From positions 749 to 64,748 of the forward strand of contig JAJPKE010000032.1 in the NCBI GenBank assembly GCA_021323855.1: 64,000 nucleotides of DNA. Direction: 5' to 3'. Under the pieces are notes generated by a model. The model was not told the DNA's origin. It was given only the letters and a program-made list of their open reading frames with translations, and did no database searches. This DNA comes from Chloroflexota bacterium (GTDB lineage: Bacteria; Chloroflexota; Ktedonobacteria; Ktedonobacterales; JADMIN01). Of this stretch, positions 1-64,000 are shown piece by piece (the stretch's first letter is position 1; the number at the start of each line of letters is the position of its first letter). Position numbers and translations under genes: made by a program.

Positions 1-488
1 GGAATCTGCGCGGGCTGATCTTCCATGCGATGCGGCGCGGCGCGGAAGCCTTGCCTTGTTTCGATTATGCGATCTCGCTCGACCCGAACTTTGCGCTTGC
101 CCATGATAACAAAGCGACAGTGCTGCTGATGCAGGGCAATGTGGCGGCAGCCACCCCTGCGCTGGAGCGGGCGACGGCACTGGACCCCAGCAATGCGTAT
201 GGATTCTCGAATCTCGGTTATGCGCTCTATTATGCCCACCGGCCCAATGAGGCGTTGACGGCGTTTGACCGTGCCATCGCGCTCGCACCGGCAATGGCGC
301 CGCTCTATAACAATCGCGGCACAGCATTGCGGGCGCTTGGCCGCACCGATGAGGCGCTGGCGGCCTACGATCAGGCGCTGACGATTGACCGCACGCTGAC
401 AATGGCGCTGCGCAACAAAGCACGAGCGTTGCGCGCCGCCGGACGCGAGGCCGAGGCGCAGGCCGTGCTGGCACAGCTACCAGCATAG
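1..488 (+). CDS. Tetratricopeptide-repeat protein, 5' truncated by the window edge
   Basis: Tandem TPR units (A..CFDYAISLDP, A..AFDRAIALAP, YNNRG..L..LGR..EAL.AYDQAL). The frame is open upstream of ATG 30 to the window edge. Confidence 0.85.
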   Translation, partial: NLRGLIFHAMRRGAEALPCFDYAISLDPNFALAHDNKATVLLMQGNVAAATPALERATALDPSNAYGFSNLGYALYYAHRPNEALTAFDRAIALAPAMAPLYNNRGTALRALGRTDEALAAYDQALTIDRTLTMALRNKARALRAAGREAEAQAVLAQLPA

Positions 489-492
489 GCGG

Positions 493-1308
493 GTGAGCAA
501 CAGCATGACAACACTACATGATATCCAGCGTCCAGTGGCACTCATCACTGGCGGCTCGCGTGGCATCGGCGCGGCAACCGCGCTGGCGCTGGCCGAACGT
601 GGCTACGATGTCGCTATCACCTTTCGCAATAAGGCGGCGCGCGCCGAAGAGGTGATCGCGTCGCTGGCGCAACGCAATGTGCGCGGGCTGGCCGTCGCCT
701 GTGACATGACGCGCGCGGAAGACCGGGCGGCGTTGCTGGCCGAACTCCGCGACTGGACGCCACAGCTCGATCTGCTGATTCTGAACGCATCAGGCGGCCT
801 CGAACGCGATCTGGTGGCCGAGAATCCAGACTACCCCATGCTCATCAACCGCGACGCGCAGGTGGCGTTGGTGGACGAGTGTCTGCCACTGCTGCGCGCA
901 CCATCCACAATCGTGTTTGTCACCAGTCATTGGGCGCATCTACATGGCAAGGTGGAGCAGTTACCGTCCTATGAGCCGGTAGCCGCCTCGAAATACGCTG
1001 GCGAACTGGCGTTGCGACAGCGCCAGCCGCAATTAGCAGCACAGGGCATCCGGCTGCTCGTCGTCACCGGCGATTTGATCGAGGGGACGATTACGCCGAA
1101 GCTCTTAGAGCGCGCAGCGCCCGGTCTGACGGGTAGCAGGCGCGAGGAGATGGGACGCCTGCCAACCGCTGAGGAGATGGGCCGTGCGATTGCGCTTGCC
1201 GCGACCGATTCTACGCTGCCCGGCGGCCATACCGTCGTGGTTGGCGGCGCGCTGGAGTCGTTGCCAGGACGCGGCACTGAAGTGCCGGCGCACGATACTA
1301 TAGACTGA
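493..1308 (+). CDS. SDR family oxidoreductase
   Basis: TGGSRGIG Rossmann motif; LILNASGG; YEPVAASK catalytic-region variant. Confidence 0.9.
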   Translation: MSNSMTTLHDIQRPVALITGGSRGIGAATALALAERGYDVAITFRNKAARAEEVIASLAQRNVRGLAVACDMTRAEDRAALLAELRDWTPQLDLLILNASGGLERDLVAENPDYPMLINRDAQVALVDECLPLLRAPSTIVFVTSHWAHLHGKVEQLPSYEPVAASKYAGELALRQRQPQLAAQGIRLLVVTGDLIEGTITPKLLERAAPGLTGSRREEMGRLPTAEEMGRAIALAATDSTLPGGHTVVVGGALESLPGRGTEVPAHDTID

Positions 1309-1401
1309 AGTCTCACCGGGCAGGGCAAGTTCGTCGGGCTTTAGCCCTGCCAAATCGTGCGCCGGCTGTTTACAGCCGCGATTAAGAAAGTGAGAGACGA
1401 G

Positions 1402-2829
1402 ATGCAGACCGAGGCACCAGCTACACCAACCGCAACGGCGACCTATGATGCCATCATCATCGGCGCGGGCCAGTCGGGAGGACCGCTTTCGACGGCGCTG
1501 GCGAAGGCCGGGCGCAAGACGGCGATCATCGAACGCGAACATGTCGGCGGCACCTGCATCAACGAAGGCTGCACGCCAACCAAGACGATGGTGGCTAGTG
1601 CGCGGGTGGCCTATCTGGCCCGGCGCGCGGCGGACTACGGTGTGCAGACCGGCCCGGTGAGCGTGGACATGACGGTGGTGCGCAAGCGCAAGCGCGATAT
1701 CGTCACCAGTTGGCGGGACGGCAGCCAGCACCGCATCGAAGAGACGCCAAATGTTGACCTGCTCTTTGGTGAGGCGCGTTTCACCGGACCAAAGACGCTC
1801 GACGTGCAAATGAGGGATGGCGGCGTTCGCCGGATCAGCGCCGACACTATTCTCATCAACACCGGCGAACGACCCGCCAAAGCGGATATCTCCGGCATCG
1901 AGCAGGTGCCCACGCTCAACTCGACCAGCATCATGGAACTGGACCAGGTGCCGGAGCATCTGCTGGTCGTCGGTGGCGGCTATGTGGGGCTGGAGTTCGG
2001 CCAGATGTTTCGTCGCTTCGGCAGCAATGTCACGATCATTCAGCGCGGCCCGAAGCTGCTGTCGCGCGAGGATGGCGATGTAGCCGACGAGGTGGCGAAG
2101 ATTCTGCGTGAAGATGGCATCGAGGTGCTGCTGGAAACCCATCCGCTCTCTGTCGCACACTCCGGCGACACCGGCCAATCTATCCATCTGACGGTGAAAA
2201 CGACGCATGGTGAGCGCGTCCTCACTGGCTCGCATCTCCTGATCGCCGCCGGACGCACGCCCAACACCGACGCGCTGAATCCCGCCGCCGCAGGCATCGA
2301 GACGGACAAACGTGGCTACATCGTCGCCAATGAGCGGCTGGAAACCAACGTGCCGGGCATCTATGTGATGGGCGATGTCAAAGGCGGGCCAGCCTTCACG
2401 CATATCTCCTATGATGATTTCCGCATCATGCGCGCAAATCTCCTGCACGAAGAACACGAGACGATCACTGGGCGGCTGGTCCCGTACACGGTGTTCATAG
2501 ACCCACAATTGGGGCGTGTCGGTCTGACGGAACACGAAGCGCGTGCGCAAAGGATACCGATTCGCGTGGCGAAGCTGCCGATGTCGTCGGTGGCGCGGGC
2601 CATTGAAACCGATGAGACGCGCGGCTTCATGAAAGCTGTTGTGCATGCAGAGACACAGCAGATACTAGGCGCGGCGGTGCTGGGCATCGAGGGCGGTGAG
2701 ATCATGAGTGTGCTGGAAGTGGCGATGATGGGCAAGCTGCCCTACACGGCGCTGCGCGATGGCATCTTTGCCCATCCCACGCTCTCCGAATCGCTGAACA
2801 ACCTGTTCATGGCGCTGGATGAGGAGTAG
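1402..2829 (+). CDS. Class I pyridine nucleotide-disulfide oxidoreductase, RclA/YkgC-like (usually auto-annotated as mercuric reductase)
   Basis: [12 protein letters not shown] motif, [13 protein letters not shown] redox disulfide, GGGYVGLE, C-terminal [12 protein letters not shown]. It lacks the C-terminal Cys-Cys of true MerA. ATG 1402 chosen as start. Confidence 0.85.
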
Positions 2830-2859
2830 CACGCCAACACGCTTGCGGTTTCTTGTGCT

Positions 2860-2889
2860 GGTAGGGCAGACATTTCTGTCTGCCCTACC
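2860..2889. repeat. REP-like palindrome, family A (GGTAGGGCAGACA-N4-TGTCTGCCCTACC)
   Basis: Perfect 13-bp inverted repeat between convergent genes; related copies at 11428, 24501 and 58339. Confidence 0.75.
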
Positions 2890-2930
2890 GAGGTGGGGCT
2901 ACATGGCGCACGGAACTGCTTGGCTGCAAC

Positions 2931-3326
2931 TTAATCAGCGTTCGGCGGGGTAGCTGGCTGCTGGGCGAAGCGATAGATTGAGACGTAGTGCCCGTCAGGG
3001 TCTTTCGCCAGGAAATAGCGCCCAAACGGCAGGTCTATTGGGTCCGCCACGATTTCGACACCCTTCTCCTTCCAGCGTTGCCACACACTGTCAACGTCGT
3101 CCACCTCAAAGCTCAGTTCCACGCCGCCGGACTGCTCTTCATACTTCGGCGCCAGTTGCGACGCATCCTTATTTTGCAAGCCCAACAAGGAACCGCCGGA
3201 AGGACGCAGGGTGATGAAGTTCGGACCGGAGATGGCGTCCACGACGGTCGCCCCCAGTTCTTCGACGTAGAACGCCTTCGTCTGCTCCATATCACGCACG
3301 TACAGAATGATAAACCCCAGATTCAT
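2931..3326 (-). CDS. VOC/glyoxalase-bleomycin resistance family protein
   Basis: ILYVRDMEQTKAFY, ELSFEVDDVD and PFGRYFLAKDPDGH are typical VOC motifs. Confidence 0.9.
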   Translation of the reverse strand: MNLGFIILYVRDMEQTKAFYVEELGATVVDAISGPNFITLRPSGGSLLGLQNKDASQLAPKYEEQSGGVELSFEVDDVDSVWQRWKEKGVEIVADPIDLPFGRYFLAKDPDGHYVSIYRFAQQPATPPNAD

Positions 3327-3421
3327 GGTATGCGCTCCTCTTGTTCTTCTCTATCTTGCTAGCTTCAACCGTCTGGCCGCGAGCACATCGTCTTTGTCGT
3401 CTTTCTCGCGTCCTCATTCAC

Positions 3422-3455
3422 AGTATAGAAGGGCCGTGTGACACCAGTATGTCAG
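3422..3455 (-). promoter_or_regulatory. Promoter of the VOC gene with a TGACA-N6-TGTCA palindrome (WYL/PafBC-type activator architecture)
   Basis: The minus strand reads CTGACATACTGGTGTCAC-N10-TATACT. Confidence 0.55.
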
Positions 3456-3633
3456 CAGCGTTTTGACTTCGGAGATATCTCATAATTTCCTGATATTATC
3501 GGCCCTTCGCAACTGCTCCAATGGGAGCGAGGACTGTGGAAAAGCTCATAGCATCTACCAGTGGCCACACTTGTATAATATCTTGTGGTATTGTAGTCAT
3601 TGGATTTTGACAGGCGGTATGCGGTTTCCCAAC

Positions 3634-3662
3634 TTGACACAACACTGTGTCTTGTTTATACT
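3634..3662 (+). promoter_or_regulatory. Sigma70-type promoter with an overlapping GACACA-N4-TGTGTC palindrome
   Basis: TTGACA (3634-3639), 17-nt spacer, TATACT (3657-3662). Confidence 0.7.
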
Positions 3663-3879
3663 CACCCAAGACGCCATCAGGCAAACCATTTTTCAGCAGG
3701 TAAGCCGCAATCATCGCCTGTCGTGCTGCTCTACACACTGTTCTGTTGCTGCCAATGCGTCTATGACCGGGTAGCAGAAGGCGAGAAGTTGCCGGGTGCT
3801 GAGGAGTGGCTCACCGTATCACAGGCCGAGGGGCGCGGCATCGTCAACCCCTGGCTCTCACGGAGCGGAGGTAATAAGC

Positions 3880-4527
3880 ATGGATTTGAGCGTCGAGGGG
3901 AAGTCTGAGCGAATTCCGCCAGGATCGCATATATTGCAACTCTACAATAAGGTGAGCGAGATCTCTGGCGTGACAGCGCGCTTGATTGAAGTAGGATTAT
4001 CCTCTTCGGAAAAGTGCCTTTTCGCCGGCGCTCCCTCATCGGTTCAGGAGATGGAACAAGCCCTGACAAAGTCTGGTATTGATTGCGCGGCGGCGCAAGA
4101 GGCCGGGCAATTGGTCTTTCTCTCAGAGCGCGATTCGTTGCTCGTCAACAAGCATTTTGATCCCTATCATCTTCTCTCAACGCACCAGACCTTTATTGCG
4201 CAGGCGCTACGCGAAGGTTGGAAGGCCGTCCGTATTTCGATGGATATGACCTGGCTGACCAGCGATGTAGCAACCCCTGAGCAAGTCCTCAAATACGAAG
4301 CCGCATCTGACGCGGTTTTCACCTTCCAGAACGCCCCCATCATTGCGCTGATGCACTACGACTATTCCAAGCTACCCGGCGCGCTCGTCGTGGAGATGTT
4401 GAAGCTTCATCCTATCGCGGTTGTCGGCAAGTTCATCAAGCGCAACCCGTATTATCTCAATTCCGAGCAGTATCTGCTTAAGATTCTGCGCGGCAACCGT
4501 GAAAAGGGGCACGTCGTCGCCGTGTAG
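3880..4527 (+). CDS. Stand-alone MEDS (DcmR-like sensory) domain protein
   Basis: PGSHILQLY, EKCLF, AVRISMDMTW, KYEA, HYDYSKL..LKLHP and NPYY match the MEDS pattern; GGAGG RBS before ATG 3880. Confidence 0.8.
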   Translation: MDLSVEGKSERIPPGSHILQLYNKVSEISGVTARLIEVGLSSSEKCLFAGAPSSVQEMEQALTKSGIDCAAAQEAGQLVFLSERDSLLVNKHFDPYHLLSTHQTFIAQALREGWKAVRISMDMTWLTSDVATPEQVLKYEAASDAVFTFQNAPIIALMHYDYSKLPGALVVEMLKLHPIAVVGKFIKRNPYYLNSEQYLLKILRGNREKGHVVAV

Positions 4528-4757
4528 CGCATCGCCAAGCTATCATGCTATACGCTCACCTCATGAGCGTATTTCTTTCTCGCGCGAGCATTTGCAGCAG
4601 CGCGCCTGCTGATCGAGTGATCGAGTTCCGCAGGACGCGGTACGCTGCAATCAGCCTCGCGCGATTCTTCGAGCGCCTCGGCTCACCCATATCGTCAACG
4701 AGTCGAACAAGTCAACACCAGCCAACATCAAACAACACCGGACTACCTATCATCAGC

Positions 4758-5378
4758 ATGGCAAAACTACAGGCAGTGCGTGCATTCTCCGCAGGCGGGG
4801 TCGTCTTTCGCTACGCTCCGCTGCAAGATGCTATCCCAATCGAGCAATCCAGCTCCTCTCACCAGCAAGAGCGGGCGGAAACACCAGGAGAAACAGCCAT
4901 CACTATCCCACAGGTGGTGCTGGTCGGACGCGCGGCTGATGATTTCTGGGTGCTGCCCAAAGGCACCCCGGAGCAAGGAGAGACCAACGAGCAGGTCGCG
5001 CTTCGCGAGGTGGCCGAAGAAACTGGCATCAAGACGCGCATCGTTGGCAAGCTGGGGAGTATCTATTACGCCTTCTCACGCCAGGGTACGCGCTATGACA
5101 AGCGGGTGCTGTATTATCTCATGGAAGCTATCGGCGGGGATGTTTCGTTGCACGACCACGAGTACGATGACGCGCAATGGTTCACCCTGGACGACGCCAC
5201 AGAGCATCTGGTCTACACCAACGAGGTGGACATCCTCAAACGCGCTGCGCCGCGCATCCTCGCGCGCCAGCAGCAACGCACCCAGACCCGGCGCGACCAT
5301 ACGCGGCAGGCAAGGCGCGCAAAAAACCGGCAAGGCACGCGACGCTCGACGAGCAAGCCATCAACACGCGGGCAGTGA
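4758..5378 (+). CDS. NUDIX hydrolase
   Basis: SAGGVV and Nudix box PKGTPEQGETNEQVALREVAEETG; basic C-terminal tail. Confidence 0.9.
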   Translation: MAKLQAVRAFSAGGVVFRYAPLQDAIPIEQSSSSHQQERAETPGETAITIPQVVLVGRAADDFWVLPKGTPEQGETNEQVALREVAEETGIKTRIVGKLGSIYYAFSRQGTRYDKRVLYYLMEAIGGDVSLHDHEYDDAQWFTLDDATEHLVYTNEVDILKRAAPRILARQQQRTQTRRDHTRQARRAKNRQGTRRSTSKPSTRGQ

Positions 5379-5436
5379 TCTGAAATGATCGGATAGGCAT
5401 GTACGCGCGGTGATCCAGCGCCCGCCGGATCACCGG

Positions 5437-5643
5437 CTAATCCGCATTCGATGAGGCGACGGCGACATCGCCGACGAGTTCCTGAATTGCGCGTAACTTG
5501 CGTTCGGCCTCTTCGACATTTTCGAGCGCCTGCGCAAGAATGCGTTCTTCGAGCGTGGGAAATGTTTGCTCGATCTCCGGGTCGAGCTTGTTGCCAAGCA
5601 ACTCTAGTGCGCGCACGAGCCGGATGTCCAGGACGGAGGTCAT
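5437..5643 (-). CDS. Small helical hypothetical protein (68 aa)
   Basis: GAGGTG RBS, coding-like composition, amphipathic/coiled-coil pattern; hairpin at about 5409-5434 between the convergent genes. Confidence 0.7.
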   Translation of the reverse strand: MTSVLDIRLVRALELLGNKLDPEIEQTFPTLEERILAQALENVEEAERKLRAIQELVGDVAVASSNAD

Positions 5644-5956
5644 CGCTCTGTCACCTCAACCTTTGTGAGCCTTTGTGTAGTGCCCAAACTATGAACGGCC
5701 AATCCCTCGGTGCGAAGTTTGCTGTACCTGGAGAACCCCCTACCGACCTTGCCGTGTGCCCTGGTCGCGCAGTAGATGTAGCATAGATCATGCCTGAGTC
5801 ACTGCTTGTCGCCGCTTCACCCGGCATCAACCGATAATCTCGCAGGTCTGCTCCCATAACTCCGCTGCATTGATTGTTATCTCTGATTGTACGGCTATGG
5901 TTACGTGCTGTCTACCTCCCATTGGTCCTGGTTGGTCCTGGTACCAGCTACCTGGC

Positions 5957-6394
5957 CTATTGAACGTTGATGGTCACTTCCATTCCTGGATGGATGGTGC
6001 AAACGACGGTATACGTGCCTGCGTTGGCAAATGTTACGTCAATTGGCGGATCTCCCGGCGACACCTGAATGCCAGTGGTTACATTGAGCTTCGCCGGTGC
6101 GCCAGTTTCTGGCGCGCACTGCTCGTTCTTGCCGATGCAGATGATATGGACGCCGCCGCCATTCGCCGGATCAACAAAGTGAACCGTTTGCCCGGCGTGG
6201 ATGGTGATGGAACTCTGCTGAAACTCAGCCACGCCCATATCCACCTCATTTGCGGCTCCGCCGCCACCGGAGCCGGACCCACCACAGGCGGCCAGTGCCA
6301 GGCAGAGCGCCGCCAGTGCCAGCAAGACCACAACCAGACGGGAGCGCCCAGCCGTTCGTCGCACCATTGCCACCATACGTAAAGTACCCTCCAT
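5957..6394 (-). CDS. Cupredoxin (plastocyanin/azurin-like) lipoprotein
   Basis: Signal peptide with lipobox LAAC; an upstream His plus C-terminal CTIHPGM type-1 copper ligands. Confidence 0.85.
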   Translation of the reverse strand: MEGTLRMVAMVRRTAGRSRLVVVLLALAALCLALAACGGSGSGGGGAANEVDMGVAEFQQSSITIHAGQTVHFVDPANGGGVHIICIGKNEQCAPETGAPAKLNVTTGIQVSPGDPPIDVTFANAGTYTVVCTIHPGMEVTINVQ

Positions 6395-6483
6395 GCACTA
6401 ATACGCGCGAAGGGTATGGTTTTCTAACAACAGCCAACTGAGATAGCGCAAATTGTTCTCCTGCTCCCATGCTCTTCCACGGG

Positions 6484-7305
6484 TTAGGTTGGCGCGAGTC
6501 GAAAGTCGCAGACAATTACTGGATAGTCTCGCTCTTTGTGGAACCCCAATTTCAAGGCAGTGGCTATCGAGGGTTCGTTGGTGGCCCAGCAATGCCAGCC
6601 AATCTCCGTTGCGCCCTGGGCAAATGCCCGCTTGATAACCGCTGACGCGACATGCGTAGCAATACCTTGTCGCTGATAGGCTGCGATAGTTTCGATACCC
6701 AGTTCATAGCGAGTCCGATACTGGTACTCGGCCAGGCACCAGCCAACGAGCTGGCGACCATCCTGGGCACAGAAGCCGAAATGGTGACGGAAAAAGTATT
6801 CAAGCGACGGACTTTCTGAATGGACTTCTTCTATCAACAGATCTCGGTTCACCAGTGAGGCATCGTTGAGCAAGCTCTGGGAAATTTGCGTCAGGACGAT
6901 AGCTGCTGGCAGAGGCGCAGTGAGTGGCTCGACTGGTTCTGTCAGGCGGTAATACTGTCGTAAAACCCTGTTCGTTCCCAACCCTTGAAGGGCCTGTTCG
7001 ATGGTATATTGCCAGGCATCTGATGGGTAACACACCATAAACCAGTAGCGATTGGCAACAGTTGGTTGGTAGAGCAGGTGAATGACCTCTGCGAGCAGGG
7101 AAGCCGATGGCGCGCCGCCCACAAAGACGTGATACTGGTTCGACGGGATCAAGATAGCAACAGTTGGGCTGCTGGGATCGTCAACATAGACCTTTCCTGG
7201 CAGTATTCCACTCAGGACGCTCGGCACTGCCAGATGGTACGCGCTCGTCTCCTCGAAGAGATCGGAGACCGACGGATAGGCGTTTGGTTCCAATAAGAAA
7301 GGCAT
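6484..7305 (-). CDS. GNAT family acetyltransferase (YdfB-like)
   Basis: ELGIETIAAYQRQGIAT acetyl-CoA motif and WHCWATNEPSIATALKLGF; start MPFLLEP at 7305 after GGAG. Confidence 0.85.
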   Translation of the reverse strand: MPFLLEPNAYPSVSDLFEETSAYHLAVPSVLSGILPGKVYVDDPSSPTVAILIPSNQYHVFVGGAPSASLLAEVIHLLYQPTVANRYWFMVCYPSDAWQYTIEQALQGLGTNRVLRQYYRLTEPVEPLTAPLPAAIVLTQISQSLLNDASLVNRDLLIEEVHSESPSLEYFFRHHFGFCAQDGRQLVGWCLAEYQYRTRYELGIETIAAYQRQGIATHVASAVIKRAFAQGATEIGWHCWATNEPSIATALKLGFHKERDYPVIVCDFRLAPT

Positions 7306-7545
7306 CGAGATGCTCCACGTGAGGTTGAGGCTCACACCGATCTGGCTGGGTCCTATCGTTATTGGCGCAATACAGGAAATGTGCATCCTGTCTCGGCCAA
7401 GATCAATGGCCCAAGACGATGGGAAAATAGACAAGCGGGCGTGGTGGAGCAACAGTCTTCACGAGAGGGGGCAGAGGGAGCGAGAACGAGGACAGCATGA
7501 ACAATCTAAGCGATCTATTTGTGAACAACAGGCAGTGAACACAAA

Positions 7546-7626
7546 TCAGGATTGACCTGTTCTTTTCCTCAAAGCGCCTCTGTGAAGGGTCGGCTGCTCG
7601 GAATGAATGGATTCCGTTCTATTCAT
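7546..7626 (-). CDS. Putative 26-aa leader peptide MNRTESIHSEQPTLHRGALRKRTGQS
   Basis: ATG preceded by a duplicated perfect SD (AAAGGAGGACAAAGGAGGACAT-ATG); ends about 240 nt upstream of the GNAT gene on the same strand. Confidence 0.5.
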   Translation of the reverse strand: MNRTESIHSEQPTLHRGALRKRTGQS

Positions 7627-7741
7627 ATGTCCTCCTTTGTCCTCCTTTGTCTTTCTTGCACGAAGCAGCGATAGCGAAGCATGGAGCAAATATACGGGGT
7701 GATGTGTGCGTTGTCAAGAGAGTGTGGTTGCACTCGTCCCG

Positions 7742-8728
7742 TTACGCTGTTTCTTCGCCGCGTATCGTGCCGCTGCGCTCCTGCGTCCCCTCGCCCAGAT
7801 AGCGCGCGAAGAAGCCGATGGCGCGCTCGCAGTAGTACGGGCGGTCCAGGAAGTATGCGCCGCAGTGGGCCGCGCCCTCCGCCAGCCAGAGGTCTTTTGG
7901 TTGCCGCGCCGCACGATAGACCTGGAGCGCATGCTCGACGGGAATCGTCTCGTCAGCCGTGCCGTGGATCACCAGCAGCGGGCGCGGCGCAAGCAGGGCG
8001 GCATCACGCACTGGTTGGACATCGCTGCTGCGATAGCCGCCCATATAGGGAAGAAACTGATCGGCGAGCCGCGCAATCATCCTGCCAGAGATGTGCGTAA
8101 CACGCTCGACGTTATGCGAGACGACATCGAGATGTGTGGCGAACGGGCTATCGGCAATGACACAGCGAATCTCTGGACGTTGCGCTGCGCCCATGATAGC
8201 GACCGACGCGCCCATCGAAAAGCCGATGACACCGATCTGCGCCTGTGGCATGCGTCGCGTGACATACTCAATCGCCGCACAAAAATCCTGCGTTTCGTGG
8301 TAGCCGAGCGTCACACTGGAGCCAGCGGAGGCGCCGTGGCCATTGAAGTCGAAGAGCAGCACGTTGTAGCCAGCCCGCCAGAGAATCGTGCCGATGCCGA
8401 CCAGTTGCGCCTTGCTGCCACGATAGCCATGACAGCCGATGATAACGCGGTCAGTTTCGGGGCATGGCAACCACCAGCCGCGCAGCAGATATTCACCGAC
8501 CAGCGGGGCAAAGGCGACTTCCTCGAAATCTGCTCCCGTCTCGAAGGGGGTCATCACAAAGTCATCCATCGGGTCCGCGCGTTTGGGCGCCGTCAGCACA
8601 TGGGCGACATAATACGCCAATCCAACTGCGCCCAACATTGCTCCGCCCGTTGCCACCGCGCTCGCCGTTGCTGCCTTGCGTACGCGCCGCTGTATGCTCG
8701 TGCGCGTTGCTATCGTTATATTTGCCAT
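7742..8728 (-). CDS. Alpha/beta fold hydrolase with N-terminal membrane anchor
   Basis: CHGY, GFSMG nucleophile elbow, IHGTADETIP, and EGAAH catalytic His. Confidence 0.9.
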   Translation of the reverse strand: MANITIATRTSIQRRVRKAATASAVATGGAMLGAVGLAYYVAHVLTAPKRADPMDDFVMTPFETGADFEEVAFAPLVGEYLLRGWWLPCPETDRVIIGCHGYRGSKAQLVGIGTILWRAGYNVLLFDFNGHGASAGSSVTLGYHETQDFCAAIEYVTRRMPQAQIGVIGFSMGASVAIMGAAQRPEIRCVIADSPFATHLDVVSHNVERVTHISGRMIARLADQFLPYMGGYRSSDVQPVRDAALLAPRPLLVIHGTADETIPVEHALQVYRAARQPKDLWLAEGAAHCGAYFLDRPYYCERAIGFFARYLGEGTQERSGTIRGEETA

Positions 8729-9021
8729 TGTTCGATAGTCTGCCTCTCTGTTGCCGCTAGACTGCCAACCCTTCTCTCCCCCCTTCTCCTGCCTTCTCTA
8801 CTATGAATTGTAACGAACAGGACCAATTGCACAGGTAACGCACATGACGCCAGCGCGTTTGTTGGTTCATCTGCACCAAATATGCCGCGCTGGTGCCACG
8901 CTGGCGCCCGCATCGCTGCCGGTGGCGGCGATTTTCTGGTACAATAGCGCAAGACGCGGGTCTTTTTCGTGCGCAATCGCGCATACCCCTATGTGGTCAA
9001 GTCGAGGTCAAGAGATAGCGT

Positions 9022-10101
9022 ATGCAAACAGCGCCTACTGCATCTGAATCTGATACGCCCAATCCACCGCCTGAGTTACAGAAGTTTCAGCGGGTTCGCG
9101 GCTGGCTGAACCGCATCATTACGCCGCTCGTCGTGCGCCGGCTGGCCGTTGCCACGTCCATCTGTATGCTCATCGTCTATGCGATGGGCACGCTGGTGAC
9201 AGATACGGGGTCCGGGCACGGCTGCGGCCAATCGTGGCCGCTCTGCCAGGGCAGGTTCATCCCAGAGTTCGCCATCTCCACTGCCATCGAGTTCAGCCAT
9301 CGCATCGTCGTGGCGCTGGTCTCGTTCCTGGTGATCGGCCTGATGATTGGCATCCTCTGGCTCTATCGCTCACGGCTGGAACTGCTGGTCCTCGCGCCGT
9401 TGATGGTGGTGGCGCTCTTCGCGGAGGCCGGCCTGGGCGCGGCGCTGGTGTTGGCGCCGCAATCGCCGTTGCTGCTGGCGGTGCATTTCGGCTCGTCGCT
9501 GATTCTCTTCACCAGCATCCTGCTGGCGACACTGATCCTTCTACAACTAGGCACCTGGGACCGGCTGCGTGACCGTCCGGTGCCCGGCGGTTTCCGCATC
9601 CTCATCTTCGCGCTGCTGCTCTATACGTATGTCGTCGGTTATCTTGGCGCATACATGCGGCTGCGCGGCGTTGAGCTTGGCTGCCAGGGCTGGCCGCTCT
9701 GCAACGGCAAACTCGTGCCAGGGTTTGAGGGCGCAGCGGGCATCGCCTTCACCCATCGCGTTGCGGCCTTCGTGCTGTTCATCGGCACACTGGCGCTGTT
9801 CCTCTGGGGACGCCGCATCCGCGCGGCGCGGCCAGACCTCTATCGCGGCAGCATCTGGGCTTTCGCCTGTGTGATCGCGCAGGCCTTTGCGGGTGCCATC
9901 GTGGTCCTCACGAAAGTGGCTCAGCAGAGCCAGTTGCTCCACGCCGGCATCATCGCGCTGATCTTCGGTTCACTCTGCTACACGGCCTTGCAGACATTGC
10001 CGCGCCCGGCCTCGGTGCGCAGCATCGTCGCCAAACCTGCGGCATCCAGTGGCGCGAGCGCCACATCAGCATCTTCAGCTTCGGCGGCGGCAACTCGCTA
10101 G
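9022..10101 (+). CDS. ctaA: Heme A synthase (COX15/CtaA family)
   Basis: GCGQSWPLCQG and GCQGWPLCNG Cys pairs, EFSHR, conserved His residues, about 8 TM segments. Confidence 0.9.
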   Translation: MQTAPTASESDTPNPPPELQKFQRVRGWLNRIITPLVVRRLAVATSICMLIVYAMGTLVTDTGSGHGCGQSWPLCQGRFIPEFAISTAIEFSHRIVVALVSFLVIGLMIGILWLYRSRLELLVLAPLMVVALFAEAGLGAALVLAPQSPLLLAVHFGSSLILFTSILLATLILLQLGTWDRLRDRPVPGGFRILIFALLLYTYVVGYLGAYMRLRGVELGCQGWPLCNGKLVPGFEGAAGIAFTHRVAAFVLFIGTLALFLWGRRIRAARPDLYRGSIWAFACVIAQAFAGAIVVLTKVAQQSQLLHAGIIALIFGSLCYTALQTLPRPASVRSIVAKPAASSGASATSASSASAAATR

Positions 10102-10123
10102 CCAGCGACACTCCACGCATGTA

Positions 10124-10158
10124 CGGGATAGCCTGCGCGGGCTATCCCGCTCTTATTT
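10124..10158 (+). terminator. Intrinsic terminator-like hairpin after ctaA
   Basis: CGGGATAGCC-TGCGCG-GGCTATCCCG followed by CTCTTATTT. Confidence 0.6.
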
Positions 10159-10181
10159 GACCAGGAGGGGCTGAACGCGCC

Positions 10182-10358
10182 ATGAGTATGACGCTGCGCA
10201 AGGGAACGCTGGCCGACCTCGATCCACTGCGCGCGCAACATGCCGCGCCGCTGTCCCTTACAGCGACCACCGCCGATGCGTGGGACCAGCACCTACCGCT
10301 GCTGCGCTCCCTCTATCCTATGAGGGATTTCTTGCCAGGCTTCGCCACTGATCTCTAG
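10182..10358 (+). pseudogene. 58-aa ORF, probable internally deleted GNAT remnant
   Basis: GGAGG upstream; begins MSMTLRKGTLADL (GNAT beta1-alpha1-like start) but is far too short; not in the ORF track. Confidence 0.4.
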
Positions 10359-10383
10359 CACCCTACAGCATGCAGTACGAGTT

Positions 10384-11352
10384 TCAAGGAGACAGCGCAA
10401 CCCGCGCACGAAACACGCCGGGTGTGCAGCGCAGCGACAGGACATCACCGTCGAGTCGCCACGCTTCTGCCAGCGTGCCCTGCTCGTCGTAGTCCAGCGG
10501 CGCGAGCGGTCGGAATGTTCGTCCCTCCACCTGAATGATGATCGGCTGGTAAGCCAACAAGCCGCAGGCGAAGTTGTAGGCGTGGCGCGCAGACATCTCC
10601 GGCGTGATAAGCATATCTTCTGCGCTTGGCATGGGATAGCTGGATGCCCGCGCATTGTCCTGTGGGACGGGGTGGAGCGTACCGGTGGCCAGCCCGGCTA
10701 GCGCCTGCGCCAGCAGTTTGCCGCCGCGCGCCGCCAGTTGCGCCTCTAGCGTCCGCGCACTGATGCCATCCGGCACCGGCACTGCCTCTTGCAGCAGCAG
10801 CGGACCGCTATCGAATCCCTCATCCATCAGGTGAATCGTCACGCCCGCCATGCGGTCGCCGCGTCGAAACGTCCAGAACAGCGGATCGGGTCCGCGATTC
10901 TCTGGCAACAACGAAGGATGAACATTGAGGCAACCCAGCCGTGGTATGCGCAAAACTTCAGCGGGGAGGCGGTGTGAGAAACAGGCCACACAGATGGCGT
11001 CCGGCTGATAGGAAGCGAGCGTTGCCAGGGTCGCTGCATCGCGCAGGCTCCCAACTTCTAACAGCGGTAGCGCGTGTTCCTGGGCGATCTGGCGCAGCAT
11101 ATGGGCGGGCGGCGGGGCCAGTTGCGGCAACGCGCCGCGCATCTTGCGCGCTGGTTGTGTCGGCTGCATAGGGTGTGCTTGCGCAATCGGTAATGTGACA
11201 GCCGGTGCGCCTTCCAACTGTGGCGTGACGATGGCGCGCACGTCGTGCCCCGCCGCCAGCAGTGCCGCCAACGGCGGGCCGGAAAATGCGCCGTTCATGC
11301 CGAAATAGACGATACGCAACGGTTCGATGTTTGCCTGCTTTACCTGTGCCAT
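10384..11352 (-). CDS. Formyltransferase, methionyl-tRNA formyltransferase-like
   Basis: LRIVYFG, CLNVHPSLLPENRGPDP, GVTIHLMDEGFDSGP. No def gene is adjacent, so it may be an fmt paralog. Confidence 0.8.
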   Translation of the reverse strand: MAQVKQANIEPLRIVYFGMNGAFSGPPLAALLAAGHDVRAIVTPQLEGAPAVTLPIAQAHPMQPTQPARKMRGALPQLAPPPAHMLRQIAQEHALPLLEVGSLRDAATLATLASYQPDAICVACFSHRLPAEVLRIPRLGCLNVHPSLLPENRGPDPLFWTFRRGDRMAGVTIHLMDEGFDSGPLLLQEAVPVPDGISARTLEAQLAARGGKLLAQALAGLATGTLHPVPQDNARASSYPMPSAEDMLITPEMSARHAYNFACGLLAYQPIIIQVEGRTFRPLAPLDYDEQGTLAEAWRLDGDVLSLRCTPGVFRARVALSP

Positions 11353-11427
11353 GTTACAAAATATGCCTCCCCTGGCACATCATATCCAATAATTCGGATC
11401 AAAGTAGGTCTTTGCAGAGGTAGCAGC

Positions 11428-11450
11428 AGGGCAGACATTCCTGTTTTGCC
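11428..11450. repeat. REP-like palindrome, family A (degenerate)
   Basis: AGGGCAGACATTCCTGTTTTGCC. Confidence 0.5.
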
Positions 11451-11466
11451 AGTGCCAAATGGCCGC

Positions 11467-11493
11467 GAACCTTTTGCCCTCCTCACTCGTGTG
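11467..11493 (+). promoter_or_regulatory. ECF-sigma-type promoter, likely autoregulatory
   Basis: GAAC-N17-CGTGTG upstream of the ECF sigma gene. Confidence 0.55.
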
Positions 11494-11603
11494 TTAGGTG
11501 ACGCCACGCGAGGGAGTCAGCGCGAGGGAGTAAATTGGAGAAGATTGGGACGGATCGAGGCGATCATGAGCGGTGGTGGCAGCATAAATGAAGTGAGCGG
11601 CCT

Positions 11604-12179
11604 ATGGAGAGCATAAGCGACGAGCAATTGCTGGCTGCCGTGCTGGCTGGCGACATGCAGGCGCTGACCGTCCTGGTTGAACGCTACCAGCAGCCGTTGA
11701 CCAATTATCTCGACCGGTTGACCGGCGGGGACTGGTCGCTGGCGCAGGACCTGACGCAAGAGACGTTTCTGCGCGTGCTGCGCTATCACGCCTCGCGTGG
11801 CAGCCGCCCATTCAGACCGTGGCTCTATGCCATCGCCACTAATCTCGCCCGCGATCACTTCAAGTCGGCGGCGGTCCGGCGCGCGCTTTCCTTCGATGCG
11901 CCGCAATTCGAGCCGTGTGAAGATGAGCGCGCCGGGCCAGAGAGCCAGGCGCTGGCAGCAGAGCAGCGAACGACCATCATCGCGGCGTTTTGCACGCTCA
12001 GCAGCGAATACCGCGCGGTTCTGCTGCTGCGCTTCTATAGCGAGATGAGCCTGCAAGAGGTTGCCGATATTCTCAATATTCCGCTGGGCACCGTCAAATC
12101 GCGGCTTTCGGTTGGCCTGAGCCGTCTACGCAAGACGCTTGCCGCCGCTGAGGGCACCAGCCAGGGAGTATTCTCATGA
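11604..12179 (+). CDS. ECF RNA polymerase sigma factor
   Basis: Region 2 (AQDLTQETFLR..FRPWLYAIATNLARD) and region 4 (MSLQEVADILNIPLGTVKSRL). Confidence 0.95.
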   Translation: MESISDEQLLAAVLAGDMQALTVLVERYQQPLTNYLDRLTGGDWSLAQDLTQETFLRVLRYHASRGSRPFRPWLYAIATNLARDHFKSAAVRRALSFDAPQFEPCEDERAGPESQALAAEQRTTIIAAFCTLSSEYRAVLLLRFYSEMSLQEVADILNIPLGTVKSRLSVGLSRLRKTLAAAEGTSQGVFS

Positions 12180-13081
12180 TGAATGATCTATCTCCGTTCT
12201 CGGAGTATCCAGAGCGCCACGAGCGCCACGAGCGACATGAGGGTTTAACTGAAACCTGGCGTGAACTCGAGGCGACTCCAGCGGAAATTGCCGAATGGAC
12301 GCCACTGGCATGGCAACTCACACGCTGGCCGGAGCGGCACATCACGCCCGCCGATACGCAGAGATTGCTGGCGGCGCTTGCTCCGGCCATGCCCGCCGTT
12401 TCGCCGGTGCGCCAGGCAGTACGCGCCCATCAGCGACTGCATCCGCTCCGGCGGCTTGCCGACATGGCGCGCATCCAGGCCAGCATCTTGCAGCCGGCGT
12501 TCTGGCTGGCCAGCGTTATCATTGTGCTGCTGGGAGTAACCGTCGAGGTATCAACTACTTCGACTACTGATACAAGCACCGCCCTGCTCTTGCAAGCAAT
12601 TGGCCCCTTACTCGCCTGTCTCTCCATTGCCTCTGCGTTTCGTAGCACGAGCGCGCGGATGCTGGAGTTTGAGTTGGGATGCCCGCCCTCCGTGCTGCAA
12701 TTGATCGTCACGCGCCTGGTGGTCGTCCTGGGCTACGACACGGCGCTTGGGCTAGGATTGAGCGCCGTCTCCACGCTCGCTGGCGGCAGCAACTTCGTGA
12801 CGTTGACGCTGCACTGGCTGATGCCGCTGCTGCTGGTCGCTGGCATGGCATTCATCCTGTCGCTGTGGCTGCCCACAGCGTATGCCAGCGGCATTGCCTA
12901 TGGCATATGGCTGGCCGCGCTCGCTATGTACTATGCCACGGCTCTGCTACCCTACCGTCTGCCATTCACCGGAGTTCCGGTCGCGTATGAATACGCCATC
13001 GGGATCATCGGTCTGGCGCTGCTCATCGCAGGGACGCTGGCTTTCCCAGAACGGCTTCCGCGCCTACTTCCCAAATCATGA
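12176..13081 (+). CDS. Multi-TM putative anti-sigma factor with an ABC-2 permease-like membrane domain
   Basis: ATGA overlap with the sigma gene; about 100-aa soluble N-terminus, then about 6 TM with EFELGCPPSVLQLIVTRL loop motif. Confidence 0.7.
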   Translation: MMNDLSPFSEYPERHERHERHEGLTETWRELEATPAEIAEWTPLAWQLTRWPERHITPADTQRLLAALAPAMPAVSPVRQAVRAHQRLHPLRRLADMARIQASILQPAFWLASVIIVLLGVTVEVSTTSTTDTSTALLLQAIGPLLACLSIASAFRSTSARMLEFELGCPPSVLQLIVTRLVVVLGYDTALGLGLSAVSTLAGGSNFVTLTLHWLMPLLLVAGMAFILSLWLPTAYASGIAYGIWLAALAMYYATALLPYRLPFTGVPVAYEYAIGIIGLALLIAGTLAFPERLPRLLPKS

Positions 13082-13169
13082 GGCCGTTCGCGCTTCCTCG
13101 CAGTTTCCATGATAGACGTGACAGACATGGCAAACCCGTATCAGTTCAAGAGTCACAAAGGAGATTTCC

Positions 13170-14141
13170 ATGAGTACTGCTACCGCTGCGCTGGCCAGTT
13201 CGCGCCAGCAGACCCAAAGCGCCCGGCACACGCCATCGCTGCTGAGCATCCTGACCTGGGAGCTAAGGCGTTTTCTAGCCAATCGCCTCTTCTGGATTCA
13301 GGCCATCGGCTTCTTCTGCTTTTTGCTGCTGGTGTTCTTGGTTTCGCATAATGACATTAGTATCGGGTATTCCGCTTTTACCTTCGACGGCTCAGTGGCT
13401 ATTTCAAGCCCGTGGGGAATAGTTGAGCAACTTCCTACTGGTTCGTTAATGCTGCTGTGCATGCTGCTGCCTTTCATCAACGCCGATGGCGTGACCCGCG
13501 ACCTGACCCGGCGGACCCATGAACTGCTCATGACCACTGCCGTGCCCAACTGGGCGTATGTCTGGGGACGCTACCTCATTGGCCTCGTGATGAGCCTGGG
13601 GCTGGCGATTGTGCTGCTGGTTGCCATTCTGGGGCTGGGCCTGGCGCGGCATCTGACTGACGCAAACTATCCTGCGCCTGTCATCGGCCCGGTGCTGCTC
13701 CTCTGGGTCGGTATGGTCCTTCCGGCGGTGATCCTAGTGAGCAACCTGAGCTTTGCCCTGGGCACCATCTTTCCACGCCAGTCTACGCTCATCAAAATTG
13801 CGGTGCTGTTCGGGTGGTTCTTTGGAGCATTGATTGTGCCTGCCGCCATGGGCCTCCAAAACAGCCAGACTCCGCCTGCCTGGTACAGCGCCTGGGATCC
13901 GACCAGCGCGGTCAGTGCAGCCGCAACGCGCCCCCAGTATGATGCGGCCTTCAGTCATCTGCTCAAAACGGCTACCAGTCTGGTGCAAGCGCAGCATGAC
14001 TTCCTTACTGTCGAGAACATGGTGCCCAACGTCTCGGCGTGGTTTGCGCAGCACCTGATCCTCGGCGCGCTGAGCCTCGTGTTCGTGGCGCTGGCAGCAT
14101 TCACCTTCCAGCGGTTCCGTAACGCCCTCAGCGCTTCATAA
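13170..14141 (+). CDS. ABC-2 type transporter permease
   Basis: WELRR start, RDLTRRTHELLMTTAV..YVWGRYL motif, about 6 TM. Confidence 0.85.
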   Translation: MSTATAALASSRQQTQSARHTPSLLSILTWELRRFLANRLFWIQAIGFFCFLLLVFLVSHNDISIGYSAFTFDGSVAISSPWGIVEQLPTGSLMLLCMLLPFINADGVTRDLTRRTHELLMTTAVPNWAYVWGRYLIGLVMSLGLAIVLLVAILGLGLARHLTDANYPAPVIGPVLLLWVGMVLPAVILVSNLSFALGTIFPRQSTLIKIAVLFGWFFGALIVPAAMGLQNSQTPPAWYSAWDPTSAVSAAATRPQYDAAFSHLLKTATSLVQAQHDFLTVENMVPNVSAWFAQHLILGALSLVFVALAAFTFQRFRNALSAS

Positions 14142-14178
14142 TCGTAACGCCCGAATGATAAGAAAGAGAGTACCAGCA

Positions 14179-15054
14179 ATGGAACTAGCAATTGATAACG
14201 TGGGCCGGCAATATGGAACTGCCTGGGCAGTGCGTGATATTTCACTGCGCTGTGGCCCGGAGCTGGTCGCTCTGATCGGCCCCAACGGCGCGGGCAAGAC
14301 GACGCTGATGCGTATGATTGCGACATTGCTCGAACCAACCACTGGCAGCATTACCTGGAATGGCATGGATACGCACACGCACGGCAGTCAGTTGCGCCAT
14401 GTTCTCGGCTATCTGCCGCAGGAGTTCGGCATCTATCCGGAGTTTACGGGCCGGCAATTCCTGCGTTATCTGGCTGCTATGAAGGGCTTGCCGCGCGATC
14501 TGGCAAACCGGCGTGTTGACGCGATGCTGGAACTGGTGAATATGGAGCGCGCGGCAGACAACCGGCTGACCACCTATTCCGGCGGCATGAAGCAGCGCAT
14601 CGGCATCGCCCAGGCGCTCTTGAACGATCCCGAATTGCTGATCGTGGATGAGCCGACAGCGGGGTTGGACCCCGAAGAGCGGGTACGTTTCCGCACGTTA
14701 CTCGCCAGCCTGACCGCTGACCGCATCATCCTGCTCTCGACGCATATCGTCGGCGATGTCGAGGCGGTTGCGGCGCGGCTCGTCATCATGAAAGATGGGC
14801 GCCTGCTGACGGATACGACGCCTGAAACGTTGCTGGCGCGCGCTCAGGGGCGGGTCTGGACGGTGACGGTTGACCCGGCCACGGCGCAGCACATACAGCA
14901 GACACAACTCGTCAGTGCGATGATTCAACGTCCGGGTGGCATTTATCTGCGCATCGTCGGTGAGCAGCGCCCACACGATGCCGCTGTGGTGGATACGCCC
15001 AATCTCGAAGACGCCTATCTCCTGGCGACGAAAGAAGCGCCTGCGCTGGCGTGA
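14179..15054 (+). CDS. ABC transporter ATP-binding protein
   Basis: GPNGAGKT, YSGGMKQR, LIVDEPTAGLD, LSTH. Confidence 0.95.
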   Translation: MELAIDNVGRQYGTAWAVRDISLRCGPELVALIGPNGAGKTTLMRMIATLLEPTTGSITWNGMDTHTHGSQLRHVLGYLPQEFGIYPEFTGRQFLRYLAAMKGLPRDLANRRVDAMLELVNMERAADNRLTTYSGGMKQRIGIAQALLNDPELLIVDEPTAGLDPEERVRFRTLLASLTADRIILLSTHIVGDVEAVAARLVIMKDGRLLTDTTPETLLARAQGRVWTVTVDPATAQHIQQTQLVSAMIQRPGGIYLRIVGEQRPHDAAVVDTPNLEDAYLLATKEAPALA

Positions 15055-15092
15055 CCTCACCCCCTGACCCCCTCTCCCGCGAGGAGAGGGGG
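15055..15092 (+). repeat. REP-like element, family B (CCTCACCCC..CCCCTCTCC-N-GGAGAGGGG)
   Basis: Directly after the stop codon; similar copies at 49607 (inverted) and 61254. Confidence 0.7.
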
Positions 15093-15252
15093 AACCATGT
15101 CTCACCTGATGGTGTGATGACACACACACTATCCTCCTGTTGAAACCTCTTTTACTGGCAGAGAGCGTGTCACACCTGCCGCGATATGCTATTGTTTAGA
15201 GAGAGTATTGCTTGTGATGGCATGAGATGGCGAGCGGTCAGGAGTGTGTGAT

Positions 15253-15585
15253 ATGCCACGAATGGTTCAGTGCGAGAAGCTTGGCCGTGAGTTGCCAGGG
15301 CTGGAGAGGCCACCGATTCCGGGCGAATTAGGGCAGCGTATCTACGAACACATCTCTCAGCAGGCATGGGATATGTGGCAGGAGCAGTCGCGTCTGCTCA
15401 TCAACCACTATGGGCTGAATCTGGCCGATCCGGATGCGCGCCAGATTTTGCGGCAGCAGATGGAAGAGTTTCTCTTTGGTGAGAATGCGCGCATGCCCGA
15501 AGGATGGGTGCCCGAAGGCCAGGGCGGCAAAGGTGGCGGCGCTCCGGCTGCCAAAGGTGGCGGCGCGCCCGCGCGTAAGAAATAG
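15253..15585 (+). CDS. yggX: Fe(II)-trafficking / oxidative damage protection protein YggX
   Basis: MPRMVQCEKLG..PGELGQRIYEHISQQAW..LLINHYGLN..ARQIL..QMEEFLF; Gly/Lys-rich duplicated tail (KGGGAPA x2). Confidence 0.9.
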   Translation: MPRMVQCEKLGRELPGLERPPIPGELGQRIYEHISQQAWDMWQEQSRLLINHYGLNLADPDARQILRQQMEEFLFGENARMPEGWVPEGQGGKGGGAPAAKGGGAPARKK

Positions 15586-15599
15586 TCAGTAGTCCAGAC

Positions 15600-17051
15600 A
15601 TGAAAGCACCAGGCGACATTCTCCTGATCTCCTGCTATGAACTGGGCCATCAGCCGCTGAATCTGGCTTCGCCACTGGCCGTGCTGCGTCAGGCTGGCTA
15701 TGCGCCGGTTGCCGTGGATACCTCGGTGGATACGCTGGATGACGCCGCCATTCGCGCCGCGCGGCTGGTCGCTATCTCCGTCCCCATGCACACGGCGCTG
15801 CGGCTCGGCGTCGCCATCGCAGAGCGCGTGCGGCTGCTGAATCCGGCGGCGCATATCTGTTTCTATGGCCTCTATGCCTCGCTGAACGGCGATTACCTCT
15901 TGCGTGAGTATGCGGACTCGGTGATCGGCGGCGAATTCGAGGAGGCGCTGCTTGCGCTCGCGCAGGCGCTCGCATCTGGTGAGCCGCTGGCCATCCCTGG
16001 CGTGCGCACGCGCGACGTAGCGGCAGCGCCCATTCTGAAGCGGCTGCCGTTCGTCCAGCCGGCCCGCGAGACGCTCCCTGCAGGCACCCGCTACGCTTAT
16101 CTGGTGCGCGACGGGCGGGCGGTGCGCGCGGGCTATGTGGAGGCCAGCCGGGGCTGCCTGCACACCTGCCGCCACTGCCCGATCACGCCGGTCTATGGCG
16201 GGCGCTTCTTCGTGGTGCCGCGCGAGATCGTGCTGGAAGATATTCGCGCGCAGGTGCGGCGCGGCGCGCGGCACATCACATTTGGCGACCCCGATTTCCT
16301 CAACGGTCCCGGTCACTCGCTGGCCATCATGCGCGCGCTGCATCAGGAGTTTCCTGATGTCACCTTCGACGCGACGATCAAGATCGAGCATATCCTCGAA
16401 CGGCGCGACCTCTTCCCGGAACTGGCGGCGCTCGGCTGTGCGTTTGTCGTCTCGGCGGTGGAATCGTTGAGCGAGGAAGTGCTGCGCCATCTGAAGAAGG
16501 GCCACACCCGCGCGGACTTCGCGGAGGCGCTGGCGATTCTGGACGCCGCTGGTATCCCGATGCGCCCGACCTTCGTTGCCTTCACACCCTGGACCACGCC
16601 ACGCGATTATCTGGAGGTGCTGGCGTTCATCGCAGAGCATGACTTAGTTGGGCATGTAGACCCCATCCAATATGCCATTCGCCTGCTGGTGCCGCCCGGC
16701 TCGGCGCTGCTCGAAGAAGCTGACGCCGCCGACTGGTTGGGTCCGCTGGATGAGGCGGCCTTCACCTATCGCTGGGACCATCCGAATCCCCAGATGGATG
16801 CGCTCCAGCGCGAAGTGACGGCATTGGCGGAACGGGCGGCGCGCGAGCAATGGGACCACGAGACGGCCTTCGAGGAGGTTTGTGCGCTGGCGGAGGCGTA
16901 TCTCGGCGAGCCAGTGCCCGTGCCACAGGGCGTCTATGCGCGCGGCGGCGTGCGGACGGCGCGGCGACCTGTGCCGCACCTCAGCGAGCCGTGGTTCTGC
17001 TGAGCAGAGCCAACATCGGGCCAGTTGGGTCCCCTCATCCCCCGCCTCTAA
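15600..17051 (+). CDS. CUAEP/CCAEP-tail radical SAM selenoprotein (B12-binding-like N-terminal domain); Sec at TGA 17001-17003
   Basis: ASRGCLHTCRHC CxxxCxxC motif. Reading through the TGA gives PHLSEPWFC-U-AEPTSGQLGPLIPRL-TAA, which matches the family's C(U/C)AEP tail. Confidence 0.85.
17004..17031 (+). promoter_or_regulatory. Candidate bacterial SECIS hairpin
   Basis: GAGCCAAC-ATCGGGCCA-GTTGGGTC stem-loop immediately 3' of the UGA, with loop Gs 15-17 nt downstream of it. Confidence 0.55.
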
Positions 17052-17179
17052 CTGACGCGAGCAGTAACGTACTGCAACAAAGCTGGGGCTTACCTTCACA
17101 ACCCCTCATGACCACTTCAGAAACGATCAGAGAGAATAGGCCGTTGTATAGAGCGATGGCCTAACGCAATAGTGAGGTA

Positions 17180-18442
17180 GTGAAGATGGCGCTTCCCCAA
17201 CAAGAAGATGCAGACAAATCAGGGATACTAGAGGATTTCCTTAGTGACCCTGGATATCTGTATTTCTTGATTCAGGGCGACTCTGAACAAGTCCTACAGC
17301 GATTGCCAGATCATGCGGTTGATATGTGCATCACTAGCCCGCCTTATTGGGGCCAACGAAAATATGAGGGGGAAAGTGCATTAGGAAACGAGCCTCGCTG
17401 GCAAGAGTATGTTACACATCTCATGAGTATTTTTCGACATTTGAAGCGAGTGCTCAAGCCGGACGGTTCATTCTGGCTCAATATTGGTGACACCTATGTA
17501 AAAAAGAATCTTATGGGAATTCCCTGGCGTGTTGCCTTAGCGCTACAAGATGACGGCTGGATCTTACGCAATGCGGTGGTCTGGGACAAGATGAAGGGCA
17601 GCCCAGACAATGCCAAAGACAAGTTGCGCAATGTTCACGAAGAACTTTTCCACTTCGTTCTTCAACCCACGTATTATTATGACGTTGATGCTATTCGCAA
17701 CGAACCAGGAAAGCCCTATTACAGGGATGGCAGAATTGTTACGCCTACCGGCGTCAGCGGCGCAAAATATGAGCAGCAAATCCGCAAAAGCAAGGTTCTT
17801 AGCGAAACCGAGAAGGAGGCGGCGCTTGCCGCACTGGCTGATACGCTCCGCAAGGTAGAAGCTGGTGAGTTACCCGATTTTCGTATGGTCATCCGAGGTA
17901 CACAGCGATCAACCCACTCCGATTCCACCGAGTACAGTGGCAGGGCCAGCGAGCTAAAAGCGAAGGGTTTCGCCATTCTTCCCTATCACAAGAATGGGAC
18001 GAAGCCAGGCGATATATGGCATATTATACCAGAGGACCAGTGGCGCAAAGATGGCCATTACGCTGTGTTTCCATTAGATCTGTGCGAGTTGCCGATTAAG
18101 GCCACATGCCCAGTTGGGGGCATTGTTCTAGACCCTTTCGCTGGCACTGGCACCGCTTTAGTTGAGGCAGTTATGCTCGGTCGCCGGGGGATTGGCATTG
18201 ATTCCAGCCGGTCGTATCTGTCTGAAGCAGAGAAACGCCTCGCTCGTGTTTGCGCTGAGCAGCGCCAAAGAGTTCTGGCACAAGGGGGCCTCTTTGATGA
18301 TGGCACAATTTCCGCAGAGACAGAAAAGCACAAAATGCCCAGTCGAGTTCTACGGAAAGCTCGTCAGCCCAGAAAACCTCGCCGCGTTTCCTCCAATCTT
18401 GGCGGCGCAACATTGCCCATTCCTTTCGAGGACCTGCGTTAA
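17180..18442 (+). CDS. Site-specific DNA methyltransferase, beta class (probably N4-cytosine)
   Basis: Motif IV CITSPPYWG precedes motif I VLDPFAGTGT; lower GC than the flanks. Confidence 0.9.
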   Translation: MKMALPQQEDADKSGILEDFLSDPGYLYFLIQGDSEQVLQRLPDHAVDMCITSPPYWGQRKYEGESALGNEPRWQEYVTHLMSIFRHLKRVLKPDGSFWLNIGDTYVKKNLMGIPWRVALALQDDGWILRNAVVWDKMKGSPDNAKDKLRNVHEELFHFVLQPTYYYDVDAIRNEPGKPYYRDGRIVTPTGVSGAKYEQQIRKSKVLSETEKEAALAALADTLRKVEAGELPDFRMVIRGTQRSTHSDSTEYSGRASELKAKGFAILPYHKNGTKPGDIWHIIPEDQWRKDGHYAVFPLDLCELPIKATCPVGGIVLDPFAGTGTALVEAVMLGRRGIGIDSSRSYLSEAEKRLARVCAEQRQRVLAQGGLFDDGTISAETEKHKMPSRVLRKARQPRKPRRVSSNLGGATLPIPFEDLR

Positions 18443-19232
18443 GCAGCGAAAAAGCGATGCCGCACAAACTATTGGCGCATGCACAGTCGGTTTTCAAAGC
18501 AATTCTCTCATCATCTGTCCGCATCGCTTCATTGCTGGCGATCAGATTTTCCATGATTGCGTGGATTTGCTCACATCGGCAGGAGCTACGCCCACCTATC
18601 GCATCATACCCGAAGTGCAGATACCCGGCGGAAATGTTGACTATTTTCTCGTTGCTTCAAATGGGGATATTATTACAGATTATGTTGGTATCGAGATTCA
18701 GTCTCTTGATACAACCGGCTCAGGCGGTATCTGGGATGCCCGGCAGGATATAAATGCTGGTACACTGCACTCTTCCTATTCATACGGAATAAACTGGCGC
18801 ATGTCTGCCAAAACGATCCTTATGCAAATGCATCACAAATCTGAGTCGTTCGAAGGGTTGGGCAAAAAGCTTGTCCTTGTTGTACAGGCGGAGTTTTTTG
18901 CTTACATGGTGCGTGAGTTCAGTACCACTCATTTACGCGAAGCCTCGCCAGAAGACTCGGTTCACTTCCATATCTACGACATCTCGATCAGGGGAGATCA
19001 CCTGGAGCTTGCGATCAAGGAGCGGAAGAGTACGAGTGCTGCGGGTATCAACCAAATGCTGATGCTGGGGCGAGATGCGGGTATTGCTGATAACGATGTG
19101 AAGCATCTCATTCAAAACAAATGGTCAACCGGGCGCGATCTAGGAACCAGGACGCCCATTCAGGTCGAGCTTATTCATGAGGAGCGTGATACATCGAAAA
19201 GTCTCAGGATAGATGGAGACGAGGACTTCTAA
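18297..19232 (+). CDS. NotI-family type II restriction endonuclease
   Basis: Four-Cys metal site CPF..CVK..GACTV..ICPHRF and PD-(D/E)xK-type core GNVDYFLV..DYVGIEIQSLDTTG. ATG 18297 follows AAGGGGG. Confidence 0.8.
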   Translation: MMAQFPQRQKSTKCPVEFYGKLVSPENLAAFPPILAAQHCPFLSRTCVKQRKSDAAQTIGACTVGFQSNSLIICPHRFIAGDQIFHDCVDLLTSAGATPTYRIIPEVQIPGGNVDYFLVASNGDIITDYVGIEIQSLDTTGSGGIWDARQDINAGTLHSSYSYGINWRMSAKTILMQMHHKSESFEGLGKKLVLVVQAEFFAYMVREFSTTHLREASPEDSVHFHIYDISIRGDHLELAIKERKSTSAAGINQMLMLGRDAGIADNDVKHLIQNKWSTGRDLGTRTPIQVELIHEERDTSKSLRIDGDEDF

Positions 19233-19401
19233 GAGGGAGTTGACAGCCAACAGGATGGGCATCGGTGGAGAAAGACAGGCAGCGATGAACAGGGACCTCT
19301 GAACAATTCGACGGCGGTGGACGTTAACGAACACCAGCGAACGCCTATCCAGAGGACTCTTAATCAGCGTACTTGCATTATCCTTCCCGATGTGTTTAGC
19401 G

Positions 19402-19443
19402 AGGACTGGCCTAGCAGTTTTCCTTTCCTGCTAGGCCAGTCCC
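19402..19443. terminator. Strong hairpin between convergent genes
   Basis: GGACTGGCCTAGCAG-loop-CTGCTAGGCCAGTCC. Confidence 0.65.
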
Positions 19444-19481
19444 GCAGCGTTTGAGATCTCTACGTTTGCAATGGGCAGCAC

Positions 19482-20723
19482 TCAGCCTACATGACAGGCG
19501 AAGCTGGCACCCAGGCCGCCAGGATAGTGTTCAATAAGCGTTTCCTGAGTACCCGGCTGATAAACGATCCCCCAACCCACTGCCCAGGCATTGTTGGTCG
19601 AAATGGCCGCTACTCCGAACAACGTATCATCGTCTGGAGGCGCAGGAACATTGCTTGGCACTTGGCTCCACGTGGTCCCATCCCAGTGTTCAACTAATCC
19701 CATGGTAAGAGCATTGGTCGTCTGATATTGTCCCACCGCAAACACATCGGTAGGTGAGAGGACGCTGACACTGTAGAACACACCATTGAACAGGTTGGCC
19801 AGCGGAGCCGTCGGCACTACTGTCCAGGCCGTCCCATTCCAGTGTTCGGCAAAAGCTGTATTCTGCTGAGTCGAGAGACTGTAACTCGATCCCAACGCCC
19901 AGAGATCGCTGGGAGAGCTGCCATCAATCGCCCAGAGTTGTGTTGCGTTGATGGGAGGAATCGGCATGCTGGTCCAACTGCTGCCATTCCAGTGCAACAC
20001 CAATTGAATTGATCCGCTCCCTGATGCCGCGTCACTGCCAACGGCCCAGACATCATTGGAGGCAAACGCCTTGACACCGAACAGATTGGTAGCGACCCGT
20101 GAGGGGTTGGACACCGTTGCCCACACGGTGCCATTCCAATGGGCCGTCCAGGCATGTCCGTTATATCCATCACCCACCGCCCAAACATCATTGGCCGCGA
20201 TAGCCGCCAGTCCCCAGACCGCTGGCTGGGTATTCACAGGAAGTGTGGGTCCTGGCACCAAGCTCCACGTGGATCCATTCCAATGTTCAAAGAGCGGTAA
20301 AGATCGGCCCGAAGGAATGTCATAATAGCTTCCTGCTGCCCAGATATCAGTCGCAGAGACAGCACTGATCGCAGCCAAGCTATTATAGCTGACACCGTTA
20401 TTGGGACTGGAGATGACCGCCCAGCTGCTGCCATTCCACTGCTCGATGAGAGTTTGGTAGGGAGTGTTTACTGTACTAGAGTAGCTACCGACGGCCCACA
20501 CATCCGTCGCTGAAATGGCAGTGATTGCTCTCAGCGATGGCGAAATGCCAGGGTTGGGATTGGGATACTGGCTGAAGGTCTGTGACGGACACAGTGAAGC
20601 CTGTGCCTGGGTGGGTTTATGCGTCGTGATGAATAGCCCACTCACCATAAGAAGTGCTACACACGGCAGAAAGAGCAACATCCGATGCCACAGAAGACGA
20701 CCAAAGGTAGGTCGAGGTAACAT
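19482..20723 (-). CDS. Secreted repeat protein (putative beta-propeller)
   Basis: Signal peptide ending AQA; about 7 repeats of L.AI.A.S..DVWAVG....LIEHWNG..W. Confidence 0.8.
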   Translation of the reverse strand: MLPRPTFGRLLWHRMLLFLPCVALLMVSGLFITTHKPTQAQASLCPSQTFSQYPNPNPGISPSLRAITAISATDVWAVGSYSSTVNTPYQTLIEQWNGSSWAVISSPNNGVSYNSLAAISAVSATDIWAAGSYYDIPSGRSLPLFEHWNGSTWSLVPGPTLPVNTQPAVWGLAAIAANDVWAVGDGYNGHAWTAHWNGTVWATVSNPSRVATNLFGVKAFASNDVWAVGSDAASGSGSIQLVLHWNGSSWTSMPIPPINATQLWAIDGSSPSDLWALGSSYSLSTQQNTAFAEHWNGTAWTVVPTAPLANLFNGVFYSVSVLSPTDVFAVGQYQTTNALTMGLVEHWDGTTWSQVPSNVPAPPDDDTLFGVAAISTNNAWAVGWGIVYQPGTQETLIEHYPGGLGASFACHVG

Positions 20724-21058
20724 AGCCACTCTCCATCTCGCAATGCCCGTACACTCCTGAGGAGTTGGAGCATAGCAGGCCGTACACCAATAACCAAACG
20801 CGGCATGCTGCAAGTCGCTACTGAGCCACTACAGAGAGACAGTAGGCCCTTCACAGCAACGACCTGCACGTCAGTACGGTTGGTACAACATTACTGTACC
20901 TTACCTGTCAATGGCCTTCATTTAACCGTGAGAGTCATCAAGCCAATGGCACCAGCTTTTATCGCTCAGTAACGAGACAGCAACAGATGAGCATGAATGC
21001 CATGTGGTAGACTGCCATCAGCATATCCTGTTTCTAGCGCCTCGCAGGAGGGCAGTCT

Positions 21059-21120
21059 ATGAGCCATGTGCTTGAACTGACCGACGACAGGAGCTAGCGG
21101 AACTGAGGGATGTACGATGA
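21059..21120 (+). pseudogene. Internally deleted small gene remnant upstream of DUF433
   Basis: GGAGGG RBS, then MSHVLELTDD; another frame continues ELAELRDVR* and its TGA overlaps the DUF433 ATG (ATGA). Confidence 0.4.
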
Positions 21121-21470
21121 TACAGACAATTGAGCATGTGCAGGAGCGCGAAGGCGAGTATTACGTCACCAACACGCGCGTGCCTGTCGGAGTTGTCATC
21201 GCCTCATGGAAACGCGGCACACCACCCGAACACATCACTGAGCAGTTTCCCCCGCTCTCGCTGGCCGATGTCTACGGTGTCGTCACTTATTATCTGGACC
21301 ATCAGCAAGAGCTAGAGGCCCACTTTACCCGGCTGGAAGAGGAATACGAACGCGCCCGCCTTGCCGAACGTGCCGAACGTCCGGAGTTCTATGCCGATCT
21401 CCATCAGCGCATCGAGACATGGCGTGCCACACATCCAACAGAGACTTCAGATGGAGATAACGCTGAATGA
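21117..21470 (+). CDS. DUF433 family protein (VapB45-like antitoxin)
   Basis: TRVPVGVVI..G.PPEHI.EQFPPLSLADVYGVVTYYLDHQQEL. Confidence 0.85.
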   Translation: MIQTIEHVQEREGEYYVTNTRVPVGVVIASWKRGTPPEHITEQFPPLSLADVYGVVTYYLDHQQELEAHFTRLEEEYERARLAERAERPEFYADLHQRIETWRATHPTETSDGDNAE

Positions 21471-21601
21471 AGCCAATCATGGACGAGGAGCGCCCACGCT
21501 TCCTGGCCGATGAAGGCTTCAACATGGACGTGACAACGGGATTACGTCGAGCGTATCCAGAGAATGAACTAGGCTGCCATAACAATGAGATAGAGTCGTG
21601 A
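21467..21601 (+). pseudogene. Truncated DUF5615 (VapC45-like PIN) toxin
   Basis: ATGA-coupled to DUF433; MKPIMDEERPRFLADEGFNMDVTTGLRRAYPE, then unrelated sequence and a stop at 44 aa. Confidence 0.7.
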
Positions 21602-21613
21602 AGGGGTAGGGAA

Positions 21614-22258
21614 ATGCCGGAGCAACACCTCGATCCGTTTTCACCTGGCGGACAGTTTGCCGCAAATCCGCAGTTGTACGACTATATACACAGCATCACA
21701 TTCGGCGCAGATGGCGGTATCGAGATGGTGGATGGCGCGGGGCAGGTGCTGAACACGCTGGTGCGCGGCCAATTTTCCGCCGAACAAGTAGAACCAGATA
21801 GCTTCCTGTTACATCTGACTGACCTCGTGGAGATAGACCCCTATTACAAACTACGATGGTTGCGCCAGACGCAAGAAGATACCGACGCCAGAATGAAAAT
21901 TTCGTTCGAGGAGATTCCTCATGAAGATCGTGATGTCATTCGCCAGGTACCACCATCGAGCATTATGGTGGAGCGCGAAGAAGGACTCTTCGTGTTGCAG
22001 TGCCAGGTCGTCTGGCGAATAGACGATGAGCAGGAGTGGCCGTATCTGCTCGCACGGATACGCTATAGATTTGCCACTGACCCACTCCTGCTGTACGAGG
22101 AGAACCGGCAAAGGAATCTGTATTATCAGTTGGAGCCGCCGGAACCTGATACGAGCGTGTATTATCGAATGGCGGATATCCAGCGGCTGACCGCCAGGGA
22201 ACTGGCAGAGGCGGGTATCGCAGTTGAGAAAGACACCTCATCTAGCGATGATACCTGA
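21614..22258 (+). CDS. Hypothetical protein
   Basis: 214-aa acidic ORF with a purine-rich RBS; no family recognised. Confidence 0.7.
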   Translation: MPEQHLDPFSPGGQFAANPQLYDYIHSITFGADGGIEMVDGAGQVLNTLVRGQFSAEQVEPDSFLLHLTDLVEIDPYYKLRWLRQTQEDTDARMKISFEEIPHEDRDVIRQVPPSSIMVEREEGLFVLQCQVVWRIDDEQEWPYLLARIRYRFATDPLLLYEENRQRNLYYQLEPPEPDTSVYYRMADIQRLTARELAEAGIAVEKDTSSSDDT

Positions 22259-22279
22259 TGAGCGGGAGGGGCAGGTACC

Positions 22280-22570
22280 ATGCCGATTACGCATGATGAT
22301 CTTCTGGGACTGATGGATATCATCGGGCGGCCAGACGATTATGTTCCCTATGGCGAGAATCGGGACCGCGAAGGTGACGAAGGGAGCGATCCAGAGGCAT
22401 ATCGCGGTGATTGTTCCTGCGGCTGTAAGTGGTTTGTGCCACTGGGAGGGGCGGTGGGCAACGATTGGGGCGTTTGCGTCAATCGAGCGAGCTATCGCTG
22501 TGGATTGCTGACCTTCGAGCATCAAGGCTGCCGGTACTTCGAGGAAGACCCTGACCTCCGAGCAGAATGA
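22280..22570 (+). CDS. DUF3027-like Cys-rich protein
   Basis: CSCGCKWFVPLGG..DWGVCVN..S..CGLLTFEHQGC; GGAGG RBS. Confidence 0.65.
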   Translation: MPITHDDLLGLMDIIGRPDDYVPYGENRDREGDEGSDPEAYRGDCSCGCKWFVPLGGAVGNDWGVCVNRASYRCGLLTFEHQGCRYFEEDPDLRAE

Positions 22571-22684
22571 GAACGCGAGGCTGCGCGCTCACAAGAGCGG
22601 CTCAGAACCGAACGCCCGGAACTGTGGGCACGCTTGCAGGCAGCGCGAGCGCGGCGAAAGGATAAGGATAAAGAAGGTGTATGA
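22571..22684 (+). pseudogene. Probable C-terminal fragment of a second DUF433-type antitoxin
   Basis: In-frame EREAARSQERLRTERPELWARLQAARARR resembles the tail of the 21117 protein (ERARLAERAERPEFYADL); ends in an ATGA overlap. Confidence 0.35.
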
Positions 22685-22760
22685 CTCACCGGCTGGCTGT
22701 ATCGCAGCGTGGAGACGAGCGCGAGGTGGTACTCACACTCACCTCCACAAAGTACAGATG

Positions 22761-24239
22761 CTAGCTTGCGTGTGGCATATCCGCTGGCACCAACAAGGCA
22801 GTGGCAGCCGTCGCGGTCGTAGGAGCGGAACGCTGCGACGTTGCTTGCGCTCCCGATGCTGATGCTGCGCTAGCCGTGGGCGTTGGCTTCGTTCGCACCG
22901 GACACTGGCGCTGCTGCAAGATGAGCGGCTGATTCCACACGCGGCTGAAGTCGAACCAGTGCAGCGGATCGCCGCCCTGGGTGTCGCGCCGTCCCATGCT
23001 GGGCAGTCCCCACAACTCCTCGGCCAGACGCAGCACGCTGGCGAATTCGCTCTGCACATGCGTCACATGCGGATTGGCACTGTTGTCTTGAGCATGCGCA
23101 TAGGGTGAGATCACCAGCAGCGGCACGCGGAACCCCAGCCCCAGCGCGTCCTCCTGTGGCGGCGCGACATGATCGTAGAAGCCACCGTAATCGTCCCAGG
23201 TCACCACCAGCGCCGTCGAGGACCAATACTGGCTGTTTTCCAGCGCATTGACCAGCTTCACCGTCCAGTTTTCCCCAGCGCAGGTGGACTGTGGCGGATG
23301 CTCGCTGGCGCCGCCCGGAGGCGTCACCCAGGAGAAGGTTGGCAGGCCGCCATTAGCAAGGTCGCTGAAGAGCGTGGTCCCGGAGTCGAAGACATGGCTC
23401 TGGTAGACGCCTGGCGCATAGTCCTGGCTGAAGGCAGCAATGCTATCCCACTGGTGGCCGTAGCCGTTGGCCACGTCCGTGTAATACTTCCAACTGATGC
23501 CGTTGGCGCTCAGCTCATCGGCAAAGGTTGAGTAGTTCCAGCAGGGATACGCCTTCTGGCCGTTGAGGAGATGCACCGTCGTGCCGGAAGGCGCATCGCA
23601 GCCCCAATGATCTTTCGAGGACACCGGCGGATTGTCAATGTCCGACTGGGGCATAGTCGGTCCGGTGGCGGCGCCTATCGCTTCCAGGTGATTCGGGAAG
23701 CTCTCAGACATCACGCTGGAGAAGTTGTTGTCAGAAAGCTCAAATTGTTGCGCCAGCGCCCAATAATTGGGGATCAGCGATTGCGAGGCCACTTCATAGC
23801 AGACGTAGGGCGCAACGCCACAATTGGTCGTCGAGGTGGATTGCCGCTCGCCGATGTTGAAGGCGTCCATCTTGCCATTGTCATAGTCAACCCAGGCGCC
23901 TCTCCAATCATGCCCTAGCTCCGGCTGGCTATCTTGCATAGGATTGAGTGGAATGGTGCTGGTTGTGCCATTAGCATTTTTAATGAGGCCGGTGGTTGCG
24001 CCATTGACGCCAGGGAACGCCCCGAAATACGAATCGAAGGTGTGATTCTCTTTTATCAGGAAGATGACGTGCTGAAGCGGCGTAGTGCCTAGCGGCCCCC
24101 GAATGATAGGGTGCCGCCCTTGATTGGCTTGGCTGGCATGAGCAGGCGCGTAAAACACTACTCCAACGATCAGCAGAATCGCTGCAATGCTGGCGGCGAG
24201 TAGAAAGAATCGCGAGCGACGAAGACGCGCGAAGATCAT
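22761..24239 (-). CDS. Secreted phosphoesterase (phospholipase C/acid phosphatase, alkaline-phosphatase superfamily)
   Basis: Signal peptide; [45 protein letters not shown]. Confidence 0.9.
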
Positions 24240-24500
24240 AAATAGCTTCCCCCACGGCAACGCAATCGCAAGAAAGCGTCAAGTTAAGAACACACTACGA
24301 GAATACGGACGATAATCTCTTTCTAAAGCTACAAAGACACATGAGCAGCGCCTGTGTTTCTATTCAATCATACACGAAAGGGTGCAATATCCACATACGT
24401 TTACCCAAATTGCTCATGCGGCCTCTGTAAGAGGATGACGGGTACCTGATATGATAGTAACAATCGAATCTTGTCGCGATATGGACTTCAGCGTACTTGG

Positions 24501-24527
24501 TGGGGACAGACAGGAATGTCTGCCCCA
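24501..24527. repeat. REP-like palindrome, family A
   Basis: TGGGGACAGACAGGAATGTCTGCCCCA. Confidence 0.65.
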
Positions 24528-24599
24528 TTGTTGGGGTATCCATGCGCGCATTCGCAGCATATGCGCATCCATGTACGCATCCATGTACGCATCAAGGAT

Positions 24600-25163
24600 T
24601 CAGGAGATGAATGCGACTGCATCGGTTGGGCGGATGATGAGCGCGTGATAGATCATGCCCATGCGTTCTGGCGGATGGGGCATATCATGCTCCAACCACC
24701 ACTGGATCAGCGCAATAGAGGAGGCGACCAGATGATGCGCCGCAATTTCCGGCGGCACCACGGCATTCTCCGCAGGCGTGCGGTTCATCAGGACGCGCTT
24801 CGTGGCGGCATCGAAGATATGGCGCGTCATGCTCGTTGAACCGCGACTGCCCAGCAGCACGCGGCAGACCTCGCTATGCTCCTGCACGTACTGAAACAGC
24901 AGCGTGCCCATCTGATCGGAATCTGCCTCAGATGAGGGAGGCAACAGCAGCTCGATCAATTCTTCCAGCACTACCTCCAGCACATCGAGCAGCAGCGCGT
25001 CTTTGTCGTGATAATGGCGGAAGAACGTAGCGTAGCCGATGTCGGCTCGCTGGGTAATATCGCGGATGGTAACGGCGTCGTAGCCTTTTTCCAGCGTCAG
25101 CGCAATCAGCGCCTTCGCCAGCAAGATGCGTGTGCGTTTGACACGCCGATCCTGTGCGTCCAT
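24600..25163 (-). CDS. TetR/AcrR family regulator
   Basis: DRRVKRTR..L..AL..L..EKGYDAVTIRDITQRADIGYATFFRHY HTH. Confidence 0.9.
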   Translation of the reverse strand: MDAQDRRVKRTRILLAKALIALTLEKGYDAVTIRDITQRADIGYATFFRHYHDKDALLLDVLEVVLEELIELLLPPSSEADSDQMGTLLFQYVQEHSEVCRVLLGSRGSTSMTRHIFDAATKRVLMNRTPAENAVVPPEIAAHHLVASSIALIQWWLEHDMPHPPERMGMIYHALIIRPTDAVAFIS

Positions 25164-25560
25164 CGTCCCCCCATACCAACCGGCACTCCAAATCGTTCTC
25201 GTCGTTCTCACGTCGTCTCGATGGCCCAGAAGAATCCAGATGGTCCAGACGCCCCTGCGGAGAGGCGCATGCCTGCCGGTCATGCGCCCATTCTATCATG
25301 TTCATGGGCAATACGCGGCCTTCGTGCGGAGCCGCCCAGCTAGTCCAAAATGCTTGCCGATGGTTCGTTCTGCGAAGCCCAAACATCCAATAGTGGCTGT
25401 TAACCTGAATTGTCTATCCAACCGGCAGAGTTGGCATGGCATGATACTATGGCTTATATCCGGCTATCCAGATCCCAGATCACGCCACCAGAACAGTCAA
25501 AATCACAATCACGATCACAAGGCGGCTACGCAGCGCCTATCCGCAGAGAGCGAGGCACAG

Positions 25561-26511
25561 ATGATTCCACGAGAAATGGTCTCGTTGATGGAACGCCGCC
25601 GGCTGGTGGCAGAGGTGCGCACCGCCACGGCTATCCAGGCGCTCGGCGTTGTGGACGCGCTGGCGGCGGCTGGCATCACCAGCATCGAAATCTCGCTGAC
25701 GATTCCCGGCGCCAACGAGATTCTCAGCCATGTGGCCGCCCGGCGCGACATCCTGGTCGGTGTCGGCGCAGTCCTCGATCCACGCCAGGCGAGCGAGGCC
25801 ATCTCCAATGGTGCGCGCTTCGTCTCCTCTCCCATCCTGGCGGCGGACCTCGTGCCCGTCTGCCGTGACGCCAATGTCGCTTGCATCCTGGGCGCACTCA
25901 CGCCAACCGAGATCATTCAAGCGCAGCGGGCTGGAGCCGAAATGGTTAAGCTCTTTCCCGCAGAGGCGCTTGGTGGGCCGATCTATGTGCGCGCGCTGCT
26001 GCGCCAGTTGACACATGTCAGCCTGCAAGTCTCCGGTGGCTTCACGGCGGAGAATATGACCGAGTATCTCCAATTGCCGGTGCGCACACTGGCGCTCGGT
26101 TCGTTGCTCGTTCCGCGCGTTCTCTATGAGCGCGGCAACTGGCAGGCGATCACCAACCGCGCTCGCGCTTTCGTCGAGTTCGCCGCTAATCCACATGTCA
26201 ACGCCGCACGTTTCCTGGCGATGATCGGCGGCGCCACACCCATGCGGCCAATGCCACCACAACAGCAGCAACCAGGACTCGATCCGGTGGCTGTCATCTC
26301 CGCCGTGCCGACGATCAATATATCTCCGGCAGCCGCCGCAGCGGTGGCCGCCGCTGGCCACGCCGAGCCGGAACCCGAATACGATGCCGCCAATACCTAC
26401 GACGCAGGCGATGCGTATGATCCCAGCGCGTATGATCCCAGCAGTGGCTCGTTCAAGCCGTGGGATTCACGTCCCATCGAGCTAGGGGACGACGAAGACT
26501 GGCTACGCTGA
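25561..26511 (+). CDS. KDPG/KHG aldolase (Eda) family protein with a long low-complexity C-terminal extension
   Basis: IEISLT, GARFVSSP, GALTPTEI, Schiff-base KLFPA; about 100 extra residues rich in P/Q/A/D/Y. Confidence 0.8.
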   Translation: MIPREMVSLMERRRLVAEVRTATAIQALGVVDALAAAGITSIEISLTIPGANEILSHVAARRDILVGVGAVLDPRQASEAISNGARFVSSPILAADLVPVCRDANVACILGALTPTEIIQAQRAGAEMVKLFPAEALGGPIYVRALLRQLTHVSLQVSGGFTAENMTEYLQLPVRTLALGSLLVPRVLYERGNWQAITNRARAFVEFAANPHVNAARFLAMIGGATPMRPMPPQQQQPGLDPVAVISAVPTINISPAAAAAVAAAGHAEPEPEYDAANTYDAGDAYDPSAYDPSSGSFKPWDSRPIELGDDEDWLR

Positions 26512-26696
26512 GGAAGTGAAGCGCTGACATGCTGAGATGATGAAACGCTCAGCATGCCGTCGCTCCAACTTCTTTCCCCAGCAAAACGTATAGCACTTGT
26601 GAATCAGGCGCACTGGATATGTGTCCGATTCATACGCGACTGGAACACGAATACGATCCATTTACCGCCATAGCGCCATAGAGGGAGAGTCTCATC

Positions 26697-26942
26697 ATGG
26701 CAAGCGAAAGCACCAACCGATCTATGGGATGTGCCACATGGGTGGCAATCTTGACCTGCCTGTTCGTCCCGCTGATTGGCCATATCTGGGTGACGCTGAT
26801 GATCCTTCAGGATGACCTCTCGATCATCGAGAAAATCCTCTGGATTGCTGTCGTTTGGCTCACGATTTACTTTATCGGGCCGTTCTTGTACCTGCTGCTG
26901 GGCCAGCGGCGCAACCGGCTCTTCGGCCAGCGCGCGTTCTAG
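26697..26942 (+). CDS. Small membrane protein (PLDc_N-like)
   Basis: EKILWIAVVWL..FIGPFLYLLLG motif; GAGGGAG RBS. Confidence 0.75.
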   Translation: MASESTNRSMGCATWVAILTCLFVPLIGHIWVTLMILQDDLSIIEKILWIAVVWLTIYFIGPFLYLLLGQRRNRLFGQRAF

Positions 26943-26980
26943 CGTGTCACCTTGCTGTCGCCTTCTGAGCAGGTGAAAGA

Positions 26981-27027
26981 GACGGCTGCGGATGCAAGTG
27001 GCGCATCCGCAGCCGTCGTTTATTTTT
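26981..27027 (+). terminator. Intrinsic terminator
   Basis: GACGGCTGCGGATGC..GCATCCGCAGCCGTC followed by GTTTATTTTT. Confidence 0.8.
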
Positions 27028-27088
27028 GTGTGGCGACAATTGCTTTGCTATTGCTGCACCCGGACACGCTTATTGCATCTCCTGGCTG

Positions 27089-28330
27089 CTAGTTCTTGAG
27101 GTAATTGGCGTGGGTGCGGTCCTCGGCGGCCATCTGCCGGTTGCCCAGCCGCTCATAGACGGTGGAGCGAGCGGCGAAGACCTCTGCGGCCTCCGGCTCA
27201 CATTCGATGGCGCGATTGAGCGCGTTCAGCGCCTCGCGGTAGCGTCCGAGCGTCGTCAGGGCGATGCCGATGGTGTACGGGCCGCGATAGTCGTCTGGCA
27301 CGCGCAGTTGCATCAACTCGCCCAGGTCAATCGCCGCATTGACATCGCCGTCGGCCAGCGAGAGACGCGCCTTCAGCGCCAGCGCCGCGCAGTCATCAAG
27401 GTCGGCGGCAAGGATACGCTCGATAGTGTCAAGAGCACCGGCGCTATCGCCAGCGGCGGCGCGCTGTTCAGCGTCCGCGAAGGCGATGCGCCGGAGCAGA
27501 CGATTCGCGCTGCTGCCTTCGCGCTCGCCCGGCTCTGGCATATCCACCAGGCGAAAACGACCGTAGGGCGCCTGATGTTCGGCGTCCACCGGCGCATTGA
27601 CCGCCTGGACGCTGCCAGCGTCGCCAAGATCAATCTCGCTGCCGGCGGCTAGATGTGCGCCATTGATGAGGTGCAGCGCCACGTCGCGCAGAAACGCCTG
27701 TGCCTCCTGCTCCAGCGAGATCGGAACGGCGACCAATCCTAGCTCCGGCTGGCCGAACTTCTGCATGCCATGCGTATGCAGCCAGGTGCTTTCAGACGCC
27801 CACTGCTCACTCTGGAAGGTGACATGCACGAGCGGGTCGGCGCCGATGAACGAGAGTACCTGCTCGCGCGAGCAGCAGCGTTGCGCCGCCGGGTCAACAA
27901 CGACGCCCTCGGTAAGGTCTATCAGCGAGCGCAGCATCAGCATCGCCCAGTTGAGCGCCGGCATGACCTGTGGCTGTGGTGTGGTCAGGCGCATGCTATA
28001 GGCAAGCCGCCCTTCGCGCAGCGTGCGCGTATCGTTGGGGCCGAGGCCACGGGTGAGTGTCGCCAGCGATGTCTCATCCATGCCGGCGGTCATGGCTTTC
28101 TCGTATTGGTAGACTGTGATGACGGCGGAGGCAGCGGTATCCTTCACTGGCGCCTCATACAGCCCTAGCTTCTGCCGTCCAGGAGTGGTAGCGAGTTCCG
28201 CGATGGAGGGATAGCGCCAAACAGCATCGCCAAGTCCGGCTGCAGCAATCGCTTTGCTTACGATATCCGGCGCCGGCGGGTCATTGTAACGTGACACGAC
28301 GACCAGGTCGATAGCAATTTCCAGCGGCAT
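27089..28330 (-). CDS. Protein with an N-terminal WLHTHG-type domain and C-terminal TPRs
   Basis: WLHTHGMQKFGQPEL motif; TPRs (GRYREALNALNRAIECEP). Confidence 0.75.
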   Translation of the reverse strand: MPLEIAIDLVVVSRYNDPPAPDIVSKAIAAAGLGDAVWRYPSIAELATTPGRQKLGLYEAPVKDTAASAVITVYQYEKAMTAGMDETSLATLTRGLGPNDTRTLREGRLAYSMRLTTPQPQVMPALNWAMLMLRSLIDLTEGVVVDPAAQRCCSREQVLSFIGADPLVHVTFQSEQWASESTWLHTHGMQKFGQPELGLVAVPISLEQEAQAFLRDVALHLINGAHLAAGSEIDLGDAGSVQAVNAPVDAEHQAPYGRFRLVDMPEPGEREGSSANRLLRRIAFADAEQRAAAGDSAGALDTIERILAADLDDCAALALKARLSLADGDVNAAIDLGELMQLRVPDDYRGPYTIGIALTTLGRYREALNALNRAIECEPEAAEVFAARSTVYERLGNRQMAAEDRTHANYLKN

Positions 28331-28916
28331 GCCGTTCCTCTCTCTAGCGGGTTCAGCGTTTGATGTTCGTTGGCATCGTATGGCGTCTGTATGAAGAGCG
28401 AACTCCTCCGAATCCCCACGTTCCCACGTCCACGAAATCCCATGCGTCGCTACAAGCTACAAGCTACAGGTCGCAGGCCATTGTACCATGCTGCGGGTCG
28501 TTCGTACACCACCCGAATACCCCAGAATTCCCCAGCACGCTGTGTGTATCCGTCTGCTGGCAGCGCGTATGAACCGCTAGTACTATACGCGACGATTCTG
28601 CCCGGTTATCCGTACTAACAGGCAGTGGGCGCAACCGGACGCCGGCTTTTCATTCATTTCCCGCTCGATTTTTCACAGTACACGGCTTGATTTCGCAAGC
28701 GCCTTGTTTGCGTCACGTGGTGAGGAATGGCGAAGAGGGATGAAGATGGTTGAAAGGACGGCAGGTAGCCAGAACATCGCTAAGCGACAGAAGTCCTGGG
28801 TATGTAGTTACTGGCTGCCGGCTCACGTATCTATCAACAGCAGGAACCTGTCCTCCAGTCTCTGGAAGACGCACACATCGCCTATTCGGCAGTTGGGAAG
28901 TGGGGAGGAAGTCACT

Positions 28917-29156
28917 ATGGCGAATCTGCCAGCGAATCTGCACATCACGTATCAACTTCAGTATCGAAAATGTGGCAAGGCAAGCTGCGGCACCTGCAAG
29001 AAGGGGCCGGGGCATGGCCCCTACTGGTACGCCTACTGGCGCGAAGGCTCCAAGCTGCGCTCCGGCTATGTCGGCAAGGTGCAACCCGCTGGTGTCCCAC
29101 AGAGCGTGGTGGCGCGCGCTGAGGCCCGGTTGGCGCTGATCCGCGTGGGGGCGTGA
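28917..29156 (+). CDS. DUF6788 family small Cys/His protein
   Basis: YQLQYRKCGKASCGTC..GPGHGPYWYAYWREG..LRSGYVGK; GGGGAGG RBS. Confidence 0.8.
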   Translation: MANLPANLHITYQLQYRKCGKASCGTCKKGPGHGPYWYAYWREGSKLRSGYVGKVQPAGVPQSVVARAEARLALIRVGA

Positions 29157-29319
29157 GTAACGCAGTATCCATATCTCTACATTTGGCAGGGCACTACCGC
29201 GTTCAGGCGACCGAACGCGTGAGCGGGCATCATTCCCTCACCTGGGAAGATGCCCGCTCGCGTATACTATTGTGCTATTCTAGCACGCTCTGGGACGCTA
29301 CTACACGAACAGTAAAAAA

Positions 29320-29877
29320 TTATGCTGAGAACTCGTTGAGTTTGCCCTGCTCGAAGAGCCAGCGATTGAAACGCAGGCGGCGAATGATCGCCTCTGCCTC
29401 ACGCACCTCACCGGAATTTGCCACCCGGTCCGACACGTGAATCAGGCGTATTGCCTCATCCGCTGTGAACCCCTGAGACTCTAGTTCACAGATAACGGCA
29501 TCCTCAGCCGCTTCCTCCTGTTGCACATCCTGCACGTCCGCCTGCTCAACTGGCTGCTGCACCGGCAATTCGATGATGCCGTCAGCGTTGGTCCGTTTGC
29601 CGCGCGACACACCGCCCGCGCGCGATTTTGCCGTTCGCTGCCCGTTGCTCGCATTCTGCGAGCGCTTCGTGCGACCGGAGCCACTATTGGCGGTCGTTTC
29701 GTCGGGCGCTTCGGCGCGCTCTTGATGATCTTGATGTTCTCGATGATCTTGCTGATCCTGGCCGGTCGGCGTGCGCTCCGCTTTGGATGCTACGATTGGC
29801 GTCTCTGCGCTCTCATCAGCTTGCGATTGCGCAAAGACCTCATCGTTCTCCCGGTCATGATGAATATGTTGTGTCAT
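29320..29877 (-). CDS. Hypothetical protein with a disordered N-terminus and conserved-looking C-terminal helices
   Basis: GGAGG RBS; C-terminus GFTADEAIRL...RRLRFNRWLFEQGKLNE. Confidence 0.7.
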   Translation of the reverse strand: MTQHIHHDRENDEVFAQSQADESAETPIVASKAERTPTGQDQQDHREHQDHQERAEAPDETTANSGSGRTKRSQNASNGQRTAKSRAGGVSRGKRTNADGIIELPVQQPVEQADVQDVQQEEAAEDAVICELESQGFTADEAIRLIHVSDRVANSGEVREAEAIIRRLRFNRWLFEQGKLNEFSA

Positions 29878-30222
29878 ATGAGTACCTCCGGGCGGTTCGC
29901 CACCCACGTCATGACTGACGCTACGTTGCGTTTGCGATTAACGGCACCTCCGCCGCCCTTTACTCTATCTACGATTATACCACTGCTCATGTTTGGCGCT
30001 TTTATGTATAGTACGTCACAGCCTCACACACCTGAGTTACGCGCCTGCTCTGCGCTGCCGTGAACCGTATGGTTTCGTCTGTCCACACAAAGCCATTCTC
30101 TGCGCCGGAGCCAGAGGTGGAAGCCGTCACTCCCAAACTTATGCTATGGCACGCTATGATCTGATCATATGAACGAGCGACAAAAGTAGAAGCAAATGAC
30201 TATACAAAGGGGCGCAGAATCT

Positions 30223-30459
30223 ATGCTGCATGTGACGCTCTATAGCAAGGCGGGCTGCCATCTCTGCGACGAGGCGCGCGCCCATCTGGAAGAACTGGCC
30301 GCCGCGCATGAGATGGAGATAGATGAGATTGACATTCGCCGCGACGATGCCCTCTTCGAGCGGTACCGCTACCGCATTCCGGTGATCGTCGTGAACGGCG
30401 TCGAGCGGCTGGAAGGGCGCATCGAGGCGGCTGATGTGCAGGCGTTGATTTCCGTGTAG
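30223..30459 (+). CDS. Glutaredoxin-like protein (DUF836)
   Basis: VTLYSKAGCHLCDEA..EIDI..D..LFERYRYRIPV. Confidence 0.9.
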   Translation: MLHVTLYSKAGCHLCDEARAHLEELAAAHEMEIDEIDIRRDDALFERYRYRIPVIVVNGVERLEGRIEAADVQALISV

Positions 30460-30479
30460 TGCTGGGGTTGGCAGAAAGA

Positions 30480-30512
30480 ACGAGGCGGACCGCACTGTGC
30501 GGTCCGCCTCGT
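30480..30512. terminator. Perfect hairpin between convergent genes (bidirectional terminator candidate)
   Basis: ACGAGGCGGACCGCA-CTG-TGCGGTCCGCCTCGT. Confidence 0.7.
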
Positions 30513-30539
30513 CGTGTTTGCTATTGGTTATGCTGGTGG

Positions 30540-31778
30540 TTATGCTCGCGCTGCAGTTGCCCTGCCGCCGAAGCGGTTGAGCAGATAGAAGATGCCAACA
30601 CTGAAGGCGACACCTATGATACCTGCGACGAAGAGCCAGCCTGGATTGAACCAGCCGAAATTTTTAAAGCGCCCGTTGAAAATGAGGCCAAGAATCAGGA
30701 AGATCACGACGAACCCCACCAGGCCGGCTGCCGCGCCAAGCAAGATGCTTGTCACTCTGCCCATGCTCGCTGGCAGGATGCGTCCGGTACCCTGGCGTAG
30801 CGCCCCAAACGCCAACACGCCGACGAGACCCAGAATCAGCGCGGCGACGAGCCAGCCACCGACCACCGGAATGAACGAGAGGCCGAACAGGATCAGGATG
30901 ACCAGCGCGGCGAGCAAGCCAATCCAGGCATATTGCGCGCCCTGGCCAAAGAAGCCCATCAGCACCATATTAATGGCGGCGATGACTGGCGCGAGGAACT
31001 TGAGTCGTGGATTCTGCTCCTGCGCCTCGCGGAAAATGCGATATGATTGCCCGATTTTGCGCTGCTTGAAATAGATGCGTCCGCGCAGGATTTGGGTCTG
31101 CGGGCCGGGCATGATGTTCTGCCGCTCGACGGTATCGAGCGCATTCAGCGCGTTGTCATATTGCTTGAGATCAATATAGGCATTCGCCTTGATGAAATCC
31201 GCCTGTGACAATGAGCGGTCGTTGCGCAACGCCGCGTCGCTGGCCTGAATTGCGCCCTCCGGGTCGCGATCCTGAAAGAGAATCATCGCGCGCATCAGAT
31301 GAGCGGCGGCCATACGCGGATCTAGCTCGAGGGCGCGATCCACCTCGGCGCGAGCATTCGCCATATCCTTCTTGGCGGCGTAGACCTCGGCCAGTTGCAC
31401 ATGCGTGCGGGCAGATTTCGGCTGCAGCTGCACGGCGCGCAGCGCTGCTTTTTCGGCGTCCGGCGAGATACTGCCCATCAGGCTGGTCTTTTGCAGCAAC
31501 GCCGACGCCAGGATCATCTGCGCCTCGGCATTGGTGGACTGCTGGTTGGTGGCGCGCCGCGCCTCGATGACGGCATCATCAATCTGCCGCTGTTGCAGCA
31601 ACGCCTGCGCCAGCAGGACGCGCGCATTCACGTTGGCGGGGTCTTTCTCCAGTTGCTTGCGCGTCAGCCGCTCCGCCTCGTCGGGGCGTCCGCTGCCCAG
31701 CGCAAACTTGGCCTTGCCCAGCGCGCCACCGGGAATCATCCCCTGGCCGCCCTGGCCGCGATAGGTCATGCGATTCAT
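30540..31778 (-). CDS. TPR protein with C-terminal transmembrane segments
   Basis: Multiple TPRs in the first ~260 aa, then about 5 hydrophobic helices. Confidence 0.85.
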   Translation of the reverse strand: MNRMTYRGQGGQGMIPGGALGKAKFALGSGRPDEAERLTRKQLEKDPANVNARVLLAQALLQQRQIDDAVIEARRATNQQSTNAEAQMILASALLQKTSLMGSISPDAEKAALRAVQLQPKSARTHVQLAEVYAAKKDMANARAEVDRALELDPRMAAAHLMRAMILFQDRDPEGAIQASDAALRNDRSLSQADFIKANAYIDLKQYDNALNALDTVERQNIMPGPQTQILRGRIYFKQRKIGQSYRIFREAQEQNPRLKFLAPVIAAINMVLMGFFGQGAQYAWIGLLAALVILILFGLSFIPVVGGWLVAALILGLVGVLAFGALRQGTGRILPASMGRVTSILLGAAAGLVGFVVIFLILGLIFNGRFKNFGWFNPGWLFVAGIIGVAFSVGIFYLLNRFGGRATAARA

Positions 31779-32129
31779 AGTCGTACAATTGTCCTTCCGC
31801 CGCCCTCCCGCGCATGCGCCACTGCGATAGCTTGCGCTAGCGACTGGGGAGAGTGGTCAGTAATGATATCGGTGATGGATGAACTGAGCGCGGGCAGAAG
31901 ACCGCAGAGTTTATATCGTATCGTCATCCATTATACTACCTACGCCAACAGTGCGCAGCAGTGAGTAGGAGCATTTTTGCGATGCTTTCGCCATGTCGCC
32001 ATTTCAGAGTCTACAGCGCCCGCCCCTTTCCAGTTCGCTGGCGACCCGGCGGAATGATGAGGTATGTATGATCCGTTGACTGTTTTGTTGCGAATAGCGC
32101 GCATAGCGCAGGCAAAGAGGATGGATGAC

Positions 32130-32807
32130 ATGAGTCTCGCACTTCCTGGCGATTGGTCCGAGGTGTTGGCGGGCGAGCTGGAGAAGCCCTATTTTCACAA
32201 GCTGGAGGCGTTTCTGGCGGAGGAACGGGCGACGCAGACGGTGTTCCCACCGGAGGGCGATGTCTTCAACGCGCTCAAATTGACGCCCTACGCGAAAGTC
32301 AACGTCTTGCTGCTCGGCCAGGACCCGTATCACGACGACAATCAGGCGCACGGTCTTTGTTTCTCCGTGCGTCCGGGCATCCAGCCGCCGCCCTCGCTGG
32401 TGAATATGTATAAAGAACTACGGAGCGACCTGGGTTGTTTCATTCCCAACAATGGCTATCTCGTGCCGTGGGCGGAGCAGGGCATATTGATGCTGAACGC
32501 CGTGTTGACGGTGCGAGCGCACCAGCCGAACTCGCACAAAGGCAAGGGATGGGAAACCTTTACCGACGCCGTTATTCGCAAGGTCAACGAGAAGACTGAT
32601 CCAGTCGTCTTTGTCTTCTGGGGAGGATATGCGCAGAAGAAGATACCGCTCATAGATACCTCACGCCATACGATTGTGCAGTCAGCGCATCCATCGCCGC
32701 TCTCAGCGCGCAATGGCTTCTTCGGCAGCAAGCCCTACTCGAAGATCAATGCTGCGCTCCGCGCGGCTGGCAAGCCAGAGATCAACTGGCAAATCCCTAA
32801 CATCTGA
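32130..32807 (+). CDS. ung: Uracil-DNA glycosylase, family 1
   Basis: GQDPYH, PPSLVN, LMLNAVLTV, HPSPLS. Confidence 0.97.
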   Translation: MSLALPGDWSEVLAGELEKPYFHKLEAFLAEERATQTVFPPEGDVFNALKLTPYAKVNVLLLGQDPYHDDNQAHGLCFSVRPGIQPPPSLVNMYKELRSDLGCFIPNNGYLVPWAEQGILMLNAVLTVRAHQPNSHKGKGWETFTDAVIRKVNEKTDPVVFVFWGGYAQKKIPLIDTSRHTIVQSAHPSPLSARNGFFGSKPYSKINAALRAAGKPEINWQIPNI

Positions 32808-32852
32808 CCGACATCTGACCAGCCACCTGCGAGAATGTGCATGAATGGGCAA

Positions 32853-32916
32853 GAACAGATGTTCATAACCTCCCCATTTTGGTGGAAAAGTGGATGGATA
32901 TGTGGAAAACATGTTC
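32853..32916. promoter_or_regulatory. Two LexA-type boxes (GAAC-N4-GTTC)
   Basis: GAACAGATGTTC at 32853-32864 (perfect) and GAAAACATGTTC at 32905-32916 (one mismatch). Confidence 0.5.
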
Positions 32917-33195
32917 CATATTCCTGCCACCATAGAGCTTGATGACGATCTAGGGCGAGCCGGCAAGCCTGTAAAAAAACCGGTTCGTCGGGCGTCATAC
33001 GGTAGTAGCAACAGCCAAAAATCAGGGCTACACATGCCGCTCGGCAGGTGCAGAGCTTCCTCATGGACACATCATGTCCGTTGGGAAGCTCTAGCTGTAC
33101 TCCGTTATACTACCTGGGATAGCATTGAACAGGTATCATCGAACTGACATCATTGGCATCATTGTGTCGTTACGTAGGGGTCAGGAGCTTGGAAC

Positions 33196-36100
33196 ATGCG
33201 GGCAGAGACGGTCATCGAGGAGGGCCGGCAGGACGAAACGCCGCTGCCAGAGCTGAAATTGCGCCGTGGCATCAGTCCGCTGGCGGCGGCGCGGCTGGCG
33301 CTCTGGCGGCTGGGGCGTGGGTGGCGGCTGCTGCTGGCGGTCGGGCTGGGCATGCTCGTGGCGGTGACGCTGATCTGCACGGTGCCGCTTTATAGCAGCC
33401 TCGTCTCAAACGTCCAGTTGCAGCATCAACTGGCGATTCAATCACCCAGCGACCGCAACATCGAGACCGTTACCACCATTTCGCCTATTGTCAGCACGTC
33501 GGTAGGTCAGGCGCTCGACAATGACACTCAGAATAACGCGCAATATTTCAGCAGTTTTGCGCCAGTCACTACCTGGTTCCTGGCGATGGGCACGTTTCCA
33601 CCGATTGCGAATGTGAATGGACAGACGGCAAAATTATCCGGCCCCAAATCGCTGGCGCCGAATCCGCAGTTAGTGCCCATCGTCCTCAATTATTCGCAGG
33701 CACTCTCACATCTGACCATTATCTCCGGGCGGCTGCCACAGCCAACTGCTGCCAATCAGCCCCAGGAGATCATCGTCAACCAGAAGATGGGATTGCAGCC
33801 AGGAGACACCATTTCCCTCAGCCAGAGCGCCGGTGGCATCACGATGAAAATCGTCGGCGTCTGGAAGGCCAAAAGCGTTGACGACCCGTATTGGAACGGC
33901 AATGGTCCAACCTTCGATGTCTATGTCCCTCCTTGCCATGCCCCACCATCCGCCTGCCCCCCAACAAACTATCCGGTGTTGTTTAACCGTGATGGGTTCT
34001 TCAATGCCTTCGGTGTAGCGCCTAATGCTCCCGTTACGCCTGGCGCAGGCAGAACCTTTAGTGTCGTTGTGCATTATATCTCCTACACCGATCCGCACCG
34101 CATCACTGCTGTGGCAATGCCAACGATTGTCAACAACATTGGCACCTATCGAACGCAGACCAACGCCGACGCCTATAACATCACTGGCATTACAGATATC
34201 GGCGTCGCGACACAGCTCGATAACGTCTTGAAGGGGCTGCAACAACAGCTCAGCATATTAGCGCAGCCGCTGTATATTGTGGTGGCGCAGGTCGTTGGGC
34301 TGGCGTTGCTCTTCGTCATGGCGATGGCAACCCTGCTGATCGAGGCACAGGCTGGCGACCTTGCCACGCTCAAGAGTCGTGGCGCCAGTTTCTCGCAACT
34401 CCTCTTCACCTACACCTTGCAAGGGGTTCTGGTTGCTGTGCTGGCGGCGCTCGCTGGTCCGTTCCTGGCGGTGTTGCTCAGCATTGCCATCATTCATTTC
34501 TTTGTGCCATTTGCCGCCAGCGCATTGCAGGGGACGAATCTCGCTGCCATTGCCTCGCCGCAATTGGTGACACAGCCAGCGCTGATTGGTTCGCTGCTAG
34601 GGTTGGCCACGCTTATTATCGCCGCCTGGCTTGCCGCACGGCGCGATGTGCTGGCCTTCCGCCGCGAACAGGGGCGCAGCAGCGGCGCGCCCTTCTGGAA
34701 ACGCTATTATCTCGATATTGCGCTGGTGATCCTCTGCGCTGCTGGCTATCTGGAACTCGGTGAGTTTGGTGGTCTGAACATCCGGCAACAGTTGGGGCAG
34801 AATAGTGGCGGCCCTGATCCGTTTCAGTTGGCCGCGCCTGCGCTGCTGTTGTTGGGTGGCGCGCTGCTGGCGTTGCGTCTGTTTCCACTGGCCACTCGTG
34901 TTGGCGCGTGGCTGGCGTCCAGGGCACGCGGCGCCACCGGCATGCTGGCCTTTGCCCAACTTGACCGCGCCAGCGCCCAGTTTAGCCGCCTGACGCTGCT
35001 GCTGACGCTCTCGGTGGGCATCGGCGTCTTCGCGCTGACGTTCCAAACGTCTATTGCTGCGAATACGGTCGCCCGCTCGCAATTCCTGGTGGGCTGCGAT
35101 CAACGGGTCGTACTCCGGAGTCCAGTGGATGGCACTCCGCTGACGGCGCCGTTCCAGAAAACAATCGCGGCAATGCCCGGCGTAGAGAACATCACGCCGG
35201 TCTACCGTAGCGTGGCAACCAATGTCAGCGATAGCTCCAACGCAGAAGTGCTGGGCATTGACCCTACCAGTTTCGCACAGGTGGCCTACTGGCGTAGCGA
35301 TTACGCCAGCCAGCCGCTAGCCAGCCTGATGCAACAGATGCAGGCAAACCAGCGACCCGGCACCACCGCAGGCGACCAGCAACATCCAATCTGGGCGCTG
35401 GTGGATACCAATTTTGCCGCTCGCTATTCCCTTCAGCCGGGCGTCGTTTTCTCGTTGGAGCCTGCGGAAAGCTCGTCGGCTTCCCTCTACTTCGTGGTCG
35501 GCGCCACCGTCCAGCATTTCCCAACGCTCAGCGATTCATCTGTGACAGGCTTCGTCATCGCCAACATTGCAGACTATGCTGCCGCGCTCCACGGTCCGCA
35601 AGGGCAGGGCGGCTTCATCAACTTTATCGGCCCCAATGAGTATTGGTTGCACACAAACGGCGTGGCTGCCGATGATGCCAAGCGCGCGGCGTTACTGCAA
35701 AATCCGAACCTCTGGGTGGACCACACGGTGAACCTGAAGACGGTTGAAGTGCAGACACAGACGGACCCACTGGCCTCCGGCATGACGGGTTTGTTGCTGG
35801 TCGGCGCGCTCATCGCTGCGTTGCTGGCGGTGATCGGCAGCCTGATTCAATCAAGCGTATCCGCCCGCCAGCGGCTGACACAGTTCGCCATCCTGCGCAC
35901 ACTGGGTGGGCAGGGCAGACAACTGCTCAACATCCTGCTGAGCCAGCAAATCGTGGTCTATATCTTCAGCCTCGCCGGTGGAACGTTGCTGGGGGTGCTC
36001 CTCTCGACGGCCACGCTGCCATTCTTACAGTTCAGCACGTCAACCATCAATACAGCAGAACGCCTGCCGTCCTATCTGCTCGCCATCAATTACACGGGTA

Positions 36101-36213
36101 CGGCGCTGTTTTATTGCGCACTGGTCCTGGCGTTTGTGCTGGCGCTCTTTGTCGGGGCGCAGTTTGCGCTGCGCGGCGGCCTGGGCAAGACGCTGCGCAT
36201 TGGCGAAGATTAG
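33196..36213 (+). CDS. Large FtsX/MacB-like ABC permease
   Basis: Duplicated architecture with LATLKSRGAS and FAILRTLG FtsX motifs and two large extracytoplasmic domains; no ATPase adjacent. Confidence 0.85.
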   Translation: MRAETVIEEGRQDETPLPELKLRRGISPLAAARLALWRLGRGWRLLLAVGLGMLVAVTLICTVPLYSSLVSNVQLQHQLAIQSPSDRNIETVTTISPIVSTSVGQALDNDTQNNAQYFSSFAPVTTWFLAMGTFPPIANVNGQTAKLSGPKSLAPNPQLVPIVLNYSQALSHLTIISGRLPQPTAANQPQEIIVNQKMGLQPGDTISLSQSAGGITMKIVGVWKAKSVDDPYWNGNGPTFDVYVPPCHAPPSACPPTNYPVLFNRDGFFNAFGVAPNAPVTPGAGRTFSVVVHYISYTDPHRITAVAMPTIVNNIGTYRTQTNADAYNITGITDIGVATQLDNVLKGLQQQLSILAQPLYIVVAQVVGLALLFVMAMATLLIEAQAGDLATLKSRGASFSQLLFTYTLQGVLVAVLAALAGPFLAVLLSIAIIHFFVPFAASALQGTNLAAIASPQLVTQPALIGSLLGLATLIIAAWLAARRDVLAFRREQGRSSGAPFWKRYYLDIALVILCAAGYLELGEFGGLNIRQQLGQNSGGPDPFQLAAPALLLLGGALLALRLFPLATRVGAWLASRARGATGMLAFAQLDRASAQFSRLTLLLTLSVGIGVFALTFQTSIAANTVARSQFLVGCDQRVVLRSPVDGTPLTAPFQKTIAAMPGVENITPVYRSVATNVSDSSNAEVLGIDPTSFAQVAYWRSDYASQPLASLMQQMQANQRPGTTAGDQQHPIWALVDTNFAARYSLQPGVVFSLEPAESSSASLYFVVGATVQHFPTLSDSSVTGFVIANIADYAAALHGPQGQGGFINFIGPNEYWLHTNGVAADDAKRAALLQNPNLWVDHTVNLKTVEVQTQTDPLASGMTGLLLVGALIAALLAVIGSLIQSSVSARQRLTQFAILRTLGGQGRQLLNILLSQQIVVYIFSLAGGTLLGVLLSTATLPFLQFSTSTINTAERLPSYLLAINYTGTALFYCALVLAFVLALFVGAQFALRGGLGKTLRIGED

Positions 36214-36281
36214 CCGTCTCAGTGCGCTGTTGTCGCCTGCTTGGATTATCTTGTGATCTTCTTGTGGGAGTGTGATTCGCT

Positions 36282-37808
36282 ATGCGCCAGCAAGGGCCAG
36301 CATCGGCAAACCCTGAGCATCCCGAACGGCAAGAAAGGCCGGAAAGCAAAGAATATCAGGCGGCGGCGCGCCAGCGGCGTCTGGCGGCGCTGCATGCGCT
36401 GGCAGAGCAGGCAATGGCAGCCAATCCGAATATCCCGCCGCCGGGCGCGACCACGCGCCGCACCAGCGCACGTTCGGCGCAACCGACACGCGCAGGCTCT
36501 GCGCGGCGGCGCTGGCTGCCGCTGGCGGGCGGCGTAGCCTTGGCGCTGTTCTTGATCGTCGCGGTGGTTGCCGCTGTGCCTTCGCTCCGCGCTCGCGCTT
36601 TCGGAGGGATCGGCGGCATCGGCACGACTCCTGTGGTCACGAAGCCTGCGGCGCCTGACGCCAGCACTCTCTATTTCGATGCTGATGTCCCCTGGACAAC
36701 TGTGCAGGTGGATAGCAAAACGGTCCAGCCAAGCCTGCCGGGCACGGGAACGCCCTTGCACCTTCGCCCCGGACGGCACATTATCTCCTGGGAAGCTGAC
36801 CCGTTCCCGGCGAAACGCTGCATCCTCACCGTACCAGCGGCGACGAGTGATAGCTGTATCGCGGCGTTCGAGGGCGTTGCGCATGTGCCTGGCGAGCCAC
36901 CGGCGCAAATTCTGCGGCTAGAAGAGGAATCCAGCGATCTGCTGGCGAATCATCTGAATCCGTTGTATGCAGCGGTGCAGTCAGCGCTGGACTCCTATAG
37001 CAACCAGATCACGCCCATCGAGGCCGGCGAACCTGCCTATATCAACGGCGCGCCCAATAATGGCTCTGGCGGTATCAGCGACGGCACCTATTCGGCCAGC
37101 TTCACCTTCGCGCTCGACACGCAGAGTGTTGGCTCAGAAGCCTGCCAGCTCGACCTCGGCACCGGCAACCAAAACTGCAACGTTATGTCCGCGCAATGTT
37201 TGCCTATCTGTTCGCTCGATTATGCTGAACGCCAATCGCTTGGGGCTGCACTGCCGGCAAACGAGTGGGTGGCGCTGGCGGCATCGTTTATCTGGCGCAA
37301 TTACTTCAGTTCCAGTGGTGAGCCTGCCTATCCGCAGCAGACGGCGTTCTCCGGGCTGGTGAGCTTCTCAGATCACACATTGCTGGTGGGTATACGCTGG
37401 CAGAACGGCTCGTGGCAGGCGCAACCGTTGATCGGTTCGCATTTGATCGCGTCCTTCATACAGGATACCCAGCAACGCATTCTGGTGGATCCCGCCTGCG
37501 CGGGAGCGGCGGCCTACTTCGTCCAGAATGTGGAGTCGGACGGCTATTCGCAGGTGCGCTTCGTCTCCAACGACAATGTGACTGCTGGCTGTTTAGTTCA
37601 GGCAATCTCAGCCAGCAGCGGCCAGCAGGTAGAGTATCTCGAACGTCTAGGCGTGCTGCTGGCGGTCAATGGCGCGGCGCACCAGCTTCATGGTGACCTC
37701 CCGGTGGCCAGCGGCTATGCGCAACAACTGGCGGCGTCGCTGGCCGCCAACAAGACGGTCCCCATGCAGACGCTGACGCGGCAGCCCGTTTCAAGCAGCG
37801 GGCAGTGA
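36282..37808 (+). CDS. Single-pass membrane protein with a Cys-containing extracellular region
   Basis: Charged N-terminus, one TM helix, PEGA-like segment (PLHLRPGRHIISW), several Cys pairs. Confidence 0.7.
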   Translation: MRQQGPASANPEHPERQERPESKEYQAAARQRRLAALHALAEQAMAANPNIPPPGATTRRTSARSAQPTRAGSARRRWLPLAGGVALALFLIVAVVAAVPSLRARAFGGIGGIGTTPVVTKPAAPDASTLYFDADVPWTTVQVDSKTVQPSLPGTGTPLHLRPGRHIISWEADPFPAKRCILTVPAATSDSCIAAFEGVAHVPGEPPAQILRLEEESSDLLANHLNPLYAAVQSALDSYSNQITPIEAGEPAYINGAPNNGSGGISDGTYSASFTFALDTQSVGSEACQLDLGTGNQNCNVMSAQCLPICSLDYAERQSLGAALPANEWVALAASFIWRNYFSSSGEPAYPQQTAFSGLVSFSDHTLLVGIRWQNGSWQAQPLIGSHLIASFIQDTQQRILVDPACAGAAAYFVQNVESDGYSQVRFVSNDNVTAGCLVQAISASSGQQVEYLERLGVLLAVNGAAHQLHGDLPVASGYAQQLAASLAANKTVPMQTLTRQPVSSSGQ

Positions 37809-37856
37809 TGCGATAGCGTGACATGATAGGGCATATACTTGATGGGGAGGCACATA

Positions 37857-38339
37857 GTGGAAATCGAACGCAAACTTGAAGCAATGGGATTGGTCCTGCC
37901 AGCGGCGATGCAAACGCCGACTGAAGTGAAGTTGCCGTTCGTGCAGGTGCGGGTGCGTGGTTCCCGCGCAACCATCGCCGGGCACGGTCCCCTGAAGGCC
38001 AACGGCACGCTCTTCGAGCCGCTGGGCAAGGTGGGCGCGGAGGTCTCGCTGGAACAGGGGTATCAGGCGGCGCGCGCCACGGCGCTGGCCATCCTGGCGA
38101 GCCTCAAACGCGAACTGGGCGACCTGGATCGCGTCACGGCGTGGCTACGGGGGTTTGGCATGGTCAACGCTGCGCCGGGCTTCACACAGACGCCAGCCGT
38201 CATCAACGGCTTCTCTGACCTCATCCTCGACCTGTATGGGCCGGAGGCGGGCAGCCATTCGCGCTCAGCCATCGGCGTGGCCGAGCTTCCCTTCAGCATC
38301 CCCGTGGAGATCGAGGCCGAGGTGGAGATTGCCAGTTGA
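37857..38339 (+). CDS. RidA/YjgF family protein
   Basis: GKVGAEVS.EQGYQAAR, VINGFSDL..LYG.EAG.HSRSAIGV.ELP...PVEIE; GTG start after GGGGAGG. Confidence 0.9.
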   Translation: MEIERKLEAMGLVLPAAMQTPTEVKLPFVQVRVRGSRATIAGHGPLKANGTLFEPLGKVGAEVSLEQGYQAARATALAILASLKRELGDLDRVTAWLRGFGMVNAAPGFTQTPAVINGFSDLILDLYGPEAGSHSRSAIGVAELPFSIPVEIEAEVEIAS

Positions 38340-38380
38340 ATAATAATCGGGCAGTTGCTCTACTCGGTAGCACGCTGATG

Positions 38381-39544
38381 TCAGCTTCCTAGTATGCGGC
38401 GGGTAAATGAGGCTATAAACAGCCCCTCTAGCAGAAGGCCGAAAATCGCTTCGGTTGTGGCTGCCACGTCCATTGCGCTCCCCTGTAGATTCAATGTTCC
38501 AGATTGAAGCCCGCGCCCGTGAAAGGTGGTGACACTCAGTGCCAGGGCATCCAACACTTCTCGAAGGCTACTGGGGAAGTATAGCCCGTGGTGAGCTAAT
38601 CCATAATAGAGAAGGGCGAACCCAAGAACCAAAACGAGGTAGGTGATAAAGAGCCTCCACAAATGGTAGACACCATAACCAGCGATTGCTGACAACATAA
38701 ATGAGACCAGCCAATGCGCGACAAGGGATGGAACCTTATACGTTTCTTTGCTAAAGAGCAACGAACGCGCTTCGTAGATGTCTGCTTTGCGTTCCATGAC
38801 GGATGCGCGATATTGAAATCGAGTAGCTGGGGATGAAAGCCCCTGCGCCCGCAACTGAACCGATAGGAGACGATAAGCTCGTGCAGCGGCTCGATACTCT
38901 CGAGATCGTATGTTCGGGCGCTTGGGTTCACGCCTGTGAACTGCTTCAGCGGTCTTTTTATATTCGGTGGTCTCCTGCCAGCGCCGAGAGGCCCGGCGCT
39001 CATCGCCAAGCACCCGGACATCTGCCCATGTGATCCCCGTCAAGTTTGCAGTATCAAAGGCCACTTGGTCTACTGAGGCTCCTGCCAACTGCACATTATT
39101 GAGCCGAGAAGCGCGATCAAATGTGGCCTGTACCAGCACTGCATCAGTCAAATTAGCGCTATCCAGGTCTGCGCCTTCCAAATGTACCCCAACTAAAAAG
39201 GCTCCATGCAACTGAGCTGAGGTAAGCAACGCACCCTCTAAATGTAACTGCTGCAAGGTGAGATTGTCCCACGTTTTTGGATTTCTCAACTGAGCTTCAG
39301 CTTGTGCCTGAGAGAGACTAGAAGCTTCCAGACAAAGTGTTGCACCAGCTAGCCAGAACACATCGGCGCCAGTCAATCTCATGCCGTCGAATGGTCCACG
39401 CCTGTCTCCACGACCGGTTTTGTTTTTCCAGTGCTGTAAGTGTCCTGAGAGGACACCAGCTCGTGCAGCCGTGACAGGATCACCCCAGGCATCTTTCGGC
39501 GCCTGGGTCGGTCCACCTTTTGCTTGCACTGAATCACCCATCAA
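38381..39544 (-). CDS. Pentapeptide-repeat protein with a C-terminal two-TM ion-channel-like domain
   Basis: LHLEGALLTSAQLHGAFLVGVHLEGADLDSANL repeats; TM, then pore-helix-like DALALSVTTFHGRG, then TM EAIFGLLLEGLFIASFTRR. Confidence 0.75.
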   Translation of the reverse strand: MMGDSVQAKGGPTQAPKDAWGDPVTAARAGVLSGHLQHWKNKTGRGDRRGPFDGMRLTGADVFWLAGATLCLEASSLSQAQAEAQLRNPKTWDNLTLQQLHLEGALLTSAQLHGAFLVGVHLEGADLDSANLTDAVLVQATFDRASRLNNVQLAGASVDQVAFDTANLTGITWADVRVLGDERRASRRWQETTEYKKTAEAVHRREPKRPNIRSREYRAAARAYRLLSVQLRAQGLSSPATRFQYRASVMERKADIYEARSLLFSKETYKVPSLVAHWLVSFMLSAIAGYGVYHLWRLFITYLVLVLGFALLYYGLAHHGLYFPSSLREVLDALALSVTTFHGRGLQSGTLNLQGSAMDVAATTEAIFGLLLEGLFIASFTRRILGS

Positions 39545-39560
39545 CTGCTCTCAATTGGAA

Positions 39561-40211
39561 TCAAGAGTTCGATCCATTAGCACCCTTGTTCGAGATGAAC
39601 TCTCCTAGAAGGCTCTCGTACCTACTCCATACGTTCCGCACATCCTGCGAGCGGACGTCTCTGACCATCTCCAAGAATATCTCCAGGTGTTTCAACGGTT
39701 CCGCTCCCTGCTGCTTCGTGCGAAATGACTCTAGCTCATGATCCAGTTGAGGATACTCTTGAACAGATATCAGCAGTCTTTCTTCAGGAGTAACGCCCCG
39801 CCCGTTTTGAACGGCTTCTTGCAAATCACCACATGCCTGGCGTATTGCCGGTAAATTCTCCTCTAAATAGACGAGCAGCCGCTGAATGCGCCGCTGCAAA
39901 AGTTGCGTAATTCTTGCCTCTAGTAGCTGAATATGAGCAAGGATTTGCGCCTCATTGCGGGTCACTGCCCCCGCCTCCTGGATTTCAGTAATTTTTGCCT
40001 CTTCGTCCAGCACCGCTTGATTATGCACACCAATATTTTCCCAGGCTTCTCCTGTTCGACCAAGAGCATTAGCGGTTTTTACATGCTCATCCGCAACTTG
40101 ACTATCGGCAGTGAGGAGTGCCCGCCATGCTGCTACTTCACGTTCCAGGCGCCGCGCCTCGTCGTTTTCAGATTCTCGTAATGACACTTCATTCCTCCTC
40201 GCATAGAGCAT
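39561..40211 (-). CDS. Hypothetical coiled-coil/helical protein
   Basis: Lower-GC ORF; likely start GTG 40187 after GAGGAGG. Confidence 0.7.
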   Translation of the reverse strand: MLYARRNEVSLRESENDEARRLEREVAAWRALLTADSQVADEHVKTANALGRTGEAWENIGVHNQAVLDEEAKITEIQEAGAVTRNEAQILAHIQLLEARITQLLQRRIQRLLVYLEENLPAIRQACGDLQEAVQNGRGVTPEERLLISVQEYPQLDHELESFRTKQQGAEPLKHLEIFLEMVRDVRSQDVRNVWSRYESLLGEFISNKGANGSNS

Positions 40212-40323
40212 ATGCAGTACAAGGCTTCAACAAACACAACCTATTTCTACACACGATCCCTCGGATGCTGAGGGTTGATACTCATTTAGTAGTATTCATC
40301 TTCAGGTGGCAGACGATACCTAC

Positions 40324-40926
40324 TTATGAGATAAATGGACGCACTACCGGAAATACCTCTACCCAAATGTCATTAATTTCAGGAAGTTGTGGGGCAAGCT
40401 GTGCTACCGCCTGCACAAACTGGCTTATAGACCGGACATCCAATCCATTGGCAAGTTGGTTATACAACTTCAGTAGCGTTGCACGCTTCTCGACCGCGAT
40501 GCTAGTTGAGGTAGCGATAACAGCCGCCAGTTGATCGCACGCTTTGCTTATCGCAGCGGCTTCTGAAAGTAATAGCGTTTGCCGCAGGGTGCCCGGCCTT
40601 TCAAGTACAGCCACCTCTTTATCAGTGAGCTGTTGTACATGATGCAATGCCGTTGAGGTAAATTTCAGTGATTCCTGGGCCAGTTCTAGAAAGCCCTGGG
40701 AATCAAGCCGATCTCGTACTCGTAGAAGCCATTTTGGCTCGATATCTTCTTGAGTAGCCGTCAATTTGGCCAATTGTTCCTCTAAGCTAGCCAGATGGTG
40801 CGTCAATTGCGATAAGAACTGCCATAATTCCGCTTCGCGCTGTAACTGATAAGCGGCATCATCAGGTAAAAGTGCAGAAGAATTTTCAAGATGGTAAGTG
40901 CTGGCGGCTGATTCTGTTTTATCCAT
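40324..40926 (-). CDS. Hypothetical all-helical protein
   Basis: 200-aa lower-GC ORF with a GAGG RBS. Confidence 0.7.
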   Translation of the reverse strand: MDKTESAASTYHLENSSALLPDDAAYQLQREAELWQFLSQLTHHLASLEEQLAKLTATQEDIEPKWLLRVRDRLDSQGFLELAQESLKFTSTALHHVQQLTDKEVAVLERPGTLRQTLLLSEAAAISKACDQLAAVIATSTSIAVEKRATLLKLYNQLANGLDVRSISQFVQAVAQLAPQLPEINDIWVEVFPVVRPFIS

Positions 40927-41324
40927 GCGCCTACCCTCATCACTATTTTCATTCTCTTCGTATGAAGATACAAGGCGGGAACTGATCTATTGGAACATGC
41001 GATCCAGTGACGTTGTTGCTGGCCCGCACTACGAGACGTGCATGAAGTAGAAATGGTCTGGTTGAAGATTTGGTTTCAATATAGTCAAGTATAACACAGG
41101 ATATCGTCGAATGAAAGATACCGGATAACTTTCTTCTGGGTTATACTAAGAGTCTCACTAGAGAAGGCATCTCGTTGAATACAATCGAAGATAGGGGCGT
41201 ATTTGTGACGCCTGTGTTCTTTCGGATACAGCAAAATGTCCGCTCGCCCGCCCAGAGCTCACGCAGACGGGTTTCGCTAGCCGCGCCCCCAGTTGCGGAT
41301 TCAGAAACACTTGCTTTCCACCAA

Positions 41325-43262
41325 CTATTCGCCGGACATCTGCTCGTTGCCGTCGTCCAGCGGCAGGCCGACGATCTCCATTAGTTTGAGCGCATTGGTG
41401 GAGGTGGCGATACCGGGGCGCAACTTGTAATCGAAGGTCATCTCCGGGCGACCATCCGCGCCGCGCTCGAAATGTTCAGTAAAATGCACCCGCGTGCTAA
41501 GCCGCGCAAACTCTGGCGTATCGGCCAGCGTCAGGTCATGTGTCGAGACCGCGCCTGTTGCGCCCGCCGCCAGCAAATAGCGGATGATGCGGCGCGCAGC
41601 GACCTGGCGCTCGCTCGTGTTTGTGCCGTGCAAAATCTCATCCAGCAGAAAGAGCAGCGTGCGGTCGCCATCAGCCCGTGCCTCATCGGCCATATCCACC
41701 ACCAGCTTCAGCCGCCGTAACTCCGCCAGATAATACGAGACGCCCTGCTCCAGCGAATCCTGCACACGGATGCTCGTCGCCAGCACCAACGGCGCCATCC
41801 GCAACTTTCGCGCGCAGACCGGCGCGCCCGCCTGCGCCAGCACAATATTAACGCCGATGGCCCGCAGCAGCGTACTCTTGCCAGACATATTCGAGCCAGT
41901 GACGAGCAGGAACGTCCCCGCCGGGCCAATGCTGACATCATTGCCGATGCTCACTGCATCCGGCAGCAGCGGATGCCCCAGGTCGCTCGCCGTGAAGACT
42001 GGCTCATCATTCTTGGCAACACGCTCAGTCACCTCCGGGAAGGCCCAATCGGGATGGTCATAGGTGAGCGTCGCCAGCGCGGTGTAGGCTTCCAGAGTGC
42101 CCAGCGCCGTCAGCCAGGCGCGGGCGCGATGTCCGGCGTCGCGCTGCCAGCGTTCCAGCAGCCAGAGCGTATGGAAGTTCCAGAGCAGCACCGCCTGAAT
42201 CACCGGGAAGATCATAGACATGCGCATATCACCGAATTGCATGATGCGCGCGAGCCGTTTCATCTGCTGATCGGCGCGCACTCCTTCTGCGGTCAGTTCA
42301 TCCACCAACGCGCGCAGGGCCGGCGCGGTGAAATGCTGCTGTGTGACCAGCGCAAAGAGGTCGCCATAGGGCTGAAAGACACGCTGGCGGTCGGCCACTT
42401 CGTCCAGGATGCGCTCGACCTCTTTGCCCTGCTGTTGGGTCAGCAGGATATTGGCAAGCAGCGGAATCAGCCAGAAGGGATAGAGCGTCACCTGCGTCAA
42501 TTCGAGGATGAGCAGGCTGACGGTGAGCAACGGTAGGATACGGCTGAGCCAGATCAACGCCGGGCGACCAGAGAGCCAGGGCGCGCTCTCTGCCCAGCCC
42601 AGGAACATCTCATAGACGCTCTGCGCGTCGCCCATCAGACGCCCGCTCAGCTCGAATTCGTCGCGGAAATCTATCATTGGCGCCAGTTCGGCGGCCACGC
42701 GCTGCCGCTCGCGTATCTCAGCAGGCGCAGCGGGATAGAGCAGCCAGCGTTGCAGTGTCGCCAGTCCGCCGCCGGTGGTTGGCGTGCTGAGCAGGTGTTG
42801 CAGCGAAGCGTGGCCGAGCAGGTCGAGATCGTTGGCATAGGGATGGTCCGGCGTGCCTTCTTTGGGCTGGCGCAGCGGCAGCGTGGACCAGTCGCGGCGC
42901 AGGCGGCGCAGCCCTTCATCGTTGATCTTCCAGAGTTCGTTGTAGCGTTTGACCAGCAGGTTGATCTTGCCGAGCCGCAGGAACGACCAGACGAACGCGA
43001 CTGCCAGCGCCAGTGCGACGATAAAGAACGGCCAGCTTGCGCCGAACGCTGCGATGAAGACGCAGAACAACGCGGCGAAGAATAGCACGACATTACGAAA
43101 GCCAGTTGCCTGGCTCACCCTGGTATAGTGGTCACGCTGCGCCGCGAACCGCTGGCAACGCTCCTGATAGACGGCATAGACAGCCTCTGGCGACGATGCT
43201 GTCTCGCTTATCGGCGGCTTTTCCGCCAGCACCCTATGCTCAGACTGTTCCGAAGTCTGCAT
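41325..43262 (-). CDS. Membrane-anchored MutS-related ATPase (MutS domain V type)
   Basis: TGSNMSGKST, SYYLAELRRL, LLDEILHGTN, STHD; N-terminal and central TM segments; no mismatch-binding domain I. Confidence 0.85.
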   Translation of the reverse strand: MQTSEQSEHRVLAEKPPISETASSPEAVYAVYQERCQRFAAQRDHYTRVSQATGFRNVVLFFAALFCVFIAAFGASWPFFIVALALAVAFVWSFLRLGKINLLVKRYNELWKINDEGLRRLRRDWSTLPLRQPKEGTPDHPYANDLDLLGHASLQHLLSTPTTGGGLATLQRWLLYPAAPAEIRERQRVAAELAPMIDFRDEFELSGRLMGDAQSVYEMFLGWAESAPWLSGRPALIWLSRILPLLTVSLLILELTQVTLYPFWLIPLLANILLTQQQGKEVERILDEVADRQRVFQPYGDLFALVTQQHFTAPALRALVDELTAEGVRADQQMKRLARIMQFGDMRMSMIFPVIQAVLLWNFHTLWLLERWQRDAGHRARAWLTALGTLEAYTALATLTYDHPDWAFPEVTERVAKNDEPVFTASDLGHPLLPDAVSIGNDVSIGPAGTFLLVTGSNMSGKSTLLRAIGVNIVLAQAGAPVCARKLRMAPLVLATSIRVQDSLEQGVSYYLAELRRLKLVVDMADEARADGDRTLLFLLDEILHGTNTSERQVAARRIIRYLLAAGATGAVSTHDLTLADTPEFARLSTRVHFTEHFERGADGRPEMTFDYKLRPGIATSTNALKLMEIVGLPLDDGNEQMSGE

Positions 43263-43440
43263 ACCTGCTCACCTGCTCCTGACCAGTATTCCGCCACCAT
43301 GCCAAACATCCCCATCATCCTTCAAGTGTAGCATGCGCAGGCGGGCGAGCATTGGAGCGATAGGATACTCAGCAAATAAAAGGAGAACGGCGATGTTGCC
43401 GCTCTCCTCAAGTTGAGCCGTAGGTTGTCTAGTCTAGGGT

Positions 43441-44658
43441 CTACGCGAAGGCGTTCAGCCCGGTGATAGCCTGGCCGATGATGAGTGTATGGATGTCGTC
43501 GGTCCCCTCGTAGGTGAAGACCGACTCCAGGTTGTTCATGTGGCGGCTGATCGGATACTCCAGTGTGATGCCGTTGGCGCCCAGGATGCTGCGCGCCTCG
43601 CGGGCGGTGTTCAGCGCCTGCCGGCAGTTGTTGCGCTTCGCTACGGACACCTGCACCGGATGCGCCAGCCCCTGATCTTTCAGGCGGCCAAGTTGCAGCG
43701 CCAGCAATTGCGCCTTGATGAGTTCCGTCGCAATATCGGCCAGCTTGCGCTGTGTTAACTGAAAGCCGCCAATCGGACGGTCAAACTGCACGCGCGTCTT
43801 GGAATAGTCCAGCGCCGATTCGTAGCAGGCGCGCGCCGCACCGTTCACCCCCCAGGCGATGCCATAGCGCGCCTCATCCAGACAGGAGAGCGGGCCACGC
43901 AGACCACGCACGTTGGGCAGCATATTGGCGGCAGGAACACGGCAATCGGCGAAGTGTAGCTCTGAGGTGACGGAGGCGCGCAGCGAGAGCTTGTGATGCA
44001 CGTCGCTGGTGGTGAAGCCCGGCGTGCCACGCTCCACGATGAAGCCGCGAATCCCATCCTCGGCCTTCGCCCAGACCACAGCGATATCAGCGAAGCCGCC
44101 GTTGGTGATCCACATCTTGGTGCCGTTGAGAATGTAGGTATCGCCATCTTTGCGCGCGGTCGTCTGCATGCCGCTGGGATTGCTGCCGGCGTCTGGCTCT
44201 GTCAGCCCGAAGCAGCCGATGACCTCGCCAGCCGCCATCTTTGGCAGCCAGTGTTGCTTCTGCTCCTCGGAGCCATAGGCATAGATCGGGAACATTGCCA
44301 GCGATCCCTGCACCGAGACGAACGAGCGCAGACCGCTATCGCCAAACTCTAACTCCTGGCAGGCGAGTCCGTAGCAGACAGCGTTCAGACCGGCGCAGCC
44401 GTAGCCTTCCAGGTGCATTCCCAGCAGGCCAAGTTCCGCGATGGCGGGAATCAGTTCACGCGGGAACGTGCCTGCCTCGAAGTGTTCGCCGATGATCGGC
44501 AATACCTGCCCGGCAACGAACTTCTTGACGGTATCGCGCACCATCCGTTCGTCGTCGGTCAGCAGTGAATCAATGTTGTAGAGATCGGTGGCCGACGGCA
44601 TGGCAACGGCGCCGTGGGCCGCGTGGCGTGTGGCGCGCTCTGGCGCGGTATCAACCAT
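43441..44658 (-). CDS. Acyl-CoA dehydrogenase (glutaryl-CoA dehydrogenase-like)
   Basis: DSGLRSFVSVQGSL, FGLTEPDAGS, GTKMWITN, RHMNNLESVFTYEGT. Confidence 0.9.
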   Translation of the reverse strand: MVDTAPERATRHAAHGAVAMPSATDLYNIDSLLTDDERMVRDTVKKFVAGQVLPIIGEHFEAGTFPRELIPAIAELGLLGMHLEGYGCAGLNAVCYGLACQELEFGDSGLRSFVSVQGSLAMFPIYAYGSEEQKQHWLPKMAAGEVIGCFGLTEPDAGSNPSGMQTTARKDGDTYILNGTKMWITNGGFADIAVVWAKAEDGIRGFIVERGTPGFTTSDVHHKLSLRASVTSELHFADCRVPAANMLPNVRGLRGPLSCLDEARYGIAWGVNGAARACYESALDYSKTRVQFDRPIGGFQLTQRKLADIATELIKAQLLALQLGRLKDQGLAHPVQVSVAKRNNCRQALNTAREARSILGANGITLEYPISRHMNNLESVFTYEGTDDIHTLIIGQAITGLNAFA

Positions 44659-44900
44659 AGAATCGGACTTCCTCTCGCTGTCGTACGTCGTTGTACGCCG
44701 GCATGGGGCATGATGCGCAGCAAATGACTGATAGAAGGCATGCGCGCTTGCCACTCGTTGCGGCTCGACGGGATGTTGACATTCACAATATTCGCCGCGC
44801 TCAACTGGCGCACCAAGAGCGGTTGAGCGCAGGCGCTGCTGGTCTACACGATACCACCAAAGAGCGTGTTGCGGCTAGCGGCCCTCGAAGTGAGGTCTAT

Positions 44901-45692
44901 CTACGGATACGCCTGCCCCGTGGGCCGCACCACCATCTCGTTAACGGCGAAATGCGCCGGTTGTTCCAGCGCAAAGACGACCGCACGCGCAATATCGGTC
45001 GGCACCAGTGGCTCCGCGCCTTTCAGCATGTTGGGGACGATCTCCGGCGCGTACTGTGCCACTTGCTGAAACTCTGAGATGACGACGCCCGGCTCGATGG
45101 TCGTCACGCGCACACCTTTAGGGCCAACCTCCTGCCGCAGCGAATCGGCAATAGCGGTGGCGGCAAACTTGGTGCCACAGTAGGCTGCGCCTCCCGGCGT
45201 GGGCACGCGCCCTGCCACCGACGACATGACGATCACATGACCGGAGCCGCGTTCCAGCAGCGGCGCGACACCATGTTTCAGCGTTAGCAGCAGACCATAG
45301 ACGTTGGTGTCAATCATCTCTTTCCAGCGCTGTGTATCGCCCTCAACCACCGAGAGACGGTAGCCGAAGCCAGCGTTCGCCACAACGATATCGAGTTTGC
45401 CCCAGCGGTCCAGCGTCGCCTGCACTGCGCGTTGTACATCTTCCTCCTGGCGCACATCGCCAGTGATGACCAGTGTTTCGCCGGGATGCTCGCCCTCCGA
45501 ATGAACGGAGAGACGCTCCGCCAGCGCTTCGAGCCGTTCGGAGCGGCGGGCGAAGAGCGCCGCATGGACGCCGCGCCGCACCAGATGCTCGGCAATCGCC
45601 TCGCCGATGCCGCTGCTGGCGCCAGTGACGAGCGCCACCCGCTCATGGAGGTCCTGTAAGGGTTTAGGGGAAGTATCGTAGGCTGCGCTCAT
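44901..45692 (-). CDS. SDR family oxidoreductase
   Basis: TGASSGIG, NAG, YCGTK. Confidence 0.9.
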   Translation of the reverse strand: MSAAYDTSPKPLQDLHERVALVTGASSGIGEAIAEHLVRRGVHAALFARRSERLEALAERLSVHSEGEHPGETLVITGDVRQEEDVQRAVQATLDRWGKLDIVVANAGFGYRLSVVEGDTQRWKEMIDTNVYGLLLTLKHGVAPLLERGSGHVIVMSSVAGRVPTPGGAAYCGTKFAATAIADSLRQEVGPKGVRVTTIEPGVVISEFQQVAQYAPEIVPNMLKGAEPLVPTDIARAVVFALEQPAHFAVNEMVVRPTGQAYP

Positions 45693-45817
45693 GGTTTGTT
45701 CCTCATTTCCTCCGCCGATTCCTGGCACATCGGACCAGTGCCGGCGTATCCACAGGCCATCTACTACTACCGCCATCCACTATACCACCCAATCTGGTCG
45801 GAGCAATCGGATGACTA

Positions 45818-45846
45818 TTGACAATTTAGAAAATATGTTCTATCAT
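45818..45846 (+). promoter_or_regulatory. Sigma70 promoter with a LexA-type box in the spacer
   Basis: TTGACA (45818-23), 17 nt, TATCAT (45841-46); GAAAATATGTTC at 45829-45840. Confidence 0.65.
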
Positions 45847-46049
45847 TGGAACTGTGAGCGGCGAGGCAGCTTCTCCGGCTTCCGGTGGGTGGGGAACCAT
45901 GCGGATCGCACGGACTCGTCGCATTGGCCCTGGCGCTGTGCGCACCCTCGCGCACGGTTCGGTGTGGGCGCCCTCCACCTGCATCGGCCTGTGGTGCCGT
46001 GCCCTCTCGCGGGCCACAGGCGTAGCGGCAACAGACATCTTTCCGGGTT

Positions 46050-46712
46050 TTAGAAGCCACCACCGAGGATAAAGAGGCCAACGAAGAGCGCCGCCGGTAG
46101 GAAGATGACGCCGAACCAGGCGCGGCTGCCGGCGCAAATTACCTCACCGATGCTCAGGCCGATCATCGCCATGCCGATGACGACCACCAGCGGACCGTTG
46201 CCGGCAATCGGCGTTGAGGGGCCGAGCGGCCAGGAGCTGCGAGCGTACTGCGCAGCAAGGTAGATTGCATAACCATAGGCAGTGGCGAGCGCAAGCATCA
46301 CCACGGAGATCAGGAATGCCAGGCAGCCATAGCCACGCCGCTGCGTCGTTTCTCCCTGCTTGTCGCCCATCCGATGCACCACGTAGTGTTGCACGCGATG
46401 CAGACGATGCAAGGTATGCACGACATCGGCGGTTTTCGAGAGGCCACCTAGCACCGGGAAGATCGCCAGCAGATTCAGAATAACGCCAAGCGCATCATGG
46501 AGCTTCAAGTCCGCCGCCGCATCGCGTAGCGCCGTCACGCTTCCTATCACCGGCACATAGCCAAGTATCACCTGCGTTACCGCGCCGGGGATACCCAGCG
46601 TCGGCGCGAAGTCGCCCAGCACCGCGCCAAAATAGATGTCACGCGGCAACGAATAGTGATATGGTTTGCTCTGCGCTTGAACGGCGGTAGTAGACCGGTT
46701 GGACTGCTGCAT
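46050..46712 (-). CDS. Membrane protein with a pre-toxin TG-like N-terminal segment
   Basis: AAAGGAGG RBS; GAVLGDF...GYVPVIG..TALRD......D..GVILNLLAIFPVLG, then 3 TM. Confidence 0.65.
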   Translation of the reverse strand: MQQSNRSTTAVQAQSKPYHYSLPRDIYFGAVLGDFAPTLGIPGAVTQVILGYVPVIGSVTALRDAAADLKLHDALGVILNLLAIFPVLGGLSKTADVVHTLHRLHRVQHYVVHRMGDKQGETTQRRGYGCLAFLISVVMLALATAYGYAIYLAAQYARSSWPLGPSTPIAGNGPLVVVIGMAMIGLSIGEVICAGSRAWFGVIFLPAALFVGLFILGGGF

Positions 46713-46965
46713 GATACGCCTCCTTTGGTATGTATACGTCATACTACGAGCAAATTTGTTGCCGGTTGTATGGCAAGAGACACATGGGGGAACCAGCAGA
46801 CGCCGGGCAGGGTATGAGCATGATATGAGCAATCGTTAAGGCGACCGTAGCACACCCGTCACAATGTATGAGATGATGAGGATGAGATTGTAAGACTGTG
46901 ATCAAACTACACGACACGTTGCGACCGACCGCTACAGCAAGAAGAACGAGATAGGAGCGCCTTTC

Positions 46966-48774
46966 GTGACCACCGCAGCGTTGCCCCACTGGGATATGTC
47001 CGTCGTCTTCCCCAGCCTGGAATCGCCAGAGTTTGCTCGCGGGTTCCAGGAGGTTGTGAACAGCATCACCGCGTTGGGCGACCTCTTCGACGCCCATGTC
47101 ATCGGCCAGCAACCGCCGCAGCCGTTGGACGACGCGCAGGTCGCCACCTTCGAGGAGGTCATTGCCCGCTACAACGCCGTGCTGGACCAGGTGATGACGC
47201 TGGGCAGCTACATCAACGCCTTCGTCACCACCAACTCGCGCGATACCGTCGCCCAGGCGCGGCTGAGTGAGTTGCAACAGCACACGACGAAGTTGTACCA
47301 GCTTGGCACACGCTTCACCGCCTGGATCGGCTCGCTCGATGTCGAGGCGCTGATCGCGCGTTCGCCGGTGGCCGCCGACCACGCTTTCGCATTGCGCCAG
47401 TCGAAGATTCGCGCCGCGCACCTGATGAGTCCGGCGGAGGAGGCGCTGGCCGCCGAATTGAATGTGACAGGCGGCACGGCCTGGGCGCGGCTCCACGGCA
47501 ACGTCACCTCGCAGCTTGTCGTGCCCATCGAGGTGGACGGCACAACCAAAGAACTGCCGATGAGTGTCATCCGCGCAATGGCCTCAGACCCCGACCGTGA
47601 GACCCGCCGCCGTGCCTACGAGGCCGAACTGGCGGCGTGGAAGCGCGTGGGTGTGCCGCTGGCCGCCGCAATGAACAGCATCAAGGGCGAGGTGAACACG
47701 CTGGCGCGCCATCGCGGCTGGGAGTCGCCGCTCGATCTCGCGCTATTCGACGCCAGCATTGACCGCGCAACGCTGGACGCGATGATGACGGCGGCGCATG
47801 AGTCGTTTCCCGATTTCCGCCGCTATCTAAAGGCAAAGGCGCGCATGCTGGGTGTGCCGGCGCTGGCCTGGTATGACCTCTTCGCCCCCGTCAACGCGAG
47901 CAGCCGCCCCTGGCAATTCGAGGACGCCCGGCAATTCATTATTGAGCAGTTCGGCACCTATTCGCAGCGCATGAGCGACTTCGCGGCGCGCGCCTTCCGC
48001 GAGCAGTGGATAGATGCCGAGCCGCGCGACGGCAAACGCGACGGCGCGTACTGCATGCCGTTGCGCAATGACGAATCGCGCGTTTTCGCCAACTTCAAGC
48101 CGTCGTTCGATGGCACGAGTACGCTGGCGCACGAGCTTGGGCATGGCTATCACAATATGAATCTTGCCAACCGCACGATGCTTCAGCGTTCCACGCCGAT
48201 GACGCTGGCAGAGACGGCGAGTATCTTCTGCGAGACCATCATCCAGCAGGCCGCGCTCACACGCGCCGATGCGGCTGAACAACTGGAAATCCTCGAAGCG
48301 GCGCTTCAGGGCAGTTGCCAGGTGGTTGTGGATATCACCAGCCGCTTTCTCTTTGAGCAGCGCGTCTTTGAGGGGCGGCAGCAGCGTGAACTTTCAGTAG
48401 ACGAACTCAACGCGCTGATGCTCCAGGCGCAACGCGAAACCTACGGCGATGGACTCGACGAGCAGCTATTGCATCCCTATATGTGGGCGATGAAGCCGCA
48501 TTATTACAGCACCGGGCGCTCGTTCTATAACTTCCCGTACATGTTCGGGCTGCTCTTTGGGCTGGGCCTCTACGCGCGCTACCAGCAGGACGCCGAGCAG
48601 TTCAAGGCCAGCTATGACGACCTGCTCTCCTCCACCGGCCTGGCGGACGCCGCGACGCTGGCCGCACGCTTTGGCATTGACACACGCACGCCGGACTTCT
48701 GGCGCAGCAGTCTGGATGTCGTGCGCGGGCAGGTGGCGCAGTTCGAGGCGCTCAGCCAACAGGCAGGAGTATAG
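46966..48774 (+). CDS. M3 family oligoendopeptidase (PepF-like)
   Basis: GKRDGAYC, TLAHELGH, LAETASIFCE, FYNFPYMFG. Confidence 0.93.
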   Translation: MTTAALPHWDMSVVFPSLESPEFARGFQEVVNSITALGDLFDAHVIGQQPPQPLDDAQVATFEEVIARYNAVLDQVMTLGSYINAFVTTNSRDTVAQARLSELQQHTTKLYQLGTRFTAWIGSLDVEALIARSPVAADHAFALRQSKIRAAHLMSPAEEALAAELNVTGGTAWARLHGNVTSQLVVPIEVDGTTKELPMSVIRAMASDPDRETRRRAYEAELAAWKRVGVPLAAAMNSIKGEVNTLARHRGWESPLDLALFDASIDRATLDAMMTAAHESFPDFRRYLKAKARMLGVPALAWYDLFAPVNASSRPWQFEDARQFIIEQFGTYSQRMSDFAARAFREQWIDAEPRDGKRDGAYCMPLRNDESRVFANFKPSFDGTSTLAHELGHGYHNMNLANRTMLQRSTPMTLAETASIFCETIIQQAALTRADAAEQLEILEAALQGSCQVVVDITSRFLFEQRVFEGRQQRELSVDELNALMLQAQRETYGDGLDEQLLHPYMWAMKPHYYSTGRSFYNFPYMFGLLFGLGLYARYQQDAEQFKASYDDLLSSTGLADAATLAARFGIDTRTPDFWRSSLDVVRGQVAQFEALSQQAGV

Positions 48775-48777
48775 TTC

Positions 48778-49557
48778 ATGTCCAGCAGCTACGACAGCGA
48801 GAGTGTGCCTATTCTGGAGTTCGATCCAGCGCCAGAAGCGTTGCTCGAACCAAAGAAGCTCATCAAGCCGCTCGATATCCCAGAGCGGGCAGTGGTCTGC
48901 TTCTTCCAGGAGGTCATGGAACACCTGGTGCAGCAGGAGACGCTGCGCACCGTGCGGCACCTGCGTAGCGAGATGGGCACACATCCGGTCTATGAGATGG
49001 CGATGGATGGCAAACGGCTCGCCGTCTTTCATCCGGGTGTCGGCGCGCCGCTGGCTGCCGCCATGCTCGAAGAAGTGATTGCGCTCGGCTGCAACACGTT
49101 CATCGCCTGTGGCGGCGCGGGTGTGCTGGATAGCAGCATCGCCGTCGGGCATATCCTCGTGCCAGCCAGCGCCGTGCGCGACGAAGGCACATCCTACCAC
49201 TACCTGCCGCCGGACCGCGAGGTGGCCGCCAGCGCCGACGGTGTCGCCGCCATCGAGCGGACGCTGCGGGCGCATGAGGTGGACTATCTGGTGACGAAAA
49301 CCTGGACAACCGATGCTATCTACCGCGAGACGCCAGAGAAGATTCGCCGGCGCCGCGCGGAGGGATGCCTGGCGGTGGAGATGGAGTCCGCTGCGTTCTT
49401 CGCCGTTGCGCAGTTTCGCGGCGTGCGGTTCGCGCAGATGCTCTACGGCGGCGATGATGTTGGCGCGGATGAATGGAACTCACGCCACTGGAACAGCCAC
49501 ACCAGCGTTCGCGAAAAGCTCTTCTGGCTGGCCGCTGAAGCCTGCCTTGCGCTTTAG
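48778..49557 (+). CDS. Nucleoside phosphorylase (PNP/UDP family)
   Basis: GVGAP, CGGAG, AVRDEGTSYHY, TWTTDAIYRET, VEMESAA. Confidence 0.9.
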   Translation: MSSSYDSESVPILEFDPAPEALLEPKKLIKPLDIPERAVVCFFQEVMEHLVQQETLRTVRHLRSEMGTHPVYEMAMDGKRLAVFHPGVGAPLAAAMLEEVIALGCNTFIACGGAGVLDSSIAVGHILVPASAVRDEGTSYHYLPPDREVAASADGVAAIERTLRAHEVDYLVTKTWTTDAIYRETPEKIRRRRAEGCLAVEMESAAFFAVAQFRGVRFAQMLYGGDDVGADEWNSRHWNSHTSVREKLFWLAAEACLAL

Positions 49558-49606
49558 TGGCGCATGAGCCGGTTGCTAGACATAGATGGTGGAAACCCCA
49601 TGTGGT

Positions 49607-49644
49607 CCCCCTCTCCTTATGGGAGAGGGGTAAAGGGTGAGGTC
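49607..49644 (-). repeat. REP-like element, family B
   Basis: CCCCCTCTCC-TTATG-GGAGAGGGG-TAAA-GGGTGAGG, the inverted copy of the 15055 element. Confidence 0.65.
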
Positions 49645-51215
49645 TATCCGTTCATCAGTGGTTGTGCGCTGGCAGCCGGCGTACTATCGCCTTTGGCTTT
49701 CGCCGCTTTGGCGGCTTCCACCGCCGGATCGCGTCCAACGAAGAACGCCAGCACAACGCAGATGGCGCAGCCGATCAGCGAGAAGAGGAATGTGTCGTTC
49801 ATGCCCATCGTCACGGCGTGCTGCGTCACGCAGGCCGTGAGTGCCTGGGCATTATGCCCGGCCTGCGCGGCGCAGGTAGCCGCCACCCCGCTGAGCGGCT
49901 GCGTTTTCAGACCGGCGACGATATCACTGGCGTGAGTCGTCGTCTGCTGCGTCAGGTAGGTGGTGAGGACGGCGACCCCCAGCGCGCCGAAGGCTGTCTT
50001 GGTGGAGCTTATCAGTGAGGTGGCCTTTGCCATCTGCTTATTGCTCACGACGGCGACGGCCAGCGTTTGCAGCGGCTGCCCGACCAGTCCCAGCCCCAGC
50101 CCGCGCAGGATCAGCCAGATTTGCAGGCTTGCGCCGGTGGTGTTCACATCCAGTTGCGTGAAGCCGATCATCGAAATGGTGACGAGCGCTGCGCCCGCTA
50201 CCGTCAGGACGCGCGGCCCGACGTTGTTGTAGAGCTTGCCGCCGATGGCCAGCCCAACCGCCATCGCCAGGCCCTGCGCAATCACAATTTCGCCGGTGTT
50301 CAGCGCGGACAATCCCTCCACCTGCTCGAAGAAGAGCGGCAGCAGGAAGAGGCTGCCAAATAGCACAGCAGTGGTCGCCCAGAGCAGGATGTTGGAGATG
50401 GTGAAGGTGTAACTGCGGAACAGCCGCAGGTCCATCACCGGGTCTTTGACCCGTAGCTCGACGATGACAAACGCGATGAGCAACACCCCGCCGGCCACCA
50501 GGAAGGCGATGACCGTGTGATCGCCCCAGCCGCTTATCCCCGCCTTGCTGATACCATAGACAAAGGCGGTAAAACCTGTCATCGAGAGCAGCAATCCGGG
50601 CAGGTCGAGGCCCTGTTTGGCTGACATATCGTCGCCGTTCGCCTCGCGTTCGGCGTCCTTGCCGCGCAGGACGATGAGCGACAGTGTGAACGCCACGACG
50701 CCGATGGGCAGGTTGATTGTGAAAATGGCGTTCCAGCTAAAGCTGGTCGCCAGCCAGCCGCCAAGTGTCGGACCAAAGGCTGGCCCCAAGAGCAGCGGCA
50801 CCATCAGTAGCACCATCGCGCCTGCGCGTTCCTCCGGCGCAAAGAGGCGGAAAATGATTGCCATCCCCACAGGGACCAGCGCGCCGCCGCCGATGCCTTG
50901 CAGCACGCGGAACGCAATCAAGAGTTGCTCGTTTGGCGCGATGACGCAGAGGCCGGAGCCAATAGTAAACAGCGCCAGCGCCATGAGCAGCGTCATCTTG
51001 GAGCCAATGCGATCACTGAGATAGCCGATGATGGGAATAATCGCGGCGTTGGCCAGGAAATAGCCGGTGCCGACCCAGGTGATCGTCTGGAAATCCGTCT
51101 TGAAGGCGGTTGCCATTTCTGGCAGCACCACGCTGACAATCGTCGTATCGAGAACCGCCATCAACAGGCCAAGGACGATGACGAGCGCAGCCTGCCACCT
51201 GTAGCTGAGACGCAT
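49644..51215 (-). CDS. DHA2 (EmrB/QacA) MFS efflux permease
   Basis: MAVLDTTIVSV, FRVLQGIGGG, GPAFGPTLGG, W..IF.INLPIG; about 14 TM. Confidence 0.93.
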   Translation of the reverse strand: MRLSYRWQAALVIVLGLLMAVLDTTIVSVVLPEMATAFKTDFQTITWVGTGYFLANAAIIPIIGYLSDRIGSKMTLLMALALFTIGSGLCVIAPNEQLLIAFRVLQGIGGGALVPVGMAIIFRLFAPEERAGAMVLLMVPLLLGPAFGPTLGGWLATSFSWNAIFTINLPIGVVAFTLSLIVLRGKDAEREANGDDMSAKQGLDLPGLLLSMTGFTAFVYGISKAGISGWGDHTVIAFLVAGGVLLIAFVIVELRVKDPVMDLRLFRSYTFTISNILLWATTAVLFGSLFLLPLFFEQVEGLSALNTGEIVIAQGLAMAVGLAIGGKLYNNVGPRVLTVAGAALVTISMIGFTQLDVNTTGASLQIWLILRGLGLGLVGQPLQTLAVAVVSNKQMAKATSLISSTKTAFGALGVAVLTTYLTQQTTTHASDIVAGLKTQPLSGVAATCAAQAGHNAQALTACVTQHAVTMGMNDTFLFSLIGCAICVVLAFFVGRDPAVEAAKAAKAKGDSTPAASAQPLMNG

Positions 51216-51236
51216 GGGTTTGCTCTCTTTCTTTTT

Positions 51237-51977
51237 CTATTTGTTGGTCTCTCTAGTCTCTCTGGTCTCTTTGGTCTCTGGAAAGTCTTTGAGCATGCCG
51301 GCGACGATCAACGTAACGACGTACTCACGCGCACGGGCAAGAGCGGCGGCAGAGGACAGATCCTCATGCGGCAGAAGCATCTGATACAGCGGCACGAAGG
51401 AGAGATAGGACAGGCAAATCTGCAAGGCCATCGCTAACTGGATGATTGGCACGAAGTCTGAGCGCAAGAGACCCGCGCTATGCGCCTTGCGAAAGAGCTG
51501 CTCGAAGGGATCAACATTCTCGCTGGCAAGTTGTGAGACGATCTGCTTATAGACTGTCCAGCCTTCCGCCTGCTCCCAGAGCAACATGCGCATGAACAGC
51601 GGATGATCGAGGATGTAATCAAAGAGCGACGAGACAATCGTTTCCAGCGCCGCCTTGAAGGTGGCGGCGTTGGCGACGATGGCGTCATCCAGGAAGAGTG
51701 GCGTCAACACCCGCGCCTGTACCGCGCTCATGTCCTGGTCCGCGCGTTTGAGAACCTCCGTGTACAGCCCCAGCTTGTTGCCGAAGTACTGGAAGAGCAG
51801 GCTCTTGTTATAGCCCGCTCTCTCGGCAATGGCATCCACGCGCGCGCCGTCGAAGCCATGCTCCGCAAAAACCGCCTCAGCCGCGTTGAGAATCGCCTCG
51901 CGGGCGCCTTTCGCGTCATGTGGGCGCCCGCGCCGGCTCGCCTGTTCTTCGAGTTCCTCTGATTCCGTCTCTGTCAT
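51237..51977 (-). CDS. TetR/AcrR family regulator
   Basis: AILNAAEAVFAEHGFDGARVDAIAERAGYNKSLLFQYFGNK. Confidence 0.92.
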   Translation of the reverse strand: MTETESEELEEQASRRGRPHDAKGAREAILNAAEAVFAEHGFDGARVDAIAERAGYNKSLLFQYFGNKLGLYTEVLKRADQDMSAVQARVLTPLFLDDAIVANAATFKAALETIVSSLFDYILDHPLFMRMLLWEQAEGWTVYKQIVSQLASENVDPFEQLFRKAHSAGLLRSDFVPIIQLAMALQICLSYLSFVPLYQMLLPHEDLSSAAALARAREYVVTLIVAGMLKDFPETKETRETRETNK

Positions 51978-51998
51978 CGCCGCCATCACCTTCAACCT

Positions 51999-52062
51999 AA
52001 TCTAACCAGTTAGTTAGATAACCATCTGGTTAGATTGTAGTCAGCGGGGATGCCATTGTCAA
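51999..52062 (-). promoter_or_regulatory. Promoter and TetR-type operator palindromes of the tetR-MFS operon
   Basis: Minus-strand TTGACA-N17-TACAAT; AATCTAACCAG...CTGGTTAGATT inverted repeat over the predicted start site. Confidence 0.7.
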
Positions 52063-52131
52063 GAGGAAAACGCGCAAACACTCAGAACTGGCGGCAATAA
52101 GGGAATGAGGGAAATGTCAGACTGGTAAGTG

Positions 52132-52779
52132 TTAGATCGTATCTGGTGTTGTCGAATCAATCGAGCCAGCCACCCCCAGGGCGGCGCAGACGAAACGATG
52201 GACCAGCGCCGCCGCTTCTTCCGCTGTACGTGTCGCAGTGGCGAGCATATCGAAGCTCTCGAAGCTGGTCAGTGTATAGAGGATATCCACCGTCTCATCG
52301 TACTGCTCCTGCGCCGGTCGCCCGTACTCCGCCATTAACCGCCGCGTGATGACACGCAATCCCTCGCGCCGCCGTTCATCGCGCGCCTGCAACACCTGGG
52401 CGAAATCTGTATCGCGCGCCGCGAAACTGCGCAACCGGCGCAGCACCAGCCGGTCGGAGGCCCAGAAGCGAAAGAATTGTACGATGAATTCGGCCAGCGC
52501 ATCGAGGACGTTGGCCTGCCGGAAGGCATTGGCCAGCCGCTCCATCTGGCCGTGCGCCGCCAGATCGTCGGAGATGGCTTCGAGTAGCCCAACTTTGGAG
52601 CCGAACTGATAGTACACCGTCATGCGGGCGACGCCGGCTTGTTTAGCTACGGCGTCTATCGTGAATCCTGAGAAGCCATCGCCCGACATGAGCAGCTCGC
52701 GCGCTGCCGCGATGATGCTGGCGCGCGTCTGGTCAGTGGCTGCCTGCCGCCTGCCAAGTTGATAGGGACGCGGACTCAT
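52132..52779 (-). CDS. TetR/AcrR family regulator, divergent from the SDR operon
   Basis: FTIDAVAKQAGVARMTVYYQFGSK HTH; start MSPRPY. Confidence 0.9.
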   Translation of the reverse strand: MSPRPYQLGRRQAATDQTRASIIAAARELLMSGDGFSGFTIDAVAKQAGVARMTVYYQFGSKVGLLEAISDDLAAHGQMERLANAFRQANVLDALAEFIVQFFRFWASDRLVLRRLRSFAARDTDFAQVLQARDERRREGLRVITRRLMAEYGRPAQEQYDETVDILYTLTSFESFDMLATATRTAEEAAALVHRFVCAALGVAGSIDSTTPDTI

Positions 52780-52863
52780 CTCTTTTCTGATCTTCTTTCC
52801 AGTGATTTCCTCACTCCGTACACAGTATGACAAAAGGTTCAGTTTTGTCTCCCCATCATACTC

Positions 52864-52893
52864 TTGACAATTTAATCTTACAGTATGTACAAT
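52864..52893 (+). promoter_or_regulatory. Sigma70 promoter of the SDR operon
   Basis: TTGACA-N18(TG)-TACAAT; ACAGTATG occurs here and again near 52822 (possible operator half-sites). Confidence 0.55.
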
Positions 52894-52957
52894 TATTTCG
52901 TCAACGCATCGAGAGATGGAAATAGCAAAAGAGAGCAGAACAAACGAGGAGTAACCC

Positions 52958-53761
52958 ATGACCAGCACATCACCTTTTCCTGTCCAGCCCACACAATCCG
53001 TTCCCAGCGATCTGCTGGCGGGCAAAGTAGCGATCATCACCGGTGCGAGCCGGGGCATTGGTGCCGCCTCCGCCCGTGTCTTTGCCGCTGCCGGCGCGAC
53101 CGTTGTCCTTGCCGCGCGTAGCGAGGATGCGCTGGCGTCTGTCGCGCATGCCATTCAGTCCGCAGGCGGACAGGCGCGTGCCATACCCACCGATACCAGC
53201 GATCCCGTCGCCGTCGAGCAGCTCGTTCAGCAGACGCTCGATGCTTATGGACGCCTGGACGCCGCCTTCAACAACGCTGGCGAAGGGCACATGCCAACGC
53301 CGCTCGCCGATATTGCGCTTGAAGACTTCGACCGCACGGTGCGCGTCAACCTGCGCGGTGTCTTCCTCGCGATGAAGTATGAGATACCCGCTATGCTGGC
53401 CGGTGGTGGCGGCGCCATTGTCAATATGTCCTCCACCGCTGGACTGAACGGCGTGCCGGGCATCGCCTCCTACGTTGCCAGCAAGCATGGCATCATCGGG
53501 CTGACGAAAGCGGCGGCGCTGGATTACGCGTCGCGCAATATCCGCGTCAACGCCATTGCTCCAGGTCCCATCCTCACCGAACGGCTGGCGAGTTTGCCAG
53601 AGCAGGCGCGCGAACAGGTCTCCGCGCACGTCCCCATGCGGCGCATTGGACTCCCAGAAGAAATCAGTGCGGCGGCTGCCTGGCTTTGTTCAGACCAGGC
53701 ATCGTTTCTCACTGGCACAACCATTACCGTTGACGGCGGCAGGTTGGCTGGCGGCGCGTAA
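52958..53761 (+). CDS. SDR family oxidoreductase
   Basis: TGASRGIG, FNNAG, YVASK, IRVNAIAPG. Confidence 0.93.
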   Translation: MTSTSPFPVQPTQSVPSDLLAGKVAIITGASRGIGAASARVFAAAGATVVLAARSEDALASVAHAIQSAGGQARAIPTDTSDPVAVEQLVQQTLDAYGRLDAAFNNAGEGHMPTPLADIALEDFDRTVRVNLRGVFLAMKYEIPAMLAGGGGAIVNMSSTAGLNGVPGIASYVASKHGIIGLTKAAALDYASRNIRVNAIAPGPILTERLASLPEQAREQVSAHVPMRRIGLPEEISAAAAWLCSDQASFLTGTTITVDGGRLAGGA

Positions 53762-53816
53762 TGCTGCCTGACCTGGAGTGACCTGATGTAGCTCTTGAAT
53801 GAAAGGAGAAAACATC

Positions 53817-54395
53817 ATGAGTGCCTATGACATCGCGCTGTTCTTTCATATCAGCGGCGCCATCGCCTATTTCCTGGCTGCGAGCATCTGGCTGTTGGGC
53901 CTCTCGCTTCAGCGGCGGGCGCAGCGGGTGGAGCAGGTACGCGCCATTGGCAGCATGGTTGACGTTGCGGGTCCTGTCTCTGGGGTTGGCTTGCTGATTC
54001 TCATTGTCAGTGGTCTGTATATGGCGGCCACTGCCTGGGGCTTCGGCACCGGCTGGATTGATGTGGCGATCATCAGCCTGGTGCTGATAGCGCCGCTTGG
54101 CGCGGCGCTGACCGTGCCGCGCCGGCTCAAGATTGACCGGCTGGCGCGCGCGACACCGGACGGTCCGGTTCCAGAGAACCTCGCGCGGCTAATCCACGAC
54201 CCGATCCTGCAAACATCGGTGCAAACGCTGCTGGTTCTCCTGCTGGGCATCGTCTTCCTGATGACGACGAAACCTTCGCTTATCGGTTCGATCATTGTGA
54301 TGCTCATCGCCCTGGCGCTGGGCATCGTGTCGAGTCTCTTGATCGTTGTGCGTCCGCGCCGGCAGCATGTGGTAGCGCCTATGGACCATGCGTAG
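53817..54395 (+). CDS. DUF2269-like membrane protein
   Basis: ALFFHISGA, SGLYM..W.F..GWI, C-terminal IVFLMTTKP; AAAGGAG RBS. Confidence 0.75.
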   Translation: MSAYDIALFFHISGAIAYFLAASIWLLGLSLQRRAQRVEQVRAIGSMVDVAGPVSGVGLLILIVSGLYMAATAWGFGTGWIDVAIISLVLIAPLGAALTVPRRLKIDRLARATPDGPVPENLARLIHDPILQTSVQTLLVLLLGIVFLMTTKPSLIGSIIVMLIALALGIVSSLLIVVRPRRQHVVAPMDHA

Positions 54396-54434
54396 ACGGC
54401 TGGTATCTGGTATTCAGACAAAGGAGATTGAATC

Positions 54435-54845
54435 ATGAACGAGATGTCATCTGCACAGGCAGAACAAGACCTGAAGAAGCTGGCGGAAGAGTGGGCTGCT
54501 GCAGAACTCCACGGAGACACGACATTTCTGCAACGCACGTTGGCTGATGATTTCGTTGGCGTGGGGCCGTTGGGCTTCCTGCTGACCAAGCAAGAATGGC
54601 TCGCGCGACATCAGACCAGTGACATGCAGTATACCGCTCACACGCTGGATGAAGCAACGGTGCGTGTGTACCACGACGCCGCCATTATGATTGGTCGTCT
54701 GACTCAGGAAGCGACCTTTCGGGGCAATCCCGTGAACACGCAGATGCGCACGACGCTGGTGTTTGTCCGTCAACAGGGACAATGGCAACTGGCAGGGCTT
54801 CACTTCTCTACCATCGGCCAGCCTCCGGCTTTCGCTCAATCCTAA
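54435..54845 (+). CDS. NTF2-like (DUF4440) protein
   Basis: W..AELHGD..FL...LADDFVGVGP.G..LTK, VRVY.DAAI, T.VFVRQ.G.W.L...H.S. Confidence 0.85.
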   Translation: MNEMSSAQAEQDLKKLAEEWAAAELHGDTTFLQRTLADDFVGVGPLGFLLTKQEWLARHQTSDMQYTAHTLDEATVRVYHDAAIMIGRLTQEATFRGNPVNTQMRTTLVFVRQQGQWQLAGLHFSTIGQPPAFAQS

Positions 54846-54966
54846 ATCGCGTTTGCTGGTCTCATGAAAATGGGTCGGAAAGACGGTGGGACGTTGCAGG
54901 AATGAGTCTGCAACAGCGCGAGCGTCCTCCTGGTGTGCCGGGGACCGGGAGGATGCTCGCGCCAAT

Positions 54967-56256
54967 TCACTCCGAGGATGGTTGACGAATTGCGCGCAGT
55001 GGGATGAGCCAGATAATCGAAAGGAGCAGTCCCGCGCTGACCAGCGCCAGAATGAGGTGTATATCCAGCCACTCACCGAGCCAGCCGCCAAGCACAAACC
55101 CGAGCGATGGGATGCCCCAACTAATCATCCGGCTGCTCGCCGCTACTCGCCCCTGAAGCGCATTGGGAATGATCGCCTGCCGCAGACTGCCGCCCGTGAT
55201 GCCATAGACCATCACACCCATATCCCATAGCAGCAACACAACGCCGTATTCCAGCGCCAGCAGCGCCAGCGGTCCGCGCAGGAAGGAGAGCAGCAATGGA
55301 CTGATCGCCGCCGCGAGCTGGCAACCGATGAGCATCTGCCCAATACTGAAGCGGCGAGCCAGGCGCGGGGCGACCATCGCGCCCAGCACACCACCGATGC
55401 CACTGGCAGTGGCCAGCGCGCCGAATAGCGCCGGTGAAAAGCGCAGATCACGCAGCGCGTAGACGGCATAGAGCGCGATATACATGTTGACGAAGATATT
55501 GGCGGTGGCGCTGCAGCCAACCAACGCGCGCACGATGGGATTTTTCCAGAGATAGCGCAATCCCTCGCCGATTTCGCGCAGCAGATGGCGGTCGGTCTGC
55601 TGCGCGGGTCGCGGCTCCTTCAGGCGAATCCAGCGCAGCGAGAGGACCGATACCAGAAATGAGGCGGCGTCCAGTAGAATCGCCAGCGGCGCCGCGATGA
55701 TCTGCACGAGTCCGCCAGCCAGTCCCGGCCCAACCACCTGCGCGGCGGAGAGCGTCGTCTGGAGCTTGCTGTTGCCTTCCACCAGATCATCGCGCCCGAT
55801 CAGTGTTGGCAGATACGAGGTATACGCGACCTCGAAGAAGACTGTGAGAATGCCGACGCCGAAGGTGACAGCGTAGAGCAGTTCGATGTGCAGCAGGCCG
55901 AAGAGCGCCAACAGCGGAATCAGGCTGAGGAACAACGCGCGCCCGGCATCACTGACGATGAGGACAAGGCGGCGCGGCAACCGGTCCACCAGCGCACCGG
56001 CAAACAAACCGACGAGCGCAAACGGTAGATATTGCGCCAGGCTCAGCAAGCCCATCTGGCTGGGCCGCGCCTGCAACAGCACTACGGCAATCAGCGGAAT
56101 GGCGACATCGCTGATGCTGGATCCAAAGACGGAAACCGTCTGGCCGAACCAAAGTTTCAGGAAATCGTGGTGTCCCCAGAGGGAGGGGCGTCGCTGCTGT
56201 TGCGGCTGTGGCTGTGGCTCAGAATTGGCGGTGGAAGACGGTGAGACGACCTGCAT
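54967..56256 (-). CDS. MFS transporter (DHA3/macrolide-efflux-like)
   Basis: DFLKLWFGQTVSVFGS, GALVDRLPRR, L.EGNSKL, RQAIIP..LQGRV. Confidence 0.9.
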   Translation of the reverse strand: MQVVSPSSTANSEPQPQPQQQRRPSLWGHHDFLKLWFGQTVSVFGSSISDVAIPLIAVVLLQARPSQMGLLSLAQYLPFALVGLFAGALVDRLPRRLVLIVSDAGRALFLSLIPLLALFGLLHIELLYAVTFGVGILTVFFEVAYTSYLPTLIGRDDLVEGNSKLQTTLSAAQVVGPGLAGGLVQIIAAPLAILLDAASFLVSVLSLRWIRLKEPRPAQQTDRHLLREIGEGLRYLWKNPIVRALVGCSATANIFVNMYIALYAVYALRDLRFSPALFGALATASGIGGVLGAMVAPRLARRFSIGQMLIGCQLAAAISPLLLSFLRGPLALLALEYGVVLLLWDMGVMVYGITGGSLRQAIIPNALQGRVAASSRMISWGIPSLGFVLGGWLGEWLDIHLILALVSAGLLLSIIWLIPLRAIRQPSSE

Positions 56257-56382
56257 CGTCGCTACTCCTCTCGAATTGACCTCGATTGATCTTTGGTGGA
56301 TCTTGCATCAGGCTCAGGCTTGTTCAAGCGTGCCCGGCCCAACATGCCTGGACGCGCCATGTTTCACCTGCTATAATCATCA

Positions 56383-56445
56383 TTGATGGTAAAAATCATA
56401 GCTCTCCAAAACTTTACCTGTCAATAGGAGATTTGATGGTAAAGT
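56383..56445. promoter_or_regulatory. Candidate operator between the MFS gene and the CGNR regulator
   Basis: TTGATGGTAAA occurs twice; ACTTTACCTGTCAA-N8-TTGATGGTAAAGT inverted repeat. Confidence 0.55.
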
Positions 56446-56469
56446 ATTGCGGGGAGAGAAGACCGGAGC

Positions 56470-57162
56470 GTGACGGTGGATGAACGTGAAGAACTCCTGG
56501 GGGAGAGCGAACATATCGGCGGCGCGCTCTGCCTCGATTTCACCAATACGGTTGATTGGCATGCCAGCGACCATCCAGGGGAGCGTCTCAAGAGCTATGA
56601 AGACCTTGCCTGGTGGGCATTCTATAGCCACGCGCTTGCGGCGGATGAACGCGACCGCCTGATATCGTTGGCAGCGCAGCAGCCGGAACGCGCCGGGCGT
56701 ATCCTCGAAGAGGCGCATGTCTTTCGTGAATCGCTCTACCGGCTGTTTCTGGCGCGTATCGCGGATGCCGCGCCGTCAGCCGCCGACCTCGATCTGCTCA
56801 CCCGCGAGCTACGGCGTGCGGTGAAGCATGGCGCCATCATCTTTGAGGGCGATCAATTCACCTGGGCGTGGCATATGGGAGATGGCAAAGACCGCGCTGG
56901 CACTCTTGACGACCTGGCTGCGCCGCTCTGGCCGGTGGTGCGCTCAACGGTGGAGCTTATTTTTTCCGCAAACGTGCGGCGTCTGCGCCAGTGTGCGGGC
57001 GATGAATGTGGCTGGCTGTTTTTAGATATGAGCAAGAATCAGACGCGGCGCTGGTGTTCGATGGCCTCCTGTGGCAGCCGGGCGAAGGCGCTCGACTACT
57101 ACTACCGTTCGCAGGCCAGGAAGAAGAACCGGACAACGGAACCGACACAAACCACGCGCTAA
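56470..57162 (+). CDS. ABATE/CGNR zinc-finger protein
   Basis: GGALCLDFTNT; RLRQCAGDECGWLFLDMSKNQTRRWCSMASCGSRAK. Confidence 0.92.
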   Translation: MTVDEREELLGESEHIGGALCLDFTNTVDWHASDHPGERLKSYEDLAWWAFYSHALAADERDRLISLAAQQPERAGRILEEAHVFRESLYRLFLARIADAAPSAADLDLLTRELRRAVKHGAIIFEGDQFTWAWHMGDGKDRAGTLDDLAAPLWPVVRSTVELIFSANVRRLRQCAGDECGWLFLDMSKNQTRRWCSMASCGSRAKALDYYYRSQARKKNRTTEPTQTTR

Positions 57163-57201
57163 CCGCCAGGCTAGTGCAGCATAGATGGGATACTCCTCAA
57201 G

Positions 57202-57984
57202 ATGAGCGATATCAACTCGCCCGTTTCGCTGCCCAAACGCAGCTATTTCGCAGATTTCCGGCACGGCTTCGTGGCGACAATGGTGCTCTGGCCGGGCGAC
57301 CTGCCGTATGGCATCGCCTTTGCCATTCTTGCGCGCGCCGGTGGATTCACGCCACTGGAAACGCAGGCGCTCTCGCTGCTGGTCTATGCAGGCGCGTCAC
57401 AGGTGGCGATAATTACGCTGGCCGCCACTGGCGCTGCTGCGCTACCCATCGTGCTGACGGTGTTGGTGCTGAACCTGCGCCATGTGTTGTATGGCCTCTC
57501 CATCAGTCGCTGGTTTCGAGGACGCACCCGTCCGCCGCGCGGCATCCTGGCCTATATCCTGACCGACGAAACCTATGGGCTGACGACCAAAGCCTATCTC
57601 GATGGGCAGGGAAGCGATGCGTTTTACTTTGGCTCAGGGATTAGCCTGTTCAGCAGCTTTAATCTGGCGACGCTGGCTGGCATCTTGCTAGGAACTCTGC
57701 TGCCGGACCCCAACCGCATTGGCCTGAGCTTCATTTTCCCGTTGACGTTTCTCGCGCTGCTGCTGCCGCTCCTGCGCAACTGGCGGCACATCTTGGTCGC
57801 CGTCATTGCCGGGGTCAGCGCCATCATCCTGAGTCACTTCGTTGCTGGCGGCGTGACGGTGCTGGTGGCAGGCGTCGCGGCAGCGGCCATCGGCGCATTC
57901 CTGGATCGTGGCAAAAGCGATGGCGCGACCGATGAAGCTGGTGCGGTGGACCTGGTAGAACGCGAGCCGGAGGTGAGTCTATGA
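57202..57984 (+). CDS. azlC: AzlC family branched-chain amino acid exporter
   Basis: YAGASQ, NLRHVLYG, LTDETY. Confidence 0.9.
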   Translation: MSDINSPVSLPKRSYFADFRHGFVATMVLWPGDLPYGIAFAILARAGGFTPLETQALSLLVYAGASQVAIITLAATGAAALPIVLTVLVLNLRHVLYGLSISRWFRGRTRPPRGILAYILTDETYGLTTKAYLDGQGSDAFYFGSGISLFSSFNLATLAGILLGTLLPDPNRIGLSFIFPLTFLALLLPLLRNWRHILVAVIAGVSAIILSHFVAGGVTVLVAGVAAAAIGAFLDRGKSDGATDEAGAVDLVEREPEVSL

Positions 57985-58301
57985 GCCAGATTGGAACCGG
58001 CGGTTATATGGGGTTGATACTGGCGGCGGCGGTCGTCACCTACGGCACGCGCATCTCCGGCTTTCTGTTGGGTCAACGCAAGTTGCCCGCCTGGCTGAAT
58101 CGCTTCCTGACGTATGTGCCGGTGGCGGTCTTCGCTGCGCTGATTACGCCTGACCTGAACGTTGGTGGCCATGACATGTGGCCGCGTATCATCGGTGCAG
58201 CGGTGGCGACGGTGGTAGTGCTGCGCTTCCGGCAACTCTGGGCTGGCCTCATCGCTGGCATGGTGGGCTTCTGGCTGGCTGGCGCGCTGCTGGGCATGTG
58301 A
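57981..58301 (+). CDS. azlD: AzlD family protein
   Basis: VTYGTR, RFLTYVPVAVFAALI; ATGA overlap with azlC. Confidence 0.88.
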   Translation: MSQIGTGGYMGLILAAAVVTYGTRISGFLLGQRKLPAWLNRFLTYVPVAVFAALITPDLNVGGHDMWPRIIGAAVATVVVLRFRQLWAGLIAGMVGFWLAGALLGM

Positions 58302-58338
58302 AGCGAGAAAGCTGCACGTTGATTTAATTTCGCACGCC

Positions 58339-58368
58339 GGTAGAGCAGACAGGAATGTCTGCCCTACC
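58339..58368. repeat. REP-like palindrome, family A
   Basis: GGTAGAGCAGACAGGAATGTCTGCCCTACC between convergent genes. Confidence 0.7.
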
Positions 58369-58405
58369 GAATATATACATTGACTCTGACCACACTGATT
58401 CAGAT

Positions 58406-58831
58406 TTATGCGCTCTCTGGTGCAGAAAGGTCCTGCGTGCAATAGGCGCAGCGGGTGGCTTTGAGCGGGATGGTGCTCAGGCAGTAGGGGCAATCTTTGG
58501 TCGTTGGGTCTGGTGGCGCCTCGCCGCGCTGGCGCCGTGCCTGGAGGGCATTGAGCGGCTTGACGACAAAGAAGAACAGAACGGCGGCGATAATCAGGAA
58601 GCCGACGATGGCGTTGATGAAATCGCCAACAAAGAACTTGCTGTTGTGGATGGTGAAGTAAACCTGCGAGAAGTCTGGCTGCCCACCGATGGCGGCGATC
58701 AACGGCGTGATGATGTCTTTCACGAACGCCGCCACCACAGCGCCGAATGCCGCGCCAATCACGACGGCAATCGCCAGGTCTACGACATTGCCGCGCATAA
58801 TGAAGGTTTTGAACTCGTTGACGATCTTCAT
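58406..58831 (-). CDS. mscL: Large-conductance mechanosensitive channel with a C-terminal zinc ribbon
   Basis: EFKTFIMRGNVVDLAIAVVIGAAF; C-terminal CPYC..IP..ATRCAYCT. Confidence 0.93.
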   Translation of the reverse strand: MKIVNEFKTFIMRGNVVDLAIAVVIGAAFGAVVAAFVKDIITPLIAAIGGQPDFSQVYFTIHNSKFFVGDFINAIVGFLIIAAVLFFFVVKPLNALQARRQRGEAPPDPTTKDCPYCLSTIPLKATRCAYCTQDLSAPESA

Positions 58832-58956
58832 TGCTTTCCCCTTCCAGCGCCAAACAGCGCCCATCCAACATGCACAACACAGCCACATGTTACCACCCAT
58901 ATGCCGTGATATATGGGTAGATGAAATAGTATCATGCCTGTCAATATCTCAACAGA

Positions 58957-59784
58957 TCAAGGCACGGATTGGGCGACGAACCAGCGCAGAAACCCTGGCA
59001 CCTGCGCGATATTCGGTAGTACAACATCCGCTTCAGTGGTCAACTCGGCTGGCGCTTCATCATGCGCCACCGCGACAGCAACGCCCTGGCAGGCGCCCTC
59101 CGCCGTCAAGTGCCGCAGCGCGCGGAACGCATCGAGGTCAGTGCGGTCGTCGCCCAGATAGAAGGCTGAGCGCAGCCCGCGCTCACGAATTACAGCGGCG
59201 ACCGCGACTCCCTTATCCACCTCCACCGGTGGCCGTAACTCGACGACCATGCGCCCGCGCGTCACCCGCAGGCCCAGCGGCGCAGCGATGTCCTGCGTGA
59301 CCCGATACACCTCCTCTTCTGCCGCCGCCGGATCGCTGGTGTTGCGCACATGGATGCTAGCCGTCGCACCCTTGGGTTCCAGGCGTAACCCCGGCCAGTG
59401 GGGTTGCAGCTCCGCACCCACTCTCTCCAGCGCATGCTGCAACGGTGCGATAAATGGCAGCGCCTCCGGATAGATCGTGTCTGCGCCGCTCGCTGGTTCA
59501 TAGGTTTCCAGCCCGTGATTACCGATATAGAGCAGGTGCGCATTGCCGACCATACGCGCGGCATCCTGTGCAGACCGTCCAGACACCGCCACAACGAGAT
59601 CGAATGTCGTTACCGCCTGATCCAACACTTCAGCGATTCCCGGCAGCAGCGTCGCCGCCTCCGGTGTCGGCGCGATGGAGCTGATGGTGCCGTCAATATC
59701 GGTGAAGAGTCCGCGTGGCCGGTGCGCCAGCGCCGCGCGCATCAGCGGCTCTACACGCCCAAAGCCAGGAAATAGCTCACTCAT
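58957..59784 (-). CDS. otsB: Trehalose-6-phosphate phosphatase
   Basis: HAD motif DIDGT, GRS, GNHGLE, VELRPP..VDKG, YLGDDRTDLDAF. Confidence 0.9.
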   Translation of the reverse strand: MSELFPGFGRVEPLMRAALAHRPRGLFTDIDGTISSIAPTPEAATLLPGIAEVLDQAVTTFDLVVAVSGRSAQDAARMVGNAHLLYIGNHGLETYEPASGADTIYPEALPFIAPLQHALERVGAELQPHWPGLRLEPKGATASIHVRNTSDPAAAEEEVYRVTQDIAAPLGLRVTRGRMVVELRPPVEVDKGVAVAAVIRERGLRSAFYLGDDRTDLDAFRALRHLTAEGACQGVAVAVAHDEAPAELTTEADVVLPNIAQVPGFLRWFVAQSVP

Positions 59785-59943
59785 ACCCTTCCTCATCTCT
59801 TTCCCCTAGCCACGTTATATCAGGTTTATGGAGGCGGGCGGCATTCAGAAGAGCAGTTTGACAGCGCCGTTGCGCAGCGTGTAGCATGCCAGCAGCACAG
59901 AAACTTCTATTGACCACCTCTAGTTGGCTGGGAGGACACGCCG

Positions 59944-60747
59944 GTGGCGAAGAAGACGTACATTCCCGATTTGCAAGAATCTATTGATGATGAGATAGCC
60001 AGCCTGGCGGAGCAACGCGCCACGGCGGAGAAGAGCGCGCCACAAGAACAGGTTGCTCCTACGCCTCCACCTGCTCCTGGCGTAGTGCCTCGCTCGCCAG
60101 CGCCTTACGCGCAGGCGCCTGGGGCTGCTCCAGGACCGGCGCCTATGCAGCCGGCAGCCTTCCCTCCGCGCTCGCCGCTTCCCGCACGCAAGCGGTCACG
60201 CACGCTATGGCGGCTTCTGCTTGGCTTTCTGGGCGTAGTGATAGTACTCGGCCTGGTATTGTTAGTGGCAGTACTAACGTTTCACGGGGGCGCTACGCCA
60301 GCCAGCGAATTCACCCCAACTCCTGGCGGACAGCCTACGGCGACGCCTACCCCTGCGCCGCCAACGCCCATCTCAAGCGTTCCGGGCGCGTTGATTGCGT
60401 TATTCATCATCGCCATCATCATTGTTCTGCTTGCTGTGGTTGCGGTGCCACTCATTGCTCGTAGTAGACGGCCTGCTGGAAAGCGAACTACTGGCAAAGA
60501 GGTGGCTTCAACGGATAGCATCCAGACCGACCTGAACCTTCAGATTCAGCGGCTCCAGCAGTTGCGCACCTGGGTCAACGAGGACCCTGCATTCAGTCAA
60601 CTGGTAGACAATATCATCGGCAAACAGGTGAAGTCCTCGGAGCGCCGGCAACAGATATTTTCCATCCTGCTTGGCGTTGCCTCGCTGGTCGCTGGATGGT
60701 TGCTCTCAGCCTTCACCCCGCCGATTACGCACTTATTGGGACATTGA
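59944..60747 (+). CDS. Pro-rich membrane protein (3 TM)
   Basis: GGAGG RBS with GTG start; P/A-rich linkers and three hydrophobic helices. Confidence 0.7.
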   Translation: MAKKTYIPDLQESIDDEIASLAEQRATAEKSAPQEQVAPTPPPAPGVVPRSPAPYAQAPGAAPGPAPMQPAAFPPRSPLPARKRSRTLWRLLLGFLGVVIVLGLVLLVAVLTFHGGATPASEFTPTPGGQPTATPTPAPPTPISSVPGALIALFIIAIIIVLLAVVAVPLIARSRRPAGKRTTGKEVASTDSIQTDLNLQIQRLQQLRTWVNEDPAFSQLVDNIIGKQVKSSERRQQIFSILLGVASLVAGWLLSAFTPPITHLLGH

Positions 60748-60749
60748 GC

Positions 60750-61247
60750 ATGCAATACCAGCAAGAGCAACAAGAACAGCACATCAGGCGGGCGCAAGAG
60801 GAGGATGTGCCGCGTCTGGTGGCGCTTTCTAGCGCCAAACGCACGCTCTATCAGGCGTATCAGCCGCAGTTCTGGCGGCGCGCAGCGGATGCCGACGAGC
60901 GCCAGGAGCCATTTCTGAAGCGGCTCATTGCGCGCGAAAACGTCATCGCGCTGGTCTATGAGCAAGGGGACACGATCCTGGGTTTCGTCATTGCGCAACT
61001 GGTGCCTGCGCCGCCCGTTTATGATCCCGGCGGCCTCACCTGTAGCATAGACGACTTTTGTGTGGAAGGTGACGCCGATTGGCCGGGCATTGGTCGCGCG
61101 CTGCTAGAAGCCGCCATTGCGGAGGCGCAGGCACACGGCGCGGCGCAAACGGTAGTGGTCTGCGCGCATCTCGACGAACCCAAACGGGCAATGCTGTCCG
61201 CCTCCGGTTTCAGCATCGCTTCCGAGTGGTATGTCAAAGGAATGTAG
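60750..61247 (+). CDS. GNAT family acetyltransferase
   Basis: IRRAQEEDV, IDDFCV..W.GIGRALL..A, GF...SEW. Confidence 0.85.
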   Translation: MQYQQEQQEQHIRRAQEEDVPRLVALSSAKRTLYQAYQPQFWRRAADADERQEPFLKRLIARENVIALVYEQGDTILGFVIAQLVPAPPVYDPGGLTCSIDDFCVEGDADWPGIGRALLEAAIAEAQAHGAAQTVVVCAHLDEPKRAMLSASGFSIASEWYVKGM

Positions 61248-61253
61248 CGGGTG

Positions 61254-61290
61254 GACCTCACCCCTGACATCTCTCCCGCGAGGAGAGGGG
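61254..61290 (+). repeat. REP-like element, family B
   Basis: GACCTCACCCCTGACATCTCTCCCGCGAGGAGAGGGG. Confidence 0.7.
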
Positions 61291-61297
61291 TATCAAT

Positions 61298-61909
61298 TTA
61301 GCGCAGTGTATTGGGCTGCGTCGGCGCATCGAAGTCGTTGGTTCCAGCAGCAGCCGATGGCTTGCGCGAGGCGAAGATCGAGCGATTGAGCGCAGCGGGC
61401 AGCGGCATGAGCGCGACAATGACGAATACTACCAGCACGATAACTACGCTACCGACGACATCGAGCGTATGGTGCGCGCCGATGCCCATGCGTCCGAGCA
61501 TGACCAGCAGTGTCCCCAGGGCGAAGAACGGGATGAGTTTGCGGCTGATCCACCAGAGCGAGACCGTAATCGCTGCTGCCATGAGTGTGTGATCCGAGGG
61601 GAAACCATTATCACGCGAGACCGACGCTAACGGCGCGGTGCCGGTCACGATATAGGGGCGGGTGTCAATGATGACATGGTTCAGCACTTTGGCGACAATA
61701 AAGGCCACCGTCACCAGCAGAATCAGCCGCAGCAGCAGGGCAGGCGTAATGGCCCGCAGATGCGTGAGAACGGCAACGACCCAAAGCGCCGCCATGACGA
61801 AGACCAGATAGGCCGCGCAGAAGATAGCGATCTTCTCTGTCACTGAGTTGGTGTAGGCCAGCGATTGAATCGCCTGCTGTATCCCATCTTGTTTGAAAAT
61901 CGTTGGCAT
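61298..61909 (-). CDS. PAP2 family phosphatase (BcrC-like)
   Basis: K......RP, GFPSDH, R..IGAHH..DV. Confidence 0.88.
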   Translation of the reverse strand: MPTIFKQDGIQQAIQSLAYTNSVTEKIAIFCAAYLVFVMAALWVVAVLTHLRAITPALLLRLILLVTVAFIVAKVLNHVIIDTRPYIVTGTAPLASVSRDNGFPSDHTLMAAAITVSLWWISRKLIPFFALGTLLVMLGRMGIGAHHTLDVVGSVVIVLVVFVIVALMPLPAALNRSIFASRKPSAAAGTNDFDAPTQPNTLR

Positions 61910-62002
61910 AAGAAATCCTCAATTCCTCTGATCTATTTGCTGACCTATTTGCCTGTCGGTCCAGACGACGCATGGCGATTGTTTGCAATGTGCGCTGGCA
62001 AT

Positions 62003-62893
62003 CTATTGCTGCGATGGCGGCGTCAGCCGGTGTACCACCACGCGCACCACGTCATCGTCCGGCGGCCAGGCGCGCTCATACACGCGCTCCTCATCACGCC
62101 AGCCGGCCTCGCGGGCGGCGGCAACGAAGCCGCGCGACACACGCCGCCCCGGCTCCGCCAGCCAGAACACACCATCCGGCGCCAGTAAGGATGGCGCGAG
62201 TTCCAGGAGTGGCGCCACGTCCTCCTGCTCATACAGCACATCGGCTGCGAGCAGGAGATCAAACGGCCCACCGGCGCGGCAAGCTATCTGCCCTTCAGGT
62301 GTGCGCCAATCCAACAGCAGCAGGTCGGGCGTCTCGCCAGCCAGCCGGAGCGTGTTATAGCGGGTGAAGAGCAGCGCCTCTGTGAAACAGTCGGCGGCCT
62401 GGAGTCGCACGCCAGCAGCGAGCGCTACCGCTGCTGTCAATCCCAGGCCACAGCCCAATTCCAGCGCCCGTTTGCCGGTAAAGGCGGCGCGTTCAGCCAC
62501 TATGGTCTCTGCCAGCGCCTGGCCGCTCGGCCAGAGCAGCCCCCAATAGGGCATATGCGTGCCCGCAGCCACCGCTGCCCGCGCCTGCTCCGCCGCTGCG
62601 CTCGTCTCTCTGATCGCCATCGTCTCTGGTAACGCTGCATCCTCTAACTTGTCCACTGTCGCTCTGCCGTCCAACGCGGCGGAAAATTGATCGAGTGGCG
62701 CATCGGGGTCAGCGGGCAGCGTGATGACCATGGGATTAGCCACGCCGGGCAGCGACAACGCGGGCAGCGAAAGATCGCGTAGCGCATAGAGGTCTTCCAT
62801 ACGCGCGCGTAACGCAGCCAACGTAAGAGCAGCCGACGTAGCGGCGTCATCTGGCTGATGGATAGAGCTGGTGGCATTCACTGGCCTTGTCAT
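62003..62893 (-). CDS. Class I SAM-dependent methyltransferase (Methyltransf_16-like)
   Basis: PYWGLLWPSG.ALA, LELGCGLGL, LAADVLYE, LAEPGR. Confidence 0.85.
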   Translation of the reverse strand: MTRPVNATSSIHQPDDAATSAALTLAALRARMEDLYALRDLSLPALSLPGVANPMVITLPADPDAPLDQFSAALDGRATVDKLEDAALPETMAIRETSAAAEQARAAVAAGTHMPYWGLLWPSGQALAETIVAERAAFTGKRALELGCGLGLTAAVALAAGVRLQAADCFTEALLFTRYNTLRLAGETPDLLLLDWRTPEGQIACRAGGPFDLLLAADVLYEQEDVAPLLELAPSLLAPDGVFWLAEPGRRVSRGFVAAAREAGWRDEERVYERAWPPDDDVVRVVVHRLTPPSQQ

Positions 62894-63057
62894 GGCGCGT
62901 ATTATACGCCTATGTTAAAGCGAGGTTAAGCTTTGTGTGGGGATATGTGAGAAAAAGGCTGGTCTCGCATTCGATGAAATGTTAAGACCAGCCAATATGG
63001 TGGCAGGCTAGAGCGCGTAGTAGTCGGGAACGATGTCTCATATCTGCCATTATGCTA

Positions 63058-63510
63058 TTATTCGCTGGAGCGTTCCGGCTCATCGGAGAGAATTTCTCGT
63101 GCCAACTGCCCGACATGCCGGATGGCATAGGCGTGATGCTCGGCCAGCACTTCACGCGCGGACGCCACTTCTTCGTCTCGCGGCGTATGGACACGTACAG
63201 CAACATGACCCTTTGCGCGTTCTTCGGCGTACTGCTCCTGCTCTATCCCTTCCTCGGTGAATAATTTTTCGCCGGTGGTGGGTGGCTCCGCCAGTGTATC
63301 CTCCATGCCCTTGCTCTTCTCCAGGGGATGCGTCCCTTCTTCGGCTTCCGGCGAGAGAACGATATCCTCGTTGGCGAAGCCTGCGGCATGCAGCGCCTCA
63401 GCCGCGCGTTGCGCCTCTTCGCGGCTATCAATCAGCGCAATCACATAGTCGCTGAAATCGGCGGGATTCCTGGTATAGTCCTGCTGATTGGATTGGTCAT
63501 GTGCTGTCAT
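63058..63510 (-). CDS. Hypothetical protein (general-stress-protein-like)
   Basis: VIALIDS.EEAQRAAEALHAAGF...DI; Y.EE..KGHVAVRV. Confidence 0.7.
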   Translation of the reverse strand: MTAHDQSNQQDYTRNPADFSDYVIALIDSREEAQRAAEALHAAGFANEDIVLSPEAEEGTHPLEKSKGMEDTLAEPPTTGEKLFTEEGIEQEQYAEERAKGHVAVRVHTPRDEEVASAREVLAEHHAYAIRHVGQLAREILSDEPERSSE

Positions 63511-63715
63511 GTCTCTCTCGTCCTTTCTCTGCCGCTGAGCGCCTGTTCAGAACTGGCGCTCTCTTAATGAAATATCCTGGTTATCTTGCTTCTATTGCCA
63601 GTTGTTGCCAGTTGTTGCCTGTGAAGATGGTTGAAATGAGGTGCGCACATTCCATGCCAGAGGATATTCCACATCATACGAGGTATAGTATGTTTGTTGC
63701 CCCAAAACCGCGCCA

Positions 63716-64000
63716 TCATTCGCCCGTATCGGGATTGCCTCCTGAATCCCCGCCATCGTTTACGGTTCCATCATAATGATGAGGCTGCTGGCCGCCAGGA
63801 TGAGATGGGCTAGAGATATCGTATTCCACCAGTGCGTTGTCTTTTGCCAGCTCTTCCAATGTTTCAGCAGTTTCATCGCTGGCAGTTTCTTCGATTGATG
63901 CGGCGGCAGCTTTGCCTGCAAGATACTCGTTCGCGTTGGAGACGGCTTTTTCTACGGCGCCCTGCGGAAATGGTTTGAACAATAGCTGAACATACTGCTG
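63716..64000 (-). CDS. Hypothetical protein, 5' end beyond the window
   Basis: The frame is open from 64000 to the stop at 63716. Confidence 0.55.
   Translation of the reverse strand, partial: QQYVQLLFKPFPQGAVEKAVSNANEYLAGKAAAASIEETASDETAETLEELAKDNALVEYDISSPSHPGGQQPHHYDGTVNDGGDSGGNPDTGE

What the first reader, a model, noticed from the sequence alone, without database searches (positions are those of the whole stretch)
15600..17051. Hidden selenoprotein: radical SAM enzyme with a C-U-A-E-P tail and SECIS-like hairpin
Seen: the ORF-track stop (TGA 17001-17003) follows WFC. The frame continues AEPTSGQLGPLIPRL to TAA 17049-17051, giving a vicinal Cys-Sec pair, and a stem-loop with G-rich loop begins just after the UGA. 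Known: a CUAEP/CCAEP-tail radical SAM family exists in which this position is Sec or Cys. As I recall, it is related to the Cys-tailed arsenic-alkylating radical SAM ArsL, and its substrate is unknown. Inference: a Sec-dependent metalloid/organometallic-type enzyme. No ars genes or precursor peptide are adjacent, so the pathway here is undescribed.
Basis: partly seen in the sequence, partly recalled or inferred. Interest (0 to 1): 0.85.

Follow-up and report, generated by a model that had tools for sequence, protein, structure and literature searches.

The report
Known Cys-Sec-tail radical SAM selenoprotein
The apparent stop codon of this radical SAM enzyme gene is almost certainly read as selenocysteine, but the enzyme belongs to an already catalogued family of unknown function, so the new part is only the set of conserved partner genes that hints at what it makes.

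Summary
ORF 15600-17003 ends WFC-TGA and the frame continues AEPTSGQLGPLIPRL to TAA 17049-17051. The read-through protein scores 738 bits (cut-off 500) on NCBIfam NF040546, 'CUAEP/CCAEP-tail radical SAM (seleno)protein'. ArsL (NF040542) comes second at 314 bits, below its 450 cut-off.

- **Sec decoding:** the genome holds selA, selB, selD and tRNA-Sec.
- **Conservation:** 96 homologous loci read in full carry WFC-[U/C]-[A/S]-E-P.
- **SECIS:** a hairpin 14 nt after the UGA covaries in 66 Sec forms (85% paired) and is lost in 25 Cys forms (44%).

So this is a real selenoprotein, but one already catalogued and ordinary for its order (35 of 41 genomes).

- A YggX-like Fe(II)-trafficking gene lies directly upstream in all 35 of those genomes.
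- An Nfu-like gene takes its place in other phyla.
- An L-amino-acid-ligase-type ATP-grasp gene and DUF169 recur across phyla.

No ars genes recur nearby. The chemistry remains inferred. My best guess, at about 30%, is ArsL-like transfer of the SAM aminocarboxypropyl group to a soft atom held by the Cys-Sec tail.

The parts
15244..15585 (+). YggX-like Fe(II)-trafficking / 'oxidative damage protection' gene. The likely start is ATG 15253. It has an invariant Cys7 and a Gly/Lys-rich C-terminal extension, and it ends 14 nt before the rSAM start.
   Evidence: PF04362 at 128.4 bits and NF003817 at 137.3 bits. It lies upstream on the same strand in 20 of 20 loci and in 35 of 35 genomes of the order that have the rSAM. 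Alignment A5.
15600..17051 (+). CUAEP-tail radical SAM selenoprotein gene: 483 codons plus TAA, with UGA-Sec at codon 468.
   Evidence: NF040546 at 738 bits against a cut-off of 500. Pfam Radical_SAM at 54.8 bits and B12-binding at 28.4 bits, below its 32.1 cut-off. AF2 model with pLDDT 91.4.
16155..16178 (+). CX3CX2C radical SAM cluster motif (C186, C190, C193).
   Evidence: Invariant in 41 of 41 aligned family members.
16974..17024 (+). Conserved tail motif P-[RH]-L-[TS]-E-x-W-F-C-U-[AS]-E-P-T-x-x-Q (residues 459-475). Cys467 is at 16998-17000 and Sec468 (TGA) at 17001-17003.
   Evidence: Column counts on A4, 41 sequences. Motif present.
16993..17011 (+). 8-bp hairpin with the UGA as its 3-nt loop (GGUUCUGC-UGA-GCAGAGCC). 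It is largely dictated by the WFC/AEP codons.
   Evidence: 98.1% of cells paired in 66 Sec forms and 96.5% in 25 Cys forms. The Ala wobble base is a purine in 62 of 66 Sec forms against 18 of 25 Cys forms.
17018..17032 (+). SECIS-type hairpin: a 5-bp stem in this window (5-7 bp in relatives) with loop AGUUG.
   Evidence: 6 of 7 pairs show changes on both sides. The inner five pairs are 89-100% paired in 66 Sec forms, against 44% for the whole helix in 25 Cys forms. At least 5 contiguous pairs in 57 of 66 Sec forms against 3 of 25 Cys forms.
17049..17051 (+). True stop codon, TAA.

Best explanation
**Shown.**
- Gene 15600-17051 encodes a 483-residue radical SAM enzyme of the curated family NF040546.
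- Its codon 468 (UGA) is decoded as selenocysteine. Decoding is directed by a hairpin 14 nt downstream and by the genome's own SelA, SelB, SelD and tRNA-Sec.
- The protein has an N-terminal Rossmann (B12-binding-like) domain, a CX3CX2C radical SAM barrel, and a linker of low model confidence. It ends in an invariant tail, PxLxExWFC-U-AEPTxxQ.
- It is made together with a dedicated YggX-like iron-trafficking protein encoded 14 nt upstream.
- Across phyla that partner's place is taken by an Nfu-type Fe-S carrier. An L-amino-acid-ligase-type ATP-grasp enzyme travels with the pair.

**Inferred (about 30%).** Like its sister family ArsL, the enzyme cleaves SAM at the C-gamma-S bond and transfers the 3-amino-3-carboxypropyl group to a soft atom held by the vicinal Cys-Sec pair. 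The product would be a methionine-like 2-amino-4-X-butanoate, which the ATP-grasp ligase then joins to a second amino acid. YggX or Nfu would keep the oxygen-sensitive or self-damaging cluster loaded in these mostly aerobic bacteria. The identity of X is unknown.
For: **Identity**
- NF040546 at 738 bits against 500, matching 1-467 of 468 profile positions.
- C186, C190, C193, C467 and position 468 are invariant in 41 of 41 sequences.
- Fold: pLDDT 91.4. The top Foldseek hits are AprD4, TsrM, MgmA and OxsB.

**Sec decoding**
- selB 309.9 bits, selA 556.4 bits, selD 378.6 bits, tRNA-Sec 64.3 bits with anticodon TCA.
- All 26 genomes of the order with the TGA form have a selA match. 3 of the 8 full-length Cys-form genomes have none.
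- SECIS covariation is present in Sec forms and lost in Cys forms.

**Partners**
- YggX is present in exactly the same 35 of 41 genomes, one copy each, always directly upstream.
- The ATP-grasp gene is found in 34 of the 41, the same set minus G021, and lies within about 2.5 kb of the rSAM in 9 of them.
- Among the 80 loci from many phyla: YggX in 34, Nfu-like in 17 and never both, ATP-grasp in 28, DUF169 in 15.
- The ATP-grasp gene's closest solved relative is the ligase BL00235 (E 2.7e-42). A review's table lists its products as Met-Gly and Met-Met.

**Chemistry by homology**
- ArsL is the sister family (314 bits over residues 7-408; the next family scores 52 bits).
- ArsL makes an ACP radical or Fe-C species, and its Cys-rich C-terminal tail binds the arsenic substrate (abstracts and passages read).
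- Five Cys-form tails in one family of the order carry extra Cys pairs (SCCG...GCCS), as expected of a thiol-rich binding arm.
Against: - No biochemical datum exists for any member of the family.
- In the window's own genome the ATP-grasp gene lies on another contig (C24).
- 18 of the 80 loci show none of the four partner genes, some because their flanks are short.
- The three-gene co-occurrence within the order rests on one or two loss events: family f4 (5 genomes) and G009, which is 71% complete. It is weak as statistics.
- No arsenic, mercury or selenium-metabolism gene recurs nearby.
- The family is near-universal in its order, which suits a housekeeping role better than an antibiotic or detoxification pathway.
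- The tail has two soft ligands, against ArsL's three.
- The tail's placement in the model has only moderate confidence (pLDDT 51-74), and no coordinates were available to measure its distance to the cluster.
- Rfam holds no matching SECIS model, and single-sequence folding is not significant.
Confidence: 0.8

Rival explanations
1. Redox tail. The enzyme does canonical 5'-deoxyadenosyl radical chemistry. The Cys-Sec pair on a mobile C-terminal arm acts as a selenenylsulfide redox shuttle or hydrogen-atom donor, as the C-terminal Gly-Cys-Sec-Gly of mammalian thioredoxin reductase does (recalled), rather than as a substrate-binding site.
For: - Vicinal Cys-Sec sits after a linker of low model confidence (pLDDT 51 for residues 441-450).
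- Sec and Cys are interchangeable across species (57 Sec and 23 Cys of 80 loci), as at many redox sites.
- The best structural match is AprD4, a 5'-dA-type enzyme.
- No metalloid genes lie nearby.
Against: - The nearest family by far is ArsL (314 bits against 52 for the next), whose tail binds substrate and whose SAM cleavage is non-canonical.
- Some Cys forms have extra Cys pairs in their tails, which looks more like ligand multiplication than a two-electron couple.
Confidence: 0.25
2. Auxiliary site or sacrificial cluster. The tail Cys-Sec, together with the near-invariant C12 and C280, holds a second Fe-S cluster or an Fe/S/Se atom that is consumed or inserted during turnover. That would explain why an Fe donor (YggX) or an Fe-S carrier (Nfu) is always encoded alongside, as NfuA rebuilds the auxiliary cluster of lipoyl synthase (recalled).
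For: - C12 is present in 39 of 41 sequences and C280 in 40 of 41, besides the three cluster cysteines and the tail pair.
- YggX and Nfu-like genes occupy the neighbouring slot in 51 of 80 loci and never occur together.
- MiaB and RimO, which carry an auxiliary cluster, are among the structural matches.
Against: - In ArsL, deleting the tail leaves the iron and sulfur content unchanged, so the tail holds no auxiliary cluster there (passage read).
- I do not recall selenocysteine as an Fe-S ligand in any enzyme.
- The distances between C12, C280 and the tail could not be measured here.
Confidence: 0.15
3. A true arsenic enzyme: an ArsL isofunctional variant that alkylates As(III) or methylarsenite.
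For: Sister family of ArsL. Vicinal soft ligands on a C-terminal tail. [quoted passage not shown]
Against: - It scores below the ArsL cut-off (314 against 450) and has no RCCLKC motif.
- No arsM, arsC, arsR or acr3 cluster occurs in 3 or more of the 76 neighbourhoods. An ArsB/CitMHS-type permease occurs in only 4 closely related loci.
- It is present in 35 of 41 genomes of an order with fixed iron-related partners, unlike an accessory resistance or antibiotic gene.
Confidence: 0.08
4. The UGA is a genuine stop. The protein ends at WFC, and the downstream conservation is RNA-level only.
For: The table-11 ORF ends there. The tail region is a stable hairpin region.
Against: - AEP is invariant with synonymous third-base variation.
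- Cys codons replace the TGA in 23 of 80 loci, with the same downstream peptide.
- A complete Sec machinery is present.
- TGA forms occur only in genomes that have selA (26 of 26).
Confidence: 0.02

Closest known systems
NCBIfam NF040546, CUAEP/CCAEP-tail radical SAM (seleno)protein
   Same: Full-length match above the curated cut-off (738 against 500 bits). Same CX3CX2C motif, same C-[U/C]-A-E-P tail, same Sec/Cys alternation.
   Different: Nothing: this is a member. The only print mention found, a passage of the 2022 preprint 10.1101/2022.07.06.499078, calls the family uncharacterized. That passage does not mention the SECIS element or the partner genes described here. The rest of the paper was not read and its supplements could not be opened.
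ArsL, arsinothricin biosynthesis radical SAM enzyme (NF040542, RCCLKC-tail family)
   Same: Homologous over the whole core (residues 7-408, E 1.5e-93). Same CX3CX2C motif. A Cys-rich C-terminal tail follows the same core. In ArsL that tail binds the substrate arsenic, and SAM is cleaved to MTA plus an ACP species.
   Different: Below the ArsL cut-off. The tail is WFC-U-AEP on a roughly 50-residue longer C-terminal region, not RCCLKC, with two soft ligands instead of three and Sec at one of them. The neighbours are not arsM or arsQ but YggX or Nfu, an ATP-grasp ligase and DUF169.
B12-binding-domain radical SAM enzymes with solved structures (AprD4 6fd2; TsrM 6wtf; MgmA 9ccb; OxsB 5ul3)
   Same: Same two-domain architecture, a Rossmann domain plus a radical SAM barrel. 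Foldseek E 1.5e-18 to 1.6e-16, TM 0.56-0.68.
   Different: 15-19% identity. None has a Cys-Sec tail. Whether this family binds cobalamin is unknown: the Pfam B12-binding score is 28.4, below the 32.1 cut-off, and the best match, AprD4, works without cobalamin (recalled).
Bacterial SECIS elements, such as that of E. coli fdhF (recalled)
   Same: A hairpin inside the coding region, starting about 11-15 nt after the UGA, with G and U in the apical loop. It is kept only where Sec is used.
   Different: A short stem of 5-7 bp with a conserved AGUUN pentaloop. The loop overlaps a Gln codon that is also conserved in the protein (Q475 in 39 of 41). The UGA additionally sits in the loop of an upstream 8-bp hairpin.

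Membership tests
NF040546 CUAEP/CCAEP-tail radical SAM (seleno)protein | Whole-protein HMM score at or above the curated cut-off (500 bits) | tested here: met
   738 bits, E 4e-222, protein residues 7-477 on profile positions 1-467 of 468.
NF040546 CUAEP/CCAEP-tail radical SAM (seleno)protein | C-terminal C-[U/C]-A-E-P motif | tested here: met
   WFC-U-AEP at residues 465-471. Invariant in 41 of 41 aligned members apart from A/S at position 469.
NF040546 CUAEP/CCAEP-tail radical SAM (seleno)protein | Radical SAM CX3CX2C cluster motif | tested here: met
   C186, C190, C193. Pfam PF04055 at 54.8 bits.
Bacterial selenoprotein (SelB-dependent UGA decoding) | In-frame UGA aligned with Cys in homologues, and protein-level conservation beyond it | tested here: met
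   14 TGA and 6 Cys of 20 loci. 57 TGA and 23 Cys of 80 loci. Synonymous variation in the AEP codons.
Bacterial selenoprotein (SelB-dependent UGA decoding) | SECIS hairpin shortly downstream of the UGA | tested here: met
   Helix at 17018-17022 with 17028-17032. 6 of 7 alignment pairs have compensatory changes. 85.1% paired in Sec forms against 44.0% in Cys forms. No Rfam model matches.
Bacterial selenoprotein (SelB-dependent UGA decoding) | selA, selB, selC (tRNA-Sec) and selD in the genome | tested here: met
   All four score over their cut-offs. ARAGORN calls tRNA-SeC with anticodon tca.
Bacterial selenoprotein (SelB-dependent UGA decoding) | Selenium actually incorporated at residue 468 | not testable with these tools
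   Needs 75Se labelling or mass spectrometry of the C-terminal peptide.
ArsL (NF040542) | HMM score at or above 450 bits | tested here: not met
   314.3 bits. No other candidate in the genome.
ArsL (NF040542) | C-terminal RCCLKC arsenic-binding motif | tested here: not met
   The tail is ...PHLSEPWFCUAEPTSGQLGPLIPRL.
ArsL (NF040542) | Placement in an ars operon with arsM and arsQ | tested here: not met
   Neighbours within 4 kb are a sigma factor, an ABC-2 transporter, YggX and a restriction-modification pair. No ars family occurs among neighbour clusters found in 3 or more of the 76 loci, except an ArsB/CitMHS-type permease in 4 related loci.
ArsL (NF040542) | SAM cleaved to MTA plus an ACP radical or Fe-C species | not testable with these tools
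   Needs enzyme assays.
Cobalamin-dependent (class B) radical SAM enzymes | N-terminal cobalamin-binding Rossmann domain | tested here: inconclusive
   PF02310 at 28.4 bits, below the 32.1 cut-off. The fold matches both cobalamin enzymes (TsrM, OxsB) and AprD4. Cofactor binding is not testable here.

The most novel reading that the evidence does not exclude
YggX (or Nfu), the Cys-Sec radical SAM enzyme and an L-amino-acid-ligase-type ATP-grasp enzyme form an undescribed pathway. It is widespread in aerobic soil and water bacteria: Chloroflexota, Nitrospirota, Acidobacteriota, Planctomycetota, Gemmatimonadota and Methylomirabilota. In it a selenocysteine-dependent, ArsL-like enzyme would forge a carbon-heteroatom bond, making a methionine-like 2-amino-4-X-butanoate that is then built into a dipeptide. 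That would be the first characterised Sec-dependent radical SAM enzyme and a new small-molecule class.
Probability: 0.2. Interest if true: 0.75.

Novelty: new member of a known kind. Interest (0 to 1): 0.4.

Why it matters
As reported, the finding is a correct re-discovery. NCBI's annotation models already name this family, Sec included, and the gene is standard equipment in its order. Its value is practical: a naive ORF call truncates the protein exactly at its most conserved, probably catalytic, residue pair.

Beyond that, the family is an orphan. It is the closest relative of ArsL, one of the few radical SAM enzymes known to use the aminocarboxypropyl half of SAM. It carries one of the rare Cys-Sec dyads, and it sits in hundreds of genomes of environmentally important aerobes, including Nitrospira.

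The partner genes found here turn 'function unknown' into assayable hypotheses. They are a dedicated iron or Fe-S helper, swapped between YggX and Nfu across phyla, a ligase related to a Met-specific one, and DUF169.

Tried and rejected
- **Rfam scan** of 16900-17200 at E up to 10: only two chance lncRNA hits and no SECIS family.
- **Single-sequence folding:** not better than shuffles. An alternative CCAAC/GUUGG helix in the window's own sequence is not supported by the alignment, because its third pair would need a purine at a column that is mostly C or G/C/A/T. I judged this by eye from A2 and did not count it.
- **A second Sec at the end of the long Cys-rich tails** of one family. These tails end at TGA in 4 of 5 distinct sequences. 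I rejected the idea because the read-through is not conserved and one tail ends in TAA.
- **Promoter and terminator scan** of 14900-17300: nothing informative.
- **Model coordinates:** the predicted structure is not available to scripts, so no cluster-to-tail distance could be measured.
- **Co-fold of the rSAM with YggX:** the job was not accepted and was not run, so binding is untested.
- **One large protein alignment:** too big to print. I replaced it with a 41-row subset of the roughly 90 available sequences: all 25 Cys forms except one duplicate row, plus 16 Sec forms chosen by me for spread.
- **DUF169 representative:** no sequence relative in the PDB.
- **Glutamine synthetase** (4 loci) and an **ArsB/CitMHS-type permease** (4 loci) near the gene. 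Both occur only in close relatives, so I treated them as local synteny.
Full report
**1. The observation**

The table-11 ORF runs from 15600 to 17003 (467 aa) and ends ...SEPWFC-TGA, with the TGA at 17001-17003. Read with TGA as U, the frame continues AEPTSGQLGPLIPRL to TAA 17049-17051, giving a 483-residue protein with Cys467-Sec468.

**2. What the protein is**

- On NCBIfam the read-through protein scores 738 bits (E 4e-222) on NF040546, 'CUAEP/CCAEP-tail radical SAM (seleno)protein'. The curated cut-off is 500, and the match covers profile positions 1-467 of 468.
- The second hit is NF040542, ArsL, at 314 bits, below its 450 cut-off and covering residues 7-408 only.
- The third family (HpnR) scores 52 bits. 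The family and ArsL are therefore each other's nearest named relatives by a wide margin.
- Pfam sees Radical_SAM (54.8 bits) and a sub-threshold B12-binding domain (28.4 against 32.1).
- An AlphaFold2 model built on a 41-sequence alignment is confident (mean pLDDT 91.4, pTM 0.90), except for residues 441-483. There the 10-residue block means are 51, 69, 74 and 55, and the last three residues average 37. The block holding the motif is the best of these.
- Foldseek puts the model next to AprD4 (E 1.5e-18, TM 0.68), TsrM, MgmA and OxsB. These share the architecture of a Rossmann domain followed by a radical SAM barrel.
- By sequence, the PDB holds only distant relatives (9ccb at E 1.8e-9).

**3. 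Is the UGA read as Sec?** Four lines of evidence agree.

(a) *Machinery.* The window's genome has all four components over their cut-offs:

| Component | Contig | Bits |
|---|---|---|
| selB | C43 | 309.9 |
| selA | C38 | 556.4 |
| selD (itself with one in-frame TGA) | C9 | 378.6 |
| tRNA-Sec (ARAGORN: tRNA-SeC, anticodon tca) | C43 | 64.3 |

(b) *Homologues.*
- Of 41 genomes of the same order, 35 have the family over the cut-off. By the stops_inside column, 26 carry one in-frame TGA, 8 are full length without a stop, and 1 is cut short.
- All 20 loci I read in detail carry WFC-[TGA/TGY]-AEP: 14 TGA and 6 Cys.
- A pattern scan of one genome per species found at least 598 stretches that encode a relative. 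The best 80 loci come from records titled as Chloroflexota, Nitrospirota, Acidobacteriota, Planctomycetota, Gemmatimonadota, Rokubacteria/Methylomirabilia, Poribacteria and Polyangia.
- Of these 80, 57 have TGA. That is 54 read in the walked frame, L101 cut at its contig end, and L047 and L049 behind a frame shift in the variable linker. The other 23 have Cys: 22 plus L104, which reads CCVEP.
- Four of the 80 duplicate loci of the first set over the 120 nt compared.

(c) *Translation of the tail.* Position 469 is Ala in 39 of 41 sequences and Ser in 2. E470 and P471 are invariant, T472 is kept in 37 of 41 and Q475 in 39 of 41. The third base of the Pro codon takes all four values in the Sec forms.

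(d) *Consistency with selA.* All 26 genomes with the TGA form have a selA match (25 over the cut-off; G012 has a partial match at a contig edge). Three of the eight Cys-form genomes (G018, G021, G024) show none.

**4. The RNA**

I aligned 57 nt around the codon from 66 distinct Sec forms (A2) and 25 distinct Cys forms (A3).

*Helix 2.*
- It spans alignment columns 28-34 and 40-46, which in the window are 17016-17022 and 17028-17034. Five of its pairs form in this window.
- In Sec forms 85.1% of cells are paired, and 6 of 7 pairs show changes on both sides. The inner five pairs are paired in 89-100% of sequences.
- No shuffle of 500 reached the observed pairing or covariation score. Every slid register falls to 53% pairing or less.
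- In Cys forms the same columns are 44.0% paired and do not differ from shuffles.
- At least five contiguous pairs occur in 57 of 66 Sec forms against 3 of 25 Cys forms. The loop reads AGUUN in 57 of 66 Sec forms.

This is the signature of an RNA element kept only where Sec is used. The stem starts 12-14 nt after the UGA, which fits what I recall of bacterial SECIS rules.

*Caveats.*
- The sequences are related, so the shuffle counts are not probabilities.
- The Gln codon in the loop is also constrained by the protein.
- Rfam has no matching model.
- The window's RNA alone folds no better than shuffles (z -0.79).

*Helix 1.* Here the UGA is the loop of an 8-bp stem. It is equally paired in both sets (98.1% and 96.5%) because the WFC and AEP codons happen to be complementary. 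Only wobble choices differ: Ala GCR in 62 of 66 Sec forms against 18 of 25 Cys forms, and Phe UUC in 61 of 66 against 10 of 25. Those differences are confounded with phylogeny and GC content. I record it as unexplained.

**5. Surroundings in the window**

- *Upstream:* an ECF sigma factor (11604-12179), an unassigned 301-aa ORF, an ABC-2 permease and an ABC ATPase. Then comes a YggX-like gene, 15244-15585 (PF04362 128 bits; NF003817 137 bits), which ends 14 nt before the rSAM start.
- *Downstream:* an N6/N4 DNA methylase (17180-18442) and a NotI-like endonuclease ORF. GC falls from 0.65-0.67 across the rSAM to 0.47-0.54 there. This looks like an unrelated, probably acquired, restriction-modification pair.
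- No ars gene or short precursor-like ORF stands out.

**6. Partners across genomes**

*Within the order.*
- PF04362 is found in 35 of 41 genomes, exactly the 35 that have the rSAM.
- Each has one copy, always directly upstream on the same strand. I compared the coordinates; the gaps between the matches are about 68-367 nt.
- The window genome's ATP-grasp gene is on C24:40211-41479 (domains ATP-grasp_4, LAL_C2 and ATPgrasp_N). Orthologues at E of 1e-30 or better occur in 34 of 41 genomes. That is the same set minus G021, which is 76% complete.
- The ATP-grasp gene lies within about 2.5 kb of the rSAM in 9 of those genomes.
- All three genes were not found in the five genomes of family f4 (87-95% complete) or in G009 (71% complete). 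This is at most two independent events, so it is suggestive only.

*Among the 80 cross-phylum loci* (tblastn with representatives):

| Partner | Loci of 80 | Where |
|---|---|---|
| YggX | 34 | 32 of 38 Chloroflexota-titled loci, one Gemmatimonadota-titled, one Polyangia |
| Nfu-like (NifU + Nfu_N domains) | 17 | 15 directly downstream on the same strand; Acidobacteriota, Rokubacteria, some Nitrospirota and Planctomycetota |
| ATP-grasp ligase | 28 | several phyla |
| DUF169 | 15 | mostly Nitrospirota and Planctomycetota |
| none of the four | 18 | some with short flanks |

YggX and Nfu never occur at the same locus (0 of 51).

An Atg22-like MFS transporter follows in 6 Blastocatellia-type loci. 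No arsM-, arsC-, arsR- or acr3-type family appears among neighbour clusters present in 3 or more loci. The exception is an ArsB/CitMHS-type permease in 4 closely related loci.

The ligase's closest solved relative is BL00235 (3vot, E 2.7e-42, full length). A review's table lists its products as Met-Gly and Met-Met (passages read).

**7. How it most likely works**

*Shown.* The gene encodes a Sec-containing member of NF040546, has a functional-looking SECIS, and forms a fixed gene pair with YggX.

*Inferred from ArsL.* I read the abstracts of both preprints, section 6 of one and passages of the other.
- ArsL cleaves SAM to methylthioadenosine and a 3-amino-3-carboxypropyl species.
- Its Cys-rich C-terminal tail binds the arsenic that receives the group.
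- Tail deletion abolishes product formation but not SAM cleavage.

By analogy, the invariant tail here would deliver a soft atom bound to Cys467-Sec468 to the SAM site. The product would be a methionine-like amino acid, and a ligase related to a Met-specific one is a sensible next enzyme.

YggX and Nfu would act as interchangeable iron or Fe-S helpers. That would fit a cluster that is damaged by oxygen or by the chemistry itself. Their known roles are recalled, not tested here.

One family of the order has Cys forms whose tails carry two further Cys pairs. This fits a binding arm that makes up for the missing selenol.

I put this chain at about 30%. The rivals are a redox or hydrogen-donor tail with canonical chemistry (about 25%), an auxiliary or sacrificial site that also involves C12 and C280 (about 15%), and a true arsenic enzyme (about 8%).

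*Against the leading idea.*
- The gene is near-universal in its order.
- No metalloid genes lie nearby.
- The ligase is unlinked in this genome.
- No experiment exists on any member of the family.

**8. Comparison with what is known, and novelty**

The family, its tail and its Sec/Cys position are curated in NCBIfam. One preprint names it as an uncharacterized CU-motif selenoprotein. Full-text searches for 'CUAEP', 'CCAEP' and 'NF040546' found no other relevant paper. A search for YggX with 'radical SAM' and 'selenocysteine' found nothing on this family.

The gene is therefore a new member of a known kind. It is not ArsL, because three defining features were tested and not met.

These searches turned up no print mention of the following:
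- the covarying SECIS and its loss in Cys forms;
- the YggX/Nfu alternation;
- the ATP-grasp and DUF169 partners.

**9. Verdict**

Interest is moderate (0.4): ordinary as a discovery, useful as a lead into an orphan Sec enzyme family.

Noticed in passing
window 16993-17011: The UGA-Sec codon sits as the 3-nt loop of an 8-bp hairpin formed by the WFC and AEP codons, which are near-perfect reverse complements. Sec forms choose the pairing or stronger wobble bases more often than Cys forms: Ala GCR in 62 of 66 against 18 of 25, and Phe UUC in 61 of 66 against 10 of 25. It is not settled whether this helps Sec decoding or only reflects GC content and phylogeny.
   Followed up: partly
window 17180-19232: An N6/N4 DNA methylase (PF01555, 148 bits) and an overlapping ORF with a weak NotI-endonuclease match (29.3 bits) lie directly after the rSAM gene. 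GC drops there to 0.47-0.54 from 0.65-0.67. This is probably an acquired restriction-modification pair. It is absent from the relatives' loci.
   Followed up: partly
G000:C9:25597-26529 (-) and G000:C15:60948-62474 (+): Two more candidate selenoproteins in the same genome: selD itself has one in-frame TGA, and a molybdopterin oxidoreductase (a 1091-aa open frame, perhaps a formate dehydrogenase) has one. The Sec machinery is therefore not kept for the rSAM alone.
   Followed up: no
L021, L022, L023/L091, L025, L074 (C-terminal tails): Cys forms of one family of the order have tails 20-25 residues longer that carry two extra vicinal Cys pairs (for example ...SCCG...GCCSVGH). Four of the five distinct sequences end at TGA, but the read-through is not conserved, so these are real stops.
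   Followed up: yes
window 15520-15582; alignment A5: The YggX-like proteins of this group carry a Gly/Ala/Pro/Lys-rich C-terminal extension (...KGGGAPAAKGGGAPARKK) lying beyond the 88-position Pfam Iron_traffic profile. Cys7 is invariant in 28 of 28.
   Followed up: no
L047 and L049, about 7240-7410: In two loci from long-contig metagenome bins the rSAM body and its WFC-TGA-AEP tail are in different frames, with the shift inside the variable linker. This could be an assembly indel or a real frameshift; it is not resolved.
   Followed up: partly
L121 9542-11759 (G000:C24): In the window's genome the partner-type ATP-grasp ligase sits next to an unassigned 262-aa ORF and a PDZ/Radical_SAM_2/DUF512 protein. 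Any link to the pathway is unknown.
   Followed up: no
L042 10917-12284 and related loci: A glutamine synthetase gene lies about 3.5 kb downstream of the rSAM in 4 closely related loci. This is curious because the ArsL product arsinothricin inhibits glutamine synthetase, but it is probably local synteny.
   Followed up: no
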